From positions 54,781 to 118,780 of the forward strand of contig OY968788.1 of the NCBI GenBank assembly GCA_963695435.1: DNA of 64,000 bases, written 5' to 3'. Below are positions 1-64,000 of this stretch, one piece after another. Source of the stretch: an uncultured bacterium (GTDB lineage Bacteria > Patescibacteriota > Kazan-3B-28). The position numbers and the translations under genes are program-made. The number at the start of each line of letters is the position of its first letter. Positions within the stretch are counted from its first letter, which is position 1. The notes under the pieces are model-generated. The model saw only the letters and a list, made by a program, of their open reading frames with translations. It was not told the origin of the DNA and did not search any database.

Positions 1-212
1 AAGTCGTTTTGGATAGTGCTTGGGGGAGATGTGCGGGCGGTGAACTTGTTGCCCAACAAAAAATTTGGATTGTTGCTGACTTTACAATTAGGAGACGCCG
101 ATGTGGAGATGGTAAGAGAAACCCTTAAAAAGTTCTTGCCAGAGGAGGCTAGTCGGGGGGAAGATACTGTGGACAAGGTTGGTCGGTTTTTTAAGTTGTA
201 ACCCGAATATAC

Positions 213-289
213 GCGCCTGTAGCTCAGGGGATTAGAGCGCTTAGCTACGGACTAAGAGGTCGGGGGTTCGAATCCCTCCAGGCGTACCA
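213..289 (+). tRNA. tRNA-Arg (anticodon ACG)
   Basis: Cloverleaf read by eye. The 7-bp acceptor stem gcgcctg/caggcgt starts with a G:U pair. The anticodon loop is cuACGga. A canonical T-arm ggttcgaatcc and an encoded CCA are present. Confidence 0.85.
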
Positions 290-295
290 TCGGTT

Positions 296-435
296 TTCAG
301 TAGCGATTAATGGTTTGAAATGGGGCCCCCGAAATGATCCAGCGAAGCGAACATTTTGGGGAAAAGGAAGAGCGTTGAGCGAAAAAGCCGAGCAAGCTTG
401 TCGAGCTCGTGCGTAATGTGAAACTGCTCTGACGT
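296..435 (-). repeat. Inverted copy of the tRNA-trailer repeat element. It is about 85% identical, as a reverse complement, to 1284..1425.
   Basis: The reverse complement of 300-435 aligns with the segment after tRNA-Ser(CGA): ttcacRttacgcacgagctcgacaagctYgctcggc ... ccccaaaatgttcgctWcgctggaWcatttYgggg. Confidence 0.7.
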
Positions 436-525
436 GGAGAGGTGGCTGAGTGGTCGAAAGCGGCACACTGCTAACGTGTTATACCCGCAAGGGTATCGCG
501 GGTTCGAATCCCGCCCTCTCCGCCA
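436..525 (+). tRNA. tRNA-Ser (anticodon GCT), class II with a long variable arm
   Basis: The 5' end ggagaggtggctgagtggtcgaaagcggc is a typical tRNA-Ser D-arm. The anticodon loop is cuGCUaa with one A-C mismatch at the stem base. A long variable arm, a ggttcgaatcc T-arm and CCA are present. Confidence 0.8.
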
Positions 526-707
526 CTGAAAATTCGGCGGGCTTGTCCCGACAAATTTTCAGTGAGGGGGCTGATGAGAACCCATGTGAAACATAGAGGG
601 TTCGCGCACGATGCCGCTCTATAAATTTGTTGTTTTCCATTAGGCGGCGAGTGAAGGGCCCCTGCAGCAAGCAGGGAAAATCTCCCGCCCTCTCTTTAAA
701 TATAAAA

Positions 708-1172
708 ATGTCTAATATGCTACACCAAAGATACATCACCGAAGTTTTGCGCTTGGCGCGTCTGGCTTTAGCAAAAAAGGAAGTTCCGATTGGGGCGATT
801 GTGGTTCATAAAAACGGAACAATTATTGGGCGAGGGTATAATCAAACACACGCCAAAAAAGATGGGCTGCAACACGCAGAACTAATAGCGATCAAGCAGG
901 CGCAGAAAAAAATCGGGGACTGGCGGCTTGATGGAACGAGTTTGTATGTGACGGTCGAGCCGTGTTTGATGTGTCTGGGTGCGGTTGGTAATGCTCGGAT
1001 GAAAGATGTTTATTATTTGTTAACCGATCCCTTGTTTGGTTCGGTAGAAAGTAAGCTATCCAAAGCACAGGTGAAAAAGATTTTCCCGAAATTGGGATGC
1101 CAGAAGCTAAAGGACGATGGTACTGTGGGGGGATTGATGAAAGGGTTTTTTCAGAGTTTGAGAAAGCGGTAA
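708..1172 (+). CDS. tadA: tRNA-specific adenosine deaminase TadA (CDA-fold zinc deaminase)
   Basis: HAELIAI...VEPCLMCLGA zinc-binding motifs are present. The start is placed at the ATG of MSNMLHQRY; the ORF track extends 27 codons further upstream. Confidence 0.85.
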   Translation: MSNMLHQRYITEVLRLARLALAKKEVPIGAIVVHKNGTIIGRGYNQTHAKKDGLQHAELIAIKQAQKKIGDWRLDGTSLYVTVEPCLMCLGAVGNARMKDVYYLLTDPLFGSVESKLSKAQVKKIFPKLGCQKLKDDGTVGGLMKGFFQSLRKR

Positions 1173-1191
1173 GGTACAATTAAATCATTGA

Positions 1192-1283
1192 GGTGAGGTG
1201 GCCGAGTGGTCGAAGGCGGCGCTCTCGAAAAGCGTTATACCCTTCACGGGGTATCGTGGGTTCGAATCCCACCCTCACCGCCA
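1192..1283 (+). tRNA. tRNA-Ser (anticodon CGA), class II
   Basis: The acceptor stem is ggtgagg/cctcacc. The 5' region gtggccgagtggtcgaaggcggc is Ser-like. The anticodon loop is cuCGAaa. A long variable arm and CCA are present. Confidence 0.85.
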
Positions 1284-1440
1284 CGTCGAAATGGCTTCAC
1301 GTTACGCACGAGCTCGACAAGCTCGCTCGGCTATTGGCGTTCAGCATTTCTCCTTTCCCCCAAAATGTTCGCTACGCTGGAACATTTTGGGGACCCCGTT
1401 TTAAGACTCCTTGGTTTGTGATTTTGGTTAGGCTACAAAT
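1284..1440 (+). repeat. tRNA-trailer repeat element. It begins cgtcgaaatggcttc and contains a 13-bp hairpin ccccaaaatgttc/gaacattttgggg, the block cagcatttctcctttc and the motif ttggtttgtgattttggtt.
   Basis: Related copies lie after the tRNAs at 46424, 40111, 46915-47042 (minus) and 526-625. An inverted copy lies at 296-435. Confidence 0.7.
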
Positions 1441-1470
1441 AAAAGACCACTCATGAGGAGTGGCCTTTTA
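1441..1470. terminator. Bidirectional stem-loop terminator
   Basis: The sequence aaaagaccactcatgaggagtggcctttt has the stem ccactc/gagtgg flanked by A/T runs. It lies between the tRNA unit and the convergent pilin gene. Confidence 0.55.
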
Positions 1471-1486
1471 GAAAAACAGAGAAAAG

Positions 1487-1825
1487 TTATCTTCCCAGAG
1501 CGAAGATAGCGTTAACTATCACATACGACAGAATGATAATGACAATACCGGTGATTGCGTTGACGATTTGTTTCTTTGCCAATTCGTCTGCTTTGGGGCC
1601 ACCGACAATGTATTGGATACCAGCGTAGACCAAGTATGCAACAGCGAGGACTCCAGCAATCAAAAGCATCCAGTCAATAATTGTGCCGATGAGGTCGACA
1701 AGGTCCTGAATACTAGTTCCTCCGGATTGGGGAACAGCGCCTGGAAGTTCTGCTGCCAAAACCGGACGAACCCACAAGGCGGCAGAGGCAGCTAACGCTG
1801 TTGCCGCGCGAAACCAATTTTTCAT
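1487..1825 (-). CDS. VirB2/TrbC-like (type IV secretion-type) pilin family membrane protein with a signal peptide
   Basis: The start MKNWFRAATALAASAALWVRPVLAAE is preceded by a GGAG ribosome-binding site. Two C-terminal transmembrane helices are present. It is a paralog of the downstream ORF. Confidence 0.6.
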   Translation of the reverse strand: MKNWFRAATALAASAALWVRPVLAAELPGAVPQSGGTSIQDLVDLIGTIIDWMLLIAGVLAVAYLVYAGIQYIVGGPKADELAKKQIVNAITGIVIIILSYVIVNAIFALGR

Positions 1826-1895
1826 AAAATAACTCCTTGAATATTTTAGTATATGAATATAGTACGCGTTTATTATATCAGAGTTGGGAAAGAAA

Positions 1896-2153
1896 CTAGA
1901 GCTTAAATAACCCACTCGCCAGAGTAACTATGAATGTGGCGAGTATTACGATGATTAGTCCAATGATGGCGGCAGAGAGGGTTTTTTTACCGTTGTCCTT
2001 TTGGCCCATAATATATTGGTAGCCGCCAATAATTAACATTACTACGATAACCGAACCGGCAAGAGACAGAATGACAGTTTGAACATCACCGATGGCATTT
2101 TTTATGCCGTCAAAGAGTTGTCCAATAAGACTATTTTGGCCCCAGTTGTTCAT
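1896..2153 (-). CDS. VirB2/TrbC-like pilin family small membrane protein (paralog)
   Basis: The region GGYQYIMGQKDNGKKTLSAAIIGLIIVIL aligns with AGIQYIVGGPKADELAKKQIVNAITGIVIIIL of 1487..1825. Confidence 0.55.
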   Translation of the reverse strand: MNNWGQNSLIGQLFDGIKNAIGDVQTVILSLAGSVIVVMLIIGGYQYIMGQKDNGKKTLSAAIIGLIIVILATFIVTLASGLFKL

Positions 2154-3499
2154 AGTAGGTTGATATCACGAACTGCGGTATCGATGGCGACCGAAGGAGA
2201 GAGCTTGTCGCGGACAACACTATTAATCATTCTGACGAAAATAGCTTCAACTTCGGCAGTATTTTTCCGGTACCAAGTTTGAGAGTAGGGTATTTGCGCG
2301 GCGACTGCTCCATAGTAGCGGCGACCGGAAGCGGTATCTTTTAGATCCTTGCGAGCGGAAACATAACCAGCAGTACGGGTGAAGGTGCCTTGGTTGCTCC
2401 GCTTTATCATGTAGTTGATGAAGTCCCATGCCTCATTGGGATGCTGGCTGTTTTTGGAAACGGTCTCACCCCAATAATTGGTGATGGTGGCAGGATCTTG
2501 TAGCTGGTTTTGGGGTAAAACAGCGGTTTCAAATTTTAGTTTTGGCGCGAATTTCCGAATATTTTTTATCTGGTAAGCGTAGTTGAGCATCATTGCCGTT
2601 TTCCCTTCCATGAATGCTTGAACATCGGAGGGGAAAAGGCGGTTGCCGGAAGCATCTTTGGCGTCGGTGTAGGTGTAAACAGAGGAAGCGGGGTTGGCAA
2701 ATTGGGCGTAGTAAGCTAATGCTTCCTGCCCGCCCAAGACGGCTGGTTCGCTGCCGGGGACAGGGAGATTGAAGGTAGAGGTTTTGTGATCGGCGGATGT
2801 CATATCAACCCCGTATTGCATCATAAGAGCGGCAACAATATCGGATGCACGAGGAATGCCATCGGTCCCGCCGAGAGGAATGGCAGAGCGGATAATTCTG
2901 CCTCTGCTGTCTTTTTCGGTTAGCTTCGGAACGAGATCAACGAGTTCCTGCAAAGTTTTGGGCGGAGTTTTGATTTTCTTTTCGGTGAAAATGTCGGTGT
3001 TGTAGTAAAGGATCAGATTGTCGATGCCGTAAGGGATGCCGTAGATTTTATCACTGCTGACAAAATCTTGTTGGACGACTTCGGGGAAAATATCTTTGTA
3101 CTGACGCAAGGTCATTGTGCCGGTAGGCATCGGAGAAATCTGGTTGATTTGGTAAGGCAGCCAAGTGTTGTGAATCATAAACATATCCGGCCCACCGCCA
3201 TCGGCGATTGCCTTGATGATGTCGCGCTGGTAGCTATAAATATCGTAGCCCGGTTTAATCTCGATCTTTTTGACCTCGATTGAAATATTGGGGTGCTCGC
3301 TTTGGTAGGACTTTATGTATTCGTCAAAAGTGCTGCTGTCATCCCACAGTCGCCAATACTCTAAAGTAATCGGCTCCTTGGTGATTGGAGTCGGGGTAGT
3401 GGTGTTTGAATTGGAACCTAGCGGCGAACTGCAACGGGCGGCAGTCAGAAGCATGCCCCCCAGAAGCAGAAGAGAAACGGAACGAAATAGTTTTTTCAT
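2150..3499 (-). CDS. ABC transporter substrate-binding protein (family 1 solute-binding, sugar type), lipoprotein
   Basis: A signal peptide with a Cys lipobox (LLTAARCSS) is present. The length and composition are typical of extracellular solute-binding proteins. The stop overlaps the downstream pilin-like gene by 4 nt. Confidence 0.7.
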   Translation of the reverse strand: MKKLFRSVSLLLLGGMLLTAARCSSPLGSNSNTTTPTPITKEPITLEYWRLWDDSSTFDEYIKSYQSEHPNISIEVKKIEIKPGYDIYSYQRDIIKAIADGGGPDMFMIHNTWLPYQINQISPMPTGTMTLRQYKDIFPEVVQQDFVSSDKIYGIPYGIDNLILYYNTDIFTEKKIKTPPKTLQELVDLVPKLTEKDSRGRIIRSAIPLGGTDGIPRASDIVAALMMQYGVDMTSADHKTSTFNLPVPGSEPAVLGGQEALAYYAQFANPASSVYTYTDAKDASGNRLFPSDVQAFMEGKTAMMLNYAYQIKNIRKFAPKLKFETAVLPQNQLQDPATITNYWGETVSKNSQHPNEAWDFINYMIKRSNQGTFTRTAGYVSARKDLKDTASGRRYYGAVAAQIPYSQTWYRKNTAEVEAIFVRMINSVVRDKLSPSVAIDTAVRDINLL

Positions 3500-4371
3500 C
3501 TTCGGCGTACCTTATTAAAAATAATTTGTTTGAGTTCGGGTTGGTCGAGGGCGTATTCCAGCATCGTGTCGAGATAGGTTGCCGGGTCACCAGTGGTGAG
3601 CCATTTGCCGCCTTTTACTTTGCAGGTAGCAACCCGCCCCTTGTGGGCTAAAATTTTGATGCCATCAACAACCCAGTATTCTCCACCCTTTCCTTTCTTG
3701 ATTTTGGCCAAGGCATCAAAGATTTCGGGAGTGAAAAGGTAGCGTCCAAATGAGGCGAGTTGAGATGGAGCTTTGTCGGGTGACGGTTTTTCAACGATGT
3801 CTTCGAGAAAGTCGGTTTTCCCTGACAATTTAACTATGCCATACTTTGACACTTCTTTCTTATCCACTTCCTGTACTCCAATAACGCTACACCCGTATTT
3901 GTGGTAAGCATCAATGAGTTGTTTGGCAAAAGGAACTTTGGATTTTACTAAATCATCGCCGAATGCATATATAAATGGTTCGTTGCCAATAAGATCTTTG
4001 GCGGTGATGGCGGGGAGGGCATTGCCGTAGCCTTCGATTTGGCGCATATAACTGAAACTCGCCAGCTGACTTATTTTTTTGATTCTGGCCACTAACTCTT
4101 TTTTACCTTGGGCGAGTAGCATGTTTTCCAATTCGAACGATGGATCAAAGTGATCCTCGACAGATTTTTTCTGCCAGTTGGTAATCAAAATAATCTCTTT
4201 GATGCCGGCGGCAGACAGTTCTTCGGCAATGTACTGAACAATCGGCTTATCAAGAATTGGAAGCATTTCTTTGGGGCTGGCTTTGGTCGCTGGTAAGAAA
4301 CGAGTGCCGAAACCGGCAATCGCGATGACAGCCTTACGGACTTTGGGCAGTTTGATTGGTTTGGGGGTCAT
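3496..4371 (-). CDS. galU: UTP--glucose-1-phosphate uridylyltransferase
   Basis: AIAGFGTRFLPATKASPKEMLPILDKP is a sugar-nucleotidyltransferase signature. The GalU family layout is present. Confidence 0.85.
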   Translation of the reverse strand: MTPKPIKLPKVRKAVIAIAGFGTRFLPATKASPKEMLPILDKPIVQYIAEELSAAGIKEIILITNWQKKSVEDHFDPSFELENMLLAQGKKELVARIKKISQLASFSYMRQIEGYGNALPAITAKDLIGNEPFIYAFGDDLVKSKVPFAKQLIDAYHKYGCSVIGVQEVDKKEVSKYGIVKLSGKTDFLEDIVEKPSPDKAPSQLASFGRYLFTPEIFDALAKIKKGKGGEYWVVDGIKILAHKGRVATCKVKGGKWLTTGDPATYLDTMLEYALDQPELKQIIFNKVRRR

Positions 4372-4772
4372 GGCTTTTTGATGCGGATTATTTTGGATTG
4401 TCTAGGGTTGAGAATTGGCATAACGATAGTTAGGATCCCCTCGTGAAGGGACGCGCGAGTAGCATCGGGATTGACCGAAACGGGAAGATCGACAGAACGG
4501 GACAGCTCTCCCCAGTAGCATTCTTCGGTATAGGCCCGGTCGGGCTCATCGATGCTGGTTGGCGAAACCGCTGCTTTGTGAATGGTAAGTTGGTTTTGGC
4601 CCAGAGACACGCTGACTTTGTTGATGTCTACTCCTACAATAGGAGCTCTTGCTATCAATTTATCGCCGACACGCAGGATATCAATAGGCAGCTCCAGTTC
4701 CGCTGAATCAGCGGAGGAGGGCTGGTCGGTTGTCTTGGGGTCTGACTTGGTGAAAAAAGTGTCTCGTAACAT
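4368..4772 (-). CDS. Hsp20/alpha-crystallin small heat-shock protein
   Basis: An alpha-crystallin domain is recognisable. The stop overlaps the galU start (ATGA). Confidence 0.75.
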   Translation of the reverse strand: MLRDTFFTKSDPKTTDQPSSADSAELELPIDILRVGDKLIARAPIVGVDINKVSVSLGQNQLTIHKAAVSPTSIDEPDRAYTEECYWGELSRSVDLPVSVNPDATRASLHEGILTIVMPILNPRQSKIIRIKKP

Positions 4773-4855
4773 ACCTATACCAGTATCGGATATCAGAGTG
4801 AGCCCAGCAAGGGGAGAGGGAATAAGAGATGGGGTATAATAAGGAGCGTCGGCTT

Positions 4856-7168
4856 ATGAAAAAACTGATAATCACTAGTCTGGGGGTGTTTGTTGTAATG
4901 GCGGGTTCACTTATGACCTCGCCTAGTTTAGCAGTCGCGCAAGCGGCTGGGCTAAAAGCCGAGCTAGTTTCGGCCAACTCACCGATTACCGCTAAGGCGG
5001 GTACAGCTGTCGAATTTACGGTAGCAATCAAAAACATTGGCAGCACCACATGGACCAATAGTGGCAGTAACGCGGTGAATCTTGGGACTGTAAAACCGAT
5101 GGATCACAAAAGTCGGTTCGCAACTTCCGGCTGGATCGGAAACAACCGACCGGCAACAATGCAAGAAACAACAGTGGCGGCTGGAGAGACGGCGCATTTT
5201 AGATTTTTGGCAGCAGCAACTGGCAGTGGCAAGGTGACTGATTATTTTGGGTTGGTGATGGAGCGAGTGAGCTGGTTTAGTTTATCGATTCCCTTAACCA
5301 TCAATGTCCAGCCGGCAATTTTTAAGGGTGAATTGGTGGCTCAATCGGCAGCTAGTTTTGAATTGAAGACACAGGAAACTGTTACCGTTACAGTTCGTGT
5401 AAAAAATACAGGCGATGTGGCGTGGGCAAACAGCGGGGCAGGAGCAGTGAAGGTTGCAACTAGTAGCCCATTTGATAGAGCGAGCAATTTGTATCATTCG
5501 AGTTGGCTTAGCAAAAATCGAGCGGCGATGGCGAGTACGGTAATAGAATCGGGGGATGGGGGCGAGTTTACTTTTACGATTCAGGCTCCTAACAAGACAG
5601 GCATTTTTAAAGAAGAGTTTAGTTTGGTAGCGGAGGGAACGGCGTGGATACCGATAAAATTTTGGCTAACAGTGAAAGTAGTGCCTGCGGTGTGGTCGGC
5701 GGAGTTGGTTAACCAATCAACCAAAGTCGTGTCTTTGCCGCCGGAGGATACTGCTACTTTGTGGGCGGAGTTTAAGAATACTGGCAATACGACTTGGCGA
5801 GGAGATGGAGCCAACGCGGTTAAATTGGGGACAGCGCGTAAGTTAGATAGAGTCAGCGTATTCCAAGACAGTTCGTGGTTGAGCAAAAATCGAGTGAAGG
5901 CAATTAGTCCGGTGGAGATTGCCCCCGGAGAGACTGGGCGGTTTGAGTTTGCGATCAAAGCGCCTAATAATCTGGGGAAATATCAAGAATATTTTCGGCC
6001 AGTAGTCGAGGGGGTCACATGGCTTAATGACAGCGGTTTGACGTGGGAAATTACAGTAGAAGAAGAGCTAACTATTAAGGATCCAATTCGGGTTGGCATT
6101 GCTTCTACGGCTGACACGATTACGGTTCAGGGAAATAGTTTTGTAATTCGGCGGGGCAGCGACAAGGGATTGGTAAAGAAAGTATCGGGGGGCAGTGTGG
6201 TGGTGACGGCGTTCAATGGCGGGTATAGTTTGAATACGGGCGAGTCGGTAAATGATTGGCTAAGATTTATTCCGCTCAACAATGCGTTGCTGTCGGTTCG
6301 CACAAGCGGGATTGGCAGTAGTTACGATACATTCCGTGGGATTATTGATGTTCGGCGATCAAGTATGTCGGGTAATGTTTGGGTGGTGAATGTATTGGAG
6401 TTTGAAGATTATATGAAGGGGATTGCTGAAGTTCCGGAAGGCTGGCCGGCTGAAGCGCAGAAGGCGCAGATGGTGGCAGCGCGTACTTATGCTGTGACGA
6501 AGTTGAAGGCTCCGGTAGCTGACATTTTTGATATTTATGATGATACTCGGGATCAGGTTTATTACGGATACGATTATGAATCCAGCCGACCAGGACTAGT
6601 TGCGGCGGCGGAATCAACAAGAGGAATAATTATCAAATACAACGGTGTGCCAATCTCTGCTTATTATTTCTCGGACAGTGGCGGTTATACCGAAAATGTG
6701 GAAAATGTTTGGACGAAGACTATCCCGTATCTAAGAGCTGTGCCCGATCCGTATGCTAAGCCGATTGAATGGACGGCGACTTTGACCCAAGATTATTTGC
6801 AAGGTCGTTTTGATGAATCGCTGGATGTTGCTCCGGGCGCGGATGTGATTGTGGGCATTGCGGTAACCGAGCGGAATCCATCGGGCAGATTGAAAACGAT
6901 AACATTTACTATGCAAAGCGGTAAAGTTGTACCGATTTCGTCCAAGACATTTGATTATCTGACCAATGGCAATGAAGTTAAAAGCATGAAATTTGATGTT
7001 GTTGCTACTGGGGACCCCGCACGGCCAGACTTTATTTTTACCGGACAAGGTTGGGGTCATGGCGTGGGGATGGCGCAGTGGGGCGCGAAGAATATGGCTT
7101 TGCAGGGTAAAAATTATCAGGAAATTCTGACTTATTATTACACTGGTGTTACCGTCGGCTCTCGATAA
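4856..7168 (+). CDS. Secreted SpoIID/LytB-domain protein. Three N-terminal tandem repeats of about 120 aa with an Ig-like beta-sandwich are followed by a C-terminal SpoIID amidase-enhancer/lytic domain.
   Basis: The start is chosen at MKKLIITSL, with AAGGAG 9 nt upstream; the ORF track starts 9 codons earlier. The repeats read TVKV.NTG...W.NSG...LVAEG.AWI. The C-terminus has the SpoIID-type YYFSDSGGYTENVENVW. Confidence 0.8.
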   Translation: MKKLIITSLGVFVVMAGSLMTSPSLAVAQAAGLKAELVSANSPITAKAGTAVEFTVAIKNIGSTTWTNSGSNAVNLGTVKPMDHKSRFATSGWIGNNRPATMQETTVAAGETAHFRFLAAATGSGKVTDYFGLVMERVSWFSLSIPLTINVQPAIFKGELVAQSAASFELKTQETVTVTVRVKNTGDVAWANSGAGAVKVATSSPFDRASNLYHSSWLSKNRAAMASTVIESGDGGEFTFTIQAPNKTGIFKEEFSLVAEGTAWIPIKFWLTVKVVPAVWSAELVNQSTKVVSLPPEDTATLWAEFKNTGNTTWRGDGANAVKLGTARKLDRVSVFQDSSWLSKNRVKAISPVEIAPGETGRFEFAIKAPNNLGKYQEYFRPVVEGVTWLNDSGLTWEITVEEELTIKDPIRVGIASTADTITVQGNSFVIRRGSDKGLVKKVSGGSVVVTAFNGGYSLNTGESVNDWLRFIPLNNALLSVRTSGIGSSYDTFRGIIDVRRSSMSGNVWVVNVLEFEDYMKGIAEVPEGWPAEAQKAQMVAARTYAVTKLKAPVADIFDIYDDTRDQVYYGYDYESSRPGLVAAAESTRGIIIKYNGVPISAYYFSDSGGYTENVENVWTKTIPYLRAVPDPYAKPIEWTATLTQDYLQGRFDESLDVAPGADVIVGIAVTERNPSGRLKTITFTMQSGKVVPISSKTFDYLTNGNEVKSMKFDVVATGDPARPDFIFTGQGWGHGVGMAQWGAKNMALQGKNYQEILTYYYTGVTVGSR

Positions 7169-7841
7169 AGTAGGGACATTTGTGCGGGACGCGATTGCGC
7201 CGGCGTTTTGTGTGCAGTGTGGGACATCCGGTGGGTGGCTGTGTTCGGTATGTGCCGAGCAAATTTTTTTAGTGAAAGAGCAGGTTTGTTACCGATGCAG
7301 CAAATTGAGCGAACACGGCAAAACTTGTGAAAGATGTAGGAGACACACGGAACTAAATGGCGTAATCGTGGCGACACACTATGAAAGTGGGCCAGTGCGG
7401 GAGCTGGTTCATAAATTGAAGTATGAGGGGCTGACCGATTTGGCGGGAATCTTGGGTTGGATTTTATTTCAGGGAACTGTAGTAAAAGAATGGAAAGATT
7501 GGGTAGTAGTGCCTGTCCCATTACACCCAAGTAAATTTTCTAGTCGGGGGTTCAACCAAGCGGACTTGTTGGCGTCTCGGTTGGCGAAGTATTTGAAGTT
7601 GCCGTATCAAATAAAATGGCTTAGGCGAGTGCGGGCAACGGAAACTCAAACAGAGCTGACTCGTTCGCATCGCCAAGTAAATGTATATAAGGCTTTTTCA
7701 GCGAGGGGCGACTTGAGGGGGAGGAAGATTTTGCTGGTGGACGATGTAATGACGACGGGTGCGACACTGGAGGCGGCAGCACAGGCATTGAAGGACGCGG
7801 GGGCACGGCAAATCTGGGGAGTCGTAGTGGCACGCGGTTAG
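7146..7841 (+). CDS. comFC: ComF family protein (phosphoribosyltransferase domain, N-terminal Cys4 zinc finger)
   Basis: CVQCG...CSVC and CYRC...CERC zinc knuckles are present. The C-terminal PRTase motif is ILLVDDVMTTGATL. A GTG start overlaps the previous gene, so the start is uncertain. Confidence 0.75.
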   Translation: MLPSALDKVGTFVRDAIAPAFCVQCGTSGGWLCSVCAEQIFLVKEQVCYRCSKLSEHGKTCERCRRHTELNGVIVATHYESGPVRELVHKLKYEGLTDLAGILGWILFQGTVVKEWKDWVVVPVPLHPSKFSSRGFNQADLLASRLAKYLKLPYQIKWLRRVRATETQTELTRSHRQVNVYKAFSARGDLRGRKILLVDDVMTTGATLEAAAQALKDAGARQIWGVVVARG

Positions 7842-7879
7842 TTGCTATAATGCGGGAGTAGATTTTTTACAGGGAGTTT

Positions 7880-8650
7880 ATGACTATTCGAGTAAAAGCG
7901 CCAATGAGAGTCTGTTTTGGGGGAGGGCTTTTGGATATTTTCCCGATAAATGCGATTGTCGGAGGGTATACCGTAAATGCTGCAATTGATAAATTCGTCA
8001 CGGTTGAAATTGAAGACGGCGAAGGTTTGAAAATTAATGCCAGAAACGAAGAGCTTCCTGGGCTTCTGGCTGATATCTACAATCTAAAAAATAAAACCAT
8101 CACGATTAGCGAAGATGTTTTTGGGTTTAGAGGATTTGCCCAAAGTGCCGCTTTGGGAGTGGCACTAGGGTTTGCCGCGACCGGAGACAAGGAGACAGCG
8201 GCTCTGATTTCCTACGAAACAGAAAATAAGATTTTGGGAGTTATGGGCGGATACCAGGATCAAATTGCGGCGAGTAGAGGAGGTTTCAATATTATTACGA
8301 ATCGCGCCGGCGCCTACAGCGTAGAAACTCTGACTGATTTCAACCAAGATTTTCTGGAGAGAATAAAAAAAGCAATTCCGTTCTACTCCAAAGCATATGC
8401 CCATAGTGGATTGAAAAATGAGGAAGTGGTGGATAAGGTTGTGGCTGGGGACGAAGAAACTATTAGTATTCTAAAAGAGCTTCGTAACTGCACCGAACAC
8501 ATAGTGCAGGCTCTAAGAGAGCAAAATGCGGATGAATTTATCAAATGGTGTTTGGAAGAAAGGCGGCACCACGATAAATTGCGCCAACGCGAAGGCGAGC
8601 AGTTGGTGGGATACAACTTCGAGTTTGAGGGCGTAAGAAAAATAGACTAG
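7880..8650 (+). CDS. GHMP-kinase-like protein (sugar/mevalonate-kinase fold), function unknown
   Basis: The N-terminus RVCFGGGLLD and the block GGYQDQIAASRGG are present. The glycine-rich motif is weak. An AGGGAG ribosome-binding site precedes the ATG. Confidence 0.45.
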   Translation: MTIRVKAPMRVCFGGGLLDIFPINAIVGGYTVNAAIDKFVTVEIEDGEGLKINARNEELPGLLADIYNLKNKTITISEDVFGFRGFAQSAALGVALGFAATGDKETAALISYETENKILGVMGGYQDQIAASRGGFNIITNRAGAYSVETLTDFNQDFLERIKKAIPFYSKAYAHSGLKNEEVVDKVVAGDEETISILKELRNCTEHIVQALREQNADEFIKWCLEERRHHDKLRQREGEQLVGYNFEFEGVRKID

Positions 8651-9636
8651 CCGACCAACCCGATTTTCTTTTTGACTTCGGCAAGAGTTGGGTTAGCAAT
8701 GCGGGCAGCTTTGGCAGCGCCCGTTTTTAGGATTCGGTCGAGGAGACGGCGATTTTTCATGTAATGGTCGATTTTTTTCTGGATAGGCGCAAGAGAGGTG
8801 ACGACTAATTCAGCCAGCTCTTTTTTGAAATCGCCGTATCCTTTGCCCGCAAAATATTTTTCGATTTGGGACTCGGTTTTGCCCGAAAGCATTTGGTAGA
8901 TGGTGAGGAGATTGTACAATCCTTCCCGCTTAGGGTCGAATTTGATTGTACTGCCAGAATCGGTGACGGCTCGCATAATTTTTTTGCGGATAATTTCGGG
9001 GCTGTCGGTCAGGGCGATGTAACTCCCCGCAAGGTCGCTCTTACTCATTTTTCTACTCGGATTATCCAATGCCATAATGCGGGCACCAGTTTTGCCAATG
9101 ACGGGCTCGGGGACAATAAAAGTTTTTCCGAAACGATTGTTGAATCTCTCTGCTAGGTTGCGTGCCAGCTCAACATGCTGTTTTTGATCTTCGCCGACAG
9201 GAACGACTCCCGCTTGGTACAATAGAATGTCAGCGGCCATCAGCACGGGATAATCAAACAGTCCCACGGAAGTGTTGTCGGCGTTGCCCTTTTGAGACTT
9301 GTCTTTGTATTGAGTCATACGGGAAAGTTCGCCCATATGAGCGATGGTGTTAAGAACCCAAGCCAGCTCGGTGTGGGCGGGGACAGAAGATTGGGCGAAG
9401 ATAATAGATTTCCTGGGATCGATCCCGGAAGCTAGATAGATTGCTGTATTCAGGTAGGTACTCTCGGCTAATTCTTTCGGATCCTGTGGGACAGTAATGG
9501 CATGGAGGTCAACCACGCAAAAGATACTCTCATATTTGTGTTGAATTTCCACCCAAGGCAGGATTGCTCCGAGGTAATTACCAATGTGGATTACTCCGCT
9601 GGGTTGGATACCTGAAAAGGCGCGCTTCTTGGTCAT
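8647..9636 (-). CDS. trpS: Tryptophan--tRNA ligase
   Basis: The class I motifs HIGN (HIGH-like) and KMSKS are present in a TrpS-type architecture. Confidence 0.9.
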   Translation of the reverse strand: MTKKRAFSGIQPSGVIHIGNYLGAILPWVEIQHKYESIFCVVDLHAITVPQDPKELAESTYLNTAIYLASGIDPRKSIIFAQSSVPAHTELAWVLNTIAHMGELSRMTQYKDKSQKGNADNTSVGLFDYPVLMAADILLYQAGVVPVGEDQKQHVELARNLAERFNNRFGKTFIVPEPVIGKTGARIMALDNPSRKMSKSDLAGSYIALTDSPEIIRKKIMRAVTDSGSTIKFDPKREGLYNLLTIYQMLSGKTESQIEKYFAGKGYGDFKKELAELVVTSLAPIQKKIDHYMKNRRLLDRILKTGAAKAARIANPTLAEVKKKIGLVG

Positions 9637-9667
9637 AGATTGTGATAGTTAGTATCTTCAAGATAAC

Positions 9668-10600
9668 ATGAAAGTAATGGGCAAAAAACTGACGGGGGGA
9701 CGAGTAAGGCAACGATTGATACCCTTGGTTTTTTTTGGAGCTGATTACTCGGCTCGTGGGCGGACTCTAACGATACCGCAACTTCGCCGCTACGGTTGGC
9801 AGAGGGATTGGTCGTTTGAGGAGATAAAGGAAGCTCTGCAGGAGTTGGATTTGCCGAGTGTCGAAGGAACCTATTATTGGGGTGACCCGCGAAGTCGCCA
9901 GAGCGGTAATCCCGAGTTGGCTAAGAAATTCTGGCGGATGGCGAGAAAAAAAGTAAATTTATTCAGATGGATCCCCTTCGTCAAATTGGTAGGAGTGATG
10001 AACAGTTTGTCTCACGACAATGTTGGGAGGGATTCCGACATAGATTTCTTTATTGTGGCGAGGGAGGGGAGGATATGGACGGTGAGAGCAATAACATTGT
10101 GGCTTTTGAGGTTTCTTGGGTGGCGGGCAGGAAGACAAAAATATTTGAAAATTTCACCCGATTTGTTTTTGAGCGAGGACGGGATGGATTTATCCCAGGC
10201 CGGAATCCCCAACGATTATTTGCTGGCGTATTGGGCGTGCGATTTTATTCCGGTATACAAAGCGGAATTCTTTAGAAAGTTTTGGCAGGCAAATGCGTGG
10301 CTAAAAACGACCTTGCCTGTGGCGTATCGTTCACCCCAATACCGTCCGGAGGTGGAAGTGGGGGGCGGGTCACTTCGTTCCATCCTTTTGGTTGAAAAAA
10401 TGTTTGGTGGGAAATGGGGAGATAATATAGAAGCCAAGCTAAAACAAAAGCAATTGGGTATTATTGATAGGAATGTGAAGAAGCTCGGGCAGAACCCGTT
10501 AGCGCTGGCGAACGACAGAATAGTAAAGATCCATTTTGGCGATGACAAAAGATATCATCTTAGGGCAGTGGTGGAAGAGTTCTTGGCTGAAGAGGTTTGA
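9668..10600 (+). CDS. Pol-beta-superfamily nucleotidyltransferase-domain protein of unknown function
   Basis: The motif NSLSHDNVGRDSDIDFFIV fits the [GS]S..G..SD[IV]D minimal nucleotidyltransferase signature. The remainder has no recognisable domain. Confidence 0.5.
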   Translation: MKVMGKKLTGGRVRQRLIPLVFFGADYSARGRTLTIPQLRRYGWQRDWSFEEIKEALQELDLPSVEGTYYWGDPRSRQSGNPELAKKFWRMARKKVNLFRWIPFVKLVGVMNSLSHDNVGRDSDIDFFIVAREGRIWTVRAITLWLLRFLGWRAGRQKYLKISPDLFLSEDGMDLSQAGIPNDYLLAYWACDFIPVYKAEFFRKFWQANAWLKTTLPVAYRSPQYRPEVEVGGGSLRSILLVEKMFGGKWGDNIEAKLKQKQLGIIDRNVKKLGQNPLALANDRIVKIHFGDDKRYHLRAVVEEFLAEEV

Positions 10601-11867
10601 GCAGGGGGTTTTGTGGTTGACGGTTTTTATGCTGCCCTGGCAATTGCGGCATACTTTTTGCTTCGCGAGTTACGGCGGAAATTACTTTGAGTATTCTTCG
10701 ATCCAGTTGTACGCTACCGATCTTTTGATCGTTGTTTTGTTGGTTCTTTGGATTCTGCGCTGGCCGAAACTGCAGTTACCTGCCAAATGGGTTTGGCAGC
10801 CCTTGGTTCTCTGGCTGGTTTGGATAACAGTTTCCGGTTGGTACGGGTTGGACTGGCAGAATAGCTTACAACAGTCGGTTCATTACTGGCTGATGTTCGG
10901 GTGGCTTCTGTACCTATTTAATAATGTGAAAGATTTGAGGCAGATATTTTGGCCATTTGTTTGGGGAGTGGCGCTTCAGGCAGTTTGGGGGATAGCGCAG
11001 TTTATAGGGAATCATGATTTGGGAATGCAGATTTTGGGTGAGTCGCCATTGGGGCCAAATCAAGGTGGAGTAGCGGTCGTGGGGGACGAAGCGCATCGGC
11101 AAATCAGAGCGCAGGGGTTGTTGCCGCATCCAAATATGTTGGGAGGATTATTGGTATTTTCTATTTTGCCACTGGTTCAGCTGTATCGTGACGCAAGTAA
11201 AAAACAAAAGTACTGGTTGTTAGCGGTTGCGGGGTTGGTGGGGGTGGCATTAGTGTTGTCATTTTCACGGACGAGCTGGGTAGTCGCGCTAATAATAATG
11301 TTGGTGATGGTTTTGGTTGCGATATTTAGAAAACGCGAAAGGTTTATTTGGCTCCCATTAGTAGCTTTGCTTTTGGGGGCAGGGGTAGCTGTGGGGTGGC
11401 AGTGGTCAAATGTGACAGGGAGATTTTCGACCGAATCACGGCTGGAACAAAAATCGGTGGAGGATAGGGTGGGGAGCCTGGGTGATTGGGGAAAAATTAT
11501 TAGCGGTCACGAATTTGCGGGGGTGGGTACTGGCAACTATACTCAAGCACTAATACAACTGAAGCCAAACCAGAAAGTCTGGACTTACAAACCAATACAC
11601 GATATCTATTTGCTGATAACAGCAGAAACGGGAGCGGTGGGGTTAGCGATCTGGCTATGGATGATGTTTGTGGTTGGGTGGCTTTGGCTCAAGCTTATTA
11701 GGCAGAACTGGGCAAATTGGTGGCTGGGGCTGCCGTTAATTGGGATATTGGGGGCGGGGGTAGTAGATCATTGGGCGGTATCTTTTCAGCAAGGAAGGTT
11801 GTTGTTCTTTCTGGCTCTGGCATTGATTATTTTAGAATCTAAGGTATTATTGGAGCGACAGGAGTAA
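10542..11867 (+). CDS. O-antigen ligase/Wzy_C-family polytopic membrane protein
   Basis: About 10 transmembrane segments are predicted. The loop SFSRTSWVVALI is typical of Wzy_C/WaaL. The start is uncertain: an ATG at 10542 overlaps the upstream gene by 59 nt, and a TTG near 10611 has an AGGGGG ribosome-binding site. Confidence 0.6.
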   Translation: MTKDIILGQWWKSSWLKRFEQGVLWLTVFMLPWQLRHTFCFASYGGNYFEYSSIQLYATDLLIVVLLVLWILRWPKLQLPAKWVWQPLVLWLVWITVSGWYGLDWQNSLQQSVHYWLMFGWLLYLFNNVKDLRQIFWPFVWGVALQAVWGIAQFIGNHDLGMQILGESPLGPNQGGVAVVGDEAHRQIRAQGLLPHPNMLGGLLVFSILPLVQLYRDASKKQKYWLLAVAGLVGVALVLSFSRTSWVVALIIMLVMVLVAIFRKRERFIWLPLVALLLGAGVAVGWQWSNVTGRFSTESRLEQKSVEDRVGSLGDWGKIISGHEFAGVGTGNYTQALIQLKPNQKVWTYKPIHDIYLLITAETGAVGLAIWLWMMFVVGWLWLKLIRQNWANWWLGLPLIGILGAGVVDHWAVSFQQGRLLFFLALALIILESKVLLERQE

Positions 11868-11878
11868 TTTCTAATCTT

Positions 11879-12277
11879 ATGGAAGAACAAGAACCAATTA
11901 GAGAAGTCTTGCCGCAGCCGGTTCACAGCGGGAATTTGAGCAGTGAGGATAAGGTCTTTGCGGCATTGTCGTATGTTTCGATAATGTTTATTATTCCGCT
12001 GATTTTGCGGCACGATCAAGAGGATGTTTACTTTCATGCTCGGCAGGGGATGGTGTTGTTTGGCGCGGAGGTAGTCGTCTGGTTTCTATTGTTTATGCTG
12101 GAATCTTTTGTGGTAGCGCTGATGCCAAGCAATAGCTTGGGGCTTGTGGCGATTTTGGGGGCAGCGGCTTGGATATTGTTCGTGGGGCTAAGCATTGTTG
12201 GGATTTACTTTATCTTTCGCAATAAGCGGTGGGAAATGCCGGTATTAGGGAAGATTGCCAAGAAGATTGAAGTTTAA
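11879..12277 (+). CDS. DUF4870-family small membrane protein
   Basis: The sequence AALSYVSIMFIIPLIL...DVYFHARQG matches the DUF4870 pattern. There are 3-4 transmembrane helices. Confidence 0.6.
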   Translation: MEEQEPIREVLPQPVHSGNLSSEDKVFAALSYVSIMFIIPLILRHDQEDVYFHARQGMVLFGAEVVVWFLLFMLESFVVALMPSNSLGLVAILGAAAWILFVGLSIVGIYFIFRNKRWEMPVLGKIAKKIEV

Positions 12278-12293
12278 GTAGACTAACGAACAG

Positions 12294-12369
12294 GGGCCGT
12301 TGGCTCAGTTGGTAGAGCGCCTCCATGGCATGGAGGAGGTCACCGGTTCGAATCCGGTACGGTCCACCA
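12294..12369 (+). tRNA. tRNA-Ala (anticodon GGC)
   Basis: A G3:U70 identity pair lies in the acceptor stem gggccgt/acggtcc. The anticodon loop is auGGCau. CCA is encoded. Confidence 0.85.
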
Positions 12370-12502
12370 GTCTTCGCTACCTTACGGTAGCTACGCCTGG
12401 CTTACGCCATTCTACTTTCTACTAGAATGACTAAGTCTGGCTGATGACAAATATAAAAAATAAAAGCGAAGACTGCCCTGCATAGCTCGGAGAGCGAAGC
12501 AC

Positions 12503-12547
12503 GGGCAAAACAAAATTGCCCTTGTGAGGCAATTTTGTCGTTTTAGA
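12503..12547. terminator. Bidirectional rho-independent terminator hairpin
   Basis: The stem caaaattgcc/ggcaattttg with loop cttgtga is T-rich on both sides. It lies between tRNA-Ala and the convergent surface-protein gene. Confidence 0.6.
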
Positions 12548-12562
12548 ATTGTTAGTTAGTTT

Positions 12563-13657
12563 CTATCTTTTTATCAGACTGACGTTGGCATAACTTTGCT
12601 TGGTTATTCCATCGCTGGTAGCTGTGGCGTTAATTAATACAGACCAAGCGTTGTGGGTTTTGTCGTTAAAGCTAAATGTAACCGGAACACTGCTAATACC
12701 ATCTGCTCCCGTTGTGGGTGTCCCAAACTTTACACTTACCCAAGGAGGAGTTGCGTTATTTTTTGCCCAGCTGAAATCTACTCCTTGCGTTATTATTTTT
12801 CCGGATATATCAAGAGCTTTGGCTGTAAAGGTATAAGTTCTTCCAGAAAAGTAGGTGCCGACTGCAGGTGCCACTACAACACTATTTAATGCCGGTCGTT
12901 GGGGGTCAACCGCAACATATTTGGCGGTTGATACAGTTGTTCCACGGTAGGTAGCATCAAGAAATACAATAAAGTAGCCACCGTAAGCTCCCGTATTGAT
13001 TCCTATAAATTTTACCCAAGGCTTAATGCCTTGCGGGTCGTGGAAAGTAGCGGTAGCGGTGACATTTTGAATTCTCCACTTGTATTCGACTTGGGCATTG
13101 TCGAGGGCAGCACCCGTAGTGTCTAATGCTTTGGCAGTAAGAACCAAACCCCCGACTGTGGGCTTGCGGTCGAAGCTAATTTGAGCGGAAGCAATTTGTT
13201 TGGCTGGAGCAACTCGAATCACGGCTATAGAAGTCTTGTCGGTGTTACCGAAACTGGCTGTAACTTTCAAAATACTCCATCCACCGTTATTTGGAGCGGA
13301 AACTGCTGTCAGGCGGACTTGATTTGATGAATTGGAACTTATGCTGGTTTTAACTCCCACACCACTGCCCGTATCATCAGTGACCCACTTATAGGTAACG
13401 GCGCCAGATGCAGAAACACCTTTTGGAATGGCGGTGAAGTAAGTACTCTGTCCTTCTGATAATTGAGCGCTAGGTGGGCTAGTTTCTACCGAACTTAAAA
13501 CATTGCCGGTCTGTGTGCCGGCTTCTGTGCTGAAGATATCGTTCTTTGCGACGTACCAGCCAAGTAGGCCGATAACTATGACAGCGGCAACTACAAACAT
13601 CCAACTAGGGATAGTTAGTTGCTTTTGTCTCTTGCGAGAGACTCTTCTTTTTTTCAT
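12563..13657 (-). CDS. Cell-surface protein with an N-terminal transmembrane anchor and Ig-like/Big-type beta-sandwich repeats
   Basis: The start is chosen at MKKRRVSRKRQ. One transmembrane segment is followed by Ser/Thr/Gly-rich repeated beta-strand modules. Confidence 0.45.
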   Translation of the reverse strand: MKKRRVSRKRQKQLTIPSWMFVVAAVIVIGLLGWYVAKNDIFSTEAGTQTGNVLSSVETSPPSAQLSEGQSTYFTAIPKGVSASGAVTYKWVTDDTGSGVGVKTSISSNSSNQVRLTAVSAPNNGGWSILKVTASFGNTDKTSIAVIRVAPAKQIASAQISFDRKPTVGGLVLTAKALDTTGAALDNAQVEYKWRIQNVTATATFHDPQGIKPWVKFIGINTGAYGGYFIVFLDATYRGTTVSTAKYVAVDPQRPALNSVVVAPAVGTYFSGRTYTFTAKALDISGKIITQGVDFSWAKNNATPPWVSVKFGTPTTGADGISSVPVTFSFNDKTHNAWSVLINATATSDGITKQSYANVSLIKR

Positions 13658-13777
13658 TACTTTAAGTTGATTAATAAATATAGAAGGTGCAAGAGATAAA
13701 TACACCTGAATTATACCTTAGTTTATTGCAAAGATTGCAAGGTTAGGGGGTGAGCGGGTTTTTGTTATGATATACCC

Positions 13778-16147
13778 GTGGCAGAAGAAAAATACGATCA
13801 CAAACTGATTGAGCCGAAATGGCAAAAATACTGGGCAGATAACCAGATTTTTAAGGCGATTGATGGGGACAAAAAAGCGAAGTATTACGCTTTGGATATG
13901 TTTGCCTACCCATCAGGAGATGGGTTGCACACAGGGCACCCTAGAAGCTACACGGCGACTGATATTTTTGCGCGCTACTATCGGATGAAGGGCTACAATG
14001 TGATGCGGCCAATTGGGTGGGATGCGTTTGGGCTCCCTGCGGAAAACTATGCGATCAAAAAAGGTGTACATCCAAGTAAGACTACTGCGGACAATATTGC
14101 GAACTTTACTCGACAGGTAAAGTCGTTTGGTTTTGCCTACGATTGGGGCAGGGAGGTGAATACTGCCGATCCAAATTATTACAAATGGACGCAGTGGGTT
14201 TTTAAAGTTTTGTATGACAACGGATTGGCTTATCAAAAAGAGGCGTATGCCAACTGGTGTCCAAAAGACCAAACAGTACTTGCCAACGAGCAGGTGGTGA
14301 ATGGTTGTTGCGATCGGTGCGGGGCACAAGTGGAACAAAAGAAACTGAAGCAGTGGTTTTTCAAAATCACAGATTTCGCTGAAGAGCTTTTGGCAGGACT
14401 GGATAAAATCGACTGGCCTGAATCCACAAAGACGGGACAGCGAAACTGGATTGGAAAAAGTGAAGGAGCGGAAATCGCATTCGCGATTAGCGGGTCAGCG
14501 GGTCAGCAGGTCAGCGGGTCAGAAATTAGAGTGTTTACGACTAGGCCGGATACATTGTTTGGGGCGACTTACTTAGTATTGGCGCCGGAGCATGAATTAG
14601 TAGAGAAGCTCACGACTGCGGAGCAGAAAAAGGCGGTTGAAAAATATGTAGCCGACACCAAGTTAAAGACCCATTTGGATAGAACGATGGCGAAGGATAA
14701 GACAGGCGTGTTTACGGGCAGTTTTGCTATCAACCCGGCGACTAAAAAAGAAATTCCAATTTGGATAGCCGATTATGTTCTGACCGATTATGGCACGGGT
14801 GCGATTATGGCGGTGCCGGCGCATGATGAACGAGATTTTGATTTTGCTAAAGAGTTTAAATTGCCAGTGGTGCAGGTTATTCAATCGGACGAGAAACTTT
14901 ACACGGGGGATGGTTCATTAATGAATTCGGGTGAGTTTGACGGACAAGACTCTAAAACGGCTGGACCAAAGATGGCGAAAAAGTTTGGAGGGGAAATAAC
15001 CGTTCAATATAAATTGCACGATTGGCTGATTTCTCGTCAGCGTTATTGGGGAGCTCCGATTCCAATTGTTTATTCTGCAGACGGGGAGACTCAAAGTGTA
15101 GCGGTGGAAGATTTGCCGGTGATATTGCCCAGTGATGTTGATTTCAAACCAACGGGCGAATCGCCATTGGCGAAGTCTAAAACTTTCCAAACGGGGGTTG
15201 AAGAAAAATACGGCAAGGGCGCCAAAAGGGAACTAGATACAATGGATACTTTCGTTTGTTCGTCATGGTATTATTTGCGTTACTGCGACTCCAAAAACGC
15301 TCAAGAATTTGCGGGTAAAAAATCCTTGAAATACTGGATGCCGGTGGATTTGTATATTGGTGGGGCAGAGCATACCAATGGGCATTTGTTGTATGCAAGA
15401 TTTATTACCAAGGTTTTGCACAAACTCGGTTATTTGGATTTTGATGAGCCGTTTTTGAAACTGCGTCATCAAGGATTGGTGCTTGGAAGTGACGGGGAAA
15501 AAATGAGCAAATCCAGAGGAAATGTGATTAATCCTGACGATTTGATTGAACAATATGGCGCTGACACAGTGCGGATGTATGAAATGTTTATGGGGCCGTT
15601 TGACCAGCCCATTGCTTGGGATACTAATGGGGTGGTGGGAGTACGGAAGTTTTTGGACCGAGTGTACCGAATTATTAGTGAGAGAGCAGGTATAAAAGGA
15701 AAGCAAAATGACAATATCCATGGATTGATAAAGAAGGTGACCGAGGATATCGGGGTGATGAAGTTTAATACGGTAGTGAGTAGCTTTATGGAATTTACCA
15801 ATGAGGTTTCCAAAGACGATAGTAGTAATTGGCTCCCAGACTTTGTGAAACTTTTGAGCCCGTTTGCTCCGCACTTGGCAGAAGAATTATGGCAAGAAGT
15901 TTTAGGTCAGAAGGGTAGTGTCTCAGAAGCTTCATGGCCGGAATTTGATGAAGCCAAAACGAAAGCAAAAACAGTCACTATTGCGGTGCAAGAAAAAGGA
16001 AAACTGCGTGGAACGGTCGAGATGCCAGCAGGGGCGAGTGAGACTGATGTTTTGGTAGAAGTTAATAAAAATGAAAAACTGGCAGGCATCACCAAGGCTA
16101 GTTCCAAACATATTTTTGTGAAGGATAGGATTATTAATTTTATTTAG
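13778..16147 (+). CDS. leuS: Leucine--tRNA ligase
   Basis: It has a GTG start. The sequence PYPSGDGLHTGHPRSYTATD carries the HIGH-region motif HTGH, and KMSKS is present. The editing domain is short. Confidence 0.9.
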   Translation: MAEEKYDHKLIEPKWQKYWADNQIFKAIDGDKKAKYYALDMFAYPSGDGLHTGHPRSYTATDIFARYYRMKGYNVMRPIGWDAFGLPAENYAIKKGVHPSKTTADNIANFTRQVKSFGFAYDWGREVNTADPNYYKWTQWVFKVLYDNGLAYQKEAYANWCPKDQTVLANEQVVNGCCDRCGAQVEQKKLKQWFFKITDFAEELLAGLDKIDWPESTKTGQRNWIGKSEGAEIAFAISGSAGQQVSGSEIRVFTTRPDTLFGATYLVLAPEHELVEKLTTAEQKKAVEKYVADTKLKTHLDRTMAKDKTGVFTGSFAINPATKKEIPIWIADYVLTDYGTGAIMAVPAHDERDFDFAKEFKLPVVQVIQSDEKLYTGDGSLMNSGEFDGQDSKTAGPKMAKKFGGEITVQYKLHDWLISRQRYWGAPIPIVYSADGETQSVAVEDLPVILPSDVDFKPTGESPLAKSKTFQTGVEEKYGKGAKRELDTMDTFVCSSWYYLRYCDSKNAQEFAGKKSLKYWMPVDLYIGGAEHTNGHLLYARFITKVLHKLGYLDFDEPFLKLRHQGLVLGSDGEKMSKSRGNVINPDDLIEQYGADTVRMYEMFMGPFDQPIAWDTNGVVGVRKFLDRVYRIISERAGIKGKQNDNIHGLIKKVTEDIGVMKFNTVVSSFMEFTNEVSKDDSSNWLPDFVKLLSPFAPHLAEELWQEVLGQKGSVSEASWPEFDEAKTKAKTVTIAVQEKGKLRGTVEMPAGASETDVLVEVNKNEKLAGITKASSKHIFVKDRIINFI

Positions 16148-16166
16148 ATTCTGAAACGAGTTCAGA

Positions 16167-16808
16167 ATGACGAGAGAAGCTATGGACGAATTACAGCCAA
16201 GTACTAAAGATACGATTTCGGTTGAAGCCGAATGGAAACGAGTGGAGCAATTGTTGGCATCTAAAGAAGACGCCGCATGGGCAATGGCGGTGGTGGAGGC
16301 GTTTAAGATTTTCCATCAAGTTTTGGATGAAGTAAGTTTTGGTGAGACGGTGGAGGAGCAAATTCACAATGCCGGTGAATTGTTCCGTGATGTTCGGGGG
16401 GTGTTGGCAGCAGAAAAAGTTTATCAGCATATTTTGGGGAAAGTTGGTCATCGGATAACTAAGAGTGACGCCAGCAAAGCCAGTGCAGCATTCTTGCAGG
16501 CGATTTTGGATATGATCGGGCGGGATTGGGAGAGTCGGGGCTGGCTAGACCGGTGGCTTTCGGGGCTAAATTATTTTTGGGGGACTCACCCGAAGGCTTT
16601 GGTGGGATTTTTGGCGGGGATATTGATTTTTGTAGTGCTGGTTTGGTTTTTGGCCGACACAGACCTTGGGAAGTGGGTAGCGGGGTTGATGGTTGGGTTT
16701 GCCCATTTTGTACTGGACAACCCTATCTTATTGATAGCGCTAGGAGCGGCTTTGGTGATTTCGATACTGCTTGGGATGACACTCTCCGGTAGGCGACACA
16801 AGCGGTAG
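16167..16808 (+). CDS. Hypothetical membrane protein
   Basis: An N-terminal soluble part is followed by 3 C-terminal transmembrane helices. No motif is recognised. Confidence 0.4.
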   Translation: MTREAMDELQPSTKDTISVEAEWKRVEQLLASKEDAAWAMAVVEAFKIFHQVLDEVSFGETVEEQIHNAGELFRDVRGVLAAEKVYQHILGKVGHRITKSDASKASAAFLQAILDMIGRDWESRGWLDRWLSGLNYFWGTHPKALVGFLAGILIFVVLVWFLADTDLGKWVAGLMVGFAHFVLDNPILLIALGAALVISILLGMTLSGRRHKR

Positions 16809-16862
16809 CTGATAGAATTAGGGGTACCGTAATACTAACTTCTTGAGCTTAGGGAGGTGAGA

Positions 16863-19800
16863 GTGAAGTTTGTGCATCTGCATTTGCACAGCCATTACAG
16901 CTTGCTCGACGGTCTTACCAAGATCCCGAGTTTAGTGAAGAAAGTGGTTGAGCAAGGGGGAGAGGCAGTGGCTCTGACCGACCACGGGGTTATGTATGGG
17001 GTCATCGAATTCTATAAAGAATGTAAGGCGGCCGGCATCAAGCCGATTATCGGAAACGAAGTTTATGTAACGGCGGGGAAAATGTCGGATCGCGAAGCAA
17101 CCAGAGGTGAGCGAAATTATTTTCATTTGACGCTGCTCGCTAAAGACTTGGAGGGATATCGGAATTTGATGAAGCTGACGACCGAGGCGCACCTGCGGGG
17201 GTTTTACTATAAACCGCGAGTGGATCACGAAACGCTGGAAAAATATGCTGGTGGGTTGGTGGTAATGTCGGGATGTCTGAAGGGCGAAATATCGCAAGCG
17301 ATTATTGCTAATAATTTAGATAAAGCCAAAACTTTGGCACTGTGGCATAAAAAGGTGTTTGGTGACGATTTTTATTTGGAGATGCAAAGCCACCCCAATA
17401 TTCCTGAACAGCAGAGGGTGAATGATGGGCTGATTGCCTTATCTCAAGAATTGAATATCCCTTTAGTCGCAACTACTGACTCTCATTACTTGGACATAGA
17501 TGACGCAGAGGCACATGATGCTTTGCTCTGTGTCCAGACGGCGACTCGAGTGGCTGATACCAATCGAATGTCGATGATGAACGAACATTTTCATGTGAGT
17601 AGCCCGGAGGAAGTTATTGAGGCGTTCAGCCATGTCCCGGAGGCGATTGAGAATACGGTAAAAATTGCTGAAAAATGTAATTTGGAAATCCCGATGGGAA
17701 AATTAGTGTTCCCGAACTTTGTCCCACCGGACGGTAAGACGATTGACGATTATTTTGCCGAACAAGTTGAGATTGGCTTAAAGATAAAGTTTGGCGATAC
17801 CGTCCCCGCTGATGTGCGCGAACGGATGGATTATGAAATATCGGTAATCGCGCAAATGGGATACAAGGGCTACATGCTAACGGTGGCTGATTTTGTGAAT
17901 TGGGCAAAAGATCAGGGCATCGTAGTTGGGCCGGGACGCGGGAGCGCCGCGGGCAGTATGGTGTCGTATATTTTGCGAATTACCGAAGTGAACCCCTTGG
18001 AGCACGGATTACTGTTTGAACGGTTTTTGAACCCAGAGCGGGTGTCGATGCCGGATATTGATTTGGATTTTGCCGATGATCGCAGGGCGGAAGTGATTGA
18101 ATATGTCAGACAAAAATATGGCAACGAGAAGGTGGCGCAGATCATCACTTTTGGGACGATGGCATCGCGTGCGGCAGTGCGGGATGTTGGACGGGTTTTG
18201 GGGATGCCATACAACGAAGTGGACAGAATTGCCAAACTCATCCCTCCTCCGCAGCAGGGGAAATTTACGCCACTAATCAAACATATCGAGGAGGTGGCTG
18301 ACCTAAAAGCAATGTATGCCGAAAGCGAATCGGTAAAGAAATTGCTGGATTTATCGATGAAATTGGAAGGGACGATTCGGCACGCATCGGTTCACGCGGC
18401 AGGAGTGGTGATTGGGGATAGAGAACTCACTTACTACATGCCACTGCAATACTCGCCTTCGGACGACAAAATTTTGGTGAGTCAATATTCGATGTATCCC
18501 TTAGAATCACTTGGTTTATTGAAAATGGACTTTTTGGGTTTGAAGAACCTGACGATTATTAAGAACGCTTTGAGGATTATTCGAAAAGTTCACGGCGTAG
18601 AGGTTGATGTGACGAAGTTGCCGTTTGATGACAAAAAAACTTTTGAGCTGCTGGCGGCTGCCAATACTACTGGGGTGTTTCAGTTGGAAGGCGAGGGGAT
18701 GCGGAAAAACTTGAAAGAGCTTCGGCCAACCGTGTTTGGGGACATTGCGGCTATGGTGGCTCTGTATCGACCGGGGCCGATTCAGTTTTTGCCAGACTTT
18801 ATTGCCAGAAAACGGGGGCAGAAAAAGATTGAGTATATCCACCCCAAGCTTGAGCCGATTTTGAAAGATACTTACGGGATTGCTGTCTACCAAGAACAGG
18901 TGCTCCAGATCGCTCGGGATTTGTGTGGGTTTACTTTGGGGGAGGCAGATGTTCTGCGCAAAGCGATTGGGAAAAAGAATGTCAAACTGCTCAACGAACA
19001 GAAGGAAAAATTCATTGCCGGCGGGGTGGCACATGGAGTTCGCCCAGACATTGCCGAACAACTGTTTCATTTTGTTGAACCGTTCGCGTTATATGGGTTT
19101 AACCGAGCCCACTCGGTGAGCTACGCGGTAATTGCGTATTGGACGGCTTATTTGAAGGCGCATTTCCCCAATGCTTTTATGGCGGCATTGATGACATCGG
19201 ATCAGCAGGACTTAGACAAGATTGCTACGAATATTGCCGAATGTGAGCATATGAAAATTCGGGTCTTGCCACCGTCGGTAAACAAAAGTTTTACCGGCTT
19301 TGCCGTAGTAAAAGAAACTGGCGATATTGTTTTTGGGCTAAACGCGGTAAAAAATGTAGGGCAAAAAGTGTCGGATATGATTGTAGAAGAACGGCAGAAA
19401 AATGGCTTGTACCAGGACTTGGCAGATTTTGTAAAACGGGCGGGGAGGGAAGCGATTAACCGTAAGACAATGGAAAGCTTGATTCTGGCGGGAGCGCTTG
19501 ATGATTTTGGAGACAGAAAAACTTTGTTTAGCAATATTGATTCGATCCTGAATTTTTCCACAGAGCATCAACGGCAAGCTAACTCGAACCAGCTGGGGAT
19601 GTTTGGGGCGGCTGAAAAAGCGACTCGGCAAACTATTCAACTTTCTCAAATCGAAGAAGCGACTGACCAAGAAAAATTGGCGTGGGAAAAAGAGTATCTA
19701 GGGACTTTTGTTTCGAGACATCCCCTAAAGGAGATAATGCCGAAGTTGTCCGGTATCGTGAGATCAACAACGACGCTTTCGGGAGCGGATGACGGGCGGG

Positions 19801-20381
19801 TTGCAAAAGTGGCGGGGATAATAACTCGAGTTCAGAAAGTGTTTACCAAAAATGGGGACGCGATGTTGTTTGTAACGCTGGAAGATTTGGGCGGGACAAT
19901 TGAGGCGATAGTTTTCCCCAGAGTCTTGGATAGCACTCGAAGTATTTGGGAGCGCGACAAAGTCATATTGGTGTCGGGCAAAGTAACGGTAAAGGAGCGG
20001 GCGGAAAATCAAGGCGAAAGCATTGTTGTTTTGACCGAGCCAAAGATTTTGGTTAGTGAGGCGTATGAAGTGAATAACGCGTATTTGAAACAACTGGAAG
20101 AAGCGGCAGCGATGACAAGGCGAGCAGAAAGTCCTTCGACATTTGTTCAGCCTGTCATCCAAAGATTTGAATATACAGCTGACGGGATGCTGATAAAATT
20201 GCCAAAAACATTTACCAACGCTCGCTTGGCAACGCTAAAACAGACGCTGGAAAAATATCCGGGTGAATTCAAAGTGATGCTGGAAGTTTTCAGTAATGGT
20301 CGGTGGCAGAAAATTGCGACTAATACTCGGGCAGTAAAGTCAGCCGGCTTGGAGCAAGAGCTGACTCGAATTCTTAAGTAA
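16863..20381 (+). CDS. dnaE: DNA polymerase III alpha subunit
   Basis: The PHP domain VHLHLHSHYSLLDG is present, along with the polIII alpha catalytic core and an OB-fold tail. The start is placed at the second GTG, 5 nt after GGAGG. Confidence 0.9.
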   Translation: MKFVHLHLHSHYSLLDGLTKIPSLVKKVVEQGGEAVALTDHGVMYGVIEFYKECKAAGIKPIIGNEVYVTAGKMSDREATRGERNYFHLTLLAKDLEGYRNLMKLTTEAHLRGFYYKPRVDHETLEKYAGGLVVMSGCLKGEISQAIIANNLDKAKTLALWHKKVFGDDFYLEMQSHPNIPEQQRVNDGLIALSQELNIPLVATTDSHYLDIDDAEAHDALLCVQTATRVADTNRMSMMNEHFHVSSPEEVIEAFSHVPEAIENTVKIAEKCNLEIPMGKLVFPNFVPPDGKTIDDYFAEQVEIGLKIKFGDTVPADVRERMDYEISVIAQMGYKGYMLTVADFVNWAKDQGIVVGPGRGSAAGSMVSYILRITEVNPLEHGLLFERFLNPERVSMPDIDLDFADDRRAEVIEYVRQKYGNEKVAQIITFGTMASRAAVRDVGRVLGMPYNEVDRIAKLIPPPQQGKFTPLIKHIEEVADLKAMYAESESVKKLLDLSMKLEGTIRHASVHAAGVVIGDRELTYYMPLQYSPSDDKILVSQYSMYPLESLGLLKMDFLGLKNLTIIKNALRIIRKVHGVEVDVTKLPFDDKKTFELLAAANTTGVFQLEGEGMRKNLKELRPTVFGDIAAMVALYRPGPIQFLPDFIARKRGQKKIEYIHPKLEPILKDTYGIAVYQEQVLQIARDLCGFTLGEADVLRKAIGKKNVKLLNEQKEKFIAGGVAHGVRPDIAEQLFHFVEPFALYGFNRAHSVSYAVIAYWTAYLKAHFPNAFMAALMTSDQQDLDKIATNIAECEHMKIRVLPPSVNKSFTGFAVVKETGDIVFGLNAVKNVGQKVSDMIVEERQKNGLYQDLADFVKRAGREAINRKTMESLILAGALDDFGDRKTLFSNIDSILNFSTEHQRQANSNQLGMFGAAEKATRQTIQLSQIEEATDQEKLAWEKEYLGTFVSRHPLKEIMPKLSGIVRSTTTLSGADDGRVAKVAGIITRVQKVFTKNGDAMLFVTLEDLGGTIEAIVFPRVLDSTRSIWERDKVILVSGKVTVKERAENQGESIVVLTEPKILVSEAYEVNNAYLKQLEEAAAMTRRAESPSTFVQPVIQRFEYTADGMLIKLPKTFTNARLATLKQTLEKYPGEFKVMLEVFSNGRWQKIATNTRAVKSAGLEQELTRILK

Positions 20382-20420
20382 GGGAGTGTCGTACTTTAAC
20401 AAATAAGGAGGTGGCCGCAG

Positions 20421-22394
20421 ATGTTGGCCAAGCTATTGTCGTGGAAGATTGGTGGCTTGGCTGTTTTGGCTGCCACCGCTGTTTGGGCATCAGTTGGTCC
20501 AGACAGTATTATTCAGAATAATGTTGTGGATAAGGTACGGGCGACGCAGGCTCTTGGTCGGTTGATGGAGGTAAGCGATTCTGATCCATTAGGCATCCGT
20601 TATCCGATTGTTATTATCCCTGGAAAGAACTCTTCTAAAGATCCTAATGGTCCGTCAGAAAGTGAGATTCTCGAAATGGTCAGAGCGGTTTTGGGTGGCG
20701 ACTGGCAGAGTTCGTATCAAAACTGGACTGGTTACATTTTCGCTGAAGATGTGAAGGTTTACGTTTTTTGGTACAACTCTGATTCGGCTGACCCTGACAT
20801 TGCTCAATCGATGAATGCACTTGTTGAAGGTAGTCCAGATTTGACTAAAGCTGGGATACGGTTTTCAAGTGTGACTCACAGCAAAGGCGGTAATATTCTC
20901 TTTTGCTATTCGGTCCAAACTGATAACCGCAAATTAGATGCCAAAGTATCTTCTGCTGCACCGACCATTGGTACTGGGATGGCTGACCGCAACAAGGTTG
21001 CGCAGGGAATTAGGAGAGCATTCCCCTTGTTGGGGAAATTGCTGAATAAACTACTGGGCAATCGGGGGATGGATTTAGATTCGCCCGGAGTTCAGTGGCT
21101 TCTCCCAAACTATCCTCCAATGATAGAGTTGCGCAAAAAGCACCCATTAGATTCGAGTTGGACGCTTATTGGTGGGAAAGTAAAACCAACCGGGAAAAGC
21201 GTAATCGCTCGAAACCTAGATTTGGGATTTTTGCTCGACCGAACTCTGCTTGAGGGAGGAAATGATCAGGACACCAAGGCTTATCAAGTTGGTGCTCTGA
21301 TTATGAAAGAGATGGGAGTTACTTGTGGCAGTGACGGGGTGGTTCCTTTAGACTCCGCGCTTTGCAGGGGTTATGCCGGTGGGGCAAATACGATAGTCTT
21401 GCCCTCTGACCACAACCACAGTCAAATGTGGTGGGGTAACTCTAGTATGGAAGCTCATGATGCCATGCTGAAGCCGATTATCCCGTACATTTTGGCTAAC
21501 AAAGAAGCCAACAAGAAACTTCATCTGACAATGTGGCTGCCGGAAATGCCAGTAATTAAAATTCCTGAAACTCAAACAGATGGGCTGGAGCAGGCTCGGC
21601 TGGTTTGGGGTAATGAGGAAGGTGGTATTTCGGTGGCGGATAGTCAATTCGCGAACCCGCGCAAACTGTATTTGCCGGAAGGCAGATATTTTTGGCCGCA
21701 GTGGTTTGGAGATGGTTTCGTCGCAACTTGGTCGCACCAAGGAGGCAACGACATAGTTTCTGTTTTTGACGGACAAGTGGTTCAGCTGACTACTGACGGT
21801 CAAAGCTCGCTGGCGACAGCGGGGGACGGGAAGATAGTTTTTCTTGGCAACGGCAACTTGGTTCTGCGGACTGCCGGCGGCTTAGCGAAAGTGTTGGTAA
21901 GGGGCCCGCTGCTTATGGAATATCCACCAGTAATAATGGGCGACAAGGTGTACTTTACTGTTTCCAACTCGCTGGGTGGGGCTGACCTGCGATGGGTCAG
22001 TACGGAAGTCAGCGATTACCCGCTTGCCAAAACGAGATTGGTCGAAAGCCAAGTGACCCATCCGATGAAAATCGGTGATGTGCTCCTCGCGGTCAAGGTC
22101 GGGGCTGACAGCTCTTCCCTCACAGTAGTGACTGGTAAATGGGGGACTTTGAGAGCGACTCTTGCTACTGGGATGAAAACGCTGAACGAAAGTTTTGCAG
22201 GTGGCAGTGTCCCGTTGCCCACGCTCCTGGACATGGACAGCCAAGAGAACTGGCTGTATCTGGTGATAGGTAACGATATCCGTCAGCTAGATGTTGGGGC
22301 TATCGCTCAAACTATCGCTAGCGGCGGCGGTTCGATTACTCTAGACCAGGCTGCAATTCGGCGTGTAACCGGAACGCAGTTTGACGCGAAATGA
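20421..22394 (+). CDS. Secreted alpha/beta-hydrolase-fold protein (lipase/esterase-like) with a C-terminal beta-propeller-like region
   Basis: A signal peptide is present. PIVIIPG and THSKGG form a GxSxG-like nucleophile elbow. Downstream SDGVVPLDSA and SDHNHS motifs are present. AAGGAGGTG precedes the ATG. Confidence 0.45.
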   Translation: MLAKLLSWKIGGLAVLAATAVWASVGPDSIIQNNVVDKVRATQALGRLMEVSDSDPLGIRYPIVIIPGKNSSKDPNGPSESEILEMVRAVLGGDWQSSYQNWTGYIFAEDVKVYVFWYNSDSADPDIAQSMNALVEGSPDLTKAGIRFSSVTHSKGGNILFCYSVQTDNRKLDAKVSSAAPTIGTGMADRNKVAQGIRRAFPLLGKLLNKLLGNRGMDLDSPGVQWLLPNYPPMIELRKKHPLDSSWTLIGGKVKPTGKSVIARNLDLGFLLDRTLLEGGNDQDTKAYQVGALIMKEMGVTCGSDGVVPLDSALCRGYAGGANTIVLPSDHNHSQMWWGNSSMEAHDAMLKPIIPYILANKEANKKLHLTMWLPEMPVIKIPETQTDGLEQARLVWGNEEGGISVADSQFANPRKLYLPEGRYFWPQWFGDGFVATWSHQGGNDIVSVFDGQVVQLTTDGQSSLATAGDGKIVFLGNGNLVLRTAGGLAKVLVRGPLLMEYPPVIMGDKVYFTVSNSLGGADLRWVSTEVSDYPLAKTRLVESQVTHPMKIGDVLLAVKVGADSSSLTVVTGKWGTLRATLATGMKTLNESFAGGSVPLPTLLDMDSQENWLYLVIGNDIRQLDVGAIAQTIASGGGSITLDQAAIRRVTGTQFDAK

Positions 22395-22481
22395 ACCCTC
22401 TGGCCCCTGTTCAAGGACGAACGGGGGCCTATTTATAAAAACCTTGCGCTGGAGGCGCTCTTTTGATAGGCTACTTAGGTT

Positions 22482-23138
22482 ATGAACCTAATTGCTGAAC
22501 CAATTTTGAAACTGTTCCGTAAGTCCGACATCCCCAAAATCGAAGTGGGTGATGTAGTGCGGGTGCACCAAAAAATCCGCGAGGGCAATAAGGAAAGAAT
22601 TCAGGTGTTTGAAGGAATTGTGATTGCAACCAATCACGGTACGACCGCGAACGCCAGTTTCACCGTACGGAAAATTGCTTCCGGAGTGGGTGTAGAGAAA
22701 GTGTTTTTACTCCATTCGCCCAACATTGTGAAAGTTGAATTCAAACAGGGGTCTACCGCCAAGAGGTCTAAACTTTATTTTTTGCGGGCGCTTACAGGTA
22801 AGGCTTTGAAATTGAAAGGTAGTGCCAGCAAAAAGGAAGCGTGGGCAGAGGTGTTGGGTCAGGAAACTGAAGCCAAAACGGAAGCTACAGAAGAAGACAT
22901 CGCTGAAGCGGTTAAGGCCGATGAAGAAAAGAAGGCGGCAGAAGCTCAAGTTGAACCAACTGAAGAAGTCTCAAATATTGAATCCGCAGGGAGCGATGTT
23001 GTTGAAACTCCTGTAGAGAGTGAAAGCCCAGTGGAGGTGAATGATGGAACAGAAAAGCAAAACTCGGGGGAAGAGCAAACAGTCACTGACGAGTCCGACG
23101 CTGGAGCTGGAAACGACACTGAAGGAAGCCGGAGTTAA
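22482..23138 (+). CDS. rplS: 50S ribosomal protein L19 with an acidic C-terminal extension
   Basis: DIPKIEVGDVVRVHQKIREGNKERIQVFEGIVIA matches the L19 consensus. It is followed by a roughly 100-aa tail rich in E, K and A. Confidence 0.85.
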   Translation: MNLIAEPILKLFRKSDIPKIEVGDVVRVHQKIREGNKERIQVFEGIVIATNHGTTANASFTVRKIASGVGVEKVFLLHSPNIVKVEFKQGSTAKRSKLYFLRALTGKALKLKGSASKKEAWAEVLGQETEAKTEATEEDIAEAVKADEEKKAAEAQVEPTEEVSNIESAGSDVVETPVESESPVEVNDGTEKQNSGEEQTVTDESDAGAGNDTEGSRS

Positions 23139-23727
23139 GTTAGTTGCTGGAGTGGATGAAGCTGGTCGAGGCTCTTGGGCCGGACCGGTGGTTGCCGCTG
23201 CGGTAATTTTGCCGACTGATGTTCCCAAAAATACTGGCATCAATGATTCAAAACAACTAACCCCTTCTCAACGAGATGGGTTGTTTTCAAAAATCCAAGA
23301 GCTTGCGGTGGCAGTTGGTGTGGGAGTAGTTGGAGTAGATGAAGTAGATAGGCTGGGAGTTGCGCAGGCGACCTATGTTGCGATGGCACAGGCAGTTGAA
23401 GGGTTGAAGAAAAAACCAGACTTTATTTTGGTAGATGGGTTCAAAGTTAATTTTGCTTCAGCTCCCAGTAGTGGGATTATCGATGGCGACCAGAAGTCAG
23501 TGTCGATTGCGGCGGCGTCAATTGTGGCAAAGGTCGTTAGGGATAGACTGATGGTAGAACTGCACCAAAAATATCCGCGCTTTGGTTTTGCGATTCACAA
23601 AGGCTATGGTACGGCATTGCACCAAGAGCGAATCGCCAAACACGGAATTTGCCCGGCGCATAGAAAAAGCTTCGCACCAGTTAAAATGGTAATGCATCGT
23701 AAATTTACGCAAGAAACCATTGGCTAA
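23041..23727 (+). CDS. rnhB: Ribonuclease HII
   Basis: AGVDEAGRGSWAGPVVAAAV is the catalytic DEAGRG motif. The ATG at 23041 overlaps rplS by 98 nt, so the true start may be later. Confidence 0.8.
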   Translation: MMEQKSKTRGKSKQSLTSPTLELETTLKEAGVKLVAGVDEAGRGSWAGPVVAAAVILPTDVPKNTGINDSKQLTPSQRDGLFSKIQELAVAVGVGVVGVDEVDRLGVAQATYVAMAQAVEGLKKKPDFILVDGFKVNFASAPSSGIIDGDQKSVSIAAASIVAKVVRDRLMVELHQKYPRFGFAIHKGYGTALHQERIAKHGICPAHRKSFAPVKMVMHRKFTQETIG

Positions 23728-24067
23728 TCGTACAATCGGACAATCGGGGGAAGACAAAGCGGCTAACTGGCTCGAGTCGCGGGGTTGGCAATTGTTGGAA
23801 CGAAATTACCGCTGCCGTTTTGGGGAAGCGGATATTGTTGTTTGGGACGGCAAGACATTATTGATGGTCGAGGTGAAGGCGAGAGGGAGTGTTAGGTTTG
23901 GTTCGCCGGCGGAGGCGATAACCAGAAAGAAGCTGAAAAGGATGCAATTGGTGGCGGAGAGTTTTCGGAGGGAAAGGGGGCCGTGGGCGCCTGTTCGTTT
24001 GGGGGTGGTGACAATTTTAGGCGAAGGAGAACCAGAACTAATTACTGATATTGAGGCAGTTGACTAG
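23720..24067 (+). CDS. yraN: YraN/UPF0102 family endonuclease
   Basis: GEDKAANWLESRGWQLLERNYRCRFGEADIV has a classic YraN N-terminus. Confidence 0.8.
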   Translation: MANRTIGQSGEDKAANWLESRGWQLLERNYRCRFGEADIVVWDGKTLLMVEVKARGSVRFGSPAEAITRKKLKRMQLVAESFRRERGPWAPVRLGVVTILGEGEPELITDIEAVD

Positions 24068-24167
24068 GGGGCAACGAAAGAGTACAGTACAGGCGTTGTT
24101 AGTAGCAGGTTTGATACTCAAGCCTGCTGGTTTATGATAGGTATAGTAATGAAGCTAAGGTAATAAT

Positions 24168-25328
24168 ATGGCATCTGAATTTATGGCAGCGATCATGCAG
24201 ATCGCGGAAGAAAAAGGGATTTCTAAAGAAGCCGTCTTGGAGACGGTAGAGGCAGCATTGGCAGCGGCTTATCGCAAAGATTTTGGCCAAAAAGAGCAGC
24301 TGGTAGTAGCCCAAATGGATCCAAAATCCGAGAAAGCTCGATTATTTATAGTGCATAAAATTGTGGAAGAAGTAGAAGACCCGGTAAAGGAAATTTCTTT
24401 GAAGGATGCCAAGAAGGCAGATAAAAAAGCAGAAGTTGGTGGAGAGATTCGCGAAGAGGTTTTCCCACCGGCGGAATATGGGCGGGTAGCGGCGCAAACT
24501 GCCAAGCAGGTAATTTTACAGAGGTTGCGTGAAGCCGAGCGGACAATGATTTTCCAAGAATATAAAGAAAAGGAAGGTCAGCTTATTAACGGTACAGTTC
24601 AGCGGGTGGAAGGGAATGTGGTAATGGTAGATATCGGAAAATCGACCGGTATCTTGTTCCCATCCGAACAATCGCGGACAGATCGTTACTATTCCGGTCA
24701 GCGGATGAAATTTTACATTGTAAAAGTTGATGATTCGGGCAAAGAACCGCAGGTGCTTTTGTCCCGTTCACACCCACAAATGATTGCTCGGTTATTTGAA
24801 ATGGAAGTTCCTGAAATCGCCGGTGGCACAGTGGAAATCAAGGGTGTCGCGAGAGAAGCGGGTGTACGTTCAAAAGTTGCGGTGCATTCACTGCAAGAAG
24901 CGGTGGACCCGGTCGGTTCATTGGTTGGTCGCCGGGGGGTGCGGGTACAGGCAGTGATGGCTGAAATTGGTGAGGAAAAAATTGATATCGTTTTATGGAG
25001 CGAAGATACCAAACAGTACATCATCAACGCATTATCTCCCGCCAAAATCAAAGAAGTTATTTTAGACGAAGTAAATCACTCGGCTTTAATTAAGGTAGAA
25101 GAAGATCAGTTATCGTTAGCGATTGGTAAGGCGGGTCAAAATGTCAGGCTGGCTAGCAAATTGAGTGGTTGGCAAATTGAAGTGGAGAAAGGTAGCCACG
25201 CGGCTGGTCACGCAAAAGAGGTGAGCGAAGAGGAATCGGAATCACCAGAAGAGGTGTCAGCAGAAACGACTGAAGAGAAGCCAGCCGAGGAGCCTGCGGG
25301 TGAGACTCCCGAAGCACCGGAGTCCTAA
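24168..25328 (+). CDS. nusA: Transcription termination/antitermination factor NusA
   Basis: The NusA N-domain, S1 domain and two KH domains are present. An acidic C-terminal tail follows. Confidence 0.9.
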   Translation: MASEFMAAIMQIAEEKGISKEAVLETVEAALAAAYRKDFGQKEQLVVAQMDPKSEKARLFIVHKIVEEVEDPVKEISLKDAKKADKKAEVGGEIREEVFPPAEYGRVAAQTAKQVILQRLREAERTMIFQEYKEKEGQLINGTVQRVEGNVVMVDIGKSTGILFPSEQSRTDRYYSGQRMKFYIVKVDDSGKEPQVLLSRSHPQMIARLFEMEVPEIAGGTVEIKGVAREAGVRSKVAVHSLQEAVDPVGSLVGRRGVRVQAVMAEIGEEKIDIVLWSEDTKQYIINALSPAKIKEVILDEVNHSALIKVEEDQLSLAIGKAGQNVRLASKLSGWQIEVEKGSHAAGHAKEVSEEESESPEEVSAETTEEKPAEEPAGETPEAPES

Positions 25329-25345
25329 ATTAATCAGGGGGCAAA

Positions 25346-27823
25346 ATGGACAATTATTTTCTAGACAAATTTACGACCAACGCCAAGAAGGTGTTAACCA
25401 ACGCCCAAAAGTTGGCTCGTGATTTAGGTGACGCGCATTTGGGGAGCGAACACCTGCTTTTAGCCATGCTCAATGTTCACACAGGTTCGGCATATGAGAT
25501 TTTGAGTAGCCTGGGTGTCAGTGCCGAGCGGGTAGAAATGATGATGGGGCTGGTTCAGCGGGGAGTCGGTCAAAGAGTGGGGCTGACCGATAATGCCAAA
25601 CGCTCCATTGAAGGAGCGGTGCTGGTCGCTGCGCAGTACGGCAGTTTCTATATTGGAACGGAACATTTGTTATTCGCAATGGCGCAGAATCGCGCCAGTC
25701 GCGCATACGCGATTTTATTGGAATTGGGAGTTGACCCGGGAGTGGTGGCAACGCAGGTTGCGGCTTTGATGGAGGCCAATCGGGAGCGCGAACCGCGGGT
25801 GCGGGTTGGGGCAACGGAAGGCAGCAGCGACAGTAAAAGCACGACTCCTATTTTGGATCAATTTAGCGTGGATATTACAAAGATGGCACGGGAGGACAAG
25901 ATTGATCCGGTGATTGGTCGTGATCAGGAAATTGCCCGAGTGGTTCAGATATTAAATCGTCGGACTAAAAACAATCCTGTCCTTTTGGGTGAGCCGGGTA
26001 TTGGTAAAACGGCGATTGTGGAGGGGTTGGCTTTGATGATAAAAGACGGCAGTGTGCCAGAGAATTTGAAGAATAAAAGAATTATGGCAATCAACCCGTC
26101 AGCAATGGTGGCGGGAACGAAATATCGCGGAGAGTTTGAAGATCGTATCAACCAAATGGTGGACGAGGTTACGAAGGCAAAAGACGTTGTTTTATTTGTT
26201 GATGAACTTCATACATTAGTGGGTGCCGGAAGTGCGGAGGGTAGTCTTGATGCCGCTAATATATTGAAGCCGGCTCTTGCTCGTGGTGCTTTGCAGATGA
26301 TTGGTGCAACCACTTTGGATGAATATCGTAAACACATTGAAAAAGATGCGGCTCTGGAACGGCGTTTTCAGCCGGTAATGGTAAGCGAACCAACAGCGGA
26401 CGATACTATCAAAATTATCAAAGGCGTCGGGCAGAATTACGAAAACTATCACAAAGTGAAAATTACCGATAAGGCAATCGAAGCGGCGGTGAACCTGTCT
26501 GTTCGCTACATCAACGATAGATTTTTGCCCGACAAGGCAATCGACTTGATCGATGAAGCCGCATCAGCGGTCAGGATTGCTGCTGGCATCAGCCAGCCCG
26601 AATTGGCAAATGCAGAAAAAGAAGAGTTGGCTCAAGTAGTTTCGGAAAAGGAAGAGGCGATTGATAGACAGGATTTTGAAGGAGCGGCCAAACTGCGGGC
26701 TACTGAAATGCGGTTGAAGAAAAAAATTGAGGCGCTTTCAAAGCAGCACAACAAAGGCAAAAAGACTGATTGGCCGAAGGTGGATGAAAAGGACATTGCT
26801 AAAGTTGTATCGCAGTGGACTAATATTCCGGTAGGGAATCTTGCCGCAGATGAAATTGAGAGACTGCAGGATTTGGACAAGGTTCTAAAGAGCAGACTTA
26901 TTGGTCAGGATGAGGCGGTAGAGGCGGTGGCATCAGCTATCAAACGCTCTAGGGTGGATATTGGCAACCCTGACAGGCCAATGGGTTCATTCTTGTTCTT
27001 GGGCCCGACTGGTGTAGGTAAAACAGAACTGGCTAAAGTATTAGCCGAGGAAATTTTCAAAGATCGTGACGCTCTAATCAAGATTGATATGAGCGAGTTT
27101 ATGGAACGGCACAGTGTTTCGAGATTGGTAGGCGCGCCTCCGGGATATGTTGGATATGACGAAGCGGGGAAACTTACTGAAGCAGTTCGGCGCAAGCCCT
27201 ACTCGGTAGTTTTGATGGATGAAGTGGAGAAGGCTCACCCAGAAGTAATGAATATCTTGCTGCAGATGCTGGAAGATGGTTCACTTACGGATGCCAAAGG
27301 GCGGAGGGTAAGTTTCAAAAATACGATTGTGATTTTGACTTCCAATGTCGGGACGGAAGCACTCAACAAGCAAGCGGTGTTGGGCTTCAACCGAGGCGGG
27401 GATACAATGCAGGACTACGAAAAAGTAAAAGAACAGGTTTTGGACGAAGTGAAGAAAAGATTCCGTCCTGAACTTATAAACCGGTTTGATAAAATCGTTG
27501 TGTTTAGACCATTGGGTGCAACAGAAATCGCCAAAATCGTTCAGCTGCAATTGGGGGATTTGATGAAGCGGCTAGATCGACAAAAGATCAAATTAGATGT
27601 AAGCTTGGCTGCGCAGCGCTGGTTAGCGGAACACGGGTTTGAGCCAGAGCTTGGAGCTCGACCAGTCAGAAGATTGATTCAAACAATGATTGAAGATAAA
27701 TTGGCGGAAGGTATCTTGGCAAAACAGTTTGCCAAAGGCTCGACGGTCAAAGTTGAGCAGGCGGATGATAAACTAGTCTTGAGTTCCGCTCGCCCGCGGA
27801 CGCGGGCTAAGACAGCGGTTTAG
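25346..27823 (+). CDS. clpC: ATP-dependent Clp protease ATP-binding subunit ClpC-type AAA+ chaperone
   Basis: Clp_N repeats, two AAA+ modules (GEPGIGKT and GPTGVGKT) and a short UVR-like middle domain are present. Confidence 0.85.
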
Positions 27824-27867
27824 GATTTATCTGGTTTTTATTTAGGGATTTATCTCACAACTAGAAT

Positions 27868-28838
27868 ATGATTTGGCAGATTATTATTGGCGCGCTACTG
27901 CTATTCCTGGTGGTTTATGTGGTAATAGCAAAGAAGATCACGATGATTCCTTCATCGGTGTTTGTGATGACTTTGCTGGGCGTTATCGTAGGACTTTCTA
28001 TCGGGACATTGGTGTCGTTGCCTCTGGCAAAGATGTCAGGAGTCTGGGGGTGTGGCTCCCTCTCTTGGTAAACATTTTTTCGGTAGCGATTACTACAACT
28101 TTCTTTTATAACCAGCGGGATAAAATTGGTGAGTCTCTGAACCAGTTCTTTGCGCTGATGAATACATTGGTAAAAGAGACAAAAAAATTGCGGCGGGATA
28201 CTCCAGGGAGTCTCTCCGAGGGCGGAATTGTGCTGGATACGAGTGTAATTATTGACGGTCGGATTGCCGACTTGGCAAAAACGGGCTTTCTTTCAGGCCG
28301 GTTGATTTTGCCGAGGTTTGTGTTGGACGAATTGCAATTGGTGGCGGACTCGGAAGAAGCTATGCGGCGCAACAAAGGCAGACGGGGGTTGGAGGTTCTG
28401 GATGAACTGCGGCATGAGCGGGGTGTTCGGCTGGAAGTAGTGGATGATGATTTTATCAGCGAGTCTGATGTGGACTCGAAGATTATTCGGTTGAGCAAGA
28501 AGTATCATGCTCGGCTGATGACGGTGGATTATAATCTCAATCGAGTGGCGCGGATTCAGAATCTAACGGTTTTGAACATTAACGAGCTGAATAACGCGCT
28601 TCGGCCGGTGGTGCTGCCAGGGGAGGTAATGAAACTGAAAGTAATCCAGTCAGGGAAGGATGTTGGACAAGGCGTTGGTTATTTGGACGATGGGACAATG
28701 GTGGTGGTTGAAGGGGGAGATAAGCACATTGGGCAAGAAGCAGAAGTAGTGGTGACCCGAGTTTTTCAGACGGTGGCGGGGAAAATGATATTTACGATGC
28801 CAAAAGAGAAGTATCAAGAACGTCGTAGAGTGATCTAG
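27868..28838 (+). pseudogene. yacL: YacL-like PIN + TRAM domain membrane protein, interrupted by a -1/+2 frame change at a G5 run (28046-28050)
   Basis: Transmembrane helices are encoded in one frame (27868-28071). The PIN and TRAM domains (ILDTSVIIDGRIADLAKTGFL, RNKGRRGLEVL, VLNINELNNALRPVVLPGE) are encoded from about 28040 in another frame. The match to B. subtilis YacL continues across the shift. Confidence 0.65.
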
Positions 28839-28902
28839 GTTTTTCTTTTTCTGTCATGCTTGAGCGAAGCGAAGCATCTATAATGATGTTTCTTTTTGTT
28901 TT

Positions 28903-29105
28903 CAAGGGTCTCCGCGACCCTTGTATCGCGGTTACTTTGTCTTGTCAAAGTAACCAAACCGTCCCGCCAGTCGCTTTCGCTATTCATCTAATAAAATTAG
29001 CTTTCTGACTTACGGCGAACTCCTCCTTGTCAGTCGTCAAACAGCGCCTTCGTCAGCGCTAATTTTATTGATTCATTACACTCAAGCTCCAATGGCGGAT
29101 GGGAG
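28903..29105 (+). repeat. Intergenic structured repeat element, copy 1 of 3. Two leader hairpins are followed by a core of about 140 nt closed by long-range pairing, ending ctcaagctccaatggcgg.
   Basis: The core 28963-29105 is about 92% identical to 60727-60860. The hairpins 28903-28960 match 34963-35020. Confidence 0.7.
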
Positions 29106-29282
29106 ACAAAAAACAAGTGGATTGTTTCGAATCCGCTATATAGAGAAGGTATGTGCTGCAACTAGTGGGCGACTAGCCGCCTATTTGTCCACCATTAAGT
29201 ATCATTTTGGCTCCTGTAATTCATAGAACAGTATAAGATACTGACATAATAACATATGTCTAAGGGCGAAAAGTGAGCTGAC

Positions 29283-29311
29283 TTGACGAGAGGTAGTTTT
29301 TGTGGTATAAT
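29283..29311 (+). promoter_or_regulatory. Strong sigma70-type promoter: TTGACG, 17 nt spacer, extended -10 TGGTATAAT
   Basis: The sequence cttgacgagaggtagtttttgtggtataatga lies about 28 nt upstream of the TTG start of the surface-protein gene. Confidence 0.6.
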
Positions 29312-29338
29312 GAGCAATAAAACTAAAATAAAAACGGC

Positions 29339-30679
29339 TTGAATAAAATCAGCTTCAATAAGCATAAATTGTTTCAATGGCTGGAGCGAGAGCTGTGTGC
29401 CGTTTTAGCAATACTAATAGTAGGGGCGGGTGTCGTATTGACGCGAGCAGGGACTACTAGTGAAGTGTTAACGACGCTAAGTGTCTTGCCGGCTGCAGGG
29501 ACAATCCAGGTGGATGTTCCTAATGGCGGAGAGAGTTGGCAGATTGGGACTAGCCAGACAATTGAGTGGATGGCAGGGGCTGGTATAGCTGATGTGAAGA
29601 TAGAGCTACAGCGGACTACAGGTGGGACTTGGGAAACGATTGTCGCAACGGTGGCAGCGAGTGACGGGAGTTATCCATGGACCGTAACTGGTTCGGCAAC
29701 CACTACAGCAATTGTTAAAATTAGCGATACAACCGATCCATTGATTACGGATGTAAGTAATGGGGTGTTTGCAATTACGGCGGCAGTTGTTCCCCCAGTG
29801 ACTCCTCCAACTTCTGGTGGGGGTGGTGGGCCGACTTTACATCCGCCTTTTATTAGCAATGTACAGCCGAGTTCCTTTACAAATACAACTGATGTAATTT
29901 TGGATGTGACGGGATTAAATTTTGAGTACAACACGATTTTCAAATTAGGTACTTCAGATATACGGATGTTGTGGAGCGGCAATACTTCTCATGTTCGGTT
30001 AAAAGTGCCGAGAGGTTTCAAACCTGGCAAGTATGTTTTGGCTGTGTATAACAGCGATGGTACGTTGGCGACTTGGGACAAACAAATTGAGGTTAAGGGA
30101 ATGTATTATGAAGCCGCTTTATTGAACCAGTCGAGTCGACAAATTAAATTGACTGTCGGTCAAACTGCGGAGGTTTGGGCGGATTTTGTAAATACAGGAA
30201 CTGAATCGTGGCTAACCTATACTCGTAACACTACTCGCTTGGGTACTTCTCAAAAACGCGACAGACGAAGTGTGTTTTGGCGAAGTAGCTGGGTGTTGCT
30301 CAACCGACCGGCTAATGTCCAGAAAGCAGGTCTAAGAGGCAGACAAGAGATTAGGCCGGGAGAGACTGGTAGGTTTATTTTTAAGGTGAAAGCTCCGAGC
30401 AAGTCGGGAAATTATGTGGAGTATTTTTCACCAGTAGCAGAATATCTCCAATGGATGGATGCGACAGTATCTTGGGAAATTGTTGTTACAGCTAAGCCAA
30501 CGACTAAGGTTCCAACCACAAGTCAATCTACGATTGGTAGTAAAAGTGTTAGTTGGCCGACATTTGGTCTTCCCGAAGGACCATTAGATTTTTACGACAG
30601 AACCGAGGGATTCTTGTGTGATTTAGGTGGATTATTTAATCGGCTTCTAGGCGGATTTAAAAGTTTGTGGGGTAACTAA
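29339..30679 (+). CDS. Surface protein with an N-terminal transmembrane anchor, a Kre9/KNH-like Ig-fold domain (G.SW..G....I.W), Gly/Pro linkers and a C-terminal Ig-like repeat shared with the SpoIID protein
   Basis: It has a TTG start. PNGGESWQIGTSQTIEW...YPWTV is present, as are the PPVTPPTSGGGGGP linker and a NTG..W...F.VKAPSKSGNYVEYF module. Confidence 0.55.
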   Translation: MNKISFNKHKLFQWLERELCAVLAILIVGAGVVLTRAGTTSEVLTTLSVLPAAGTIQVDVPNGGESWQIGTSQTIEWMAGAGIADVKIELQRTTGGTWETIVATVAASDGSYPWTVTGSATTTAIVKISDTTDPLITDVSNGVFAITAAVVPPVTPPTSGGGGGPTLHPPFISNVQPSSFTNTTDVILDVTGLNFEYNTIFKLGTSDIRMLWSGNTSHVRLKVPRGFKPGKYVLAVYNSDGTLATWDKQIEVKGMYYEAALLNQSSRQIKLTVGQTAEVWADFVNTGTESWLTYTRNTTRLGTSQKRDRRSVFWRSSWVLLNRPANVQKAGLRGRQEIRPGETGRFIFKVKAPSKSGNYVEYFSPVAEYLQWMDATVSWEIVVTAKPTTKVPTTSQSTIGSKSVSWPTFGLPEGPLDFYDRTEGFLCDLGGLFNRLLGGFKSLWGN

Positions 30680-31749
30680 TGAAAAACTTTCGACTTCACC
30701 GATTTTTGCAGTGGGTGGAGCGCGAACTATGTGCGGTATTAGCAGTAGGGATAGTTGGGCTGGGGAGTATATGGGCGATGGCCGGCACTAGTGGTACGGC
30801 AACTTTGTCAGTAACAATCTTGCCTCCGGGAGGAGAAGTTATTTCGGTGACAACGCCTAACGGCGGAGAGAGTTGGACAGTGGGTACTAGTCAAAGTATC
30901 ACTTGGACTGCTACGGTGACAATTACGGATGTCAAAATTGAATTACAGCGTTCGGTTGGAGGAGCTTGGGAAACAATAGTTGCATCAACTACTAATGATG
31001 GAACTTATTCATGGACAGTTGCAGGGTCTGCTACAACAGCAGCAAATATACGAATTAGCAAAGTCGGAGATGCTTCGGTTAATGATGTAAGTAATGCGAT
31101 ATTTAGTATAGTTGCGGCAGGCGGCGGTGGTGGAGGAGGGATTACTCAACCAGTTCCTCAACCCGTAGCGCCTCCAGTCGTAGAGGTGTGGCAAGCGTCT
31201 GATTATCGGGCACGGGTGATTCAACAAACCTATGCTCTTGTCTTATTGCCAGAAGAGGAAGCGACGATAACAATAAGACTTTTGAATACAGGTCGGGCGA
31301 CTTGGTATGGTAATGGCGTTTCCAACCCGATTCGATTGGGAGTTGTGGGTGACGACCCCAGTACGCTATCGGCTGACGCTTGGATAAAATTTAATCGTGC
31401 GGCAGCAATAGAGTCGAATGATGTTCTTGGAGCGGTTCAGCCGAAAGAAGAGGGGTGGTTCACTTTGAAAATACAGGCTCCATTAAAGCCGGGTGTTTAT
31501 CGTGAACAGTTTGCGGTAGTCGCAGAGTATCTTACTTGGCTATCTAATACAAAAGTTAATGTAAAAGTGACGGTGCCAGCCCCTAAGGTAATCGCAAAGA
31601 AGACTTCGTCTAAAGTTACTCCAACAACCCCGACTACTCCAAAGACTATAAAAGGAACCGTCCCGCAAAAGGAAGGTTGGTTGGCCACGGTATGGCATTG
31701 GATATTAAATAAAGCGGTAGCTGCGGTGAAAGCTGCGACTACACATTAA
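30679..31749 (+). CDS. Paralogous surface protein (same transmembrane anchor + Kre9/KNH-like domain + GGGGGGGG linker + Ig-like repeat)
   Basis: MKNFRLHRFLQWVERELCAVLAV aligns with the upstream paralog. PNGGESWTVGTSQSITW is shared. The start overlaps the stop of the previous gene. Confidence 0.55.
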   Translation: MKNFRLHRFLQWVERELCAVLAVGIVGLGSIWAMAGTSGTATLSVTILPPGGEVISVTTPNGGESWTVGTSQSITWTATVTITDVKIELQRSVGGAWETIVASTTNDGTYSWTVAGSATTAANIRISKVGDASVNDVSNAIFSIVAAGGGGGGGITQPVPQPVAPPVVEVWQASDYRARVIQQTYALVLLPEEEATITIRLLNTGRATWYGNGVSNPIRLGVVGDDPSTLSADAWIKFNRAAAIESNDVLGAVQPKEEGWFTLKIQAPLKPGVYREQFAVVAEYLTWLSNTKVNVKVTVPAPKVIAKKTSSKVTPTTPTTPKTIKGTVPQKEGWLATVWHWILNKAVAAVKAATTH

Positions 31750-32833
31750 AGCGGAAGAGGAGGACATCGCCATCTTTGACGATGTATTCTTTTCCTTCGC
31801 TTCGAACTTTGCCTGCTTGTTTGGCACCAACCCAGCCGCCATTATTTACAAAGTCGTCATATGCGACGGTTTCGGCGCGGATGAATCCTTTGGTGAAATC
31901 GGTGTGAATTGCGCCGGCGGCAATTGGGGCGGTGTCGCCATTGTGAATTGTCCAACCGCGAGTTTCTTTTTCACCGGCGGTTAAAAAGGTAATGAGGCCA
32001 AGTAGTTTGTAGCCAGCTCGGATTACTTTATCCAAACCCGATTCGGTGATGCCGGCTTCGCGGAGATAGTCGATGCGTTCATCAACACTTAGTTCGGTCA
32101 CTTCGGCTTCAGTCTTGGCATCAATGGCAATGATTTCGGCATTGTCTTTTAGGGCAAGTTCGCGAAGGGGAGCGAGAAGAGTGTCAGCGTCTTTGATTTG
32201 AGCTCCATCAATGTTAGCGACATAAAGAATTGGTTTGGCGGAAATTAGCTGAAGTTCTTTTAGCCAAACTGGCTCCTCTCCGGTAAGGGTTAGGGAGCGA
32301 GCTGAAAATCCATCGCCCAAATGTTTTTGTACTTTCAGGAAGAAATCAACTTTGGGTTGGAGTTTAGCATCACCGCGGGCGGCCTTTTCTTCTTTGGGGA
32401 GCCGTTTTTCAATATTCTGGAGGTCGGCCAAAATTAGCTCGGTGTTGATGATTTCAATATCATCTTTTGGATTAATCCCGCCACTGACATGGGTGACATT
32501 GCTGTCGGCAAATAGTCGAACTACTTCGACTATAGCGTCTGTTTCTCTAACATGGGATAGAAATTGATTGCCCAAACCTTCACCCTGACTAGCGCCCCTA
32601 ACGAGTCCTGCGATATCAACGAATTCAACAGTTGCGGGAACGATTTGAGCGGAGTGTTCGAGCTCGGCGAGTTTGGCAAGTCGAGCGTCTGGGACTGGGA
32701 CAATGCCTGTGTTTGGTTCAATCGTACAGAATGGGAAATTGGAAGCGGCCGCTTGGTTTGCGCCAAGCAGAGCGTTGAAAAGTGTAGATTTTCCGACGTT
32801 GGGGAGACCAACGATGCCGAGTTTAAGAGACAT
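31739..32833 (-). CDS. ychF: Ribosome-binding ATPase YchF (Obg-like GTPase)
   Basis: GIVGLPNVGKSTLFNAL is the G1 motif. The C-terminus is a TGS domain. Confidence 0.9.
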   Translation of the reverse strand: MSLKLGIVGLPNVGKSTLFNALLGANQAAASNFPFCTIEPNTGIVPVPDARLAKLAELEHSAQIVPATVEFVDIAGLVRGASQGEGLGNQFLSHVRETDAIVEVVRLFADSNVTHVSGGINPKDDIEIINTELILADLQNIEKRLPKEEKAARGDAKLQPKVDFFLKVQKHLGDGFSARSLTLTGEEPVWLKELQLISAKPILYVANIDGAQIKDADTLLAPLRELALKDNAEIIAIDAKTEAEVTELSVDERIDYLREAGITESGLDKVIRAGYKLLGLITFLTAGEKETRGWTIHNGDTAPIAAGAIHTDFTKGFIRAETVAYDDFVNNGGWVGAKQAGKVRSEGKEYIVKDGDVLLFRFNV

Positions 32834-33393
32834 TACTTTGCTCTCTCTAAATATGAACCGTCACGAGTATCTACCAGAATTGTATCACCGGCATTGATAA
32901 ACATTGGAGCGCGAAGATTCATGCCGGTTTCAATTGTGATATTTTTTTGCGGGTTGGTAGCGGTATCGCCACGAACTGCCGGTTCAGCTTCAATCACTTT
33001 GAAGGGCATTTTTGCGGGCAGATTAATATTGATAGGCGAACCGTTGTAAAAAACCAAGTCAACTTCCTGACCGTCTTTAATAAAACTGCTAGCAAAACCA
33101 ATAATGGGCCCTCCGATATTGAATTGGTCAAAAGTCGTGCTATCCATAAATACAAAGTCGGTACCTTGTCGGTAAAGGAATTGAGCTTTTCGGCGTTCGA
33201 GATTCACGGGGTTGAATTTTTCGTCGCCGTGAAAAGTCCGCTCAATGTTGTTGCCGGTTAGTAAGTTTTTTAGAGTGGTTCGCAGCACAGCTCCTCCGCG
33301 TCCCATTTTGGAGTGCTGGTATTTGACTACTTCATAAGGAGCTCCTTCAAGCTCGATGTTTACGCCGGTTTTGAGATCGTTAAGAGAAAGCAT
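32833..33393 (-). CDS. efp: Elongation factor P
   Basis: The N-terminal KOW-like region and the conserved K in SKMGRGGA are present. The length is 186 aa. Confidence 0.9.
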   Translation of the reverse strand: MLSLNDLKTGVNIELEGAPYEVVKYQHSKMGRGGAVLRTTLKNLLTGNNIERTFHGDEKFNPVNLERRKAQFLYRQGTDFVFMDSTTFDQFNIGGPIIGFASSFIKDGQEVDLVFYNGSPININLPAKMPFKVIEAEPAVRGDTATNPQKNITIETGMNLRAPMFINAGDTILVDTRDGSYLERAK

Positions 33394-33531
33394 GGGATTG
33401 GGATTTTAAATTTGTGAGCAATCTCGAATTCACTTCGGATTGCGAACTCTATTTGGAAAGGGAGGCAGTGAGCGTAAGCGAGCGTCGGAAGGGAAAACCC
33501 TTGATTCTCGGGTTTTCACTCCGAGCTTATT

Positions 33532-33792
33532 TTAATGCAGGGCGTAAGGAACCAGCGCCATGTAGCGGGCGCGTTTGATTGCTACAGCCATATCACGCTG
33601 TTGCTTGGCGGTAAGACCGGAACGGCGGCGTGGTTCGATTTTCATGTAGCGAGTCATGTACCGACGGATAAGTCGGACATTTTTGTAGTCGATGTAGTTC
33701 AGCTCGTCGCTTCCCACATTGTAATTGCGTGGAGTCAGAGTGGTGACTCGGCGACGGCTTACGCTAGTAGTAGATTTTTTTGGGAATGCCAT
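33532..33792 (-). CDS. rpsR: 30S ribosomal protein S18
   Basis: IDYKNVRLIRRYMTRYMKIEPRRRSGLTAKQQRDMAVAIKRARYMALVPY matches the S18 consensus. Confidence 0.9.
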   Translation of the reverse strand: MAFPKKSTTSVSRRRVTTLTPRNYNVGSDELNYIDYKNVRLIRRYMTRYMKIEPRRRSGLTAKQQRDMAVAIKRARYMALVPYALH

Positions 33793-33813
33793 AGTTCTTT
33801 TAGAGTTATTAGT

Positions 33814-34266
33814 TTAGAAAGGAATATCTTCAATATTGATTTCATCGCTGGCGGTGCTCAAAGGATCAGAGGCGACAGCGGCAGGTTGTTCAGTTTTTTC
33901 GGAAGCGCTGTTTTGGAGCGGAGCGACTTCGCTGGCAGGTGCACGGTCGAGCAAGATTAAGTCAGAGGCAATCACTTCGGTTTTGTAGCGCTTGATTCCA
34001 TCTTGTTCCCAACTGCGAGTTTGGAAACGACCTTCGACATATGTCCGACGGCCTTTGCGGTAGATCTGGCCAACAATTTCAGCGAGCTTGCCCCAAGCCA
34101 CGATATCCATGTATTCGACAGCGTCTTGGCGATTGCCTTGGGCATCATTCCAAGAACGATTTGTGGCGACAGAGAACGAAGCGACAGTCTGTCCGCTTGG
34201 AATAGTGCGAACTTCTGGGTCGCGGGTCAGGTTCCCGATGAGCATTACTTTGTTTAGGTCACGCAT
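33814..34266 (-). CDS. ssb: Single-stranded DNA-binding protein
   Basis: An OB-fold N-terminus is followed by a flexible tail ending DIPF. Confidence 0.9.
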   Translation of the reverse strand: MRDLNKVMLIGNLTRDPEVRTIPSGQTVASFSVATNRSWNDAQGNRQDAVEYMDIVAWGKLAEIVGQIYRKGRRTYVEGRFQTRSWEQDGIKRYKTEVIASDLILLDRAPASEVAPLQNSASEKTEQPAAVASDPLSTASDEINIEDIPF

Positions 34267-34295
34267 GATATTTGAAATTAATGGCTAATATGCCT

Positions 34296-34838
34296 TTATT
34301 CTTCTTCTAGTAGTTTACCAAGCTTCTCTTCCAACTCTTTCATCCGAGTGGCTTCGTCTTTTTCGGATGGCTTAGGTGCTTCTGCGACTGGAGTTGTCGA
34401 TTTGGTGCGTGTGCGAGGAGCTGGTGTACGTCTTTCGGTGGAAGTGGTTGGGCGAGAAGGAGTGCGCTCACTTAGGGGAGCTTCTTTGAATGGGTCAACG
34501 CGTTTCATTGTTTCTGGAGTGATACCTTCCTTTTCCAAAGAAAGAGCGAGGTGGCGAATTATTTCTGGCATTAGTTTGATGTCGTGGGTGAGTTCGGCAA
34601 ACCCTGCGGTTGGATATGAAAAGACGAGGGCGGCGTAAAAGCCGAACTCGAACTTGCCGATTGGATAAGCGAGGCGCTGTTTGCCCCACATATCGGTCGA
34701 AAAGATTCGACCGCCTTTTTGGGCGATTTGATTCTGTAGTTTAGCGATTATTTTTTGGATATCCATCTCCTGTGTCTCGGGGGAGATGAGGAGGGCGATT
34801 TCGTAGTTGCTAAAGGTGATTTCTTCAGTTGTAGCCAT
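34296..34838 (-). CDS. rpsF: 30S ribosomal protein S6 with a basic/acidic C-terminal extension
   Basis: YEIALLISPE...WGKQRLAYPI is the S6 signature. The gene order rpsF-ssb-rpsR is conserved. Confidence 0.85.
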   Translation of the reverse strand: MATTEEITFSNYEIALLISPETQEMDIQKIIAKLQNQIAQKGGRIFSTDMWGKQRLAYPIGKFEFGFYAALVFSYPTAGFAELTHDIKLMPEIIRHLALSLEKEGITPETMKRVDPFKEAPLSERTPSRPTTSTERRTPAPRTRTKSTTPVAEAPKPSEKDEATRMKELEEKLGKLLEEE

Positions 34839-34962
34839 GGTTAAGAATCCTTATCTATGGTTGAGCCCTGTGGGCTTCACCCCGAGATGCTCGGGGAGTA
34901 GAAGGTTAGAGTTATATGAGAGGAGTATAAGGGATTGACCTGAACAGGTCAAGGGAGGGGTG

Positions 34963-35190
34963 CAAGGGTCTGCGCGACCCTTGTACCGCGGTTACTTTGT
35001 CTTGTCAAAGCGACGGAAACCGCTTGCCCACGTCGTCGGGCTTATTCATTGGATAAATTACCTTACCGCTTAAAGGGCAAACTCACCCGATAGCCATCGG
35101 GTTCAAACATGCCCCCGCGACGGCAATTTATCTCAATTCAGGACAGCCCTCCTCCTATGGCATGAAGACAAAAGCTCCAATGGTGGGGAG
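34963..35190 (+). repeat. Intergenic structured repeat element, copy 2 of 3 (divergent copy)
   Basis: The leader hairpins ggtctgcgcgaccc and ggttactttgtcttgtcaaag match copy 1. In the core, the closing stem arms are replaced by different but still complementary sequences (ggataaattacc / ggcaatttatct). The 3' end is aagctccaatggtgggg. Confidence 0.55.
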
Positions 35191-35244
35191 GAGAAAACAG
35201 GTATAATATGGTCAGTTAGGGGGCGGTATAGTTTTAACATTCGC

Positions 35245-35334
35245 GGAGGGTTCGCCTAGTGGTCTATGGCGCTCGCTTGGAAAGCGGGTTGGGGCGCAAG
35301 CCTCTCGAGGGTTCGAATCCCTCACCCTCCGCCA
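35245..35334 (+). tRNA. tRNA-Ser (anticodon GGA), class II
   Basis: The acceptor stem is ggagggt/accctcc. The anticodon loop is uuGGAaa. A long variable arm and CCA are present. Confidence 0.8.
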
Positions 35335-35347
35335 GAAAGGAGATAGT

Positions 35348-36094
35348 ATGTTTGTCAAAGCGATTAGGGTGGCGCAGGATGTGATGTTCCCAATTTTTGG
35401 TTGGAATCAAATTTCGCCAACCGAAGCACAGGTTGGGGTTGCAGGCACGGGCTTTTTCGTTAGTTCGGAGGGGCACTTTGTCTCTGTGGCCCATGTTTTT
35501 GATACAGGCAACACGACTACCAAATTTCTATATATAGGACGTCTACCAGAAGAAGTTCATACCCGGCTTGAAATTCAGGAGATTGCTAGAGATGACGAGA
35601 ATGATGTTTTTCTGGGCAAAGTTGATGTAAAAGGTGTCCCGTATGTGATAGTGGATTCATTGGTCCCAGATGTGGGTCGTTCGGTTTGTATTGGCGGGTA
35701 TCCTTTGGCTACAATTTCAACCAACGAAAACGGAGGTCTGCAACTTGGTGGGGTTCGTCGTTATTTTCAGCCCTCATTCGTTTTGGATAAAGCGGGGGAG
35801 TTGCTTAGTAAGGGACCAACGGGGAAAATTAGAAAACATAATGGGTATCCAGTTCGTGATGCGGGACTTTATGGTATGAGTGGTGGTCCTGTGTTTGATG
35901 CGGACGGTAATGTCGTAGGTGTTCAAGGGTCTATTATTTCTCGGGACAGTAAAAATGCGGTAGGGCAATCGATTGCTGTTCACAACGCGTTTTCATTGCA
36001 GATGAATAAGTTTGTGGATCTAATGCGCAAACACGGTGTCGGGAATAATAGGGTGGTTGACGCAGGGAGCCTAGAACCTATTTCGTCGGAATAA
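35348..36094 (+). CDS. Cytoplasmic trypsin-like (S1/chymotrypsin-fold) serine protease
   Basis: The catalytic triad context is GTGFFVS..HFVSVAHV (His), DENDVFLG (Asp) and GMSGGPVFD (Ser). No signal peptide or transmembrane segment is present. Confidence 0.6.
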   Translation: MFVKAIRVAQDVMFPIFGWNQISPTEAQVGVAGTGFFVSSEGHFVSVAHVFDTGNTTTKFLYIGRLPEEVHTRLEIQEIARDDENDVFLGKVDVKGVPYVIVDSLVPDVGRSVCIGGYPLATISTNENGGLQLGGVRRYFQPSFVLDKAGELLSKGPTGKIRKHNGYPVRDAGLYGMSGGPVFDADGNVVGVQGSIISRDSKNAVGQSIAVHNAFSLQMNKFVDLMRKHGVGNNRVVDAGSLEPISSE

Positions 36095-36096
36095 TT

Positions 36097-36507
36097 ATGA
36101 CAAACTTTATTACAAGAATATTCCCTTCTAAAGAAGTAAAAGCAGCGTTAGGAGTCATCGATGAGGCGGCTGTGATTTTTGATGACAACTTATCCTTCCC
36201 GTTAGTAATAGGCCATGTTCGGTCGATGATTCTGGCACAACCAGAGAAATTTGTATCCATAATTCAGAAGGGGCAGACTCCTCGTGCATGGGTGTATTCC
36301 GCTATTGCTAATGTGGCAAGCGACCTTGCCGAGAGTGGAAACTATCATCTTTACAGGGGTATGTTGAATCCAATCGGGCCCGGTGGTGGTTTGTTTAAAT
36401 TATATTCTGCGGCAGTTGATGAATTAGTACACCTTGGGGTTGTGGATGAAAGTTCTGCTAAAGAACATAAAGCGCAGGTGGCTCACAATATTGGTCAGGT
36501 TGGGTAA
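36097..36507 (+). CDS. Hypothetical 136-aa protein, probably translationally coupled to the protease (gap of 2 nt)
   Basis: It is an ORF with no recognisable motif and sits in a compact two-gene unit. Confidence 0.4.
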   Translation: MTNFITRIFPSKEVKAALGVIDEAAVIFDDNLSFPLVIGHVRSMILAQPEKFVSIIQKGQTPRAWVYSAIANVASDLAESGNYHLYRGMLNPIGPGGGLFKLYSAAVDELVHLGVVDESSAKEHKAQVAHNIGQVG

Positions 36508-36528
36508 GACTTTATTTGTTATTTTTTT

Positions 36529-38259
36529 ATGACGGATTTAGAGGAAATAAAGGGGAAGATTGATTTGGTCGATTTTATCGGTCGATATTTGCCGTTGAAA
36601 AAAGCGGGGACGAATTACAAAGGTTTGTGTCCTTTTCATATGGAAAAGACTCCGTCTTTTATGGTGAGCCCTGACAAGCAGATTTGGCATTGCTTTGGCT
36701 GTGGGCGGGGCGGAGATGTTTTCAAATTTGTAATGGAAAAAGAAGGAATTGGATTTGCGGAGGCCTTGCAGATGTTGGCGGAGCAGGCGGGGATTCAACT
36801 TTCTAAAGTTCCGCAGTCAGGGATTGATACTCGCAAGACTTTGATGAACATCAATGAGACGGCGGCGAGATTTTATGAAAAAGTTTTGCAGGATACTAAT
36901 GAAGGCAGAGCGGCAAAAGAATATATGGTAGGGAGGGGGATGCTGCCGGCTACATTAACGGAGTTTCGAATTGGTTTTGCGCCTAGAGGTGGGAAAGCGT
37001 TGGTGGAGTTTTTGATTCGTAAAGGTGCGAAAGAAGCGGATATTGAAAAGGCGGGGTTGGGAGTCCGTAAGGGACAATTTTTATACGATAAATTTGTGGG
37101 GCGGGTGATGTTCCCATTGTGGGATAGTCTTGGCAGGGTGGTGGCATTTACGGGACGAGTTTTGGATCCGAGTGGAATTCCTAAATATTTGAATTCACCA
37201 GAGACCCCTCTATTCCATAAAAGCGAACTGCTTTACGGGCTGCATTTGGCAAAACAGACTATCCAGCGAGAGGGACGGGTAGTTTTGGTAGAAGGGCAGA
37301 TGGATACAATTAGTTCCTATCAAGCGGGGGTGAAAAATGTGGTGGGGATTTCGGGAACGGCGCTGACGGAACAACAACTGCAAATGCTAAACCGTTACTG
37401 CAAAGAAATTGTGTTGTCGTTGGATGCGGATACTGCCGGCGGAGAAGCTACGCGTAGAGCGTTAGAGATGGCAAACAATTTTGATATGGCGATGAAAGTC
37501 GTTTTGTTAGGCGGCCACAAAGATCCCGATTCGATGATTAAGGAAAATCCTGAAAATTGGAAACGGGCGGTAGAAGAAGCAGTGCCTGTGATGGATTTCT
37601 ATTTTGATGTGGCGGCACGGAAATATAATGTTGCTAAATTAGAAGACAAGAAACAACTGACACGCGAATTGCTGTCAGTGATTACCAAAGTGAATGACCC
37701 AGTAGAACGGGATCACTATATAAAGAGGTTGGCGCGAACGGTGGACGTTGATCCGTCAATTTTGTATGACACGCTGAAAAAATCGCTGAAGCCAGCTCGT
37801 AGCTTCATGAAGCCCGTGGCCGGGGAGGCAACCGAGATGTCCCCAACTTGGCTGGAGGAGCGGGCAGTGATGCTGCCGATGTTGGCTCCCAATCTAATGT
37901 CCCAACTACTGGCGGTGGGCGGGCGGATAAAATGGGCTTCTGGACTGGCAAATACCATTTACGATGCGATGTCTTCTTGGTATACTGCCAACACAACCCT
38001 GTCAGCTGAAGATTTTTTGAAACGACTTCCCGAGCCAACTAAAACTGCTGCCTCGGAACTGATGCTAGTTTTGGAACAAGGCTATGAGGAGGTTTCTGGG
38101 GAAGATTTGGAAAAGGAACTGAAATTCTATCTTGATTTACTACTGAATCGATCAGCAACTGTCAGGAGAAATGAACTGGCAGCAGCAATCGCGGAAGCGG
38201 AAGCAAAAAATGATCAAGCAAGGGTGGCGGAGCTCCTGAAAGAACTTAATCAACTATAA
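36529..38259 (+). CDS. dnaG: DNA primase
   Basis: The zinc ribbon CPFHMEKTPSFMV...CFGCG is present, followed by a TOPRIM domain. Confidence 0.9.
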   Translation: MTDLEEIKGKIDLVDFIGRYLPLKKAGTNYKGLCPFHMEKTPSFMVSPDKQIWHCFGCGRGGDVFKFVMEKEGIGFAEALQMLAEQAGIQLSKVPQSGIDTRKTLMNINETAARFYEKVLQDTNEGRAAKEYMVGRGMLPATLTEFRIGFAPRGGKALVEFLIRKGAKEADIEKAGLGVRKGQFLYDKFVGRVMFPLWDSLGRVVAFTGRVLDPSGIPKYLNSPETPLFHKSELLYGLHLAKQTIQREGRVVLVEGQMDTISSYQAGVKNVVGISGTALTEQQLQMLNRYCKEIVLSLDADTAGGEATRRALEMANNFDMAMKVVLLGGHKDPDSMIKENPENWKRAVEEAVPVMDFYFDVAARKYNVAKLEDKKQLTRELLSVITKVNDPVERDHYIKRLARTVDVDPSILYDTLKKSLKPARSFMKPVAGEATEMSPTWLEERAVMLPMLAPNLMSQLLAVGGRIKWASGLANTIYDAMSSWYTANTTLSAEDFLKRLPEPTKTAASELMLVLEQGYEEVSGEDLEKELKFYLDLLLNRSATVRRNELAAAIAEAEAKNDQARVAELLKELNQL

Positions 38260-38280
38260 ATAGTATTTAACTGACTTTCT

Positions 38281-39957
38281 ATGGCGAGCAAAAAAACTGC
38301 TCCAAAAAAGAAAGCAGCCCCTCGCGTGGCGGGTAAACGGGCGGTGGCTCGGAAACGGGTGACCGTCGGGAAAAAGCCGGCGAAAAGTAAGCAGGTCAGC
38401 AGGTCAGCAGGTAAGCGGGCAAGTAATAAAAAAGTAGTGAAAAAAATGGCAAAGAAGAAACCGATTAGAAAACCGGCTCCAAAAAAGACCGCCCCTAAAC
38501 GGGCAGGTAAAAAACGGGTGATTAAGAAAAAGCCGGCAAAAAAATTGGTAAAGAAAGTATCAAAGAAAAAGCCGGCAAAAAAGATAGTAAAGAAGAGACC
38601 GATAAAAAAGGCTGTTAAGAAGAAACCAGCGAAGAAACTGAAGCCGAAGAAGTCGGTAAAGAAACCGTTGAAGAAGCTAGCAAAGAAAGTTGCTCCTAAG
38701 AAGGTAAGTAAAAAACGCAAATCAGAAGCAGAAGAATTGCTCGGAGAGCCAAGACCAGAAGAACCAAAACTCAAGATATTTGAGATTGAGGATGAAGACG
38801 AAATTGCCAAAAAAAGGAAACGCAAAGAATCTGGTATTGGTAAGCTCCCGGGGCCGGTAGCGGATTTGGTATCCGCCGGTAAGGCAAAAGGCTTTATCAC
38901 TCAACAAGAACTAGAGCAGGCGGTCCCGAATGTGGAAAAGCAAATCGAAATGCTTGATTTGTTGTTCCAGATTTTGATGGAAGAAGGAATTGAGGTGGTA
39001 GATGTTCGGGACGATCTGATCTGGGCATTGGCCGGGGACAGTAAGCTAAGCAAGAAAACTGAAGCCACTAAGAAAAAAATGCGGAACAAGCTGGATGTGA
39101 ATATCGATCCGCACTTGTTGGAAGATGACATCAGTGATGACTCGGTAAGGATGTATCTGAAGGAAATCGGACAGGTGCCGTTGCTTCGAGCCGAAGAAGA
39201 AGTCGCGTTGGCAAAACGAGTGGAAATGGGTGATGTGCTGGCGTCCAAACAGTTGGCGGAAGCAAACTTGCGGTTGGTTGTATCGATTGCCAAAAAATAT
39301 ATTGGCCGAGGATTGTCGCTTTTGGATTTGATTCAGGAAGGCAACATCGGTTTGATGAAAGCGGTGGAGAAATTTGACTGGCGACGAGGATTCAAATTCT
39401 CAACTTACGCGACTTGGTGGATTCGTCAGGCCATTACTCGCGCCATTGCCGACCAAGCTCGAACAATTCGTATCCCGGTGCACATGGTAGAAACGATGAA
39501 CAGGCTTTCTCGTACTCAACGGCAATTGGTGCAAGAGCTTGGGCGTGAGCCGACTCCAGAAGAAATTGCCAATGAAATGGAATTGGAAGTTGAAAAAGTT
39601 AACCACATTCTAAAGATTTCGCAGGAGACTGTATCTTTGGAAAAGTCGGTCGGTGACGAAGATGACTCTTTGCTTGGTGACTTTATTCAAGATGAAGATA
39701 GTCTGACGCCGGAAGAAGCTTCGGCTTACGAACTTCTGAAAGGTGATGTGGGCGGAGTACTTGATTTGTTGTCGCCAAGAGAGCAAAAGATTCTGAAGTT
39801 GCGATTTGGTCTTGGCGGCGAGTGGGCACACACGCTGGAGGAAGTAGGTAAAGAATTCGGAGTCACTCGTGAGCGTATTCGTCAGATCGAAGCTAAGGCA
39901 CTAATGAAATTGCGCAAGAGCAAAGACAGTAAGAAGTTGAAAGATTATTTGAAGTAA
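38281..39957 (+). CDS. rpoD: RNA polymerase sigma factor RpoD (sigma70) with a roughly 170-aa lysine-rich N-terminal extension of histone-H1-like AKKPAKK repeats
   Basis: The region 2 motif is [30 protein letters not shown]. The region 4 motif is [15 protein letters not shown]. The dnaG-rpoD order is conserved. Confidence 0.9.
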
Positions 39958-39993
39958 ATTACAATTACCGCGTCGCCATTTGGCGACGCGCAT

Positions 39994-40068
39994 TCCGGGG
40001 TAGCTCAGTGGTAGAGCGGTCGACTGTTAATCGATTGGTCGTGGGTTCGAATCCCACCCCCGGAGCCA
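39994..40068 (+). tRNA. tRNA-Asn (anticodon GTT)
   Basis: The acceptor stem is tccgggg/ccccgga with a U1:A72 pair. The anticodon loop is cuGUUaa. CCA is encoded. Confidence 0.8.
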
Positions 40069-40073
40069 GAAAA

Positions 40074-40110
40074 AAGTCCGCGAGTCTTCGCGGGCATTTT
40101 TCTTTTTCGG
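40074..40110 (+). terminator. Rho-independent terminator
   Basis: The stem ccgcga/tcgcgg with loop gtct is followed by atttttcttttt. Confidence 0.7.
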
Positions 40111-40310
40111 GGTGAGGGTTTGAACCCATGCGAAGCACAAAGGGTTCGTGCATGATGCTGCTTAGTCTCCAAAGGAGACGACTATAATATTTGTTGGGTA
40201 TACCTTATTGCAGCGAATGGCGGGGCCCCACAGTAGTGGGGAAACAATTCCCACCCCACTTGGTTTGTGATTTTGGTTGGGGAAAACAATTCCCACTCCC
40301 GGAGAACTAG
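40111..40310 (+). repeat. tRNA-trailer repeat region
   Basis: It contains the hairpin motif gaacccatgcgaagcacaaagggttcgtgcatgatgctgc, which also occurs at 580-622 and as a reverse complement at 46905-46925. It also contains ttggtttgtgattttggtt, flanked by 20-bp direct repeats ggggaaacaattcccacYcc. Confidence 0.6.
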
Positions 40311-40329
40311 AACCTGATAAGATAAAGCT

Positions 40330-40944
40330 ATGAAAAATAGAAATGCTATACATTACGACAAATTGTACGCTTCAGAAAAAGTGGTTTTTGGCGAAGGCAA
40401 ACCAGAGAGTCTAGTCATTAGGGCGTTAGATCATTTGCGTTCTGGTAAGGTTTTGGATATTGGTGGTGGCGAAGGCAGGAATGCCGTGTTTATGGCGGAG
40501 AATGGTTTTGATGTAGAGGTTGTAGATGTTTCCAAGGTCGGCATAAAGAAGATTCAGGATCGAGCAAAAGAACTCGGCATCAATATCAAAACCAAAGTCG
40601 CGGACATAACTGAAATAGAATTTGGAAATTATGACATAATTATCCTTTCGTTTGTTCTGCATGTTATAAGGCGTGACAAAGCTGTGCAATTATTAAGGCG
40701 GGTTATGGAGCACACAAATCCAGGCGGGCTGAATATTGTTATAGGCTTCACTAAAAAAGGTGATTTTTTCAAGGACAACCCGAATGTTAAGAGCTATTAT
40801 CTTGATTTGGAGGAGCTCAAGAAGATTTATAGTCACTGGGAGATCATTGAATATGTGGAAAGAAATACTAAAGCTCGCCAAACAAAAACTAATGGGGACC
40901 CGATGTTCAACACGACCGCCTTTCTCTTGGCTCAAAAACAATAG
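40330..40944 (+). CDS. tehB: TehB-like class I SAM-dependent methyltransferase
   Basis: VLDIGGGEGRNAVFMAENGFDVEVVD is motif I with an acidic loop. The overall order matches TehB tellurite methyltransferase. Confidence 0.7.
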   Translation: MKNRNAIHYDKLYASEKVVFGEGKPESLVIRALDHLRSGKVLDIGGGEGRNAVFMAENGFDVEVVDVSKVGIKKIQDRAKELGINIKTKVADITEIEFGNYDIIILSFVLHVIRRDKAVQLLRRVMEHTNPGGLNIVIGFTKKGDFFKDNPNVKSYYLDLEELKKIYSHWEIIEYVERNTKARQTKTNGDPMFNTTAFLLAQKQ

Positions 40945-41068
40945 AATTATTGTAGATATATCAAATCGGGTCCGGATGGGTTCAAAAATTGGCTGTGAGA
41001 CTAGCTTTGTTAATTGCTGGTTTTTCTTCGTAAAAACGCAGCTTATACTAAAAATGTAAGGGGCGCAC

Positions 41069-41087
41069 CTTGTACAACTTGTACAAA
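41069..41087. promoter_or_regulatory. Tandem palindromic octamers TTGTACAA-C-TTGTACAA (candidate operator)
   Basis: Two perfect self-complementary 8-mers lie 15 nt upstream of GGAGGTGA and the GTG start of the next ORF. Confidence 0.4.
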
Positions 41088-41101
41088 AGGGAGGTGATAT
41101 T

Positions 41102-41845
41102 GTGCTACAGTGGACGCCATCCGAAAGGGCAACGCGAAGTCATCTTTCTCGACGATTCAAGGAACTAAAACTGGGTCTTGGAAAGCTTAAGAAAGATGGT
41201 GAGTGTGGAGATGAGAGGAAGGAGAAAGCTCGAGAGTATGTTTCAGCATTGTCTAAACTCGTTGCCTTCAACAACGAGGCTATCGGGCGCGTGGAAGACT
41301 ACATTCGCGAACAGGGTTCTTCACGGCTTGAGGAACAACTCGAGTACCATCGGATACTCTATGAAGGTGCAGGGTCGGGTTTCCGCGGGTATACGGGAGC
41401 TCACTTTAGGCACGCGGGGCGCTTGGTTCGTTTTGCTTCCCTCGACGATGGCGGTGAGTTTACCTCATCTCAACTTCGGCGGAGAAAAGCTTATCTCGCG
41501 CGCAAGCTGCTGGCCCCAATTAGGATCCCGAAAGGTAGGCCGCAGAACCTAATTCGGGTAACCAAAGACGGTCAGCGTCTGCCAACCTGCTCTGGGCAGT
41601 ACATCCGTGTCGCGGGAGAGTGGTTTGAAGTTTTGGGGCTGCCACGTATCCGAGGTGGTCACTATCACTGCAAAAGGCTTCGCTACGATCCGGATGATGT
41701 ATTTAGCGGTCAGATGCTTCATGATGTTCTGGCGGAGGAAATCGATGGCGTGTCCGTGCGACATCCCCTCGACTACTTGTTGGAACAGCCGGAGCAGCAG
41801 GAAGCTCTTTTCGGCTCTTCACTCGGCGTCGAGTTTGATCTTTAG
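41102..41845 (+). CDS. Hypothetical 247-aa protein that is compositionally atypical (GC-rich relative to its neighbours)
   Basis: A GTG start is preceded by a strong GGAGGTGA ribosome-binding site. No motif is recognised. Local GC content is clearly higher than in flanking genes. Confidence 0.5.
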   Translation: MLQWTPSERATRSHLSRRFKELKLGLGKLKKDGECGDERKEKAREYVSALSKLVAFNNEAIGRVEDYIREQGSSRLEEQLEYHRILYEGAGSGFRGYTGAHFRHAGRLVRFASLDDGGEFTSSQLRRRKAYLARKLLAPIRIPKGRPQNLIRVTKDGQRLPTCSGQYIRVAGEWFEVLGLPRIRGGHYHCKRLRYDPDDVFSGQMLHDVLAEEIDGVSVRHPLDYLLEQPEQQEALFGSSLGVEFDL

Positions 41846-41895
41846 GGGACAGGTGGTTCAATCTGTTCCCTTTTTAATTTGGGTTATTCGTATTT

Positions 41896-43296
41896 TTATC
41901 TCAACATTGCTTGGGTGGGAAATTCGTGACTAGTTTTATCCCAAGGGATTGATTGACGGTCTGATCGGAAGAAGAAATGGTAAATCGCTCGAACAGAGGC
42001 GGAGAAGTTAATGAAATTGCCGATTACATAACGGATAGGGACTAGCAATGAATTTCCAAAACCGTAAAAAACACTTACAGCTGACATTCGTAGTATTATT
42101 CGTAAGAAAAACAGAAGGGTATCAAACAAGAAAAGGTACCACAGAATAATTGGGATGTGATGGATTGGGCTAATCCCGAAGAAAAATGGCAGGATGAAAA
42201 ATGGAATTAGTACAATGTAGCCGAAGAAGTTAAGCGAGCCGGTAATTATTTGTTTGCGGTCACGAAATAGACAATATTTCATTTTGAAGTCGCCTAACCA
42301 TCCGGTTTGTTGCCAAGTTTGTAAAGCAATGCCTGTGATCCAGCGGGTTTTTTGGCGAATCGAAGCGCGGTAGTGGCGGGGAAATATTGAACGGGTAGCG
42401 ATAACTTCCCCGCGGTCGGTAAACATGGTGGCAAAGATTGTGTCGTGGCCGGTGTGGTGCAGCTCAATTGCGCTATGGTAGTCTTCCACTAGACTTTCGT
42501 CGTTGAAGACTCGTCCATGATGTTTTTCTAATGTTTCCAGAGAGGCCCGGTCGTAGGCGGTTCCTACTCCCGCAGAGGGGACAAAAGCACCGATATGTTC
42601 GCGGGTAATCATATGGCGGAGATGATTTTCGGAAAATTCGTCAGCGTAAGTCCAGTGGATCAATTCCCACCACGGCATAGAAAGTGGCAAAACGGGAATT
42701 TGCACCATATGTTTTTTCCGTTCACAAATCAGGTAGTTGAAAACGCGTAGGGAGTATGGATGAATAACATCCTCGCTGTCGTGAGTGACAATGACGCGGA
42801 AGGGTTTTTTGCCCTCGATAGTTTCTAAAGCGATAAAAGTGGAATTGAGATTGTCGGCTTTGGTGGTTGGACCGGCATTCTGGTTAACTATAACTTTCAC
42901 GTGTTCAGGGAAACGTTTTTCTAATTTTCGAGCGGCAGTAATGGTGGGTTTGTCATTTGGATAAACTCCCAAGACAATTGAATAATTTGAATATTTGATG
43001 GTTTTTACTGCGTTGTGTACCATTCTCCCAATTACAGAACTTTCGCGCCAACAGGGTACCAAAATTGCAACCCGTTGCTCTTTGTGGGGTTCGAGCGAAT
43101 GGACAGTAAAGTTGCGAATTCGGTTACGATTGAAGAAGCGGTGAATTCGCCATTTGAGGTAAAGTCCGTCAAACAAGAGGTCGTCGAGACCGCTGATTGC
43201 AAAACCGCCAGCTACGATATAGGAGAAAACTATAAAGTAGGGGTGGGCGAAAATGGACAGGAATATATTCATAGGGGAGCTCCCAGTAGTGTACAC
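41896..43296 (-). CDS. Family 2 glycosyltransferase, membrane-embedded processive type (cellulose-synthase-like)
   Basis: A GT-A fold with DSED is present. The QxxRW motif is RQKTRWITG. N- and C-terminal transmembrane helices are present. Confidence 0.7.
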   Translation of the reverse strand: MYTTGSSPMNIFLSIFAHPYFIVFSYIVAGGFAISGLDDLLFDGLYLKWRIHRFFNRNRIRNFTVHSLEPHKEQRVAILVPCWRESSVIGRMVHNAVKTIKYSNYSIVLGVYPNDKPTITAARKLEKRFPEHVKVIVNQNAGPTTKADNLNSTFIALETIEGKKPFRVIVTHDSEDVIHPYSLRVFNYLICERKKHMVQIPVLPLSMPWWELIHWTYADEFSENHLRHMITREHIGAFVPSAGVGTAYDRASLETLEKHHGRVFNDESLVEDYHSAIELHHTGHDTIFATMFTDRGEVIATRSIFPRHYRASIRQKTRWITGIALQTWQQTGWLGDFKMKYCLFRDRKQIITGSLNFFGYIVLIPFFILPFFFGISPIHHIPIILWYLFLFDTLLFFLRIILRMSAVSVFYGFGNSLLVPIRYVIGNFINFSASVRAIYHFFFRSDRQSIPWDKTSHEFPTQAMLR

Positions 43297-43359
43297 CTAT
43301 GGGGTTTATCGCTAAAGAGGCGGTGGCTTTTGTGTGATAATAGGGACGAAAGGAGTTAT

Positions 43360-43581
43360 ATGAAGAAAATATTTCTTTGGGGCGGGTTAGTTGGCTTTAT
43401 CGTCTTTTTCCTGTTGGGATTTTTGGCGGGGGCAACTAATGGTCCTGATAATCAGCCGGTTTTTGCGTTAGTCTATGGTACTAACCAGGTTCTCTGGGCA
43501 TTCCTTGGTCTTGTTTTCGCAATTCTTTTCATCATCGGTTTAGTGATGGTGATTGTTGGTGCGATAAAGAGACGCAAATAG
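43360..43581 (+). CDS. Small (73 aa) two-transmembrane membrane protein
   Basis: AAGGAG precedes the ATG. The start MKKIFLWGGLVGF and the end IIGLVMVIVGAIKRRK are recognisable. It is a paralog of the next ORF. Confidence 0.55.
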   Translation: MKKIFLWGGLVGFIVFFLLGFLAGATNGPDNQPVFALVYGTNQVLWAFLGLVFAILFIIGLVMVIVGAIKRRK

Positions 43582-43637
43582 TAGGGGATAGATAATTCTC
43601 TTAGATATTAGAATGACTGTTTGGTAAAAGGATTTTT

Positions 43638-43853
43638 ATGAAAAGAACATTTCTTTGGGGTGGGTTGATTGGTTTTGCCGTATTTTTTCTGATAGGACTT
43701 CTAACCAGCACATCAAACAATGGACCGTCCATATTACCTCTCACTTGTGATTCAAAAGGTTTGATATGGGTTCTCTTTGCTCTTGTTGGCGCTGTATTTT
43801 TCCTGATTGGCTTGGTGATGGTGATTGTTGATGTGATAAAAAGACGCAAGTAG
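43638..43853 (+). CDS. Small (71 aa) two-transmembrane membrane protein (paralog)
   Basis: MKRTFLWGGLIGFAVFFLIGLL...LIGLVMVIVDVIKRRK is about 60% identical to 43360..43581. Confidence 0.55.
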   Translation: MKRTFLWGGLIGFAVFFLIGLLTSTSNNGPSILPLTCDSKGLIWVLFALVGAVFFLIGLVMVIVDVIKRRK

Positions 43854-44825
43854 ATGGCAAAAGGGTTTTGGGGAAAATTGAAGCGGCCGATTTTGGCATT
43901 GGCGCCAATGGCGGATGTGACTGACCCGGCTTTTCGTCGGCTGATTGCTAAATATGGCAAACCGGATGTGATGTGGACGGAATTTGTTTCGTGTGATGGG
44001 TTGTGTTCACCAAAAGGCAGATCGGTGCTGTCGGCGAGTTTGAAATATGTTTCGGCAGAACGACCGATTGTGGCGCAGATTTTTGGGAGTAAGCCAGAAA
44101 ATTTTTATCAGTGCGCAAAGTTATTGAAAAAACTAAAGTTCGACGGTATTGATATAAATATGGGATGCCCGGATAGGAAAGTGGAAAAACAAGGCGGCGG
44201 GGCAAAGCTAATGCTAAATCCTGTTCTTGCGAAAGAAATTATTCGACAAACTAAACGGGGGGCAGGCGGGTTGCCGGTTTCGGTAAAAACTAGAATCGGC
44301 TACAACAAAAAAGATTTGGAAGGCTGGATAAGGGCTCTAGTAGATGCAGACCCCGATGTTTTGATTATTCATGCCCGCACTCGTAAGGAAATGTCGAAAG
44401 TGCCGGCGGATTGGAAGGTGATTAAAGAAGTAGTGAAGTTGGTAAAAAAATCAGGTAAAGATATTTTAGTAATCGGTAATGGTGATGTGAAAAATTTGGA
44501 AGATGCGAAGAAGAAAATAAAACAGTCTGGAGCGGATGGCGCGATGGTAGGGCGGGGGGTGTTCGGTAACCCGTGGTTTTTCAATAAAAGAAAAAAGAAA
44601 GTTAGTTTGAAGGAAAAGCTAAGGGTTTTGGTAGAGCATGCCAGGCTCTTTGAGAAGGTTTCGGGAAAGAAAAACTTTGCCATCATGCGGAAACATTTCA
44701 AAGCTTATATCGTGGGGTTCAATGGGGCGGTGAGTTTGCGGGCGAAATTGATGCGGGCAAACAACTCGAGAGAGGTGGTAGCCATTCTTAGGGCAAAATA
44801 CCCCAAAATCAGCTTCCAGAGGTAG
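43854..44825 (+). CDS. dus: tRNA-dihydrouridine synthase
   Basis: LAPMADVTDPAFRRL...NMGCP is the Dus active-site region. A TIM barrel is present. Confidence 0.85.
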   Translation: MAKGFWGKLKRPILALAPMADVTDPAFRRLIAKYGKPDVMWTEFVSCDGLCSPKGRSVLSASLKYVSAERPIVAQIFGSKPENFYQCAKLLKKLKFDGIDINMGCPDRKVEKQGGGAKLMLNPVLAKEIIRQTKRGAGGLPVSVKTRIGYNKKDLEGWIRALVDADPDVLIIHARTRKEMSKVPADWKVIKEVVKLVKKSGKDILVIGNGDVKNLEDAKKKIKQSGADGAMVGRGVFGNPWFFNKRKKKVSLKEKLRVLVEHARLFEKVSGKKNFAIMRKHFKAYIVGFNGAVSLRAKLMRANNSREVVAILRAKYPKISFQR

Positions 44826-44956
44826 TTATTGCTATTCTTGGAGAAGTGTGTATAATGCTTTTGTTGGTAGGTTTTGTCGTTGGTAGGTTTCGTTTTCCTT
44901 ATGTCTCTTGGAGAGGTAGGGAGTAGAAGGCCAGACGGGGTCACCCTACTCGTATA

Positions 44957-45259
44957 TTGTTCAAAATCCAAAGAGATATGGCTAAGAAACTTTTTGTTGG
45001 TGGACTTAGTTGGAATACAACTGAGGACACTTTGCGCGAAGCTTTCGCGCAGCATGGTACCGTGGCCTCCGCTCAGATTATCTTCGATAAGATGTCCGGT
45101 CGGTCCAAGGGATTTGGTTTTGTGGAATTCGAATCTGATTCAGAAGCGGATGCCGCAGTTGCCGCCCTTAATGGTACTGAAGTTGATGGCAGAACCATTA
45201 CTGTCAACGAAGCGCGTCCAATGGGCGAACGCCCACCACGTCGCGATTTTCGTCGGTAA
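44957..45259 (+). CDS. RNA-binding protein with a single RRM domain
   Basis: RNP-2 is LFVGGL. RNP-1 is KGFGFVEF. An Arg-rich tail follows. Confidence 0.8.
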   Translation: MFKIQRDMAKKLFVGGLSWNTTEDTLREAFAQHGTVASAQIIFDKMSGRSKGFGFVEFESDSEADAAVAALNGTEVDGRTITVNEARPMGERPPRRDFRR

Positions 45260-45371
45260 TCGAACTTAAATCAATAAAAATCCGCTCTGGAAGCAATTCT
45301 AGGGCGGGTTTTTAGTTGAAGAGGACTAGAAATGATAAAATATTGATAGGGTCGATCTTTATACAATCAAT

Positions 45372-45587
45372 TTGGACTTATCCGATATGTTAAATATTAT
45401 TGCTTTAATTCTGGTTATCATCGGTGGTTTGAACTGGGGTTTGGTCGCTTTCCTGCAATGGGATTTAGTAGCCAACCTGTTCGGCGCTGGTGATATGTTC
45501 GCCATGGTTCCTCGCATCATTTATGGATTGGTCGGCTTGGCCGCCCTCTACATGCTGGTGACGATTGGAACTTGGTTGAAGAAATAG
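45372..45587 (+). CDS. DUF378-family small membrane protein
   Basis: ALILVIIGGLNWGLVAF...YGLVGLAALYML matches the DUF378 pattern. Confidence 0.6.
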   Translation: MDLSDMLNIIALILVIIGGLNWGLVAFLQWDLVANLFGAGDMFAMVPRIIYGLVGLAALYMLVTIGTWLKK

Positions 45588-45601
45588 TCACGGTATTATC
45601 A

Positions 45602-45631
45602 AAAACGCCCCGATGCAGATCGGGGCGTTTT
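45602..45631 (+). terminator. Rho-independent terminator
   Basis: The sequence aaaacgccccgatgcagatcggggcgtttt forms a 10-bp stem followed by a T-run. Confidence 0.75.
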
Positions 45632-45646
45632 GTTATAGTAGGGTAG

Positions 45647-46336
45647 ATGGAAAGACTACAAAAGGTGCTAGCTCAAGCTGGGGTTGCCAGCCGCCGTAAG
45701 GCGGAGGAGTATATTGCGAAGGGTTTGGTCACAGTAAATGGTAAGGTGGTGACAACACTTGGGACTAAGGTGGATCCAGCCCAAGACAAAATCGAATACA
45801 ATGGACGGCTCTTAAAAAAAGAAGAGCAGGTGATTTACGCTTTTTACAAACCAGCTGGCGTCACTTCAACAATGAGCGACCCTTACGCCAAAAAAACAAT
45901 TGCCGATTATTTCAAAGGCAAACGAGTTTATCCAGTTGGACGATTGGATAAATATAGTGAAGGATTGATGCTGATAACAAATGACGGTGATTTAGCGCTT
46001 GAGCTTACTCACCCGCGATACGAACACGAAAAAGAATATGAAGTTTTATTGCAAGGGAAAACGGAAGATAACATCCCGAAGTTTGAACAGAGATTTAAAA
46101 TTGACGACGGTTATCGAACTCAACCGATGAAATTGGTGATGAGCAAAAAAGTGAAGGACAGGCAGTGGCTGGTAGGATTGGTTTTGAAAGAGGGGAGAAA
46201 AAGACAGATTCGCAAGATTGCAGAAATATTAGGTTATCAAGTTATTGATCTCAAAAGGGTTAGAATAGAAAAACTGAAATTAGAAGATCTCCAGCCGGGA
46301 AGGTGGAGAGAGGTAGGTCGAGGCGATATAATTTAG
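45647..46336 (+). CDS. rluB: rRNA pseudouridine synthase, RsuA/RluB family (S4 domain + catalytic domain)
   Basis: The S4 domain is LQKVLAQAGVASRRKAEEYI. The catalytic motif is VGRLDKYSEGLMLITNDG. Confidence 0.8.
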   Translation: MERLQKVLAQAGVASRRKAEEYIAKGLVTVNGKVVTTLGTKVDPAQDKIEYNGRLLKKEEQVIYAFYKPAGVTSTMSDPYAKKTIADYFKGKRVYPVGRLDKYSEGLMLITNDGDLALELTHPRYEHEKEYEVLLQGKTEDNIPKFEQRFKIDDGYRTQPMKLVMSKKVKDRQWLVGLVLKEGRKRQIRKIAEILGYQVIDLKRVRIEKLKLEDLQPGRWREVGRGDII

Positions 46337-46347
46337 ATAATTGACTT

Positions 46348-46423
46348 GGGCCCGTAACTCAGTGGTTAGAGTAGTCCCCTCATAAGGGATTAGTCCTTGG
46401 TTCGAATCCAAGCGGGCCCACCA
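46348..46423 (+). tRNA. tRNA with CAT anticodon, probably tRNA-Ile2 (lysidine tRNA) or an elongator Met
   Basis: The acceptor stem gggcccg/cgggccc is fully paired. The anticodon loop is cuCAUaa. The D-arm resembles E. coli tRNA-Ile2. CCA is encoded. Confidence 0.75.
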
Positions 46424-46556
46424 CGGCGTCGAAATGGCTTCGCTCGACGCGCGAGCAAAACAGGTTTGCTCGGCTAATGAAGCTCAGCATTTCTCCTTTC
46501 AAAATTACAAACACTTCGTTGGTTTACAATTTTGGTTAGAGACAAAGACTTAGTAT
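46424..46556 (+). repeat. tRNA-trailer repeat element
   Basis: It begins cgtcgaaatggcttc as at 1284. It shares gctcggctaAtg and cagcatttctcctttc with that copy and carries the variant motif ttggtttacaattttggttag. Confidence 0.65.
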
Positions 46557-46565
46557 GTTTTCAAG

Positions 46566-46907
46566 ATGAAGAAGGCGATATCATATCTTTTTTATTTCAA
46601 AGCGCTGGTTTGGATAACTCTAGCGTTCTTTTATTTGAGTCGCCATCTTAGTCCTAATGAAAATGTGGTCTACCAAATTGTTGCTGGTTTACTGTTTGTG
46701 AATGGTTCTGCATACGCAGTTTTGGGATATCTTTTGAGACAAAAAGTTCGGTGGGTATTTTGGCTGTCGCTTGTTTTGGTGGCGGGAAATATTTTGCTGA
46801 CAATTACTGACCAAGTGGGCTGGGTGGATTGGATATCTTTGGCTACTGATTTGGTTCTGGTAGTTTTGTTGCTTTGGTACAGAAAGGAATGGATTCCATC
46901 AAAATAG
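46566..46907 (+). CDS. Hypothetical 113-aa membrane protein (3-4 transmembrane helices)
   Basis: It is an ORF with hydrophobic segments and lies between two convergent tRNA genes and their trailer repeats. Confidence 0.4.
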   Translation: MKKAISYLFYFKALVWITLAFFYLSRHLSPNENVVYQIVAGLLFVNGSAYAVLGYLLRQKVRWVFWLSLVLVAGNILLTITDQVGWVDWISLATDLVLVVLLLWYRKEWIPSK

Positions 46908-46914
46908 TGGCATC

Positions 46915-47042
46915 GTGCGCGGACTCAAACCAAAATCACAAACTAACGAAGTGTTTGTGATTTTGAAAGGAGAAATAACGAGACCCAAAAGCAACCCCGA
47001 GCCTGTCGAGGGCGTTAGCGTAAAGTCGAGTTTATTTCGACG
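46915..47042 (-). repeat. tRNA-trailer repeat element (minus strand, behind the initiator tRNA)
   Basis: The reverse complement reads atttctcctttcaaaatcacaaacacttcgttagtttgtgattttggtttgagtccgcgcacgatgccac. It forms an inverted repeat with 46480-46556. Confidence 0.65.
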
Positions 47043-47118
47043 TGGTTGCGGGGGTGAGATTCGAACTCACGACCTTCAGGTTATGAGCCTGACGAGCTAG
47101 CCACTGCTCTACCCCGCG
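47043..47118 (-). tRNA. Initiator tRNA-fMet (anticodon CAT)
   Basis: A C1xA72 mismatch is present (5' cgcgggg, 3' ccccgca + a + cca). The anticodon arm ucaggcuCAUaaccuga is E. coli tRNAfMet-like. Confidence 0.8.
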
Positions 47119-47152
47119 AGCCAATGTTAGCAATTCAGCTCATATCTGTCCA

Positions 47153-47217
47153 CCCCGTAGAAGAAATTTAATCGCGCTTTGCGCACCAGTCGAAGACATT
47201 AAATTTTCTCTACGGGG
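47153..47217. repeat. Conserved long palindromic hairpin (20-bp arms ccccgtagaagaaatttaat / attaaattttctctacgggg), copy 1
   Basis: The same arms, with a different loop, occur at 63603-63679. On the minus strand it immediately precedes a candidate promoter for the initiator tRNA (TGGACA, 17 nt, TAACAT). Confidence 0.6.
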
Positions 47218-47227
47218 TCCACCCCTA

Positions 47228-47653
47228 TCAAGCGACTTCGTGCAAACCGAGTATCAATCTCCACCATTTTTCGGGGTTGGTTGGTTCCTTTGGAACGGTT
47301 TTTGTTTGGTCTTGGATGTTACCTTCTGTAAATCTTTCAATGTCTTCGTTGGGAATTATCAGCACAGTTTCTCCAACTTTCTGGTAGTTCAGTTTTTCCC
47401 TTGCTTCCTTATCTTTGAAAGCATCTGTTTGGCGGTAGGCGATTAGATTTTGCAGATATTTGTTGTGTAATTTGAGGTCAGCGTTTTCCTGTCTTAGTTG
47501 AGTCAGCTCTTTATCTATTTGATAATTTTGCCAAATTGCTTGAATGGTTGAAACTACCATATATACCAAAAGGATTGCCCCCATGGTCATCAATAGTCTC
47601 GCACGCAATTCCTTGCCCTGCGGTAACTTAATTTTTCCTGATAGCTTGTTCAT
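47228..47653 (-). CDS. ftsB: FtsB/DivIC-like septum formation initiator (short N-terminus, one transmembrane segment, coiled coil)
   Basis: LRARLLMTMGAILLVYMVV is the transmembrane segment. A Q/L-rich coiled coil follows (LTQLRQENADLKL). The start is placed at MNKLSGK; the ORF track's TTG start would overlap the upstream tRNA. Confidence 0.6.
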   Translation of the reverse strand: MNKLSGKIKLPQGKELRARLLMTMGAILLVYMVVSTIQAIWQNYQIDKELTQLRQENADLKLHNKYLQNLIAYRQTDAFKDKEAREKLNYQKVGETVLIIPNEDIERFTEGNIQDQTKTVPKEPTNPEKWWRLILGLHEVA

Positions 47654-47658
47654 AGTTT

Positions 47659-47733
47659 TGGTGCCAGCGACAGGATTCGCACCTGTGACCAATGGCTTAT
47701 GAGTCCACTGCTCTACTGCTGAGCTACGCTGGC
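47659..47733 (-). tRNA. Elongator tRNA-Met (anticodon CAT)
   Basis: The acceptor stem is gccagcg/cgctggc. The anticodon loop is cuCAUaa. The variable loop and T-arm ggtcacaggtgcgaatcc are near-identical to E. coli elongator tRNA-Met. CCA is encoded. Confidence 0.8.
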
Positions 47734-47804
47734 TAGTCGTCGGAGTGGGAGCCCTTTGACATAAGAGGAAAGGAGTACGACTTTAGTATAGTAGATTTGG
47801 TGAC

Positions 47805-48779
47805 ATGGAAAAGCAAGGTTTAGCTAACCTGGTTAGGGGGGAACTGACAAATGTCGGAATCAGACCGACAGATGTTTTGGTGGTGGCGGTATCGGGTGGA
47901 CCCGATTCGATGGTACTTCTCGATTTGCTTACCCAGATTTATCGTGGGTACGAGCAGAAACTAATTGTGGTGCATATCAATCACGGGTTACGCAAGACAG
48001 CGGACAGGGAAGAAAAATTGGTGGCGGATTATGCCAAGAAACACAAACTGCAGTTTGTTTCACGCAGGGTAAGTTTGGCTGGCAAAAAAACGGGTATTGA
48101 GGAACGGGCGCGGGAATTGAGATACTCTGCACTGCAGGAAATTGTTTCTCTTCACAAAGCGAGTTGGATTATTACTGCGCATACTGCGGATGATCAAGTA
48201 GAAACAGTAATTGCTAATTGGCTACGGGGAAGCGGAGTGCGAGGGCTTGGTGGGGTGCATTCGGTTGCCGGAAATATTGTTCGGCCAATGTTGAATATTC
48301 AGAAAGAGAAATTGCTGGACTATGCCAAAAAACATAAATTGCGGTATGCAATTGATGAAAGCAACGCCAGTTTGGAATTTACTCGCAATCGGATTCGTCA
48401 TCAGCTTCTGCCTATTTTACGAAAATATAATTCCCAGATTGATAATCAATTATTGAACAGCAGCCGAATTTGGCGGCAGGTTGATGAAGCATTGACGGAA
48501 CTGGCTAGGGTTTATTTGCGCCGAATCGGGAAGACGGCAAAGGGGCGAGTGGTGCTCTCAATTTCTAAATTGCGAGAACTGACGCCCTTGATGCAGGTTG
48601 AGGTGATGAAACTTGCGATTAGGACGATTGGGGGGAGTCTGGTGGACTTGGAGCAGACTCATTTTGGGGAAGTAGCGAAGCTGATGGCAAGTTCGAGGCA
48701 TCAGGTCAAAAAAAGGCGGTTGGGGGGCGGATTGTTCATCTCGAAGGCGTATGATAAGATTACGGTTAGTCAAAGCTAG
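47805..48779 (+). CDS. tilS: tRNA(Ile)-lysidine synthetase
   Basis: The PP-loop is VAVSGGPDSMVLL. The TilS N-type ATPase domain and a C-terminal substrate-binding domain are present. Confidence 0.85.
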   Translation: MEKQGLANLVRGELTNVGIRPTDVLVVAVSGGPDSMVLLDLLTQIYRGYEQKLIVVHINHGLRKTADREEKLVADYAKKHKLQFVSRRVSLAGKKTGIEERARELRYSALQEIVSLHKASWIITAHTADDQVETVIANWLRGSGVRGLGGVHSVAGNIVRPMLNIQKEKLLDYAKKHKLRYAIDESNASLEFTRNRIRHQLLPILRKYNSQIDNQLLNSSRIWRQVDEALTELARVYLRRIGKTAKGRVVLSISKLRELTPLMQVEVMKLAIRTIGGSLVDLEQTHFGEVAKLMASSRHQVKKRRLGGGLFISKAYDKITVSQS

Positions 48780-48782
48780 CCC

Positions 48783-50567
48783 ATGCGCTCAAACTCCAAC
48801 AAAACTATAGGTTATATCTTAGCCATCCTGCTGGTGGGGGCGTTGGCGTACAGTCTGTTCGGCTCCGGTGGTACTCCAACTCAAGTGGTCCCCTTAAGTG
48901 ATGTGGTTGAGAGGGTGGATGCAGGACGAGTAGAAAAGATTACCGTCAGAGGGGATGTTTTGCGGGTGTATACGACTGACGGGAAAGAACTGTTGTCACG
49001 GAAGGAATCAGGAGTTTCCCTGAAAGATAGCGGGGTAGACACTACCAAAATCCAAGTAGATATATTGGATAACCAAACTTCCGGACTTTGGGTGGGTCTG
49101 CTTGGTACGGTTTTGCCGTTCTTGCTGGTGATTGGATTTTTATGGTTTATGTTGCGGCAGGCGCAGGGCAGTGGGAACCAGGCGCTTTCGTTTGGGAAGT
49201 CTCGTGCGCGACTGATGATTGGCACAAAAAATAAAATCACTTTCAAAGATGTGGCGGGTGAAGAAGAGGCAAAACAGGAATTATTGGAAATAGTAGAGTT
49301 TTTGAAATATCCGACTAAGTTTATTAATTTAGGTGCTCGAATTCCTAAGGGTGTGTTGTTGGTAGGGCCTCCGGGAACAGGAAAAACTTTGATGGCGAAA
49401 GCGGTGGCGGGTGAAGCCAGTGTTCCATTTTTCAATATTAGTGGAAGCGAATTTGTAGAAATGTTTGTTGGTGTGGGAGCTTCTCGTGTTCGGGATTTGT
49501 TTGCTAAGGCAAAGCGTAATGCGCCCGCGATTGTATTTATAGATGAAATTGATGCGGTCGGTCGCCAACGCGGTGCAGGTTTGGGCGGAGGACATGATGA
49601 GCGCGAACAAACTCTTAACCAGATTTTGGTGGAGATGGACGGATTTGAAACTGACACCAATGTAATTATTATCGCGGCAACCAACAGGCCCGATGTGCTT
49701 GACCCGGCATTGCTTCGCCCCGGTCGGTTTGACCGAAGAGTGGCGTTGGAACGACCGGATATAAAAGATAGGGAAGCGATTTTGGTAGTACATACCAAAA
49801 ATAAGCCGTTGGACTCTACGGTGAATTTGAGAACAGTAGCGGCTAAGACTCCGGGTTTTGCCGGCGCTGATTTACAGAACTTAGTAAATGAAGCGGCAAT
49901 TTTGGCGGCGCGGAGAAATAAGAAAGTTATTAGCCAGCTCGAGATGGATGAGGCGATTGAAAAAGTTTTGCTCGGGCCTGAACGCAAAAATAAATTGTTG
50001 TCCGAGAAGGAACGGGAGATTACCGCTTACCACGAAGCCGGACACGCGGTAGTTTCGCACATATTGCCAAATGCCGATCCGGTACAAAAAGTTTCTATTG
50101 TGAGCCGTGGCATGGCACTTGGATATACATGGAGCATGCCGGAACAGGATAAGTATTTGTATTCTCGTGAACAATTTATGGATGAACTGGCAAGCGTTTT
50201 GGGCGGTCGGGTAGCGGAAAAACTCGTGTTCAAAGAAGTGACCACGGGTGCCGCCAACGATTTGATAAGAGCGACAAAACTTGCTCGTCAAATGGTTACG
50301 AAGTATGGGATGAGCGAAAAAGTTGGCCCAATTACTTATGGTACAGACGAGGATATGGTGTTTTTGGGACGGGAGATTCACGAACAACGCAACTACAGCG
50401 ATAAGATTGCCGCGGTTATTGATGAAGAAATTTCGGCAATAATCGAAGAGGCGAGCAAAAAAGCAGAGAAAGTGTTGCGGGAGCATTCTAAAGAATTGAA
50501 AGCAATTGCAGAAGAACTGCTCGAGCGTGAAACTCTTGGCAAGGAAGATTTCGAAAACTTTTTTTAG
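48783..50567 (+). CDS. ftsH: ATP-dependent zinc metalloprotease FtsH
   Basis: Two transmembrane helices are followed by the AAA motif [18 protein letters not shown], the SRH region and the HEAGHA zinc site. The tilS-ftsH order is conserved. Confidence 0.9.
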
Positions 50568-50691
50568 CTCTCGAGAAAAGAACGAGGTGTGTTCTTCTCT
50601 CGACGGTCAGTCAGCAAAAGCTGAGTTTCAATAAATTGAAACCAAGCTGACCTGCTCTCATCTCCACCCTAACGGAGAAAACCATAACTAT

Positions 50692-52281
50692 ATGTTTAGG
50701 AAGCTGATTACCCGCAAATCGAGTGTGTTGGAGGCAACGGCCGTGCTGGCAGTTGCTTCTTTAGTTAGTAGAATATTTGGTTTGCTTCGGGATAGAACTT
50801 TAGCAGCGCACTTTGGTGCGGGGAATGTGACAGATGCTTATTTTGCGGCGTTCAAGATTCCCGACCTCATTTTTAACTTATTGATATTGGGAGCGTTGTC
50901 ATCAGCGTTTATTCCTATTTTCACTGAATATTTACACAAAAACGGCGAAGATAAGGAAGAGGCGTGGAGCATTGTAAATTCGCTGGTGAATATCGGGATG
51001 GTTGCGTTGGCAGTGATATTGCTGGTGGCAGCGGTATTTGCGCCGATGTTGGCAAAAATTGTGGCACCGGGGTTTGATCCCGCGAAACAGGAATTGACCA
51101 TATCTTTGATGCGAGTGATGCTGCTCTCTCCGTTATTTTTTGGCATCAGTAATCTAGCGGGTGGGATTCTAAATTCTTTCCGCAACTTTTTGGCATATGC
51201 GGTGGCGCCGATTATGTATAACTTCGGGATTATTGCTGGTGTGCTTTGGCTGGTGCCGAGATTTGGCAATATCGGTTTGGCTTACGGTGTGGTTTTAGGT
51301 GCGTTTATGCATATGGCAATTCAGTTACCGGGAGTTTTTGCTCTCGGTTACAAATATCGTTTTCATTTCAACTGGAAACATCCTGCATTGAAAAAGATGG
51401 CACTATTGATGGCGCCAAGGACTTTGGGTATCGCGATATCTCAATTCAATGTGGTAATAAACACGATAATTGCTTCAACGCTTGCAGTAGGGAGTGTGGC
51501 GGTATTGAACTGGGCGGATAACTTACAGAGTTTGCCGATTGGTATTTTTGGAATATCTTTTGCGATAGCGGTGTTTCCTGTGTTGGCGGAAAAATATACA
51601 TTGCAAAAATTAGGAGAATTCAAAGATGACTTTACGCGGGTATTAAAACAGATTCTCTTTTTGATTATTCCAACCATGGTTTTGTACTGGCTTCTGCGCG
51701 CGCAAATTGTTCGACTTGTTTTGGGTGCAGGACATTTTGGGTGGGAAGATACTCGATTCACAATTTCCGTGTTAGCGTTTATGACTTTCGGGATGATTGC
51801 CCAAGCCACTATTCCACTTCTGGCGAGGTCATTTTACGCTCTGCAGGATACAAAAACTCCGCTTATTGCGGGCGTTGTGGCGTTGGTAGTAAATGTGGCG
51901 TCAGCAGTAATTCTGATTCCGCAACTGCAGGTGGTGGGGTTGGGAGCGGCGCTTTCTATTTCGGGACTGACCAATATGCTGGTGTTGGCAATTGTGTTGA
52001 ACCGTAAGTTGGCGGGGTTGCCGTGGAAACAAATCTTTGCCTCAATGGGCAAAATGATATTTGGCGCAGTGGCAATGGGAGGAGTGGGATATCTGATGTT
52101 GCGGGTGATGGATTTGATTATTAATACTAATCAATTTTTTGGTTTATTCGCTCAGACTATTGTGACTATAGTTGTAGCGCTCTTGTCGTATTTGGTAATA
52201 ACCAAGTGGTTGAAACTCGGTGAAGTAGAAATGATTATTAGTCCCGTCAAAACGCTCTGGCAAAAGGTGAGAAGGGGGTAG
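50692..52281 (+). CDS. murJ: Lipid II flippase MurJ (MviN family)
   Basis: There are 14 transmembrane segments. The N-terminus RIFGLLRDRTLAAHFGAGNVTDAYFAAFKIPD is a MurJ signature. Confidence 0.85.
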   Translation: MFRKLITRKSSVLEATAVLAVASLVSRIFGLLRDRTLAAHFGAGNVTDAYFAAFKIPDLIFNLLILGALSSAFIPIFTEYLHKNGEDKEEAWSIVNSLVNIGMVALAVILLVAAVFAPMLAKIVAPGFDPAKQELTISLMRVMLLSPLFFGISNLAGGILNSFRNFLAYAVAPIMYNFGIIAGVLWLVPRFGNIGLAYGVVLGAFMHMAIQLPGVFALGYKYRFHFNWKHPALKKMALLMAPRTLGIAISQFNVVINTIIASTLAVGSVAVLNWADNLQSLPIGIFGISFAIAVFPVLAEKYTLQKLGEFKDDFTRVLKQILFLIIPTMVLYWLLRAQIVRLVLGAGHFGWEDTRFTISVLAFMTFGMIAQATIPLLARSFYALQDTKTPLIAGVVALVVNVASAVILIPQLQVVGLGAALSISGLTNMLVLAIVLNRKLAGLPWKQIFASMGKMIFGAVAMGGVGYLMLRVMDLIINTNQFFGLFAQTIVTIVVALLSYLVITKWLKLGEVEMIISPVKTLWQKVRRG

Positions 52282-52283
52282 AG

Positions 52284-52396
52284 AAAGATCGACTTGCAGT
52301 CGATCTAATGTCCAATATCCAATGTCCAATGCGGTAACAATAAAGACAAGAATCGACTTGTGGTCGATTTAATTTCCAATTTCCAATCTCCGATTG
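52284..52396 (+). repeat. Two tandem copies of a roughly 48-bp unit: a palindrome atcgacttgYRgtcgat plus a TCCAAT-hexamer array
   Basis: The units are 52284-52334 and 52349-52396. TCCAAT occurs six times. Confidence 0.55.
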
Positions 52397-52594
52397 AGCA
52401 ATGGAAGAAGAAGAGTGAGGAATTTTTGGACAAACGAAAAGGGCTACCGAGTGGTAGCCCTGCGGAATTTAACCGCTACTATCCAGTAAGGAAGGGGGTC
52501 CTTACAAGAAGCAAAGGTTCAGAACTGACCATAGGGTCAGAGTTTCGCCAAACTTTGAAGTCTGGCTGAATAATAGAAAAGAAAAAAGGACAAA

Positions 52595-52683
52595 GTACCC
52601 GGCGAGACTCGAACCCGCTTCCTTCTGGATCCCTAAGTATCTGGGTGTAGCCAGACGCTCTAGCCCAATTGAGCTACGGGTAC
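52595..52683 (-). tRNA. Atypical tRNA-like gene with unresolved isotype. The acceptor, D and T arms are canonical, the anticodon-loop candidate is CUACACC and there is a 21-nt extra region. No CCA is encoded.
   Basis: The reverse complement is gtacccg-ta-gctc-aattgggcta-gagc-g-tctgg-ctacacc-ccaga-tacttagggatccagaaggaa-gcggg-ttcgagt-ctcgc-cgggtac. Confidence 0.45.
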
Positions 52684-52785
52684 AAACATAGTATCGATAT
52701 TATCAGAGCAATGGATTTGCGTCAAGATTTCTGCTCTGGGGACGGGTTTTTAGGGAGTAGAGGAGATTTCTGGTAAGATATCAGG

Positions 52786-54558
52786 GTGGATAAGATAAGA
52801 AATTTCTGTATTATTGCCCATATTGATCACGGGAAGTCGACTTTGGCTGACCGGCTTTTGGAATTGACCAATACGGTGTCTAAGCGGGAAATGAAGGCGC
52901 AGTATTTGGATACGATGGATTTGGAGCGGGAACGCGGAATCACTATTAAGCTTCAACCTGTGCGGATGCAGTACAAGGGATTCGAGTTGAATTTGATTGA
53001 TACTCCGGGGCATGTGGACTTTACTTACGAAGTGTCCCGTTCACTTGCGGCTGTTGAAGGAGCTTTGTTGGTGGTGGATGCGTCTCAGGGAATTGAAGCG
53101 CAGACTTTGGCGAACTTGCAATTGGCTTTGGTACACAATCTGAAAATTATTCCGGTTATTAACAAAATCGATTTGCCGGCGGCGGATGCGGATAGAGTCA
53201 TTAAAGAAATGCAGTCGGTTATTGGGATTGAGCCAGAGGATGTGATTTTGGTATCAGCAAAAACTGGCGAAGGGGTAGATAAAATTTTGGATGCTATCGT
53301 GGAACGAATTCCTGCACCAAGAGGAAATGAAGATGCGCCTTTGCGCGCATTGGTGTTTGATTCTTATTTTGACCAGTTTCGCGGAGTGGTTGCGTATGTG
53401 CGGGTGTTGGACGGAAAAGTTTCTGTCGGCGACCAAATTATGATGATGGCAAGTCGTGCAGAAGCAGAAGCGATGGAAGTGGGATTTTTTGCACCGAAGC
53501 TCACAAAAAAACAAATTTTAGAAAATAGTGAGATTGGTTATATTGCAACTGGCCTGAAGGATGTTCGGGCGGTGCGAGTGGGAGATACGGTGACTCTGGC
53601 AAAAAATGTGAATGAAGTAAAAGCTTTGGAAGGATATAAGAAAGTAATGCCTTTTGTGTATGCGGGTATCTTCACTGTAGATAATGCAGATTTCCCACAA
53701 CTAAGAGAGGCACTGGATAAACTGCAGTTGAATGACTCAGCACTGGTTTTTGAGCCGGAAAGCTCACCTGCTCTAGGATTTGGCTTCCGATGCGGATTTT
53801 TAGGTCTATTACATTTGGATATTGTGCAGGAAAGATTGGAGCGGGAGTTCAATCTGAATTTAGTCACAACAACACCGAGTGTTAGTTACAAAGTGATAAT
53901 GGCGAACAATGAAGAAAAAATTATTCACAATCCGACAGAACTTCCCGAAGCGGGAACATACAAAGAAATTGCGGAACCTTGGATTCGGTTGGAAATTGTC
54001 AGTCCTGCGGAATATGTTGGAAGTGTAATGCAATTAGTGCAGGGGAGGCACGGTGTTCAGGTTGATGTGAAGTATTTGGATCCGACTCGCGCAGTTTTGA
54101 TTTATGAGATTCCACTCTCTGGAGTAATTACCGAATTTTATGATCAACTGAAAAGCGCAACATCAGGATACGCATCGATGTCGTATGAATTGTTGGAATA
54201 TAGAGTTGGGAAACTGGTAAGAGTGGATGTGTTGCTGAATACTAAGCCGGTGGATACATTATCGGTGATTGTGCATCGGGATGAGGCGAATAAAATCGGA
54301 CAGCAAATTACAGCGAAGTTGAAGAAGCTTTTGCCAAAACAGAATTTCAAAATTGTAATTCAAGCGGCGATTGGCGGGAAGGTAATTGCGCGTGAGGAAC
54401 TTTCGCCATATCGCAAAGATGTTTTGGCAAAACTATACGGCGGAGATAGAACGCGGAAAGACAAACTTTTGGAGAAACAAAAGAAGGGGAAAAAGCGAAT
54501 GAAGATGGTGGGGAGTGTGGAAATTCCGCAAGAAGCATTCATGAAGCTACTTTCATAG
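52786..54558 (+). CDS. lepA: Elongation factor 4 (LepA)
   Basis: FCIIAHIDHGKSTLADRLL is the G1 motif. The DTPGHVDF motif is present. The LepA-specific C-terminal domain is present. Confidence 0.9.
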   Translation: MDKIRNFCIIAHIDHGKSTLADRLLELTNTVSKREMKAQYLDTMDLERERGITIKLQPVRMQYKGFELNLIDTPGHVDFTYEVSRSLAAVEGALLVVDASQGIEAQTLANLQLALVHNLKIIPVINKIDLPAADADRVIKEMQSVIGIEPEDVILVSAKTGEGVDKILDAIVERIPAPRGNEDAPLRALVFDSYFDQFRGVVAYVRVLDGKVSVGDQIMMMASRAEAEAMEVGFFAPKLTKKQILENSEIGYIATGLKDVRAVRVGDTVTLAKNVNEVKALEGYKKVMPFVYAGIFTVDNADFPQLREALDKLQLNDSALVFEPESSPALGFGFRCGFLGLLHLDIVQERLEREFNLNLVTTTPSVSYKVIMANNEEKIIHNPTELPEAGTYKEIAEPWIRLEIVSPAEYVGSVMQLVQGRHGVQVDVKYLDPTRAVLIYEIPLSGVITEFYDQLKSATSGYASMSYELLEYRVGKLVRVDVLLNTKPVDTLSVIVHRDEANKIGQQITAKLKKLLPKQNFKIVIQAAIGGKVIAREELSPYRKDVLAKLYGGDRTRKDKLLEKQKKGKKRMKMVGSVEIPQEAFMKLLS

Positions 54559-54584
54559 GGGAAGGGTGGACTGGGGGCGGATTT

Positions 54585-55076
54585 TTGTATAGGATGGGTG
54601 CATCAGGTACTGACCTGATGTTTTCGTTTTGCACTTTATCATCGGGGGTGACTCATATGTTGATAGCGGGCGTGTTTGTTCTGGTGGGTTCGGGACTGAT
54701 CTTCGCGATCATTTACGGCTTTAGAGTTCGCAAGGGTCTAATCAACCCCGAGATTGTTCTGACACGGCGTCAGATGATCCTGCTGGGCAGCGTGATTGCC
54801 CTGATTGGCTGGGGAGTTGTCTGGTATTTTCAAGACGGATTAGCGATGCTGTCTTGGTATTGCTGGTTGGGTCTTGTACCGTTCGGTTTGCTCCTCAGCT
54901 TCGAGATGGCGGTAGGCAAAGAGCCAAAGAAGAAGCTACTGTACGAGTGGCTGCCAAGCTGTTTTTTATGTATCCCATATGTTGGGCAGATTGGGACAGC
55001 TGTCGTGGCTCTAGTTTGCTTGTTGGTTGTCTTGGGCGACCGACAAAGAGTAGAGGAGGACATGAGTGCTTCCTAG
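54585..55076 (+). CDS. Hypothetical small membrane protein (4 transmembrane helices)
   Basis: It is a hydrophobic ORF with GC-rich local composition. Confidence 0.35.
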   Translation: MYRMGASGTDLMFSFCTLSSGVTHMLIAGVFVLVGSGLIFAIIYGFRVRKGLINPEIVLTRRQMILLGSVIALIGWGVVWYFQDGLAMLSWYCWLGLVPFGLLLSFEMAVGKEPKKKLLYEWLPSCFLCIPYVGQIGTAVVALVCLLVVLGDRQRVEEDMSAS

Positions 55077-55101
55077 TATCAGCAATGAGAAGAACTTGTT
55101 T

Positions 55102-55146
55102 AAGAGGCGACTTGGGTTATATCCCCGGGCACGCCTCTTTTTCTTA
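55102..55146 (+). terminator. Rho-independent terminator
   Basis: The stem aagaggcg/cgcctctt with a large loop is followed by tttttc. Confidence 0.55.
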
Positions 55147-55182
55147 TATCTAATCGAAGAACATCCAGAGGCACTATTACAA

Positions 55183-55222
55183 TTAGCACTGTATTGACAG
55201 GAGTGCTAATGGGGCATAGAAT
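55183..55222 (+). promoter_or_regulatory. CIRCE operator (TTAGCACTG-N9-GAGTGCTAA) overlapping a sigma70 promoter (TTGACA, 17 nt, TAGAAT)
   Basis: The CIRCE inverted repeat is at 55183-55209. The -35 box TTGACA lies inside the CIRCE spacer. The -10 box TAGAAT is at 55217-55222. The element sits immediately upstream of hrcA. Confidence 0.75.
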
Positions 55223-55263
55223 GCGGTTTGTAGGATATTTTTTATTTGTTGTATGGGGGAGAT

Positions 55264-55983
55264 ATGGATAGTAAAGTTATGCAATTGAGTTTTCGGCAAA
55301 AACAAGTTTTGAAGACAGTGGTGGAGGGGTATGTAAAACACTCTGAACCAATCGGTTCGCACCATGTTGTCGAAATGTTAGCGGAGAATGTTAGCTCGGC
55401 GACTATTCGTAATGTAATGGCGGAGCTGACTGATTTTGGGTTATTGGCGCAACCGCATACATCAGCGGGACGAATTCCGACAGAAGCAGGGTTCAAAGCG
55501 TATATCGAAACAATGATGCACGAGCAAAAAGCGCTTTCGCAACATCAGCAGGAAGTTTTGTCGGCGCATTTTAAGAAATTAAAAAATTTGCAGGAAAGAT
55601 TCAGAGAGGCGGCGCGGATGCTGTCGGAATTATCTGGGAGTGTCGGTTTGCTAGTTGATGAATCCAATCAGGTTTATATGTCAGGGCTTTCTAATTTGCC
55701 GAAATTGCCGGAGTTTAGAAATGAAGAATTCGGAAGTGAGTTTATGGAATTACTTGAGAATCCTGCAGAAAGTTTGAAGCAAATGACGAAAAGTAGTGGT
55801 TCGCAGATGCGGGTGTTGCTGGGGAAAGATAATCCGACGATGGGGAATGCGAGTATTGTGATTACAAAATTCGGTCAAGGAGGGAAGAAAGTGATTTCGA
55901 TTATCGGTCCGATGCGAATGCGGTACGGCAAGACTTTGCCGACGATGGAATATATAACCAAGATCCTCAACGAGGACTTTTAG
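55264..55983 (+). CDS. hrcA: Heat-inducible transcription repressor HrcA (short form)
   Basis: A winged-helix N-terminus is present (QKQVLKTVVEGYVKHSEPIGS). It is followed by grpE-dnaK-dnaJ. The start is at ATG 55264 or 55279. Confidence 0.8.
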   Translation: MDSKVMQLSFRQKQVLKTVVEGYVKHSEPIGSHHVVEMLAENVSSATIRNVMAELTDFGLLAQPHTSAGRIPTEAGFKAYIETMMHEQKALSQHQQEVLSAHFKKLKNLQERFREAARMLSELSGSVGLLVDESNQVYMSGLSNLPKLPEFRNEEFGSEFMELLENPAESLKQMTKSSGSQMRVLLGKDNPTMGNASIVITKFGQGGKKVISIIGPMRMRYGKTLPTMEYITKILNEDF

Positions 55984-56055
55984 TATTTGTTTGTCATGCT
56001 GAACTTGTTTCAGCATCTAGATCCTGAACTAAATTCAGGATGACGGAGAAAAGAT

Positions 56056-56508
56056 ATGGATAAAAAACACGACAAAAAAGAGGAGCAACCGAAAGATCAG
56101 CCTATCGACTGGGAGGATGTGGCGAAGCGGGCGATGGCGGATTTGGACAACTATCGCAAGGATGCCGAGAAGCGGCAGGTTGAGATAGTGCAGTTTCTGA
56201 AAGCGGCTTCGCTAATCAAGTTTTTGGAGATTTATGATGATTTGAATAGGGCGGTTGAATTTGTAACGGATGAGAAGGCAAAACAGGGGTTATTGGATGT
56301 TCAAAAGAAATTTAAAGATTATTTGCATACAGAGGGGCTCACGGAAATTGAGTTCAAGGAAGGGGACGAATTTAATCCTGAATTAGCTGAAGCAGTGAGT
56401 TATGAAGAAAACGAAGTCGGCGAGGGAAGAGTTATTGAAACAATGGAAGTTGGTTTGAAATATAACGATAAAGTAATAAAGCCGGCGAAGGTGAGGGTAG
56501 GGAAATGA
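56056..56508 (+). CDS. grpE: Nucleotide exchange factor GrpE (short form)
   Basis: It has the coiled-coil and beta-sheet GrpE layout and sits in the operon position after hrcA. Confidence 0.8.
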   Translation: MDKKHDKKEEQPKDQPIDWEDVAKRAMADLDNYRKDAEKRQVEIVQFLKAASLIKFLEIYDDLNRAVEFVTDEKAKQGLLDVQKKFKDYLHTEGLTEIEFKEGDEFNPELAEAVSYEENEVGEGRVIETMEVGLKYNDKVIKPAKVRVGK

Positions 56509-56831
56509 GTACAAGTTTGAATGTAAAAATCGTTGTCTTTGTTCCAGAATCACATGTCGATGCGGTGCGTGAAGCAATGGCGGAGGCAGGGGCTGGGAAG
56601 ATTGGCAATTATACTGGTTGCAGTTTTTCTTCCAAGGGTGTTGGTAGGTTTTTGCCACAGGTAGGTGCTCATCCAGCAATCGGTGAAGTAGGCAAAGTGG
56701 AAGCCGTGGAAGAAGAGCGCATCGAAGCAGTATGTGCAAGAGAAGTTTTAGACGAAGTTATCAAGGCTATTAAAGTAGTGCACCCTTATGAAGAGGTTGC
56801 GATGGACGTATATCCGTTAGAAGAATATTAA
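56505..56831 (+). CDS. Small alpha/beta protein (PII-like / Nif3-insert-like fold, COG3323-type) inserted between grpE and dnaK
   Basis: KIVVFVPESHVDAVREAMAEAGAGKIGNY....HPYEEVA is reminiscent of standalone Nif3-insert/PII-like proteins. The start overlaps the grpE stop. Confidence 0.4.
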   Translation: MSTSLNVKIVVFVPESHVDAVREAMAEAGAGKIGNYTGCSFSSKGVGRFLPQVGAHPAIGEVGKVEAVEEERIEAVCAREVLDEVIKAIKVVHPYEEVAMDVYPLEEY

Positions 56832-56842
56832 ACAAATAAATT

Positions 56843-58765
56843 ATGAGTAAAATTATTGGGATTGATTTGGGGACAACAAACTCTGCCGCGGCAGTGATGC
56901 GCGGTGGAAAGCCTGAAATTATTCCGTCATCTGAAGGTGGACGAACTGTGCCGTCTGTGGTGGCAGTGAATAAAAATGGCGAAGTTTTGGTCGGGCAAGT
57001 TGCCAAACGGCAGGCTGTAACAAATGCTGAAAATACAGTTTATTCTGCCAAGCGGTTTATCGGGCGCAGATTTAGTGATGCTTCGGTGCAGGCGGATGCT
57101 AAGACAATGCCATTCAAAGTGGAAGAATCTTCCAATGGCGGGGTGGTGTTTGTGATGGGTGATAGAAATTGGCAACCGGCAGAAATTTCGGCTAAAGTTT
57201 TGCAGAAGATTAAAAGAGATGCGGAAAGTTTCTTGGGTGAACCTGTGACAGAAGCGGTGATTACCGTTCCTGCCTATTTTGACGATTCACAAAGACAAGC
57301 CACTAAGGATGCGGGAAAGATTGCAGGATTGGATGTAAAAAGAATTATTAACGAACCAACCGCGGCCACTTTGGCGTACGGCTTGGATAAGAAAAAGAAC
57401 GAAAAGGTTGCCATCTATGACTTAGGTGGTGGAACTTTTGACATCTCTATCTTGGAGATTGGAGATAGTGAAGGAGAATCCGTTTTCGAAGTGAAGGCGA
57501 CCAATGGCGACACGCACTTGGGCGGAGATGACTTTGACCAAAAGATTATCGATTGGATTGTTGAGGAATTCAAGAAAGATCAAGGCGTAGATTTGCGGGA
57601 GGACAAATTGGCGATTCAGCGATTGAAAGAAGCGGCGGAAAAAGCTAAGCACGAACTTTCAACTGCGTCCGAGACGGAAATAAATATTCCGTTCGTAACA
57701 GCAGATGCTAACGGTCCAAAACATTTGACGATGAAATTGACCCGCGCACAGTTGGAACAATTAGTAGTAGACTTGATTGACCGCACTATTGAGCCAATGA
57801 AAAAAGCAGTCGCTGATTCAGGATTAGCATTGTCCGATATTGATGAAGTAATTTTGGTGGGTGGACAAACTCGCATGCCTGCCGTGCAGGAAGCGGTACG
57901 AAAATTCTTCGGCAAAGAGCCAAACCAAAGCGTGAACCCAGATGAAGCGGTTGCTTTGGGTGCGGCTATTCAAGGCGGTGTGTTGCAGGGTGACGTGAAA
58001 GATATTCTGCTTCTGGATGTGACGCCGCTATCTTTGGGCTTGGAAACTTTGGGTGGAGTAGCGACTAAACTAATTGAACGCAATACAACTATTCCAACTA
58101 GCAAATCACAAACATTTTCTACGGCGGCGGATAATCAGCCGAGTGTGGAAGTGCATATCGTACAAGGTGAACGGGAAATGGCATCAGACAACAAGTCTCT
58201 CGGAAGATTTGTGTTGGACGGCATTGCACCAGCTCCAAGAGGTTTGCCACAAGTGGAAGTGACATTCGACATTGACGCTAACGGCATTCTGAATGTTCGT
58301 GCCGTAGATAAAGGTACGGGCAAGGAACAACACATTACAATTACTGGTTCTTCGGGACTTTCTAAAGAAGAAGTTGAGCGGATGGCGAAAGAAGCGGAAG
58401 TGCATGCGGCAGAAGACAAGTTGAAGAAAGAAAAGATTGAAGTTCGCAACCAAGCAGATAGTCTTATCTATGCTTCAGAAAAAGCGCTGAAAGATGCGGG
58501 TGATAAAGTGGATACCGCTACTAAGGGACAAATTGAAGACAGGGTAAAAGCGGTAAAGGATGCGCTGGAAAAGGATGATACGGAAGCGATCAAAAAAGCC
58601 ACCAGTGAATTATCGGAAGTGATTCAGAAGATTGGGCAGGCGGTTTATGGTGCACAACAAGGTGCAAAACCCGATGACAGCCAAGGCAGTCAACCGGGCA
58701 GGGATGCGGATTTTACGCAGGAACCTTCACAAAATAACGAGGATACTGGAAACGAGACGAAATAA
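56843..58765 (+). CDS. dnaK: Chaperone DnaK (Hsp70)
   Basis: [14 protein letters not shown] is present, along with the Hsp70 signatures DLGGGTFD and [11 protein letters not shown]. Confidence 0.95.
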
Positions 58766-58803
58766 CGGCTATGCTGGTGTTGTAGTCTTTTCGGGGAAAG
58801 AGA

Positions 58804-59514
58804 ATGAAGAAAAACAGCAATTTAGCCGCTATTCTAGTGTTGGGTGTCGTCGTAATGATGGCGCTCACGGCTTTGAGTTGCAGACGCGCAACTACTGACA
58901 ATACTGATAACACGGCCAACAACACCATCACCAACGATACTAATACGATTGCCAATAACACAATCGCCAATACGATAGTAGATCAAGGCAGCGGTTTGCC
59001 TGACGCGACCGCGGCAAGATCGGTGTTGCAGGAGGAGCTGAAGCAGGCGACGGCAAAGATAAAAGCGCTGAAGAGTGATGTGGTATTACAGCTAGTGTCG
59101 ATGAAGTTCGTCAATTCGCTGTCGGACTCTTCTGGGTTGGTGACGAATTACTATATTTTCGTTTCTCCGACCGATCCTAGATACTACTATATGGTGAATG
59201 TGCCGCATAACGGAGAAGGTGTCAAAAGATTCTTGATGCCACAGGAAGATATGGAATTGCCATTTAGTTTGATACCGGTTTCGTTCCAGTTCTGGAAATT
59301 GTCTTATGTGGACGCGCTGAAGCTCGCTGAAGAAAATGGCGGAGCGGCGTTTAGAGCCAAGCACTCTAAATTTGAGGCGTCAGTTATCTTAGGTAAACCA
59401 ACCGGACAGTATCTGAATTGGTTTGTTACTTATCGGGCGACTGACGGTTCGGCGGATGTGCTGCAGATATCGATTGACGCGTACGATGGCAAAATACAGA
59501 CTCCGACGACCTAA
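58804..59514 (+). CDS. Hypothetical lipoprotein (signal peptide, lipobox LSC) inserted between dnaK and dnaJ
   Basis: [26 protein letters not shown] is the signal peptide with lipobox. An Asn/Thr-rich linker follows. No domain is recognised. Confidence 0.5.
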
Positions 59515-59546
59515 AGGATAGAATCCAGAATATAGAATATAGAATC

Positions 59547-60650
59547 ATGGCATTTGATTCGTGGTTTATGAGTGGTAATTATTACGAGATATTGGGTGTA
59601 TCAAAAACTGCTACACCAGATGAACTAAAAAAAGCTTATCGGAAGCTTGCTTTGAAATATCATCCTGACAAAGGGGGTGGGGCGGAGGCAGAAAAGAAAT
59701 TCAAAGAAATAAACGAGGCGTATCAGGTTCTGTCGGACGAAACTAAACGGCGGCAGTACGATCAATACGGCCAAGTGTTTGGCAATGGTCAGCAGGCAGG
59801 GGCGGGATTCGGAGGATTTGATTTTAGTTCTTTTGGCGGAGAAAACTTTGGCGATTTTGGAGATATATTTGAAACATTTTTTGGCGGAGGCGGGAGGAAG
59901 TCCAAGCGGAGCAAGGAAGATATCTTGAGAGGAGAAGACATTGAGCTGGTGATGGAATTGAGTTTTGAGGAGGCGATTTTTGGCGGAGAAAAAACTATTT
60001 TGGTGACACATGAAACTGTTTGTAAAAATTGCAACGGAACCGGCTCATCAACAAAAAAACAAACCACTTGTGCTAAATGCGGAGGAACGGGACGAATTGA
60101 AATCACTCGCCAAACAGTATTTGGCGCAATTCGTCAGTCTCAAACTTGTTCAGTCTGCAAAGGAGCGGGGGAAGTGCCGGAAAAAGAATGTCAGACTTGT
60201 CGCGGAGCGGGACGAGTGCGTCAGCAACGAGAAGTGAAAATAAAAATTCCCGCAGGCATTGATGGAGGACAAACAATTCGGGTGAATAGCGAAGGTAATG
60301 CTGGTAAGCGCGGAGGGAAGTCCGGCGATTTGTATATTACCGTAAAAATCAGACCCAGTCGCGAATATCGGCGTTCGGGCGCGGATTTGTATAAAACAAT
60401 TTCCATACCTTTCACTAAAGTTGTGTTGGGCGGAAGCGTAAAAGTAAATACTTTGTACGGGGAACTGAATGTAAAAATTCCACCTGCAACTAAGGCAGGA
60501 GAAGTTTTGCGGGTGCGCAATTACGGCGTTCCGACAGGAAGCACTAAGGGAAGTTTGTATTTGCAAATGGATATTGACGTTCCCACTAGGTTAACGATTA
60601 AACAACGTAGGTTGCTTCAAGAGCTTGATGGGGAACTAAGAGACAATTAG
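59547..60650 (+). CDS. dnaJ: Chaperone DnaJ
   Basis: The J-domain carries HPD. A G/F region is present. Four CxxCxGxG zinc-finger repeats are present. Confidence 0.9.
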
Positions 60651-60666
60651 TTTTTTATTTTCTTTT

Positions 60667-60860
60667 TAAGCGCTCGCGCCGCGCTTAGACTGGCGGTGTC
60701 TTTTCTAGAAAAGACACCCAAAAGTCCCCGCCAGTCGCTTTCGCTATTCATCTAATAAAATTAACTTTCTGACTTACAGCGAACTCGCTACGCTCAAACA
60801 GCGCCTTCGTCAGCGCTAATTTTATTGATTCAGTACACTCAAGCTCCAATGGCGGATAGA
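60667..60860 (+). repeat. Intergenic structured repeat element, copy 3 of 3
   Basis: The core 60727-60860 is about 92% identical to 28963-29105. It is preceded by two different hairpins (aagcgctcgcgccgcgctt; ggtgtcttttctagaaaagacacc). Confidence 0.7.
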
Positions 60861-60953
60861 GAAATAATAAAAAATTAGTAAGCTTTACTTTTGGGATTTT
60901 TTCTGGCATGCTGTGGTCAGTTAATTTCCGCCTTAAAAAGCTATTATTAATCT

Positions 60954-61469
60954 ATGGTCCCAAGCTGGGATTTAGTACTGCTGGTATTTGGGGGCGCAAG
61001 TGTCGTCTATTCTTTGATGTTGCGTGAAAAGGTAGTAGTCACCCTGCTTGCTGCCTACGCGGGGATGATAGTGGCTGACAGATGGGGAGGAGCTCTTTAC
61101 CATTTGGTGACTAACCAGAGCGGAGGGGTGCTGAACGAGAAATTCATTAACGGGAATGTATCTGTGCTGACAGTTCAGATAGCGCTATTTGTTATCGTTA
61201 TGCTGGTGATAGCGCTAAGAGGTGGAGTATTGATTCATCCTGATTCAATCGGTAATGGGTTTGTATCTTACGGTGTATTGATGCTTTACGGGTTGCTGAC
61301 GGCGGCATTAATCGGTTCGGCTCTCTTGAGTTTTGTGCCAAAGGAACAGTTGGATATAATTTATTCCAGTTCCAAGATTGCTAAGCAGTTAGTTGATTAT
61401 CAAGCTTGGCTTCTTATTGCGCCTTTAGTTTTGATGTTGATATCGGGTTGGGGACATCGGGGAGAATAA
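60954..61469 (+). CDS. Hypothetical membrane protein (5 transmembrane helices)
   Basis: It is a hydrophobic ORF with no motif. Confidence 0.4.
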   Translation: MVPSWDLVLLVFGGASVVYSLMLREKVVVTLLAAYAGMIVADRWGGALYHLVTNQSGGVLNEKFINGNVSVLTVQIALFVIVMLVIALRGGVLIHPDSIGNGFVSYGVLMLYGLLTAALIGSALLSFVPKEQLDIIYSSSKIAKQLVDYQAWLLIAPLVLMLISGWGHRGE

Positions 61470-61535
61470 TAGACTAATAGACGATAGACTAATAGACAAT
61501 GAGTCCATGGGTCTATGTGTCTATAAGTCTAAATT

Positions 61536-61928
61536 ATGAAAATCCAATTTCTCAATTTGAATGGGGACAGAGTGCCATGGTTGCAGTGGAGCCGGTTTAA
61601 GCGGCGAGAAGAGAGTTTGTTTGTATTTGTTTGGATAGCTGTCATTTTGCATGTGGTTTTCTGGGTGATGTGGCAGTTTTTGATAAAACCATATCCGATA
61701 GCGTTGACCATCCCGATTTCGTTCAGCTTAGGGCCCTTTAGCTTTTTGCAGGACTATTTGTGGCCGTTGAGTAACACTGCGCTTCTGGTGTTGAACACCG
61801 CGCTTGCGTTTAGAATTTACAAAAAAGATATATTTGCCAGTTGGATTTTGATCGGCTCTAGTATATTTCTTCAGGTTCTGCTTTTGGCCATTACATTTTA
61901 TTTAGCTTCGTTTGTAACAGGATTGTAA
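61536..61928 (+). CDS. Hypothetical membrane protein (4 transmembrane helices)
   Basis: It is a hydrophobic ORF immediately upstream of the GT2 gene. Confidence 0.4.
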   Translation: MKIQFLNLNGDRVPWLQWSRFKRREESLFVFVWIAVILHVVFWVMWQFLIKPYPIALTIPISFSLGPFSFLQDYLWPLSNTALLVLNTALAFRIYKKDIFASWILIGSSIFLQVLLLAITFYLASFVTGL

Positions 61929-61930
61929 AA

Positions 61931-63589
61931 ATGTTTAGTAGAAGAACTTATCGTTTTTACGAAATTATTCCAGGTGTCATTACCTGGTCTATTTTACTGT
62001 TGCCGTTTATTTTGGCATGGGTTTGGCCGGTGGGAGTGGCATATTTCATTATTGTTTTTGATACTTACTGGCTTACCAAAGCGCTTTTGATGGGAGGCCA
62101 TTTGGTTTCCGGCTATATGCACATGAAGCGAGTAATGCGGATTGATTGGCTGACCAGGTTGCATCAGTCGGAAGATTTGGGCGGGTTGTCTGATTCGCTG
62201 ATGCGTCAATATTTGTTGGCACGGGGTTTTCAGGCTCGGAAATTGAAAGAGGAGTGGGAACAAGTAGAAAAAATCAAAGGTTTCCCAGATCAGCAAAAAC
62301 GGTGGCAAGAGGTTACCCACGCGGTAATTTACACTATTTACAAAGAAAGCTACGAAGTGGTGGAGGCATCGGTTCGTTCTTGTCTTGAGAGTAATTATCC
62401 CAAAGATAAAATTTTGGTTGTGCTTGGGATGGAAGAAAGGGCGGGGGCAGGAGCGTTGGAGGTGGCGCGAAGGGTGCAGGAAAAATTTGCGGGTGTATTT
62501 ATGGATATGCTCATTTCGGTTCATCCCGACGGGATTGTGGGTGAATTGAAGGCTAAGGGAGCTAACGCGTATCATGCTGGCAAAATGCTGCAGGGGTATA
62601 TAGATGAGCGTGGTATCAAGTATGACAATGTAATAGTTTCCTGTTTTGACTCGGACACGGTTGTGAGTAAACAATATTTTGCCAATGTTACTTACAACTA
62701 CATTTTGATTGCCGAACGAGTATTTCGCAGTTATCAGCCGATTCCTTTGTTCAATAACAACATTTGGGATGTGCCGGCGCTGAACAGGCTGGTGGCATTC
62801 GGCTCGTCCTACTGGCAGATGATTGAATCGACTCGTCCTTATCGCTTGGTGAATTTCTCTTCTCAAGCAATGAGTTTGAAAACATTGGTGGACATCGATT
62901 TTTGGGATAGAAGTGTTGTTTCGGAAGACTCCAAACAGTTTTATCGCGCATATTACCAATACAACGGGAACCACAAAGTTATTCCTATTTTCACGCCGGT
63001 TTCGATGGACGCTGTCTTAGGAAAAACTTATTGGCAAACACTAAAGGCGCAGTACATCCAGAAGCGTCGGTGGGCGTGGGGGATTGAGCATTTTCCTTAT
63101 GTGATGGAAAAGTTTTTCAGCACTCGCCACCAAATGACTTTGTACCAACGCATCATTCATCCGTTCAGAATTTTTGAAGGGCACATTTCTTGGGCGACAT
63201 CATCTTTGTTGATTATGATGGGCGGGTGGTTGCCGATTTTGGTGAACATTGATTTTCGAAGCAGTATCTTGGCGTATCATTTGCCAGTATTGGCGAGAGA
63301 CCTTTTGAGCATTACTTGGGTAGGGATTATTATTTCCACGATCATATCTTTCCAACTGTTGCCCCCGAGACCGGCTAAATACGGCGGGGTGCGGGTGCTG
63401 GAGATGATTCTGCAATGGATTTTGGTGCCTGTCTCGGGAATTATTTTTGGCTCTATCCCGGCGATTGATGCCGAAACTCGGCTGATGTTCGGTAAATACC
63501 TGGGCTTCCATGTGACGGAAAAAGAGCGCAAGACAGAGGTCCCTTCGTCGGTGATAGACAAGCCGACTGTCTCCCAGGTCTCCGTCTGA
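61931..63589 (+). CDS. Family 2 glycosyltransferase, membrane-embedded (cellulose-synthase-like), second copy in the window
   Basis: N-terminal transmembrane helices are present. The GT-A core has FDSDT (DxD). The QxxRW motif is QKRRWAWG. C-terminal transmembrane helices are present. Confidence 0.7.
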   Translation: MFSRRTYRFYEIIPGVITWSILLLPFILAWVWPVGVAYFIIVFDTYWLTKALLMGGHLVSGYMHMKRVMRIDWLTRLHQSEDLGGLSDSLMRQYLLARGFQARKLKEEWEQVEKIKGFPDQQKRWQEVTHAVIYTIYKESYEVVEASVRSCLESNYPKDKILVVLGMEERAGAGALEVARRVQEKFAGVFMDMLISVHPDGIVGELKAKGANAYHAGKMLQGYIDERGIKYDNVIVSCFDSDTVVSKQYFANVTYNYILIAERVFRSYQPIPLFNNNIWDVPALNRLVAFGSSYWQMIESTRPYRLVNFSSQAMSLKTLVDIDFWDRSVVSEDSKQFYRAYYQYNGNHKVIPIFTPVSMDAVLGKTYWQTLKAQYIQKRRWAWGIEHFPYVMEKFFSTRHQMTLYQRIIHPFRIFEGHISWATSSLLIMMGGWLPILVNIDFRSSILAYHLPVLARDLLSITWVGIIISTIISFQLLPPRPAKYGGVRVLEMILQWILVPVSGIIFGSIPAIDAETRLMFGKYLGFHVTEKERKTEVPSSVIDKPTVSQVSV

Positions 63590-63602
63590 TAGCCCCTATT
63601 GA

Positions 63603-63679
63603 CCCCGTAGAAGAAATTTCATTGGGCTTTCGCCTTTATATCCCTCTTGAGGGGGATATATGAAATTTTCTCTACGGGG
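63603..63679. repeat. Conserved long palindromic hairpin (arms ccccgtagaagaaatttcat / atgaaattttctctacgggg), copy 2, abutting the rRNA promoter -35
   Basis: It has the same 20-bp arms as 47153-47217. The loop contains the second palindrome ccctcttgaggggg. Confidence 0.6.
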
Positions 63680-63708
63680 TTGACAGGGGGCAGGGTGGGG
63701 CTTAGAAT
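63680..63708 (+). promoter_or_regulatory. rRNA operon promoter: TTGACA, 17 nt, TAGAAT
   Basis: The sequence ttgacagggggcagggtggggcttagaat lies about 200 nt upstream of the 16S 5' end. Confidence 0.6.
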
Positions 63709-63910
63709 ACTCACTAGAGTTGCATTAATTTTAAAGCTAGGTCGAGGCTATAAAAGCTAAAGGGATTCCGGTTGCCGGAGTCTATCTTTTATTTACCCCT
63801 CCTAGGGCTTTGAGGCAGCTCCTAATCAGTACTTTTACAACCAGAGAGTACTTAGAGAGCAAATAGTGAATTCAAGAATAAAATTCCAGAAGTGGAATAA
63901 AAATATACTT

Positions 63911-64000
63911 TTTTGAGAGTTTGATCCTAGCTCAGGATTAACGCTGGCGGCATGCCTAACACATGCAAGTCGAATGGCCCGCAAGGGTACCATGGCGAAC
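63911..64000 (+). rRNA. rrs: 16S ribosomal RNA, 5' end (partial; continues beyond the window)
   Basis: The sequence tttgagagtttgatcctagctcaggattaacgctggcggcatgcctaacacatgcaagtcgaa matches the universal 16S 5' region (the 27F primer site). Confidence 0.9.

Follow-up and report, generated by a model that had tools for sequence, protein, structure and literature searches.

Gene pair, neighbourhood and promoter

Two adjacent genes lie end to end in the 64-kb stretch of DNA that we analysed (the window), which comes from an uncultured Kazan-group (Patescibacteria) bacterium, as the first-pass annotation had described for the gene pair. ORF-A (29339..30679) encodes 446 aa from a TTG start and ORF-B (30679..31749) encodes 356 aa from an ATG start; these and all other features located below are on the + strand. 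The ORF-B protein is already on record (P0001, an exact match). The stop codon of ORF-A and the ATG of ORF-B overlap by 1 nt (TAATG), suggesting coupled translation, and the 3' end of ORF-B forms a convergent 11-nt overlap with ychF; a search for a terminator-like site 3' of ORF-B found none. The tandem pair occupies the same syntenic slot in four genomes (ClpB, PIN/TRAM, the pair, ychF, efp, S18, SSB, S6), and a survey of 185,579 species genomes recovered its full architecture from just about nine Kazan-like MAGs, in each case with a PIN/TRAM gene on one side and ychF on the other. Close relatives of the two proteins are 82-93% identical with the same domain order, and several related genomes contain only one intact gene of the pair. 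The 500-bp spacer upstream of the pair contained no Rfam match and no convincing ORF, so a hidden gene or RNA there was rejected; a structured repeat element is present in this spacer.

A sigma-70-type promoter precedes ORF-A (29283..29311), with a -35 TTGACG (29283-29288), a 17-nt spacer and an extended -10 TGgTATAAT (29303-29311). It matches the consensus at 11 of 12 positions plus the TG, bearing out the near-consensus, extended -10 promoter proposed at first pass, and it is conserved in four genomes; in L001, L003 and L004 it sits 20-40 nt 5' of the first gene. Only three sites in the 64 kb reach 11/12, namely those of the pair, of hrcA-grpE and of 16S rRNA. That the promoter of the pair is as near consensus as the rRNA promoter suggests that the ORF-A and ORF-B products are abundant, and the pair is probably highly expressed.

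An in-frame TAA at 29324 makes any start of ORF-A further upstream than the TTG at 29339 impossible, and the 446-aa start is backed by homolog N-termini and by a second gene caller. The first-pass annotation had drawn attention to this TTG and to the lack of a Shine-Dalgarno (SD) sequence. Both are true of ORF-A, but neither is special: only 15 of the 50 genes crudely called in the 64-kb window have an SD-like 4-mer, and the TTG serves as start since the ancestral ATG, which lay one codon 3' of it and survives in the closest genome, is now AAT. The NCBI model of ORF-A (P0026) is 413 aa long without the leader described below, and this public annotation drops the export signal.

Paralogy and domain architecture

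When comparing the two proteins, we observed 79 of 146 identical residues over the leader and first domain (54%, E 7e-47) and 39 of 121 in the C-terminal module (32%, E 4e-13), in agreement with the earlier description of a paralogous pair. Judging by these alignments, ORF-A and ORF-B are old paralogs, of which L001 carries separate orthologs for each (pairwise K-domain identities served for ortholog assignment only and are deflated by envelope trimming), and the C-terminal module and tail diverge faster than the N-terminal domain. Recent gene conversion between the two genes was ruled out by the absence of long identical DNA tracts. In other genomes, pairs more alike than ORF-A and ORF-B exist.

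The common plan of leader, Kre9-like domain, linkers and C-terminal module recognised at first pass holds for both proteins, except that ORF-A has an extra IPT/TIG domain (29846..30097, aa 170-253) that ORF-B lacks. ORF-A comprises a leader, a Kre9/KNH-like Ig/Fn3 domain (29504..29779, aa 56-147), a Gly/Pro hinge, the IPT/TIG domain, an FW (NBR1-like, N_BRCA1_IG) domain (30107..30508, aa 257-390), a Pro/Thr linker and an amphipathic helix (30599..30670, aa 421-444 in the AF2 model). ORF-B comprises a leader, an Ig/Fn3 domain, a Gly7/Pro hinge, an FW module (31180..31593, aa 168-305), a Pro/Thr/Lys linker and an amphipathic helix (31672..31743, aa 332-355, GWLATVWHWILNKAVAAVKAATTH). The first-pass annotation had overlooked the TIG domain, the conserved C-terminal helices and the FW/NBR1 identity of the module. 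Mean pLDDT of the AF2 models was 79.5 for ORF-A and 74.8 for ORF-B, with domains near 90 and linkers below 50.

Pfam scores of the pair fall short of the gathering cut-offs (28 bits for PF16158, 20.9 bits for PF01833 and 24.6 bits for PF10342), and the domain assignments therefore rest on homologs and fold comparison. PF10342 (Kre9_KNH) gives 21.0 bits for ORF-A and 22.3 bits for ORF-B, whereas many proteins that match their N-terminal domain have precomputed PF10342 hits; the Kre9/KNH-like Ig domain named at first pass is a probable assignment by way of these relatives, with the scores of the pair itself just under the cut-off. The signature PNGGE-W-x-G ... I-x-W ... V-x-IEL is common to the pair and to PF10342 proteins of bacteria and archaea, many of them T9SS-sorted. 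Relatives of the N-terminal domain alone occur in hundreds of genomes across many phyla, and PF10342 domains elsewhere accompany proteases, nucleases or sorting domains of the T9SS, whereas the combination of this domain with the leader, FW and C-terminal helix was seen only in Kazan-like genomes. PF01833 (TIG) scores 20.1 bits in ORF-A, marginally under its cut-off, and 24-32 bits in the orthologs P0040, P0041, P0042 and P0045; the extra ORF-A domain, which has the IPT fold, is an IPT/TIG domain. PF16158 scores 19.1-22.2 bits in ORF-A and 20.5 bits in ORF-B, while the family members P0041, P0042, P0012 and L004_2 reach 31-43 bits and the repeats of the SpoIID-domain protein described below 56.9 bits, so FW membership of the pair follows by transitive homology. 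Neither ORF-A nor ORF-B contains a catalytic domain detectable with Pfam or NCBIfam, and SpoIID is absent from both.

An FW module shared with a SpoIID/LytB protein

The SpoIID/LytB-domain protein of the window (4829..7168, 779 aa) is made up of a signal peptide, three FW modules (~4934-5320, 5300-5692 and 5672-6076, HMM coordinates) and a SpoIID/LytB catalytic domain (~6383-7156; Pfam SpoIID 63.7 bits, NCBIfam TIGR02669 216 bits), with both its N_BRCA1_IG and its SpoIID scores above the Pfam cut-offs. It had previously been placed at 4856-7168; the protein and its end stand, but its start can be 4829, which has GGAGAGGG upstream. The ORF-A module aligns with the three consecutive repeats of this protein at 42%, 31% and 30% identity (E 2e-29 to 3e-11), best (42%) with the third, and the ORF-B module at 35%, 30% and 24%. 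An HMM of five modules run against the six-frame translation of the window found ORF-A, ORF-B and the SpoIID ORF only, which upholds the first-pass claim that the C-terminal module recurs three times in this protein.

The structure-prediction check proposed at first pass came out in favour of a shared fold, with AF2 predicting for the module a beta-sandwich of Ig type that can be superposed on FW domains of solved structure. PF16158 was matched by 21 of 30 modules and no other family was matched consistently, although the best PDB sequence-profile match of the 30 modules, 4ole (NBR1), reached an E-value of only 0.037. Three Trp residues are invariant in the 30 modules (W42, W69 and W123 in ORF-A-module numbering), and a fourth, W31 of a WV-x-F motif, occurs in many of them though not in ORF-B. 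The motifs KNTG-x3-W and F-x-AP-x3-G-x-Y are common to the modules here and to the FW/NBR1 domain (PF16158 N_BRCA1_IG) of human NBR1 (4OLE), ILRUN (6VHI) and CtNbr1, and the SpoIID-protein repeats and many homologs exceed the Pfam cut-off; sequence identity to NBR1 is only 14-19%.

Eukaryotic FW domains are cytosolic and bind the proteins MAP1B, TAX1BP1 and Ams1 (PMC3357945, PMC9233695), with CtNbr1 FW binding an N-terminal peptide of Ams1 (PMC9233695). The module here is by comparison extracytoplasmic, often tandem (up to 14 copies) and found on wall-active enzymes. FW occurs once per protein in the bacterial XRE-FW proteins (Marchbank et al. 2012, PMC3357945), which are cytoplasmic regulators of the helix-turn-helix type; ORF-A and ORF-B resemble them in being bacterial and in carrying FW near the C-terminus, but have a Sec leader and Ig-like domains and no DNA-binding domain. 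They differ from SpoIID/LytB peptidoglycan hydrolases, among them the three-copy protein of the window, in having neither SpoIID nor any other catalytic domain.

The FW family comprises 9,858 representative proteins at E <= 1e-3, with up to 14 tandem copies. PF16158 was matched by 65 of the 66 top profile hits sampled (up to E 1.2e-29), among which SpoIID occurred four times and CHAP twice, and 112 of 147 top FW representatives have an N-terminal hydrophobic segment. FW is fused in other bacteria to CHAP, amidase_2, C39-like and S8 enzymes, and proteins with two FW modules carry amidase_2 (P0070), S8 (P0068) or CAP (P0031); among these partners and Cu-oxidase are enzymes that do not act on the wall (S8 peptidase, CAP, Cu-oxidase). 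Most FW-repeat proteins have an N-terminal domain other than a recognised wall hydrolase, and the commonest partner, a ~250-aa 'LQKE' domain, had no match in Pfam, PDB (single sequence or profile), PHROGs or NCBIfam. By these matches, FW modules are very frequent among secreted proteins, and several of those proteins are peptidoglycan hydrolases.

Because FW is also present three times in the SpoIID/LytB hydrolase and on wall enzymes elsewhere, ORF-A and ORF-B likely share its ligand. We infer this ligand solely from domain co-occurrence, and the fact that characterised FW domains bind proteins and not cell walls weighs against a wall ligand. The presence of FW on the cell's own SpoIID/LytB wall enzyme also bears on whether the pair could be adhesins that fix a presumably episymbiotic cell to its host, with FW and/or the Kre9-like domain binding a host-surface ligand. 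Such adhesins would fit a family confined to a single lineage, with flexible multi-domain proteins whose FW and tail evolve faster than the N-terminal domain; however, FW on the wall enzyme suggests that the ligand is one of the cell's own, the close relatives lack the variation typical of host-interaction proteins, and the neighbourhood is one of stable housekeeping genes. We consider this reading unlikely.

Leader and export

The ORF-A leader (29339..29449, aa 1-37) consists of a basic n-region, the motif LERELxxVLA, a hydrophobic stretch and T-R-A before Gly38. The hydrophobic stretch spans 17-19 residues with KD19 hydrophobicity values of 2.2-2.35 (ORF-A 2.35), and the motif hh-LE-x-EL-xx-VLA was found in 25 proteins, all of them members of the ORF-A/ORF-B family. 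The leader of ORF-A ends in L-T-R-A and that of ORF-B in W-A-M-A, each before a Gly. The Ala at -1 (Ala37 of ORF-A) is invariant in 29 sequences, and at -3 every aligned homolog has Ala, Thr or Val, right where the hydrophobic stretch ends. The signal-peptidase I rule calls for small residues at -3 and -1, and both leaders combine these with a basic n-region and an h-region. This pattern favours the export to the cell envelope claimed at first pass, and the A-x-A-type site after the hydrophobic stretch suggests that the leader may be cleaved by signal peptidase; what was taken at the same time for a transmembrane anchor is a shared hydrophobic leader that is possibly removed.

The n-region and h-region show much stronger conservation than one normally sees in a signal peptide that is discarded, and AF2 models aa 4-36 as a single unbroken helix that leads into a disordered tether. 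Together with the length and hydrophobicity of the stretch, and with a motif retained in all 25 members, these features would also suit an uncleaved signal-anchor, which would make ORF-A and ORF-B type II membrane proteins acting as tethers or spacers between membrane and wall, with the FW module or the amphipathic helix making the distal contact. The invariant -1 Ala and small -3 residue argue against this, and cleaved leaders can carry conserved motifs, as in the YSIRK-G/S leaders of Gram-positive surface proteins. We therefore hold an uncleaved anchor to be a real possibility, though not the one we favour.

Glycine runs and the C-terminal helix

Both proteins contain the homopolymeric Gly/Pro linkers described at first pass. 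The Gly5 run of ORF-A (29816..29830; GGT GGG GGT GGT GGG) lies in a disordered Pro/Gly hinge at aa 148-170 and the Gly7 run of ORF-B (31120..31140; GGC GGC GGT GGT GGA GGA GGG) at aa 148-154, each with Pro-rich stretches on both sides. It had further been proposed that these runs could expand or contract, that is, that slippage at a contingency locus might vary linker length between cells or strains. Run length does range from 4 to 8 across the whole family, and P0004, 93% identical to ORF-B, has indels beside the run, in the flanking Pro-rich parts, while keeping 7 Gly. Against this, the runs are 15-21 nt of mixed codons (GGC/GGT/GGA/GGG) and not a perfect short tandem repeat, Tandem Repeats Finder called no array there, and the comparison of linker lengths suggested at first pass, made here among relatives, gave Gly runs of 5, 5 and 5 for close A-type relatives and 7, 7, 7 and 8 for B-type, with no evidence of hypervariability among relatives. 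Since any length change would stay in frame, on/off switching is impossible, and we give contingency behaviour almost no weight.

The C-terminal helices of the pair have KD19 values of 0.84-0.97 and hydrophobic moments (muH) of 0.34-0.47. That of ORF-A (muH 0.47, KD19 0.84), preceded by a conserved LPEGPxxFYDxxE, is by these values amphipathic and not transmembrane, and the helix is retained in homologs, for ORF-B in P0002, P0003 and P0004. We also assessed whether the pair could be substrates of a sortase (LPXTG), an exosortase (PEP-CTERM) or a prepilin peptidase, and so be covalently attached or polymerised. A P-[ST]-T-G-G motif, sometimes LPSTGG, recurs in the linkers of relatives after FW modules, and an LP[EQ]xP motif precedes the C-terminal helix. 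The PSTGG motif is nevertheless absent from ORF-A and ORF-B and occurs in relatives also between two FW modules, in mid-protein; no LPXTG is present in either protein, and the C-terminal helix is amphipathic (KD19 0.4-1.0) where a transmembrane segment with a basic tail would be expected. The leader lacks the Gly/Phe prepilin site, a disordered linker separates the leader helix from the first domain (AF2), which speaks against a pilin, and neither leader nor tail matched an NCBIfam sorting-signal model at E <= 5, N_methyl being likewise undetected in Pfam (E <= 1) and NCBIfam (E <= 5). Sortase, PEP-CTERM and pilin sorting were rejected on the amphipathic helix and the missing sorting-signal match, leaving such processing very improbable.

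Proposed function

We consider it reasonably probable, from what the sequences offer, that ORF-A and ORF-B form a two-gene operon read from a single strong, conserved sigma-70 promoter and encode abundant, non-catalytic, wall-associated envelope proteins whose FW module docks on an envelope ligand. The proteins would be exported via Sec by an unusually conserved 35-37-aa leader, and the mature forms would be flexible strings of beta-sandwich domains that may cooperate at the cell surface. The FW module would be the ligand-binding part, most likely docking on the same envelope ligand as the SpoIID/LytB protein, be it peptidoglycan, its stem peptides, or a polymer or protein associated with the wall, with surface retention through FW binding plus the amphipathic helix and/or the leader, if uncleaved. 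On this proposal the pair would be plentiful components of the envelope, structural or adhesive in role and peculiar to the Kazan lineage. The sequence relationships, the folds, the synteny and the conservation of the promoter are shown here, and export, leader cleavage, ligand, abundance and cooperation of the two proteins are inferred from them. All parts of the pair belong to domain types already known, and no new mechanism is implied. By analogy, Gram-positive modular surface proteins likewise have a long leader with a family-specific motif (YSIRK-G/S), Ig-like strings with Pro/Gly/Thr linkers, and a non-catalytic module (SLH, LysM, SH3b, CWB) shared with autolysins, whereas ORF-A and ORF-B lack LPXTG, SLH, LysM and SH3b and would use FW as the wall-binder.

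A rival reading takes the pair as two subunits of an S-layer-like coat, in which FW would take over from SLH-type wall attachment and the lattice would be made of the Ig-like domains. CPR cells have been reported to bear S-layers, and a promoter as near consensus as that of rRNA, secreted beta-sandwich strings with the S-layer protein SbsB as second Foldseek hit, and a two-gene arrangement kept across the clade would all be in keeping with a coat. However, the Foldseek matches, at TM-scores of about 0.2, are to multi-Ig strings of a generic sort, a lattice protein would not typically contain such long disordered Gly/Pro and Pro/Thr linkers, only one of the two genes is intact in several related genomes, and the proteins are small (35-45 kDa), so that we think a coat of this kind rather improbable. 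Also improbable is a broader proposal in which extracytoplasmic FW would be a widespread envelope-targeting domain that binds peptides or wall (~10,000 50%-identity clusters, often with 3-14 copies in tandem, next to SpoIID, CHAP, amidase and uncharacterised secreted domains). The Kazan pair would then be abundant coat builders, S-layer-like or tethering, or competitors or regulators of the FW hydrolase, and secreted bacterial FW would be the evolutionary origin of the FW domain with which NBR1, the eukaryotic autophagy receptor, binds its cargo.

Envelope proteins of the CPR (Candidate Phyla Radiation) are almost wholly uncharacterised. The pair described here is an envelope component restricted to one clade, fixed in its syntenic position and probably expressed at a high level, which makes it a good marker and an antigen candidate for Kazan-group cells. 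The presence of one module in two non-catalytic proteins and a hydrolase, all within one small genome, provides a concrete handle on the role of FW domains in bacteria.

The paralogous pair and its distribution

ORF-A (29339-30679; 446 aa, TTG start) and ORF-B (30679-31749; 356 aa, ATG start) lie on the + strand, the stop of the first overlapping the start of the second by 1 base. A first-pass annotation had proposed that they form a paralogous adjacent pair, and BLASTP bore this out, with 54% identity across leader and first domain (79/146, E 7e-47) and 32% across the C-terminal module (39/121, E 4e-13). As suggested, the module recurs three times, back to back, within the N-terminal half of a 779-aa SpoIID/LytB-domain protein (4829-7168), where it aligned at 42%, 31% and 30% identity for A and 35%, 30% and 24% for B. 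A five-copy module HMM scanned against the six-frame translation of the window gave no matches beyond these three proteins.

The exact ORF-B protein is on record, carried by a 560,194-bp contig, and named relatives are candidate division Kazan and Patescibacteria MAGs. Three other genomes (L001, L003 and L004) hold a tandem pair in the same slot, following NusA, ClpB and PIN/TRAM and preceding convergent ychF, efp, S18, SSB and S6. L001 has one ortholog each for A and B, at about 75% (A) and 77% (B) in the first domain and about 67% (A) and 60% (B) in the module. In other genomes the paired copies are closer to one another (92% in one contig), which points to repeated duplication or conversion in those genomes; no long identical DNA tracts were found between the window's A and B. 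When one genome per species was scanned (185,579 species), the complete architecture was confined to about nine Kazan-like MAGs and the first domain on its own occurred in many phyla. The A/B architecture is thus lineage-specific, yet every component is a known domain type.

Domain architecture and glycine hinges

Pfam matches fell below cut-off for Kre9_KNH (A and B, 21-22 bits; cut-off 24.6), TIG (A only, 20.1; 20.9) and N_BRCA1_IG (A and B, 19-20.5; 28). Orthologs of the pair exceeded the TIG and N_BRCA1_IG cut-offs, and the 779-aa protein matched SpoIID (63.7 bits) and N_BRCA1_IG (56.9 bits) clearly. Since 21 of 30 family modules matched N_BRCA1_IG (PF16158), no second family did so consistently, and orthologs passed its cut-off, the previously described Ig-like module (about 120 aa) can be assigned by homology to the four-tryptophan, NBR1-like (FW) domain, which A and B have in common with the cell's own SpoIID/LytB hydrolase.

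Structure prediction, as had been proposed, yielded confident beta domains (pLDDT ~90) parted by disordered linkers; mean pLDDT from AlphaFold2 with 29-sequence alignments was 79.5 (A) and 74.8 (B). Protein A comprises a helix (residues 6-36), beta domains at 56-147, 171-253 and 259-384, and a second helix (421-444); B comprises a helix (4-35), beta domains at 55-145 and 178-299, and a helix (332-355). The two share leader, Kre9-like domain, Gly/Pro hinge and module as described, but the TIG domain is present in A and absent from B.

The poly-Gly runs had been considered able to expand or contract, which found no support among close relatives. The run is encoded by GGT GGG GGT GGT GGG in A and GGC GGC GGT GGT GGA GGA GGG in B, and Tandem Repeats Finder called no array at either. 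Its length is 5 in A, as in the nearest relatives P0023 and P0040, 7 in B, P0004 and P0002, 8 in P0003, and 4-8 family-wide; P0004, 93% identical to B, has indels in the Pro-rich flanks. We therefore rejected a contingency-locus reading, given the lack of an array and the near-constant length in close relatives; the hinges are ordinary low-complexity stretches tolerant of indels. Just past the hinge, the NCBIfam model CoaZ_rpt_PGGG matched weakly (19.5 bits, cut-off 30).

Predicted export leader and C-terminal tail

In all homologs the N-terminus has basic residues leading into [LFIV]E-x-EL-xx-[VIL]LA and a hydrophobic core; this motif occurred in 25 retrieved proteins, every one a member of the A/B family. 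With a hydrophobicity score (KD19) of 2.2-2.35, the leader is hydrophobic enough for Sec targeting. Small residues at (-3,-1) are the signal-peptidase I pattern, and in all aligned homologs an invariant Ala immediately follows the hydrophobic stretch, with Ala, Thr or Val two positions before it. The annotated transmembrane anchor is a conserved hydrophobic segment in both proteins that may be cleaved: the invariant Ala favours cleavage, while the unusual n-region conservation favours a retained anchor or specialised targeting role. The NCBI model of ORF-A (P0026, 413 aa) begins at Leu34 and drops the leader (29339-29437); the 446-aa form agrees with all homologs and with the call of a second gene finder.

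The C-terminal helix of both proteins is amphipathic rather than membrane-spanning (hydrophobic moment 0.34-0.67, KD19 0.4-1.0) and is kept in every family member examined. NCBIfam sorting-signal models matched neither end of A or B. In relatives (P0005, P0010, P0011, P0012, P0018, P0041, P0045, P0050; L003, L004), the motif P-[ST]-T-G-G(-E), in some cases LPSTGG, recurs past FW modules, whether the next element is another module or the tail; the window's A and B have a degenerate form of it or none.

Promoter, start codon and transcript end

The reported near-consensus, extended -10 promoter is present at 29283-29311 (+; TTGACG, 17 nt, TGgTATAAT) and is kept 20-40 nt upstream of the pair's first gene in three other genomes. 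Only two other sites in the 64-kb window match at 11/12, both on the + strand: one ahead of the hrcA-grpE heat-shock operon (55194-55222) and one ahead of the 16S rRNA gene at a distance of 230 nt (63680-63708; gene start 63909). Because of this conservation and this company, it is reasonable to infer high expression of the pair.

The TTG start and missing Shine-Dalgarno sequence were likewise found, but neither is special. The gene begins TTG ATG AAA ATC in L001, the closest genome, versus TTG AAT AAA ATC in the window, where the ancestral ATG has changed to AAT; after an in-frame TAA (29324), the only remaining start is the conserved TTG one codon upstream. Of 50 crude gene calls only 15 have a Shine-Dalgarno-like 4-mer ahead of them, so genes in this genome normally lack one. 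The ORF-A start codon lies within a 15-nt tandem duplication (AATAAAAACGGCTTG / AATAAAATCAGCTTC / AATAA; 29327-29361).

Convergent ychF and ORF-B overlap at their 3' ends by 11 nt (31739-31749), and by 4-17 nt across all four genomes. No terminator-like site was found downstream of ORF-B before about 33507, so a strong A-B transcript may extend antisense into ychF and efp. Overall, the earlier description of the region's ORFs, module, promoter and Gly runs was accurate.

Intergenic repeat and other features

Upstream of the ORF-A promoter lies a structured repeat (28895-29103), with further copies at 60690-60860 and 34955-35060, all intergenic and in + orientation. Identity is 90% over 138 nt (28963-29100 versus 60727-60857) and 96% over 48 nt (28903-28950 versus 34963-35010), and other Kazan loci (L003 14387-14456, L012, L004) match it weakly. 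The fold of the repeat has three hairpins (-51.7 kcal/mol, z = -6.0), and a terminator-like hairpin plus T-run closes its 3' end; Rfam gave no match, and a small RNA or MITE-like element is a possible identity. Its presence accounts for the 500-bp spacer upstream of the pair, versus 90 bp in L001.

Across the window (1-64000), every 2-kb bin shows a strong positive GC skew (0.12-0.32), and the + strand carries 38 of the 50 crude gene calls. A 90-nt tRNA-like gene (52594-52683, -; Rfam tRNA, 51.3 bits) has no defined identity in ARAGORN, which placed an anticodon of 2 bases in a loop of 6 nt; the gene has a long extra arm or an insertion, and CCAGA, one half of its anticodon stem, is present twice. 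Three tRNA-Met (CAT) genes (one +, two -) lie within 1.4 kb (46348-47733). A 657-aa ORF (20421-22394, +) has the window's best Shine-Dalgarno sequence (AAGGAGG) and no Pfam match at E <= 0.001; a protein close in size precedes L19 in L001 and L003.

FW modules beyond the pair

At E <= 1e-3, an FW profile built from 30 modules matched 9,858 representative proteins; tightening the threshold to E <= 1e-30 left 1,177. Many of the matched proteins carry 3-14 copies in tandem. PF16158 matched 65 of 66 sampled proteins, whose recognised partner domains included SpoIID (4), CHAP (2), a C39-like peptidase and S8; further combinations include Amidase_2 (P0070), S8 (P0068) and CAP (P0031). An N-terminal hydrophobic segment was present in 112 of 147 top representatives.

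The commonest partner among top matches, found outside the window (P0153, P0166, P0196, P0208 and others; alignment A8), is a secreted domain that sits at the N-terminus and spans about 250-310 aa. It has conserved motifs INPxV-L-TLQKE, G-GCPD, LY-YTP and NF-WFG, and searches of Pfam, PDB, PHROGs and NCBIfam gave no match. Its context suggests a possible new family of wall-active enzymes.

In the searchable literature, bacterial FW domains are described only as a diverse group including cytoplasmic XRE-FW regulators, and one fungal FW domain is shown to bind a peptide tail of its cargo (PMC3357945, PMC9233695, PMC9582228). From domain co-occurrence, we infer that FW may act as an envelope-targeting module in A, B and the SpoIID protein.

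Collectively, these data describe a conserved operon of two paralogous, probably exported, non-catalytic multi-domain proteins that is probably highly expressed. A more interesting, unproven reading is that secreted FW modules would be a general wall- or peptide-binding device, with A and B part of the Kazan cell coat.

What the first reader, a model, noticed from the sequence alone, without database searches (positions are those of the whole stretch)
35348..36507. Cytoplasmic trypsin-like protease with a coupled 136-aa partner, wedged between tRNA-Ser(GGA) and dnaG
The S1-fold protease has a recognisable His/Asp/Ser triad (GMSGGPVFD) but no secretion signal, which is unusual for this family. 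It is followed after 2 nt by a small protein of unknown fold. The pair sits directly downstream of a tRNA gene and of repeat-element copy 2, a typical landing site for accessory modules. Protease-plus-partner pairs of this shape occur in abortive-infection and defence-type systems, but none is recognisable here by name.
Basis: inference. Interest (0 to 1): 0.6.

Follow-up and report, generated by a model that had tools for sequence, protein, structure and literature searches.

The report
Accessory protease cassette beside tRNA-Ser
A signal-less trypsin-type protease gene and a small helical-protein gene sit in a swap-prone slot between a serine tRNA and the primase gene of a tiny-genome bacterium, but the two genes are never found together elsewhere, so this looks like two stacked accessory genes rather than a recognisable two-part system.

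Summary
It shows a 248-aa Trypsin_2 protease with an intact H49/D86/S178 triad and no signal peptide. A 136-aa ORF starts 2 nt after its stop. tRNA-Ser(GGA) lies 13 nt upstream and dnaG 21 nt downstream. The "accessory module at a tRNA landing site" reading is supported. In relative loci with 82-92% identical DnaG the flanks are kept, but the slot holds NT5C and other nucleotide-salvage genes instead. DNA homology breaks at the tRNA 3' end and resumes at the dnaG start. The "protease-plus-partner system" reading is not supported. None of 21 other independent protease-family loci carries the partner domain. None of 49 dereplicated partner-family loci carries this protease family. The protease belongs to a rare, strongly conserved, leaderless family of about 240 aa, mostly in Patescibacteria. 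Its recurrent neighbours are LexA-S24-methyltransferase fusions, restriction-modification genes, a MORC-like GHKL ATPase and tRNA-Ser genes. The partner is a soluble copy of an unannotated helical domain (at least 691 clusters). That domain is usually C-terminal, often follows membrane anchors, and is linked to DUF6804. Both functions remain unknown. A defence or conflict role for the protease is plausible but only inferred.

The parts
35245..35334 (+). Resident tRNA-Ser(GGA). Its 3' end is the left boundary of the variable slot.
   Evidence: ARAGORN and Rfam. It is 84-96% identical to the tRNA at the same position in relatives L106, L107, L109 and L110, and homology stops at 35334/35335.
35335..35347 (+). 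13-nt spacer holding the protease Shine-Dalgarno (GAAAGGAGATAGT).
   Evidence: Read directly from the sequence.
35348..36094 (+). Leaderless S1C-like (Trypsin_2) serine endopeptidase, 248 aa. Catalytic codons are H49 at 35492-35494, D86 at 35603-35605 and S178 at 35879-35881.
   Evidence: Pfam. 185 homologues, the listed best 45-59% identical. Invariant triad. AF2 pLDDT 88.8. Foldseek places it nearest the MarP, DegS and HtrA protease domains.
36097..36507 (+). 136-aa soluble all-helical protein, a stand-alone copy of an unannotated domain family. Its most conserved motif, ESGnYHlYRGmLnPiGpG (residues 79-96), is encoded at 36331-36384.
   Evidence: No hit in Pfam, NCBIfam, PADLOC or PHROGs. 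Profile search finds 691 representatives. AF2 pLDDT 78.9 with seven helices, and the motif lies in the low-confidence stretch around residues 81-100. Alignment A3.
36508..36528 (+). 21-nt T-rich spacer to dnaG. It is the right boundary of the slot, and homology to relatives resumes at 36528/36529.
36529..38259 (+). dnaG, a conserved flank, followed by rpoD and tRNA-Asn. It is probably co-transcribed with the cassette.
   Evidence: No convincing terminator lies between the genes. Co-transcription is inferred, not shown.

Best explanation
This is a 1.2-kb lineage-specific accessory cassette. It fills a variable slot between the resident tRNA-Ser(GGA) and the dnaG-rpoD operon of a small-genome Patescibacteria bacterium related to candidate division Kazan. 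The cassette stacks two genes from two unrelated, uncharacterised, horizontally spread families.

Gene 1 encodes a cytoplasmic, PDZ-less, S1C-like serine endopeptidase with a complete catalytic triad. Its family is rare and unusually well conserved. It recurs beside restriction-modification genes, LexA-S24-methyltransferase fusions, a MORC-like GHKL ATPase and tRNA-Ser genes. The inferred role is a substrate-specific effector or processing protease of conflict or stress modules, not a general quality-control enzyme.

Gene 2 encodes a soluble copy of a helical domain of about 134 aa. Elsewhere that domain is usually the cytoplasmic C-terminal end of membrane-anchored proteins, or it is coupled to a DUF6804 membrane protein. 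The inferred role is a binding or regulatory module.

Shown: the gene structures, the fold, the triad, accessory status, the slot boundaries and the lack of co-occurrence of the two families. Inferred: co-transcription with dnaG from the tRNA promoter, translational coupling of gene 2 to gene 1, a conflict-related role for the protease, and any interaction between the two proteins.
For: Relative loci with 82-92% identical DnaG (four genomes or populations, L105-L110) keep rpsR-ssb-rpsF, tRNA-Ser(GGA), dnaG-rpoD and tRNA-Asn. Between the tRNA and dnaG they carry NT5C, with or without NUDIX and Nuc_deoxyrib_tr (L106 also has a cytidylate kinase gene upstream of the tRNA). None carries the protease or the partner. 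BLASTN homology ends at 35334/35335 and resumes at 36528/36529.

The two genes have GC3 of 0.394 and 0.380, the lowest of 20 window genes, which range from 0.418 to 0.552.

The protease family is sparse. It has 185 clusters among 5.8 billion proteins and 20 loci among 185,579 species genomes, mostly Patescibacteria. It has 41 invariant columns.

The partner domain is absent from all protease loci. The protease family is absent from the partner loci.

Protease neighbours are as follows. LexA_DNA_bind/Peptidase_S24 fused to a DNA methylase lies divergently adjacent in L004, L009, L012 and L014. Type II MTases and REases are present. An HATPase_c_3/Morc6_S5 ATPase lies directly upstream in L008, L010 and L127. 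A serine recombinase is present in L016.

tRNA-Ser lies directly beside the protease in the window, L019 and L010, and 390 nt away in L007. In the closest relative, L105, an element carrying a LAGLIDADG gene and a tRNA-Ser(GGA) has disrupted the resident tRNA-Ser. This shows that the site is a target for mobile DNA.

In the partner family, 65 of the best 150 representatives are longer proteins, 40 of them with TM segments, and the domain is C-terminal in 62 of 67 domain hits. A DUF6804 gene sits directly downstream or is fused in 14 loci. Partner loci also hold XRE, TIR plus 8xMP, PycTM and AbiTii genes.
Against: The 2-nt gap, the weak partner ribosome-binding site and the near-identical GC3 of the two genes fit co-acquisition and co-expression as a unit. 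There is no integrase or direct repeat delimiting the cassette, so the insertion mechanism is unknown. Some protease-family loci sit among housekeeping genes such as SecDF and topoisomerase, so the conflict-system reading of the protease rests on a minority of loci (about 8 of 21). Many metagenomic contigs are short, which limits the power of the absence statements for partner loci.
Confidence: 0.6

Rival explanations
1. The two genes form a genuine, recently assembled two-gene module. The protease would be a toxin or effector. The 136-aa protein would be its inhibitor or antitoxin, its adaptor, or a pro-effector activated by cleavage. This would be analogous to protease-activated pro-nucleases or to the protease toxin / ATPase antitoxin pair ietAS.
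For: The two genes are separated by 2 nt, and the partner has a weak Shine-Dalgarno, which implies coupled translation. Both have the same unusually low GC3. The partner's most conserved motif lies in a flexible, low-confidence loop that could be a recognition or cleavage site. In three other lineages a protease gene of another class lies directly upstream of a partner-domain gene: a retropepsin-like aspartyl protease in L047, L052 and L075, and a secreted HtrA-like protease in L084. An active cytoplasmic protease generally needs restraint.
Against: None of the 21 other independent protease-family loci has the partner domain within up to 6 kb. None of the partner loci has this protease family. 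The nearest homologues of each gene (57-58% identity) have other neighbours. The partner has no toxin, antitoxin or defence signature.
Confidence: 0.17
2. The protease is a housekeeping cytoplasmic quality-control or processing protease of this reduced genome, expressed with dnaG-rpoD. The small protein is an unrelated housekeeping factor.
For: The genes lie in the same orientation immediately upstream of dnaG-rpoD, with no terminator between them. The nearest solved folds are HtrA, DegS and MarP quality-control proteases. Some family members lie among housekeeping genes.
Against: Both genes are absent from all four close relatives at this locus. The family is found in only 20 of 185,579 species genomes. 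There is no PDZ domain or membrane anchor, and the HtrA equivalog scores are far below the cutoffs, 32 bits against 450. GC3 is atypical.
Confidence: 0.08
3. The cassette is leftover cargo of a decayed integrative element or prophage that used tRNA-Ser(GGA) as its attachment site. The two genes have no current role.
For: The cassette lies directly at the 3' end of a tRNA. The same tRNA is disrupted by a mobile LAGLIDADG/tRNA element in relative L105. The protease family sits next to tRNA-Ser in three other lineages. The copy in L019 is frameshifted.
Against: Both ORFs are intact, with all family-invariant residues. There is no integrase, no att-type repeat of the tRNA 3' end and no other phage-like gene. 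There are no close relatives in phage or plasmid collections.
Confidence: 0.1
4. The 136-aa helical protein is an Rsd-like or anti-sigma-type regulator of the sigma-70 encoded two genes downstream.
For: It is all-helical and lies upstream of rpoD. One of 58 family members gave a weak Rsd_AlgQ hit, E=0.0095.
Confidence: 0.03

Closest known systems
HtrA/DegS/MarP protease domains (MEROPS S1C, Pfam Trypsin_2)
   Same: Chymotrypsin double-barrel fold, His-Asp-Ser triad in the same order, and a GxSGGP oxyanion-hole motif. These are the best Foldseek matches, at E=3e-11 to 1e-9 and TM about 0.6.
   Different: Identity is only 15-20%. There is no signal peptide, membrane anchor or PDZ domain. The N-terminal helix MFVKAIK..MFPIF is conserved and family-specific. 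The protein is cytoplasmic and sporadically distributed. HtrA family models score far below their cutoffs.
Trypsin-like protease / MBL pro-nuclease pairs acquired by Hachiman, AVAST, Lamassu and DRT systems (Tuck et al., PMC12799240)
   Same: A cytoplasmic trypsin-like protease lies next to a separately encoded partner gene in accessory DNA. The protease domain gives weak domain-level matches to the RT-Protease_XI and LmuA models.
   Different: In those systems the partner is an MBL-fold nuclease encoded upstream, and the protease is fused to the N-terminus of a defence enzyme. Here the protease stands alone, the upstream element is a tRNA, and the adjacent protein is a 136-aa helical domain. 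No MBL gene lies near any family member, apart from one distant gene in L007 that carries only the HxHxDH motif.
ietAS (serine protease toxin plus ATPase antitoxin; defence and plasmid stabilisation)
   Same: It is a two-gene logic of a protease kept in check by a co-encoded protein. The GHKL-ATPase-then-protease pairs of family members L008, L010 and L127 resemble its ATPase-plus-protease layout.
   Different: From my own knowledge, IetS is subtilisin-like (S8) and IetA is an AAA ATPase. The window has no ATPase gene, and the ATPase seen with relatives is GHKL/MORC-like.
tRNA-linked genomic islets and variable operon-leader slots
   Same: The insertion abuts a tRNA 3' end, is absent from close relatives with conserved flanks, and has atypical GC3.
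   Different: It is only 1.2 kb, with no integrase and no flanking direct repeat. It replaces other cargo (NT5C-type genes) instead of interrupting an empty site.

Membership tests
Pfam Trypsin_2 / clan PA serine peptidase | Profile match above the curated threshold | tested here: met
   55.9 bits against a 27.6-bit cutoff, E=1e-14, covering profile positions 1-144 of 144.
Pfam Trypsin_2 / clan PA serine peptidase | His-Asp-Ser triad in that order, with GxSGG around the serine | tested here: met
   H49, D86 and S178 are invariant in 40 sequences. The local motif is GMSGGP.
Pfam Trypsin_2 / clan PA serine peptidase | Two-beta-barrel chymotrypsin fold | tested here: met
   AF2 pLDDT 88.8 and pTM 0.86. 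680 PDB chains match at E<=0.001, headed by the MarP, DegS and HtrA protease domains.
Pfam Trypsin_2 / clan PA serine peptidase | Peptidase activity | not testable with these tools
   Requires an enzyme assay of the wild type against an S178A mutant.
HtrA/DegP/DegS family | C-terminal PDZ domain(s) | tested here: not met
   The protein is 248 aa and the protease domain spans residues 33-212. There is no PDZ hit.
HtrA/DegP/DegS family | Export signal or membrane anchor | tested here: not met
   No hydrophobic segment, with a maximum KD19 of 1.18. The N-terminus is folded into the domain.
HtrA/DegP/DegS family | NCBIfam family score above cutoff | tested here: not met
   Best score is 32.1 bits against a 450-bit cutoff.
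MBL pro-nuclease / trypsin-like protease defence pair (Tuck et al.) | MBL-fold nuclease gene immediately adjacent, typically upstream | tested here: not met
   Upstream is the tRNA-Ser. The adjacent ORF is all-helical, with no Pfam hit and no HxHxDH motif.
MBL pro-nuclease / trypsin-like protease defence pair (Tuck et al.) | Protease fused to a defence core enzyme (HamA, Avs, LmuA or RT) | tested here: not met
   It is a stand-alone 248-aa protein. The PADLOC hits cover only the protease part of RT-Protease_XI (model positions 348-487) and LmuA.
Two-gene toxin-antitoxin or protease-partner system | The two gene families co-occur across lineages | tested here: not met
   0 of 21 other protease loci have the partner domain. 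0 of the partner loci have this protease family, and one has an unrelated secreted HtrA-like gene.
Two-gene toxin-antitoxin or protease-partner system | Toxicity of one component is neutralised by the other | not testable with these tools
   Needs expression experiments.
tRNA-associated genomic island | Lies at a tRNA 3' end and is absent from close relatives with conserved flanks | tested here: met
tRNA-associated genomic island | Integrase gene and direct repeat of the tRNA 3' end | tested here: not met
   There is no recombinase ORF between 35335 and 36528. No repeat of the tRNA end lies downstream.
tRNA-associated genomic island | Atypical base composition | tested here: inconclusive
   GC3 of 0.38-0.39 is the lowest of 20 genes, but the difference is modest and the genes are short.

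The most novel reading that the evidence does not exclude
The leaderless protease family of about 240 aa may be the common effector of a previously undescribed set of modular conflict systems in Patescibacteria and neighbouring phyla. It would be plugged into alternative sensor or regulator genes: a LexA-S24-methyltransferase fusion, a MORC-like GHKL ATPase, or, in this genome, the unannotated ESGxYHxYRG helical domain. The window would then show a new protease-partner combination in which the small protein gates the protease or is processed by it.
Probability: 0.13. Interest if true: 0.6.

Novelty: new member of a known kind. Interest (0 to 1): 0.36.

Why it matters
Taken as the two-gene system originally proposed, it matters little, because the pairing is unique to this genome. 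The follow-up does define two uncharacterised protein families that would repay study. The first is a very conserved cytoplasmic S1 protease of candidate-phyla bacteria that travels with restriction-modification genes, LexA-methyltransferase fusions, a GHKL ATPase and tRNA-Ser genes. The second is a helical domain with at least 691 clusters and no database annotation, typically tethered to membranes. The work also documents a swap-prone slot at the head of the dnaG-rpoD operon in a lineage with very small genomes. That slot is a useful marker for how such organisms exchange accessory genes.

Tried and rejected
- Named defence systems. PADLOC gave only domain-level hits to RT-Protease_XI and LmuA for the protease, and nothing for the partner.
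- Phage or plasmid origin. Two viral-contig scans for the protease found one distant 28% hit and then nothing. The partner was found on one viral contig and had one uncharacterised phage structural match. The INPHARED and PLSDB collections gave only generic protease hits at 28-30% identity, and none for the partner.
- A conserved downstream partner for the protease family. The downstream ORFs differ in every lineage, including a Zn-ribbon protein, TfoX_N and several unknown proteins.
- An MBL pro-nuclease neighbour. None was found.
- An apparent protease link through a 9-locus neighbour cluster. It proved to be TPR proteins sharing a non-protease segment with L084.
- Alignment A3 was too divergent for locus scanning. 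A 12-sequence subset worked.
- Promoter and terminator consensus scans were uninformative.
- An anti-sigma (Rsd-like) role for the partner was rejected (see the rival explanations).

Full report
**What is there.** The window carries two same-strand ORFs exactly as described: 35348-36094 (248 aa) and 36097-36507 (136 aa). The first is preceded by AAGGAG and starts 13 nt after tRNA-Ser(GGA) at 35245-35334. The second starts 2 nt after the first one's TAA and has only a weak ribosome-binding site. dnaG starts 21 nt after its stop and is followed by rpoD and tRNA-Asn. A repeat of about 200 nt, copy 2 of three in the window, lies upstream of the tRNA. Judged by DnaG, the genome is a Patescibacteria member related to candidate division Kazan, on a 560-kb contig.

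**The protease.**
- It matches Pfam Trypsin_2 above threshold.
- A 40-sequence alignment shows 41 invariant columns, including H49, D86 and S178. Almost all members begin at the same MFVKAI..MFPIF N-terminus.
- The AF2 model is confident (pLDDT 88.8). Its N-terminal helix and first strand are part of the fold.
- There is no hydrophobic leader.
- The closest solved structures are the protease domains of MarP, DegS and HtrA, at 15-20% identity. There is no PDZ domain, and HtrA family models score far below their cutoffs.
- It is therefore a leaderless, stand-alone, probably active S1C-like endopeptidase.
- The family is small and patchy. It has 185 clusters among 5.8 billion proteins and 20 loci in 185,579 species genomes. 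Most are Patescibacteria, with a few Omnitrophota, Chitinophagaceae and one Loki MAG contig.

**The partner.**
- The word-indexed search found only two homologues. An exhaustive profile search found 691 cluster representatives at E<=0.001.
- The domain is about 134 aa and all-helical (AF2 pLDDT 78.9).
- Its signature is ESGxYHxYRGxL..G, and 131 of the best 150 representatives end in Gly.
- The most conserved motif falls in the least confidently modelled stretch of the protein.
- Of the best 150 representatives, 85 stand alone and 65 are longer. In 62 of 67 domain hits in those longer proteins the domain is at the extreme C-terminus. It follows multi-pass membrane anchors in 40 of the 65, and zinc ribbons, ankyrin repeats or a receiver domain in others.

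**Is the pair a system?** The comparative evidence says no.
- A family HMM of the partner finds nothing in six-frame translations of 19 genome loci holding the protease (up to 6 kb each side), nor in two further loci for its closest homologues.
- A family HMM of the protease finds nothing in the 83 loci fetched for the partner family, which reduce to 49 after dereplication. The one exception is a weak hit to an unrelated secreted HtrA-like gene in L084.
- The nearest homologues of each gene (57-58% identity) have other neighbours.

**What the protease family travels with.**
- A LexA DNA-binding plus S24 domain fused to a C5 or N4/N6 DNA methyltransferase, divergently adjacent in four lineages (L004, L009, L012, L014).
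- Type II methyltransferases and restriction enzymes.
- A 548-aa MORC-like GHKL ATPase directly upstream in three lineages (L008, L010, L127), with a HicAB pair nearby in the L008-type loci.
- A large serine recombinase in L016.
- tRNA-Ser: directly beside the protease in the window, L019 and L010 (all anticodon GGA), and 390 nt away in L007 (GCT). My rough estimate is that a random gene lies next to a tRNA-Ser about 1% of the time, so this recurrence is unlikely to be chance. That estimate is an inference, not a computed statistic.

**What the partner family travels with.**
- A DUF6804 small membrane protein, directly downstream or fused, in 14 loci.
- XRE regulators.
- A cluster with a J-domain protein and a TPR protein.
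- Serine recombinases.
- Occasional defence genes: ThsB-TIR plus 8xMP, PycTM beside a likely cyclase gene, and AbiTii.

**Is it accessory?** Yes.
- Relative loci with 82-92% identical DnaG (L105-L110, four genomes or populations) keep the backbone rpsR-ssb-rpsF, tRNA-Ser(GGA), dnaG-rpoD and tRNA-Asn. L105 keeps only the right-hand part.
- Between the tRNA and dnaG they carry NT5C, with or without NUDIX and a nucleoside deoxyribosyltransferase. L106 also has a cytidylate kinase gene upstream of the tRNA. In three of the five loci NT5C overlaps the dnaG start.
- Nucleotide homology to the window stops at 35334/35335 and resumes at 36528/36529.
- The window has no NT5C, NUDIX or related gene anywhere in its 64 kb.
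- GC3 of the two cassette genes (0.394 and 0.380) is the lowest of 20 genes sampled.
- In the closest relative (L105, DnaG 92%), an element with an HTH-LAGLIDADG gene and an inverted tRNA-Ser(GGA) has replaced the 5' part of the resident tRNA and left a 49-nt, 100% identical 3' remnant. The same gene pair flanks the protease in L010. The tRNA-Ser(GGA) site is thus demonstrably a target for mobile DNA.
- The window cassette itself has no integrase and no flanking repeat.

**Mechanism.** My committed reading has the following parts.
- The cassette is transcribed with tRNA-Ser and dnaG-rpoD. This is inferred: the genes share a strand, the spacers are 13, 2 and 21 nt, and no convincing terminator was found.
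- The protease is a cytoplasmic endopeptidase whose strong conservation implies a specific substrate.
- Its recurrent neighbours point to a role in genetic-conflict or stress modules and not in bulk quality control.
- The partner is a binding or regulatory domain that normally works at the membrane.
- Whether it modulates the protease in this genome is open. I put that at about one in six.

**Comparison with known systems.** The best-characterised trypsin-like protease-plus-partner modules in immunity are the MBL pro-nuclease/protease pairs of Hachiman, AVAST, Lamassu and DRT (PMC12799240). Their defining features are an adjacent MBL nuclease gene and a protease fused to a defence enzyme. Both were tested here and are not met. 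ietAS is analogous only in logic. GHKL ATPase domains regulating defence effectors are known from Shedu variants (PMC12137116). That parallels the GHKL-protease pairs of relatives, but not the window itself.

**Verdict.** The protease-plus-partner system reading is not supported by conservation. The protease is a new member of a known kind: a stand-alone cytoplasmic trypsin-fold protease in accessory DNA. It sits next to a member of a sizeable but unannotated domain family. Interest is moderate to low for the pair itself. The two families and the variable tRNA-Ser/dnaG slot are worth recording.

Noticed in passing
window ~28885-29105, ~34955-35190, ~60650-60860: A repeat of about 200 nt with three intergenic copies, each upstream of a + strand gene. 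Two hairpins are kept by compensatory changes between copies 1/2 and copy 3 (for example CAAGGGTC..GACCCTTG against TAAGCGC..GCGCTTA). There is no Rfam match at E<=1. It is a candidate structured RNA or promoter-associated element. It was barely detectable in relatives by BLASTN.
   Followed up: partly
L105:1-1252 and L010:4216-5297: A mobile unit consists of an HTH-LAGLIDADG protein gene (334-341 aa) followed by its own tRNA-Ser(GGA). In L105 it sits inverted inside the resident tRNA-Ser(GGA) and leaves a 49-nt, 100% identical 3' remnant. In L010 the same unit abuts the protease gene.
   Followed up: partly
L004:4311-5879, L009:29-1621, L012:3825-4697, L014:4426-5982 (all - strand): These loci encode full LexA (DNA-binding plus S24 self-cleaving domain) fused to a DNA methyltransferase. 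The methyltransferase is C5 in L004 and L009 and N4/N6 in L012 and L014. Each gene is divergently transcribed from a protease-family gene, with 2-122 nt between the ORFs. The layout suggests damage-responsive control of a methylase, and perhaps of the protease.
   Followed up: partly
L008:3118-5488, L010:1841-4211, L127:3-1991: A two-gene module of a 548-aa MORC-like GHKL ATPase (HATPase_c_3 plus Morc6_S5) followed within about 40 nt by the protease. It is shared by lineages binned to different candidate phyla, with nearly identical ATPase N-termini in L008 and L010. The ATPase is split by a frameshift in L127.
   Followed up: partly
L105-L110, between tRNA-Ser and dnaG: In relatives the slot holds nucleotide-salvage genes: NT5C always, and NUDIX or nucleoside deoxyribosyltransferase in some. 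L106 also has a cytidylate kinase gene, but upstream of the tRNA. NT5C overlaps the dnaG start in three of the five loci. The window has none of these genes in its 64 kb.
   Followed up: partly
partner family (alignment A3; P0124-P0273): 131 of the 150 best representatives end in Gly, usually as ..VG-COOH. The near-invariant G81/H84/R87/G88/L90/G96 motif lies in the part of the fold that AF2 models worst. No explanation was found.
   Followed up: no
L019:2332-3029: The protease copy next to tRNA-Ser(GGA) in this Patescibacteria MAG is interrupted by a frameshift. It is either a pseudogene or an assembly error.
   Followed up: no
window 52594-52683 (-): ARAGORN reports a tRNA of undetermined identity, with a two-base 'anticodon' (ac) at position 36. 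Rfam scores it as a tRNA at 51.3 bits. It may have an unusual anticodon loop or an intron.
   Followed up: no
window 38281-38900: rpoD has a lysine-rich N-terminal extension of about 190 aa built from degenerate KKPAKK-type repeats (repeat family D1). A spurious 216-aa ORF lies on the opposite strand.
   Followed up: no
window 46348-47733 and 213-1404: There are clusters of tRNA genes (three tRNA-Met; Arg plus two Ser) flanked by 53-67-nt inverted repeats and by an 82-nt direct repeat that follows two different tRNAs (D5, I1-I4). This suggests duplicated tRNA-flanking modules.
   Followed up: no
L053:2895-4116; L030:4583-5444: Partner-family genes sometimes lie beside recognisable defence modules. 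L053 has a PycTM effector next to a gene that looks by eye like a nucleotide cyclase, although Pfam gave no hit for it. L030 and L079 have ThsB-type TIR plus the 8xMP membrane protein.
   Followed up: partly

Follow-up and report, generated by a model that had tools for sequence, protein, structure and literature searches.

The open reading frame (ORF) at 41102-41845 of the 64-kb stretch of DNA analyzed here (the window) is a genuine, fast-evolving protein-coding gene, limited to one lineage of the Patescibacteria (CPR). We think it probable that this is an old, lineage-restricted CPR gene whose high GC content is largely driven by the amino acids it encodes, whose upstream palindromic dyad is a one-off event private to this genome, and whose control region is the leader in which that dyad lies.

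RESULTS

A coding gene with few relatives

The preliminary description had reported a 247-aa frame with a GTG start and a strong Shine-Dalgarno (SD) sequence, and both are present (Table 1). An SD match of at least 8 nt is found in only 3 of the 51 ORFs of the window, the target included, and most ORFs have 4 nt or fewer; hence, the target's ribosome-binding site is unusually strong for its genome. When the window was compared with the orthologous locus L001, the target gave a pN of 0.245 and a pS of 0.736 (saturated), while the adjacent gene dus gave 0.092 and 0.664. These values show purifying selection on a gene that evolves about three times faster than its neighbors. The intrinsic terminator is placed between the target and the convergent GT2 gene (stop codon ending at 41896), and its sequence is conserved 3' of the L001 ortholog and of a gene remnant in L007. 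The target would form a monocistronic unit, served by a -10 box (TTATACT) and a terminator of its own.

Among 5.8 billion clustered proteins, we found two close relatives that align end to end, P0002 (59% identity) and P0003 (44%). Six further relatives, more distant or partial, came from a profile search across 1.84 billion representatives. The family thus amounts to about eight relatives among 1.8 billion representative proteins, none of them annotated, and in this sense the earlier label of orphan is accurate. The two intact orthologs lie on metagenome contigs. GTDB species genomes held no further orthologs, JGI metagenome contigs yielded nothing beyond a twin of L002, and neither viral contigs nor PHROGs contained a relative; the sequences of the broader alignment, A2, had diverged too far to serve as seeds for DNA scans. 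The target is surrounded by core genes (Table 1). In GTDB species genomes, the nearest dus genes are 90 to 91% identical and come from metagenome-assembled genomes (MAGs) labeled Patescibacteria, "Candidatus Saccharibacteria," and Paceibacterota, which assigns the window to a CPR bacterium.

Table 1. Features of the target gene, its leader, its predicted protein, and its neighborhood (positions in the window unless residues are given)
Feature	Position	Strand	Remarks
dnaG	36529-38259		
rpoD	38281-39957		Primary sigma factor, 558 aa
tRNA-Asn(GTT)	39994-40068	+	ARAGORN and Rfam; one gene lies between it and the downstream target in the window, L001, and L002
TehB-like methyltransferase gene	40330-40944		
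Putative -10 element, TTATACT	41043-41049	+	Promoter role inferred
Purine block, AAGGGG	41058-41063	+	AGGG invariant in three orthologs (alignment A4)
Leader block, ACCTTGNACA	41067-41076	+	Contains anti-SD-like ACCU(U)
Tandem duplication, (CTTGTACAA)x2	41069-41086	+	TRF: period 9, 2.0 copies, 100% match
Palindromic octamers, TTGTACAA-C-TTGTACAA	41070-41077 and 41079-41086	+	15 nt between second copy and GTG
Dyad half-site word, TTGNACAA			
SD sequence, GGAGGTGA	41090-41097	+	4 nt 5' of GTG
Target ORF	41102-41845	+	247 aa, GTG start
Arg-rich five-helix N-terminal domain	Residues ~6-137		AlphaFold2 model
SH3-like beta-barrel	Residues ~150-220		AlphaFold2 model
Acidic C-terminal tail	Residues 226-247		Disordered, hydrophobic-ended
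Intrinsic terminator	41844-41877	+	11-bp stem, then T-run (terminator scan)
GT2 glycosyltransferase gene, NfrB-like	41896-43296	-	Convergent with the target
dus	43854-44825		Followed by genes for an RRM protein, a DUF378 protein, and an RluB-like pseudouridine synthase

A resident gene that some relatives are losing

In the window, L001, and L002 alike, rpoD is followed by tRNA-Asn, a variable gene (a TehB-like, DUF5655, or DAGK gene), and then the target. In L001, dus directly follows the target ortholog, and the neighborhoods of the distant homologs in L003 and L005 likewise include DUF378 and RRM genes. At positions 9471 to 9939 of L007, we found a frameshifted, 5'-truncated remnant of the 3' part of the target, with the conserved terminator intact; the 64-aa protein P0004 represents the final stretch of the pseudogene that is still open. 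The remnant is flanked by dus and by a 257-aa ORF of membrane-transporter appearance. In L008, the transporter-like 257-aa ORF abuts dus and the target is absent. The target is also absent from L006, where the GT2 gene is present (90% identity) with a different gene beside it. The conserved synteny, the remnant in L007, and the absences from L006 and L008 point to an ancestral dispensable gene that is being lost rather than to a recent arrival. We conclude that the target was already established between rpoD/tRNA-Asn and dus before the divergence of the sampled relatives and that some of them are now losing it. Judged by this pattern, the gene is dispensable and occupies a variable stretch of the chromosome.

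Several other features of the locus were recorded. The approximately 150-aa N-terminal extension of RpoD (38281-38740) is extremely rich in Lys, Ala, and Pro and resembles histone H1, with KKPAKK-type repeats; it accounts for an AT-skew spike (0.375) at 38001-39000 and for a 39-nt tandem repeat at 38527-38610. A perfect inverted repeat at 39970-39989, one of the 20 counted below, directly follows the rpoD stop codon. Between tRNA-Asn and the TehB-like gene lie two fragments, at 40238-40257 and 40280-40310, the second of which agrees at 13 of 14 positions with TCCCACNCCCGGAG, from the 3' end of tRNA-Asn. The fragments look like leftover attachment-site copies of past integrations at this tRNA. 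The GT2 gene falls below the curated cutoff of every NCBIfam equivalog (320 versus 1170 bits for the model of c-di-GMP-activated NfrB); present in L006 (90% amino acid identity) and absent from L001, L007, and L008, it is another variable gene. Just 5' of dus are tandem paralogs, at 43349-43581 and 43627-43853, which encode small membrane proteins of about 70 aa each; they share 77 to 78% DNA identity, and each has its own AAAGGA ribosome-binding site. The first of them has probably been over-extended in the 188-aa ORF listed at 43015-43581. Three tRNA-Met(CAT) genes lie within 1.4 kb (46348-47733), one on the plus strand and two on the minus strand, an arrangement kept in L006, L007, and L008. 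The L007 contig has runs of N within a 777-aa ORF, and the window closes (63909-64000) with the initial 92 nt of a 16S rRNA gene.

GC content largely follows the protein sequence

The target was described as visibly richer in GC than its surroundings, and it is: at 53.2 to 53.3%, against 46.2% for the window, it ranks first among 55 ORFs (z of 2.5) and exceeds 99.7% of 744-nt sliding windows, and its flanking genes stand at 40.0% and 44.4%. Is this the mark of recent import? The main site of the excess is the first codon position (GC1 of 65.3%, rank 1 of 55), and GC3 is ordinary (52.4%, rank 12 of 55, z of 0.9). Arg makes up 11.3% of the protein, compared with 5.1% in the rest of the window, and Gly, Glu, and Leu are also enriched. 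Given the target's amino acids and the mean synonymous usage of the window, a GC content of 50.0% is expected, against the 53.3% observed. Amino acid composition therefore drives over half of the excess of seven points, and the leftover is 3.2 points (z of 1.6). Only one of 51 ORFs is less typical in synonymous codon usage than the target, whose log-likelihood (z of -1.9) is still inside the range. Compared with the other ORFs of the window, the target stands out in total GC and, to a degree, in codon usage, but not in GC3.

The orthologs show the same offset. Their GC contents exceed those of their flanks by 4.5 to 6 points (50.1 versus 44.8 in L001, 51.7 versus 45.5 in L002, and 42.4 versus 37.9 in L005), and the offset is, on this comparison, a long-standing property of the family. 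We conclude that the high GC content is largely a by-product of a protein rich in Arg, Gly, Glu, and Leu, that the remainder is a modest synonymous bias, and that it is probably no mark of recent import.

A constrained leader

Alignment A4 of the three orthologous leaders contains four conserved blocks, in the order TTATAYT, AGGG, ACCTTGNAC, and GGAGGTGAT. The -10-like box is TTATACT in L001 and TTATATT in L002, and it lies 17, 17, and 14 nt from the leader block in the window, L001, and L002, respectively. A simple sigma-70 scan did not report TTATACT, since its -35 is poor (TTTTTC). The leader block occurs once per ortholog, as ACCTTGCACA at 1700-1709 of L001 and as ACCTTGGACA at 1507-1516 of L002. 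By a hand count on A4, the window and L001 leaders are about 75% identical over 53 aligned positions. Because this identity is kept while synonymous sites in the gene are saturated (pS of 0.736), we regard the leader as being under constraint, and cis-control of some kind through it is likely for the same reason.

The SD, GGAGGTG(A/G)T, is found in all five homologous loci, each time before a non-ATG start (GTG, GTG, TTG, TTG, and TTG), and it is complementary to the 16S rRNA 3' end over 9 to 10 nt. The more distant loci L003 and L005 have a different leader that lacks ACCTTGNACA and carries a GGCCUC block in a similar place. The real control region would be the constrained leader as a whole: the -10 box, AGGG, ACCTTGNAC, the perfect SD of 9 to 10 nt, and the non-ATG start. 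Most likely it sets translation initiation, with a very strong SD offsetting a weak start codon. The upstream ACCU(U) might pair with the SD; such SD/anti-SD pairing would be weak, because the leaders fold no more stably than shuffled sequence (z of -0.72 to +0.22). From the alignment, we propose that the leader may either tune translation initiation or serve as a binding site.

Other roles for the leader fared poorly. A structured RNA (a riboswitch, a thermometer, or a known leader family) was rejected: Rfam gave no match, even at an E value of 1 or less, the fold z scores were insignificant, and no covariation was seen among three sequences, too few for that measure. A regulon was likewise discarded, as neither ACCTTGNACA (12 matches with at most 1 mismatch versus 13 expected) nor the dyad is enriched within the window. 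A leader peptide from the TTG at 41070 would be out of frame and is unconserved, and the equivalent ATG in L001 abuts the purine block. The leader at 41043-41097 is superficially like lambda and Gateway att cores (TTATACTAA, and ACAAC-TTGTACAAAA versus attB1 ACAAGTTTGTACAAAAAA), and a literature search for TTGTACAA returned only Gateway attB primer sequences. We take the likeness as coincidence and not as vector contamination, because the same flanks occur in independent metagenome contigs.

The octamer dyad is a 9-nt tandem duplication

Two perfect palindromic octamers, TTGTACAA-C-TTGTACAA, had been noted 15 nt upstream of the start codon and read as an operator. The octamers are there, forming a perfect 8-1-8 dyad that begins 20 nt past the TTATACT box and ends 3 nt before the SD. 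However, the second copy of CTTGTACAA corresponds exactly to a 9-column gap in L001 in alignment A4. L001 and L002 each have a single, non-palindromic copy of the element (L001, ACCTTGCACA, with a single TTGCACAT; L002, ACCTTGGACA, with a single TTGGACAA). The octamer pair is one 9-nt tandem duplication of the leader element ACCTTGNACA, private to this genome. On this comparison, it is best read as a one-off slippage duplication, which would merely add 9 nt to the length of the leader.

The octamer is not enriched in the window either: it occurs three times versus 1.2 to 1.9 expected, the third copy lying at 8912 within a coding ORF. The proposed search for further dyads that might define a regulon turned up none: the 17-mer had no other match in the 64-kb window with up to 3 mismatches, and 204 kb of related loci, in which 4.4 copies were expected, contained no TTGTACAA. 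Perfect inverted repeats with arms of at least 8 nt and spacers of at most 4 nt number 20 in the window versus 5.7 expected from Markov-shuffled sequence, approximately 3.5 times as many, so an inverted repeat like the dyad is unexceptional here. Three sites in the window (four overlapping start positions) hold two-copy 9-nt tandems versus 1.55 expected, approximately the chance frequency. When TTGTACAA was considered as the -35 of a second promoter, the spacers to -10-like hexamers, measured by hand, were 11, 13, and 20 nt and ran into the start codon, and we rejected this candidate. We know of no regulator box among the Rex, FNR/CRP, TnrA, CopY/BlaI, DnaA, and Fur types that fits the dyad in sequence or spacing.

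Could the recent duplication nevertheless have created a functional palindrome, or an RNA hairpin (UGUACA-ACU-UGUACA), that lowers expression in this genome only? The palindrome is perfect, the 6-bp hairpin is seen in the predicted minimum-energy fold, and the 8-1-8 dyad, flanked by the -10 box and the SD, is placed as a repressor site would be. In addition, GTAC words are scarce (116 versus 156 expected in the window, and 381 versus 444 in the related loci L001 to L020), so that two retained copies are mildly notable; TGTACA is also low in the lineage, and the scarcity itself suggests avoidance of a GTAC-type restriction site. Against these points, the dyad is known from one genome and has no comparative support, the leader fold is no more stable than shuffled sequence (z of -0.72), and 9-nt tandems of this kind arise at about the rate expected by chance. 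We consider a new operator of this sort unlikely.

The original reading went further, proposing a gene recently gained by horizontal transfer and tightly repressed by a dimeric regulator bound at TTGTACAA-C-TTGTACAA. In its favor are the highest GC content of 55 ORFs with atypical synonymous codon usage (z of -1.9), patchy presence among close relatives, a location one gene from tRNA-Asn with tRNA-3'-end-like fragments downstream of that tRNA, and the perfect 17-nt dyad between the -10 box and the SD. Each half of the proposal meets contrary evidence. Against the operator stand orthologs that have one non-palindromic copy and no dyad, the failure of the dyad to recur in the window (at up to 3 mismatches) or of TTGTACAA to appear in 204 kb of related loci, and the lack of any gene with a helix-turn-helix or other regulator domain (Pfam, NCBIfam) among the target's neighbors. 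Against recent acquisition stand normal GC3 (z of 0.9), a GC excess that is over half driven by amino acids and is matched by an offset in orthologs only 44 to 59% identical, synteny kept in three genomes, and the decaying remnant in L007, which points to loss and not gain; moreover, there is no integrase or transposase among the neighbors, and no att or other repeat brackets the gene. We therefore give this reading little credence, and of the claim of tight regulation only the weaker form survives, namely, that a constrained leader makes some cis-control likely. Some foreignness of the target retains residual support, as all but one of 51 ORFs have a more typical codon usage (z of -1.9 for the target); because this goes together with the highest total GC, the gene may descend from an ancient transfer into the CPR lineage.

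A basic protein with a predicted SH3-like barrel

The statement that the protein has no recognizable motif was borne out by searches of Pfam, NCBIfam, PHROGs, PADLOC, and PDB (sequence and profile), none of which gave a match. Pfam and NCBIfam likewise gave none for seven relatives (P0002, P0003, and P0005 to P0009). The family does have motifs of its own (IPxGRPQN, GQ[YF]I, YHC, and AEEIxxVSxxxP), and only E212, I214, and P222 do not vary among the nine sequences. From these nine sequences, AlphaFold2 produced a model with a mean pLDDT of 80.6 and a pTM of 0.58, comprising a helical N-terminal domain, a barrel, and a tail (Table 1); the acidic, hydrophobic-ended tail is common to the distant homologs. 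The pI of the protein is 9.2, and that of the N-terminal domain is 9.9. Foldseek against PDB gave a best E value of 0.15, with HspQ and Sm proteins as the top local matches, and a domain-only model gave weak SH3-like structural matches. The recommended remote-homology and structure searches thus yielded a few unannotated relatives and a confident model, but the fold matches are weak and generic. KOW/Tudor/Sm-type barrels often bind nucleic acid, and from the model we would guess that the protein binds nucleic acid or a partner protein. A MazF/Kid-type toxin was rejected, as neither a PemK/MazF profile match nor an adjacent antitoxin gene was found.

Perhaps the protein binds its own leader? 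A basic helical and SH3-like protein might recognize AGGG...ACCUUGNAC...GGAGGUGAU, as DNA or RNA, and feed back on its own expression. Conservation of the leader against a saturated background, the basic character of the protein (including 11.3% Arg), its predicted KOW/Tudor/Sm-type barrel, and the family-wide combination of a strong SD and a weak start codon are all compatible with such a loop. On the other side, the leaders of L003 and L005 differ and are without ACCTTGNACA, and the fold matches are weak and generic, and we regard autoregulation as unlikely.

A broader form of this idea is that an undescribed, very rare, and apparently all-Patescibacteria family, in which an Arg-rich helical domain is joined to a KOW/Tudor-like barrel and an acidic, hydrophobic-ended tail, acts on the transcription or translation machinery and regulates itself through the leader. 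Membership restricted to the Patescibacteria is established for the close relatives, and for the distant ones it rests on shared synteny. The machinery role is drawn from the target's position just downstream of dnaG-rpoD and beside tRNA- and rRNA-modification genes, and the protein's own synthesis would be controlled through AGGG-N4-ACCUUGNAC, the 9- to 10-nt SD, and the non-AUG start. We hold this to be a long shot.

Finally, the reading of the target as a chance open frame in a GC-rich stretch that encodes no protein, which the lack of database annotations and family matches and the long shadow ORFs common in GC-rich DNA (e.g., 41178-41552 and 41607-41933) might encourage, is effectively refuted by the conservation data, namely, full-length orthologs at 59% and 44% identity with pN far below pS, barrel motifs common to more distant relatives, a confident AlphaFold2 model (pLDDT of 80.6), and a conserved SD and terminator.

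DISCUSSION

The old, lineage-restricted CPR gene that we favor carries two cautions. A GC spike can arise largely from amino acid composition, and a striking double palindrome can be a one-off 9-nt duplication; comparative data are needed before either is read as transfer or as an operator. Only two points about the target are unusual: its family is extremely rare, and a non-ATG start is consistently preceded by a strong SD. The genomes of CPR bacteria are small and, as far as is known, encode few regulators. A conserved cis-element before a basic barrel protein would be a reasonable entry point to gene control in the CPR or to factors associated with its machinery.

How does the target compare with known systems? 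The nearest counterparts of its predicted barrel, by weak and generic structural matches, are SH3-like barrels of the KOW, Tudor, and chromo-barrel kinds, as in the KOW domains of Spt5/NusG, the C-terminal Tudor domain of PcrA/UvrD, HspQ/YccV, and Sm proteins. In contrast to the KOW, Tudor, and SH3-like families, the target and seven relatives are without a sequence-profile match. The helical half resembles the CsoR/RcnR repressors in an equally generic way, since designed helical bundles, Mediator Med11, and coiled coils score the same Z. We rejected a CsoR/RcnR-type metal-sensing repressor: the target has no Pfam CsoR match and no conserved Cys/His metal ligands, and the lone cysteine of its N-terminal half, Cys34, is unconserved in the orthologs.

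Dyad operators between the -10 element and the SD serve as roadblock sites for repressors, as do the 7-1-7 boxes of the Fur family and the TACA-N2-TGTA boxes of CopY/BlaI. The target's 8-1-8 inverted repeat is like these in being sited downstream of a -10-like box. It is unlike them in that it is unconserved, unrepeated in the window, without a cognate regulator gene nearby, and the product of a 9-nt duplication; the spacing between TACA and TGTA is 3 nt, not the 2 nt of CopY/BlaI boxes.

The locus also recalls tRNA-integrated islands: the target lies one gene past tRNA-Asn, in a variable stretch, with tRNA-3'-end fragments nearby (40238-40310). Unlike the arrangement of such islands, however, the fragments precede the TehB-like gene rather than bracketing the target, and no integrase is present. 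Here the target is the conserved element, and it is the gene between the target and the tRNA that varies.

Follow-up and report, generated by a model that had tools for sequence, protein, structure and literature searches.

Paired hairpins beside stable-RNA promoters very probably represent a MITE-type transposon of Patescibacteria that inserts into promoter hexamers

The 64-kb stretch of DNA analysed here (referred to as the window) carries two hairpins adjacent to stable-RNA promoters, which are very probably copies of a non-coding, non-autonomous MITE-type transposon of Patescibacteria with a specificity for insertion into promoter hexamers. The copies and their flanks indicate integration by a staggered cut of 4 bp or sometimes 5 bp, and the sites used are in their overwhelming majority the first bases of promoter hexamers. 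If the element has an insulator, terminator or promoter effect, this would be secondary. The family is previously undescribed; a search of the full-text literature retrieved no account of MITEs from Patescibacteria or Saccharibacteria. The CPR/Patescibacteria, most of which have not been cultured, possess tiny genomes, and knowledge of their mobile DNA and promoter biology is scant.

Exact matches to the arm CCCCGTAGAAGAAATTT are located at 47153 and 63603, and its partners follow on the minus strand at 47201-47217 and 63663-63679 with two mismatches. A search of the 64-kb window with the 17-nt arm gave five matches at up to three mismatches compared with 0.19 expected by chance, and none of 100 shuffled sequences gave five. 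Both hairpins (65 and 77 bp, with arms of 17–20 nt) are far more stable than their shuffled counterparts (z from -3.8 to -9.8). Arm search, folding and profile searches thus agree with the original prediction of two hairpins, each beside a stable-RNA promoter. Neither the nhmmer profile nor the covariance model detected a third copy in the window.

Copy 1 (47153-47217, 65 bp) has its canonical orientation on the minus strand, scoring 57.9 bits there and 54.9 bits on the plus strand, and reads CCCCGTAGAGAAAATTTAAT - GTCttcgGAC - GCGCaaaGCGC - ATTAAATTTCTTCTACGGGG on the minus strand. It is enclosed by a target-site duplication TGGA, visible as TCCA at 47149-47152 and 47218-47221 on the plus strand; the upstream copy (47218-47221) stays on the DivIC side, and the downstream copy (47149-47152) provides bases 1–4 of the -35 box TGGACA. 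The corresponding promoter, TGGACA-17-(TGc)TAACAT (47124-47152, minus strand), had been proposed to end 5 nt before an fMet tRNA and was recovered by the promoter scan in this position. The tRNA-Met (CAT) gene (47043-47118, minus strand) is of the initiator type, as C1 lies opposite A72 according to the sequence. The spacing of 5 nt between the TAACAT box and the mature tRNA 5′ end (47119-47129, minus strand) recurs in the related loci L157 and L159 and implies that the 5′ leader is very short or absent. On its other side, copy 1 is preceded by a DivIC/FtsB-like gene (47228-47653, minus strand), the stop codon TGA of which (47230-47228) is located 10 nt upstream of the element; PF04977 (DivIC) is present in the L157/L159 orthologue.

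Copy 2 (63603-63679, plus strand, 77 bp, 65.5 bits) consists of CCCCGTAGAAGAAATTTCAT - GGGCtttcGCC - ATATCCCTCttgaGGGGGATAT - ATGAAATTTTCTCTACGGGG and is flanked by the duplication TTGA at 63599-63602 and 63680-63683, the latter being bases 1–4 of the -35 box of the rRNA promoter TTGACA-17-TAGAAT (63680-63708, plus strand) found by the promoter scan. The 16S rRNA 5′ end (63909-64000, plus strand) follows with the promoter ca. 200 nt upstream, and the gene runs past the end of the window. On the upstream side, a family-2 glycosyltransferase-like gene (61931-63589, plus strand; homologues with PF13632) ends with its stop codon 13 nt before the element. The 3′ arm abuts TTGACA directly, and the single nucleotide formerly placed between them does not exist. 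The arms, described as perfect, are indeed identical between the two copies; their self-complementarity is imperfect, with GA facing AG at positions 10–11, which creates a tandem mismatch of G.T plus A.C. The 4-bp direct repeats TGGA and TTGA around the copies were absent from the earlier description.

The surroundings of the two copies would at first sight fit a host regulatory palindrome, namely an operator, insulator or terminator upstream of stable-RNA promoters that is recognised by a factor or keeps read-through away from the promoter. Each copy follows the stop codon of a gene read in the same direction and precedes a stable-RNA promoter, and the conservation of the stems with compensatory changes (see below) as well as six family members found 8–34 nt upstream of tRNA 5′ ends would fit such a function. 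A role as intrinsic (Rho-independent) terminators, one of the functions suggested before, can be dismissed for the window copies because the hairpins are followed by GGGGTTGACAGG and GGGGTGGACAGA (GGGG TTGACA and GGGG TGGACA) and not by a T-run. Of the element, the terminator scan picked up nothing beyond a 5-bp inner hairpin in copy 1.

Against a host palindrome stand primarily the corresponding loci of close relatives, which have kept the promoters but lack the element. The copy 1 site is empty in L157/L158, the closest relatives found (TilS 90% identical), and in the more distant L159; it reads taggggTGGAcagatatgag...TAACATtggctCGCGGGG with a single TGGA and no element, and the L157/L158 sequence ...taggggTGGAcagatatgagttgaattgcTAACATtggctCGCGGGG equals that of the window minus the 65-bp element and the second TGGA. 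L157 and L159 thus show the tRNA-fMet promoter in its element-free form. Just 6 nt separate the DivIC stop codon from the -35 box in the empty alleles, with no intervening terminator. Likewise, the copy 2 site of L150 (glycosyltransferase 82% identical) is empty and reads ctaTTGAcagggggc...TAGAAT, with one TTGA (...tatctaTTGAcagggggcatggggtgttcTAGAATactcactagag...), no element and the rRNA promoter preserved. L152 (87%) carries a different or decayed element at the identical TTGA of the rRNA promoter. Of the other glycosyltransferase relatives, L153, L155 and L183 have no rRNA downstream and are hence uninformative for this site, and the L182 sequence stops within an apparent variant arm. Three more pairs of occupied and empty sites were found among the fetched loci (L111, L092 and L011). 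The occurrence of the same promoters in relatives lacking the element implies that the promoters are older than the element and independent of it. Both window copies can be taken, from this comparison of alleles, to have inserted into existing, conserved promoters after the split from the close relatives. In addition, the rRNA operon of relatives contains LAGLIDADG homing-endonuclease ORFs (L150 5311-5763 and 6526-7311; L152 6023-6769), which suggests that the rRNA genes downstream of the copy 2 promoter are intron-bearing in the window's relatives.

The host palindrome is further contradicted by a strong TTGACA-17-TAGAAT promoter at position 55194 of the window that manages without an element, by the copies of the TATAA class, which already have a T-run terminator upstream, and by the family as a whole, in which most copies adjoin protein-coding genes and 4–5-bp flanking duplications of variable sequence are the rule. 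Altogether, a palindrome dedicated to factor binding or to the insulation of stable-RNA promoters, as originally envisaged, appears highly unlikely in view of the hairpin-free promoters of the close relatives and the target-site duplications, and the transposon remains the preferred interpretation.

The distribution of the family was assessed by two scans. With a two-arm pattern, a scan covering a single genome for each species (GTDB) identified 29 loci in 15 assemblies; the record titles of 14 of them name Patescibacteria lineages (Saccharibacteria, Nealsonbacteria, Parcubacteria or “Patescibacteria group”), and the remaining one is merely termed “bacterium”. Every genome match with a taxonomic label belongs to the Patescibacteria (CPR). 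The best protein matches place the organism of the window itself in the Kazan group of the CPR. The scan of metagenome contigs with unspecified termini yielded at least 120 loci. In total, more than 140 further copies are available, with several copies per genome and up to five contigs per MAG. A working set of 110 non-redundant copies with adequate flanks was used for the subsequent analysis. The copies are 61–87 bp long and thus offer no room for a protein-coding gene. An abutting direct repeat of at least 4 bp is present in 93 of the 110 copies (75 of 4 bp and 17 of 5 bp), compared with ca. 14 of 110 in a control with randomly re-paired flanks; these and the following counts are higher than the true number of independent insertions, as the loci were selected by the element and some represent the same insertion in related strains. 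The shortness and lack of coding capacity, the TIRs, the target-site duplication, the empty sites and the dispersed copies together characterize a MITE.

Promoter adjacency, noted for the window copies, extends to a strong promoter association across the family; the proposed restriction to stable-RNA promoters does not, since most of the other copies are found beside promoters of protein genes. A tRNA within 250 nt accompanies only 11 of the 110 copies, which argues against an element specific to stable-RNA genes. Four of the six copies immediately upstream of tRNA genes occupy tRNA-Leu loci, where the left flanks look orthologous and the duplications differ (TAAA, TAAG and TGAA), a situation that argues for repeated independent insertions.

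The duplicated sequences define the target. The logo of the 4-bp sites consists of T-W-R-A between a preceding g and a following c, and that of the 5-bp sites of TA(T/A)AA followed by T. With the canonical orientation defined as small hairpin first, TTGA was recorded 25 times and its reverse complement TCAA 10 times, TAAA(A) 21 times and TTTA twice, TATAA nine times and TATA four times in forward orientation; other duplicated sequences are scattered. About one third of the copies are located exactly at a TTGACA-16/18-TAnnnT promoter and about one quarter at TATAAT or TAAAAT boxes. The TTGA duplications are followed by CA in 25 of 35 cases (background 4.5%) and by a -10 box at a distance of 16–18 nt in 33 of 35 cases (background 12%). 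Among intergenic TTGAC sites, as delimited by crude ORF-based masks at loci chosen for the presence of the element, 31 of 33 occupied sites and 113 of 246 unoccupied ones have a -10 box (p = 7e-9). The offset between the element end and the -35 box of the nearest promoter facing outwards has a sharp maximum at 0 (32 of 53). This base-precise positioning is not accounted for by a model in which any intergenic spot is acceptable as long as the promoter is spared. Two sequence motifs were additionally noticed in the flanks. The motif TGTGGAAAAGnCGC directly precedes a TTGACC -35 box in L087, L040, L044, L026 and L023, with the element at its outer edge and duplications of CACA, TGTG or CACG, and it could represent an upstream promoter element or a factor site conserved in those CPR genomes. 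The motif GGTGTGAGGGCAAG occurs just upstream of the insertion sites in the left flanks of L022, L044, L071 and L135.

At the second type of site, comprising 24 copies, the flank opens with the -10 hexamer itself (TATAAT, TAAAAT or TAGAAT). The native -35 region of these sites, 16–18 nt upstream, scores 3.0/6, and the TTGTCA or TTGTTA of the element, placed exactly 16 nt upstream of the flank, scores 4.5/6; the opposite element end contains CAGTCA. In most cases an ATG follows 5–9 nt past the -10 box, suggesting leaderless genes. The orientation of the element is biased, 23:9 at -35-type sites (p = 0.02) and 31:4 at -10/TAAA-type sites (p = 3e-6), which fits an element-borne TTGTCA. At the -10-type sites the element may donate the -35 box.

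Based on these data we propose the following scenario. A trans-acting transposase, probably of the DDE type, would mobilise the element. Both the enzyme and its chemistry are deduced from the duplications alone, because no transposase partner was found. Insertion between TTGA and CA of a -35 box duplicates TTGA and leaves an intact -35 box linked to its -10 box on one side; insertion between TATAA and T or between TAAA and AT leaves an intact -10 box on one side, with the TTGTCA of the element 16 nt upstream. The promoters, kept intact in sequence on one side, would presumably stay active after insertion. The DNA upstream of -36 would be replaced by AAATTTCTTCTACGGGG and the palindrome, and any native UP element would be lost. 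As a further consequence, read-through out of the gene upstream may be blocked by the palindrome, or that gene may gain a more stable 3′ end. The arms would most simply be conserved for a transposase, and as the inner arm contains TTGAC, the preferred target word, we speculate that one DNA-binding surface may read both.

A more far-reaching version of this scenario, which we put forward as a tentative and rather unlikely possibility, assumes transposition actively directed to sigma-70-type promoters by an enzyme that reads either the hexamers or DNA that is bound by RNA polymerase/sigma or melted. The element, inserted in a preferred orientation at the first base of the -35 or -10 box, would then constitute a portable promoter module that spreads among CPR lineages, acting as -35 donor and replacing the upstream region, and its fold and arm mismatch would reflect a single-stranded intermediate, undescribed for elements that generate duplications.

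The consensus of the element is CCCCGTAGAGAAAATTTGAC-TGCCttcGGCA-nTT-AGGTTTTCtnnaGAAAACCT-TGTCAAATTTCTTCTACGGGG, the arms being CCCCGTAGAG.../...CTCTACGGGG in short form, and the TIRs of ca. 20 bp are imperfect (CCCCGTAGA-GA-AAATTTGAC ... GTCAAATTT-CT-TCTACGGGG). The CCCC/GGGG termini are conserved, exactly so in 66 copies, although the second scan left them free, and their variants are often compensatory (CCCG..CGGG and CCCA..TGGG). Eight stem pairs are invariant and the arm sequence is nearly so across distant lineages; estimates of arm conservation are, however, biased because the pattern scans required exact arm cores. The GA/AG mismatch is kept in 108 of the 110 copies. It is also retained in a second subfamily (CCCCGTAGAGAAATTTCGAC...), which shares the CCCCGTAGA termini and is represented at L047:12442-12590, L142:~770-938, L062:10353-10433, L012:6760-6843 and L040:4106-4183. 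Its inner arms are AAATTTCGAC/GTCGAAATT, its interiors reach ca. 110–130 nt and its duplications 3–4 bp (TATG, CATA and ATG).

The interior folds into two small hairpins, and modelling of the single strand predicts a covarying three-way junction. On its own, the interior is more stable than shuffled sequences (mean z = -2.2), folds into a hairpin pair in 70 of the 97 copies and frequently contains cTTCGg-like loops. A covariance model was built, 94 copies were re-aligned to it, and pairing partners slid by 1–3 columns served as control. Standard pairs fill 96.8% of the cells compared with 36–55% for slid partners; since the alignment was fitted to the model, this percentage is flattering and the slid-partner control was relied on instead. 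Changes on both sides were found in 20 of 30 pairs, including all 12 interior pairs, and the number of doubly changed cells is 296 compared with 10–39 in the slid controls. A plain MAFFT alignment also displays such exchanges, as GAC/GTC to AAC/GTT, TGCC/GGCA to TACC/GGTA and GGTTTTC/GAAAACC to GTGTTTTG/CAAAACAC. RNAalifold applied to this alignment detected the outer stem only, because the interior hairpins are out of register. The compensatory changes across the ca. 94 copies bear out the former assumption that the stem is under selection.

Such a conserved fold would also be expected of a structured small RNA or ssDNA unit, for instance a 3′-end stabiliser, a processing site or a retro-/ssDNA-mobilised module, the arms of which are kept for folding and not for binding of a transposase. 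The three-way junction with compensatory changes in each interior pair, the stability and loops of the two hairpins, the tandem G.T/A.C mismatch shared by nearly all copies and by the second subfamily, and the orientation bias relative to the flanking transcription are in line with this idea. It is nevertheless very unlikely as a complete explanation, as the arm sequence is nearly invariant beyond what pairing demands, about one quarter of the promoter-adjacent copies are reversed, and the fixed 4–5-bp duplication is typical of the cuts of a transposase or integrase. Moreover, Rfam 15 contains no family matching at the gathering score, and below this threshold only generic hairpin noise (miRNA precursors) appeared. 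For the MITE-type transposon favoured here, the interior covariation and the arm mismatch are the main unexplained features of the family; they are not needed in a simple model of TIRs plus transposase and hint at a single-stranded stage (DNA or RNA) or a host-level function.

An autonomous element or transposase with the same termini was found neither in ca. 1.3 Mb of fetched loci nor in plasmids, phages and viral contigs. All fetched loci were searched for solo or distant arm pairs with up to four mismatches. The only pair spaced by 2.5 kb (L015, positions 4785 and 7319) lies inside dnaN-like and PBP-like ORFs and was discarded as a chance match. Inverted repeats seeded by 13-mers and 0.6–3.5 kb apart in the fetched loci comprised only separate MITE copies, tRNAs and low-complexity sequence. 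Plasmids and phages matched the consensus by BLAST only partially and at chance level. Among viral contigs, scanning with a single arm produced 20 matches, a number that we judge compatible with chance for a degenerate 17-nt pattern, and none of them had a second arm.

A different mode of mobilisation would apply to a REP/REPIN-like element moved by a RAYT (HUH Y1 transposase) via a single-stranded hairpin intermediate. REP sequences are headed by the tetranucleotide GTAG, and the arms of the present element each contain GTAG/CTAC, its long hairpin resembles a doublet, and its conserved fold suggests that a single-stranded form matters. The GTAG is, however, placed within the stem and not 5′ of it; transposition of the HUH/IS200-IS605 type proceeds without target duplication, whereas 4–5-bp duplications prevail here; and no RAYT-like gene was noticed in a non-systematic inspection of the loci. 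We therefore consider this origin extremely improbable and retain the interpretation as a MITE generated by staggered cutting.

Further repeats and structured features were observed in the window. An intergenic sequence of ca. 230 nt occurs three times on the plus strand (28889-29109, 34963-35197 and 60653-60866), with 73–98% identity in parts, a shared predicted multi-hairpin fold, compensatory changes in 16 of 54 pairs among the three copies and no Rfam match at E<=1; it is a candidate for an unannotated structured RNA or a second repeat family. The tRNA genes for Ser, Asn, Met and fMet have homologous 3′ trailers of ca. 80–130 nt (1276-1357 versus 46419-46500), with inverted copies at 46489-46541/46924-46976 and 315-448/1270-1404 and short repeats at 1410, 40259 and 46518. 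These trailers include a hairpin of an A-tract and a T-tract (AAAATCACAAAC...GTTTGTGATTTT), which looks like a shared bidirectional terminator module. A 90-nt tRNA-like gene at 52594-52683 (minus strand) has an odd anticodon loop (“ac”) and no ARAGORN assignment, and it reaches 51 bits with the Rfam tRNA model. Short tandem arrays of 8-nt units (AGCGGGTC / AGCAGGTC) are present at 14481-14542 and 38382-38435, and a small membrane-protein-like ORF with its ribosome-binding region is duplicated in tandem at 43349-43581 and 43627-43853 (ca. 78% identity).

An element that marks hexamers with single-base precision would offer a free genome-wide annotation of real CPR promoters, including those of leaderless genes and near-leaderless tRNAs. 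The pairs of occupied and empty sites represent natural alleles with and without the element for tests of promoter architecture. For annotation, such hairpins should not be called terminators or operators. If the targeting proves to be active and not a product of selection, the element would be a bacterial counterpart of the promoter-tethered integration of eukaryotic retroelements. Ty3, Ty1 and Tf1 are LTR retrotransposons that are tethered by transcription factors and thereby target promoters or transcription start sites. The insertions described here are likewise tightly clustered at initiation signals, including positions just upstream of tRNA genes, yet the likeness concerns the insertion position alone, whereas those elements are tethered LTR retrotransposons.

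Among bacterial elements, the family recalls known MITEs such as the Correia elements (CREE) of Neisseria, RUP of Streptococcus and ERIC of enterobacteria, which can generate new promoters and RNA 3′ ends or alter existing ones. They share the short, non-coding format, the TIRs, the target-site duplication, numerous intergenic copies and long hairpins. The present element differs from them in sequence and phylum (CPR), in a duplication of 4–5 bp with T-W-R-A instead of TA, in its length of only 61–87 bp, in the exact insertion into -35 and -10 hexamers, in the covarying three-way junction and conserved GA/AG arm asymmetry, and in having no known cognate IS. With REP, BIME and REPIN sequences it has in common the nature of an extragenic palindrome with an internal GTAG, the position at gene ends and a conserved fold, but REPs are not known to produce the target duplication so clearly seen here or to be specific for promoter hexamers.

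Hybrid promoters are formed by insertion sequences whose terminal repeats carry a -35 box facing outwards, as known for IS1, IS2, IS26/IS257 and ISEcp1. The TTGTCA positioned 16 nt from the flank in the element end and the -10 box at the start of the flank in 24 copies correspond to this principle, although the carrier here is a MITE of 75 bp, the -10 box itself is the target, and many genes and genomes are involved instead of selected resistance-gene cases. For the IS1380 family (ISEcp1-like), ISfinder gives 4–5-bp duplications and ends starting with CC. The AT-rich 4–5-bp duplications, the CC(CC) termini and the outward promoter activity, predicted in the case of our element, resemble this family; the vicinity of the copies revealed no IS1380-type transposase, and an affinity to IS1380, suggested by duplication length and CC termini, is considered as a lead only. 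Beyond these parallels, the host range (CPR for every labelled genome match), the 4–5-bp T-W-R-A target, the base-precise insertion into hexamers, the three-way junction and the arm mismatch set the element apart.
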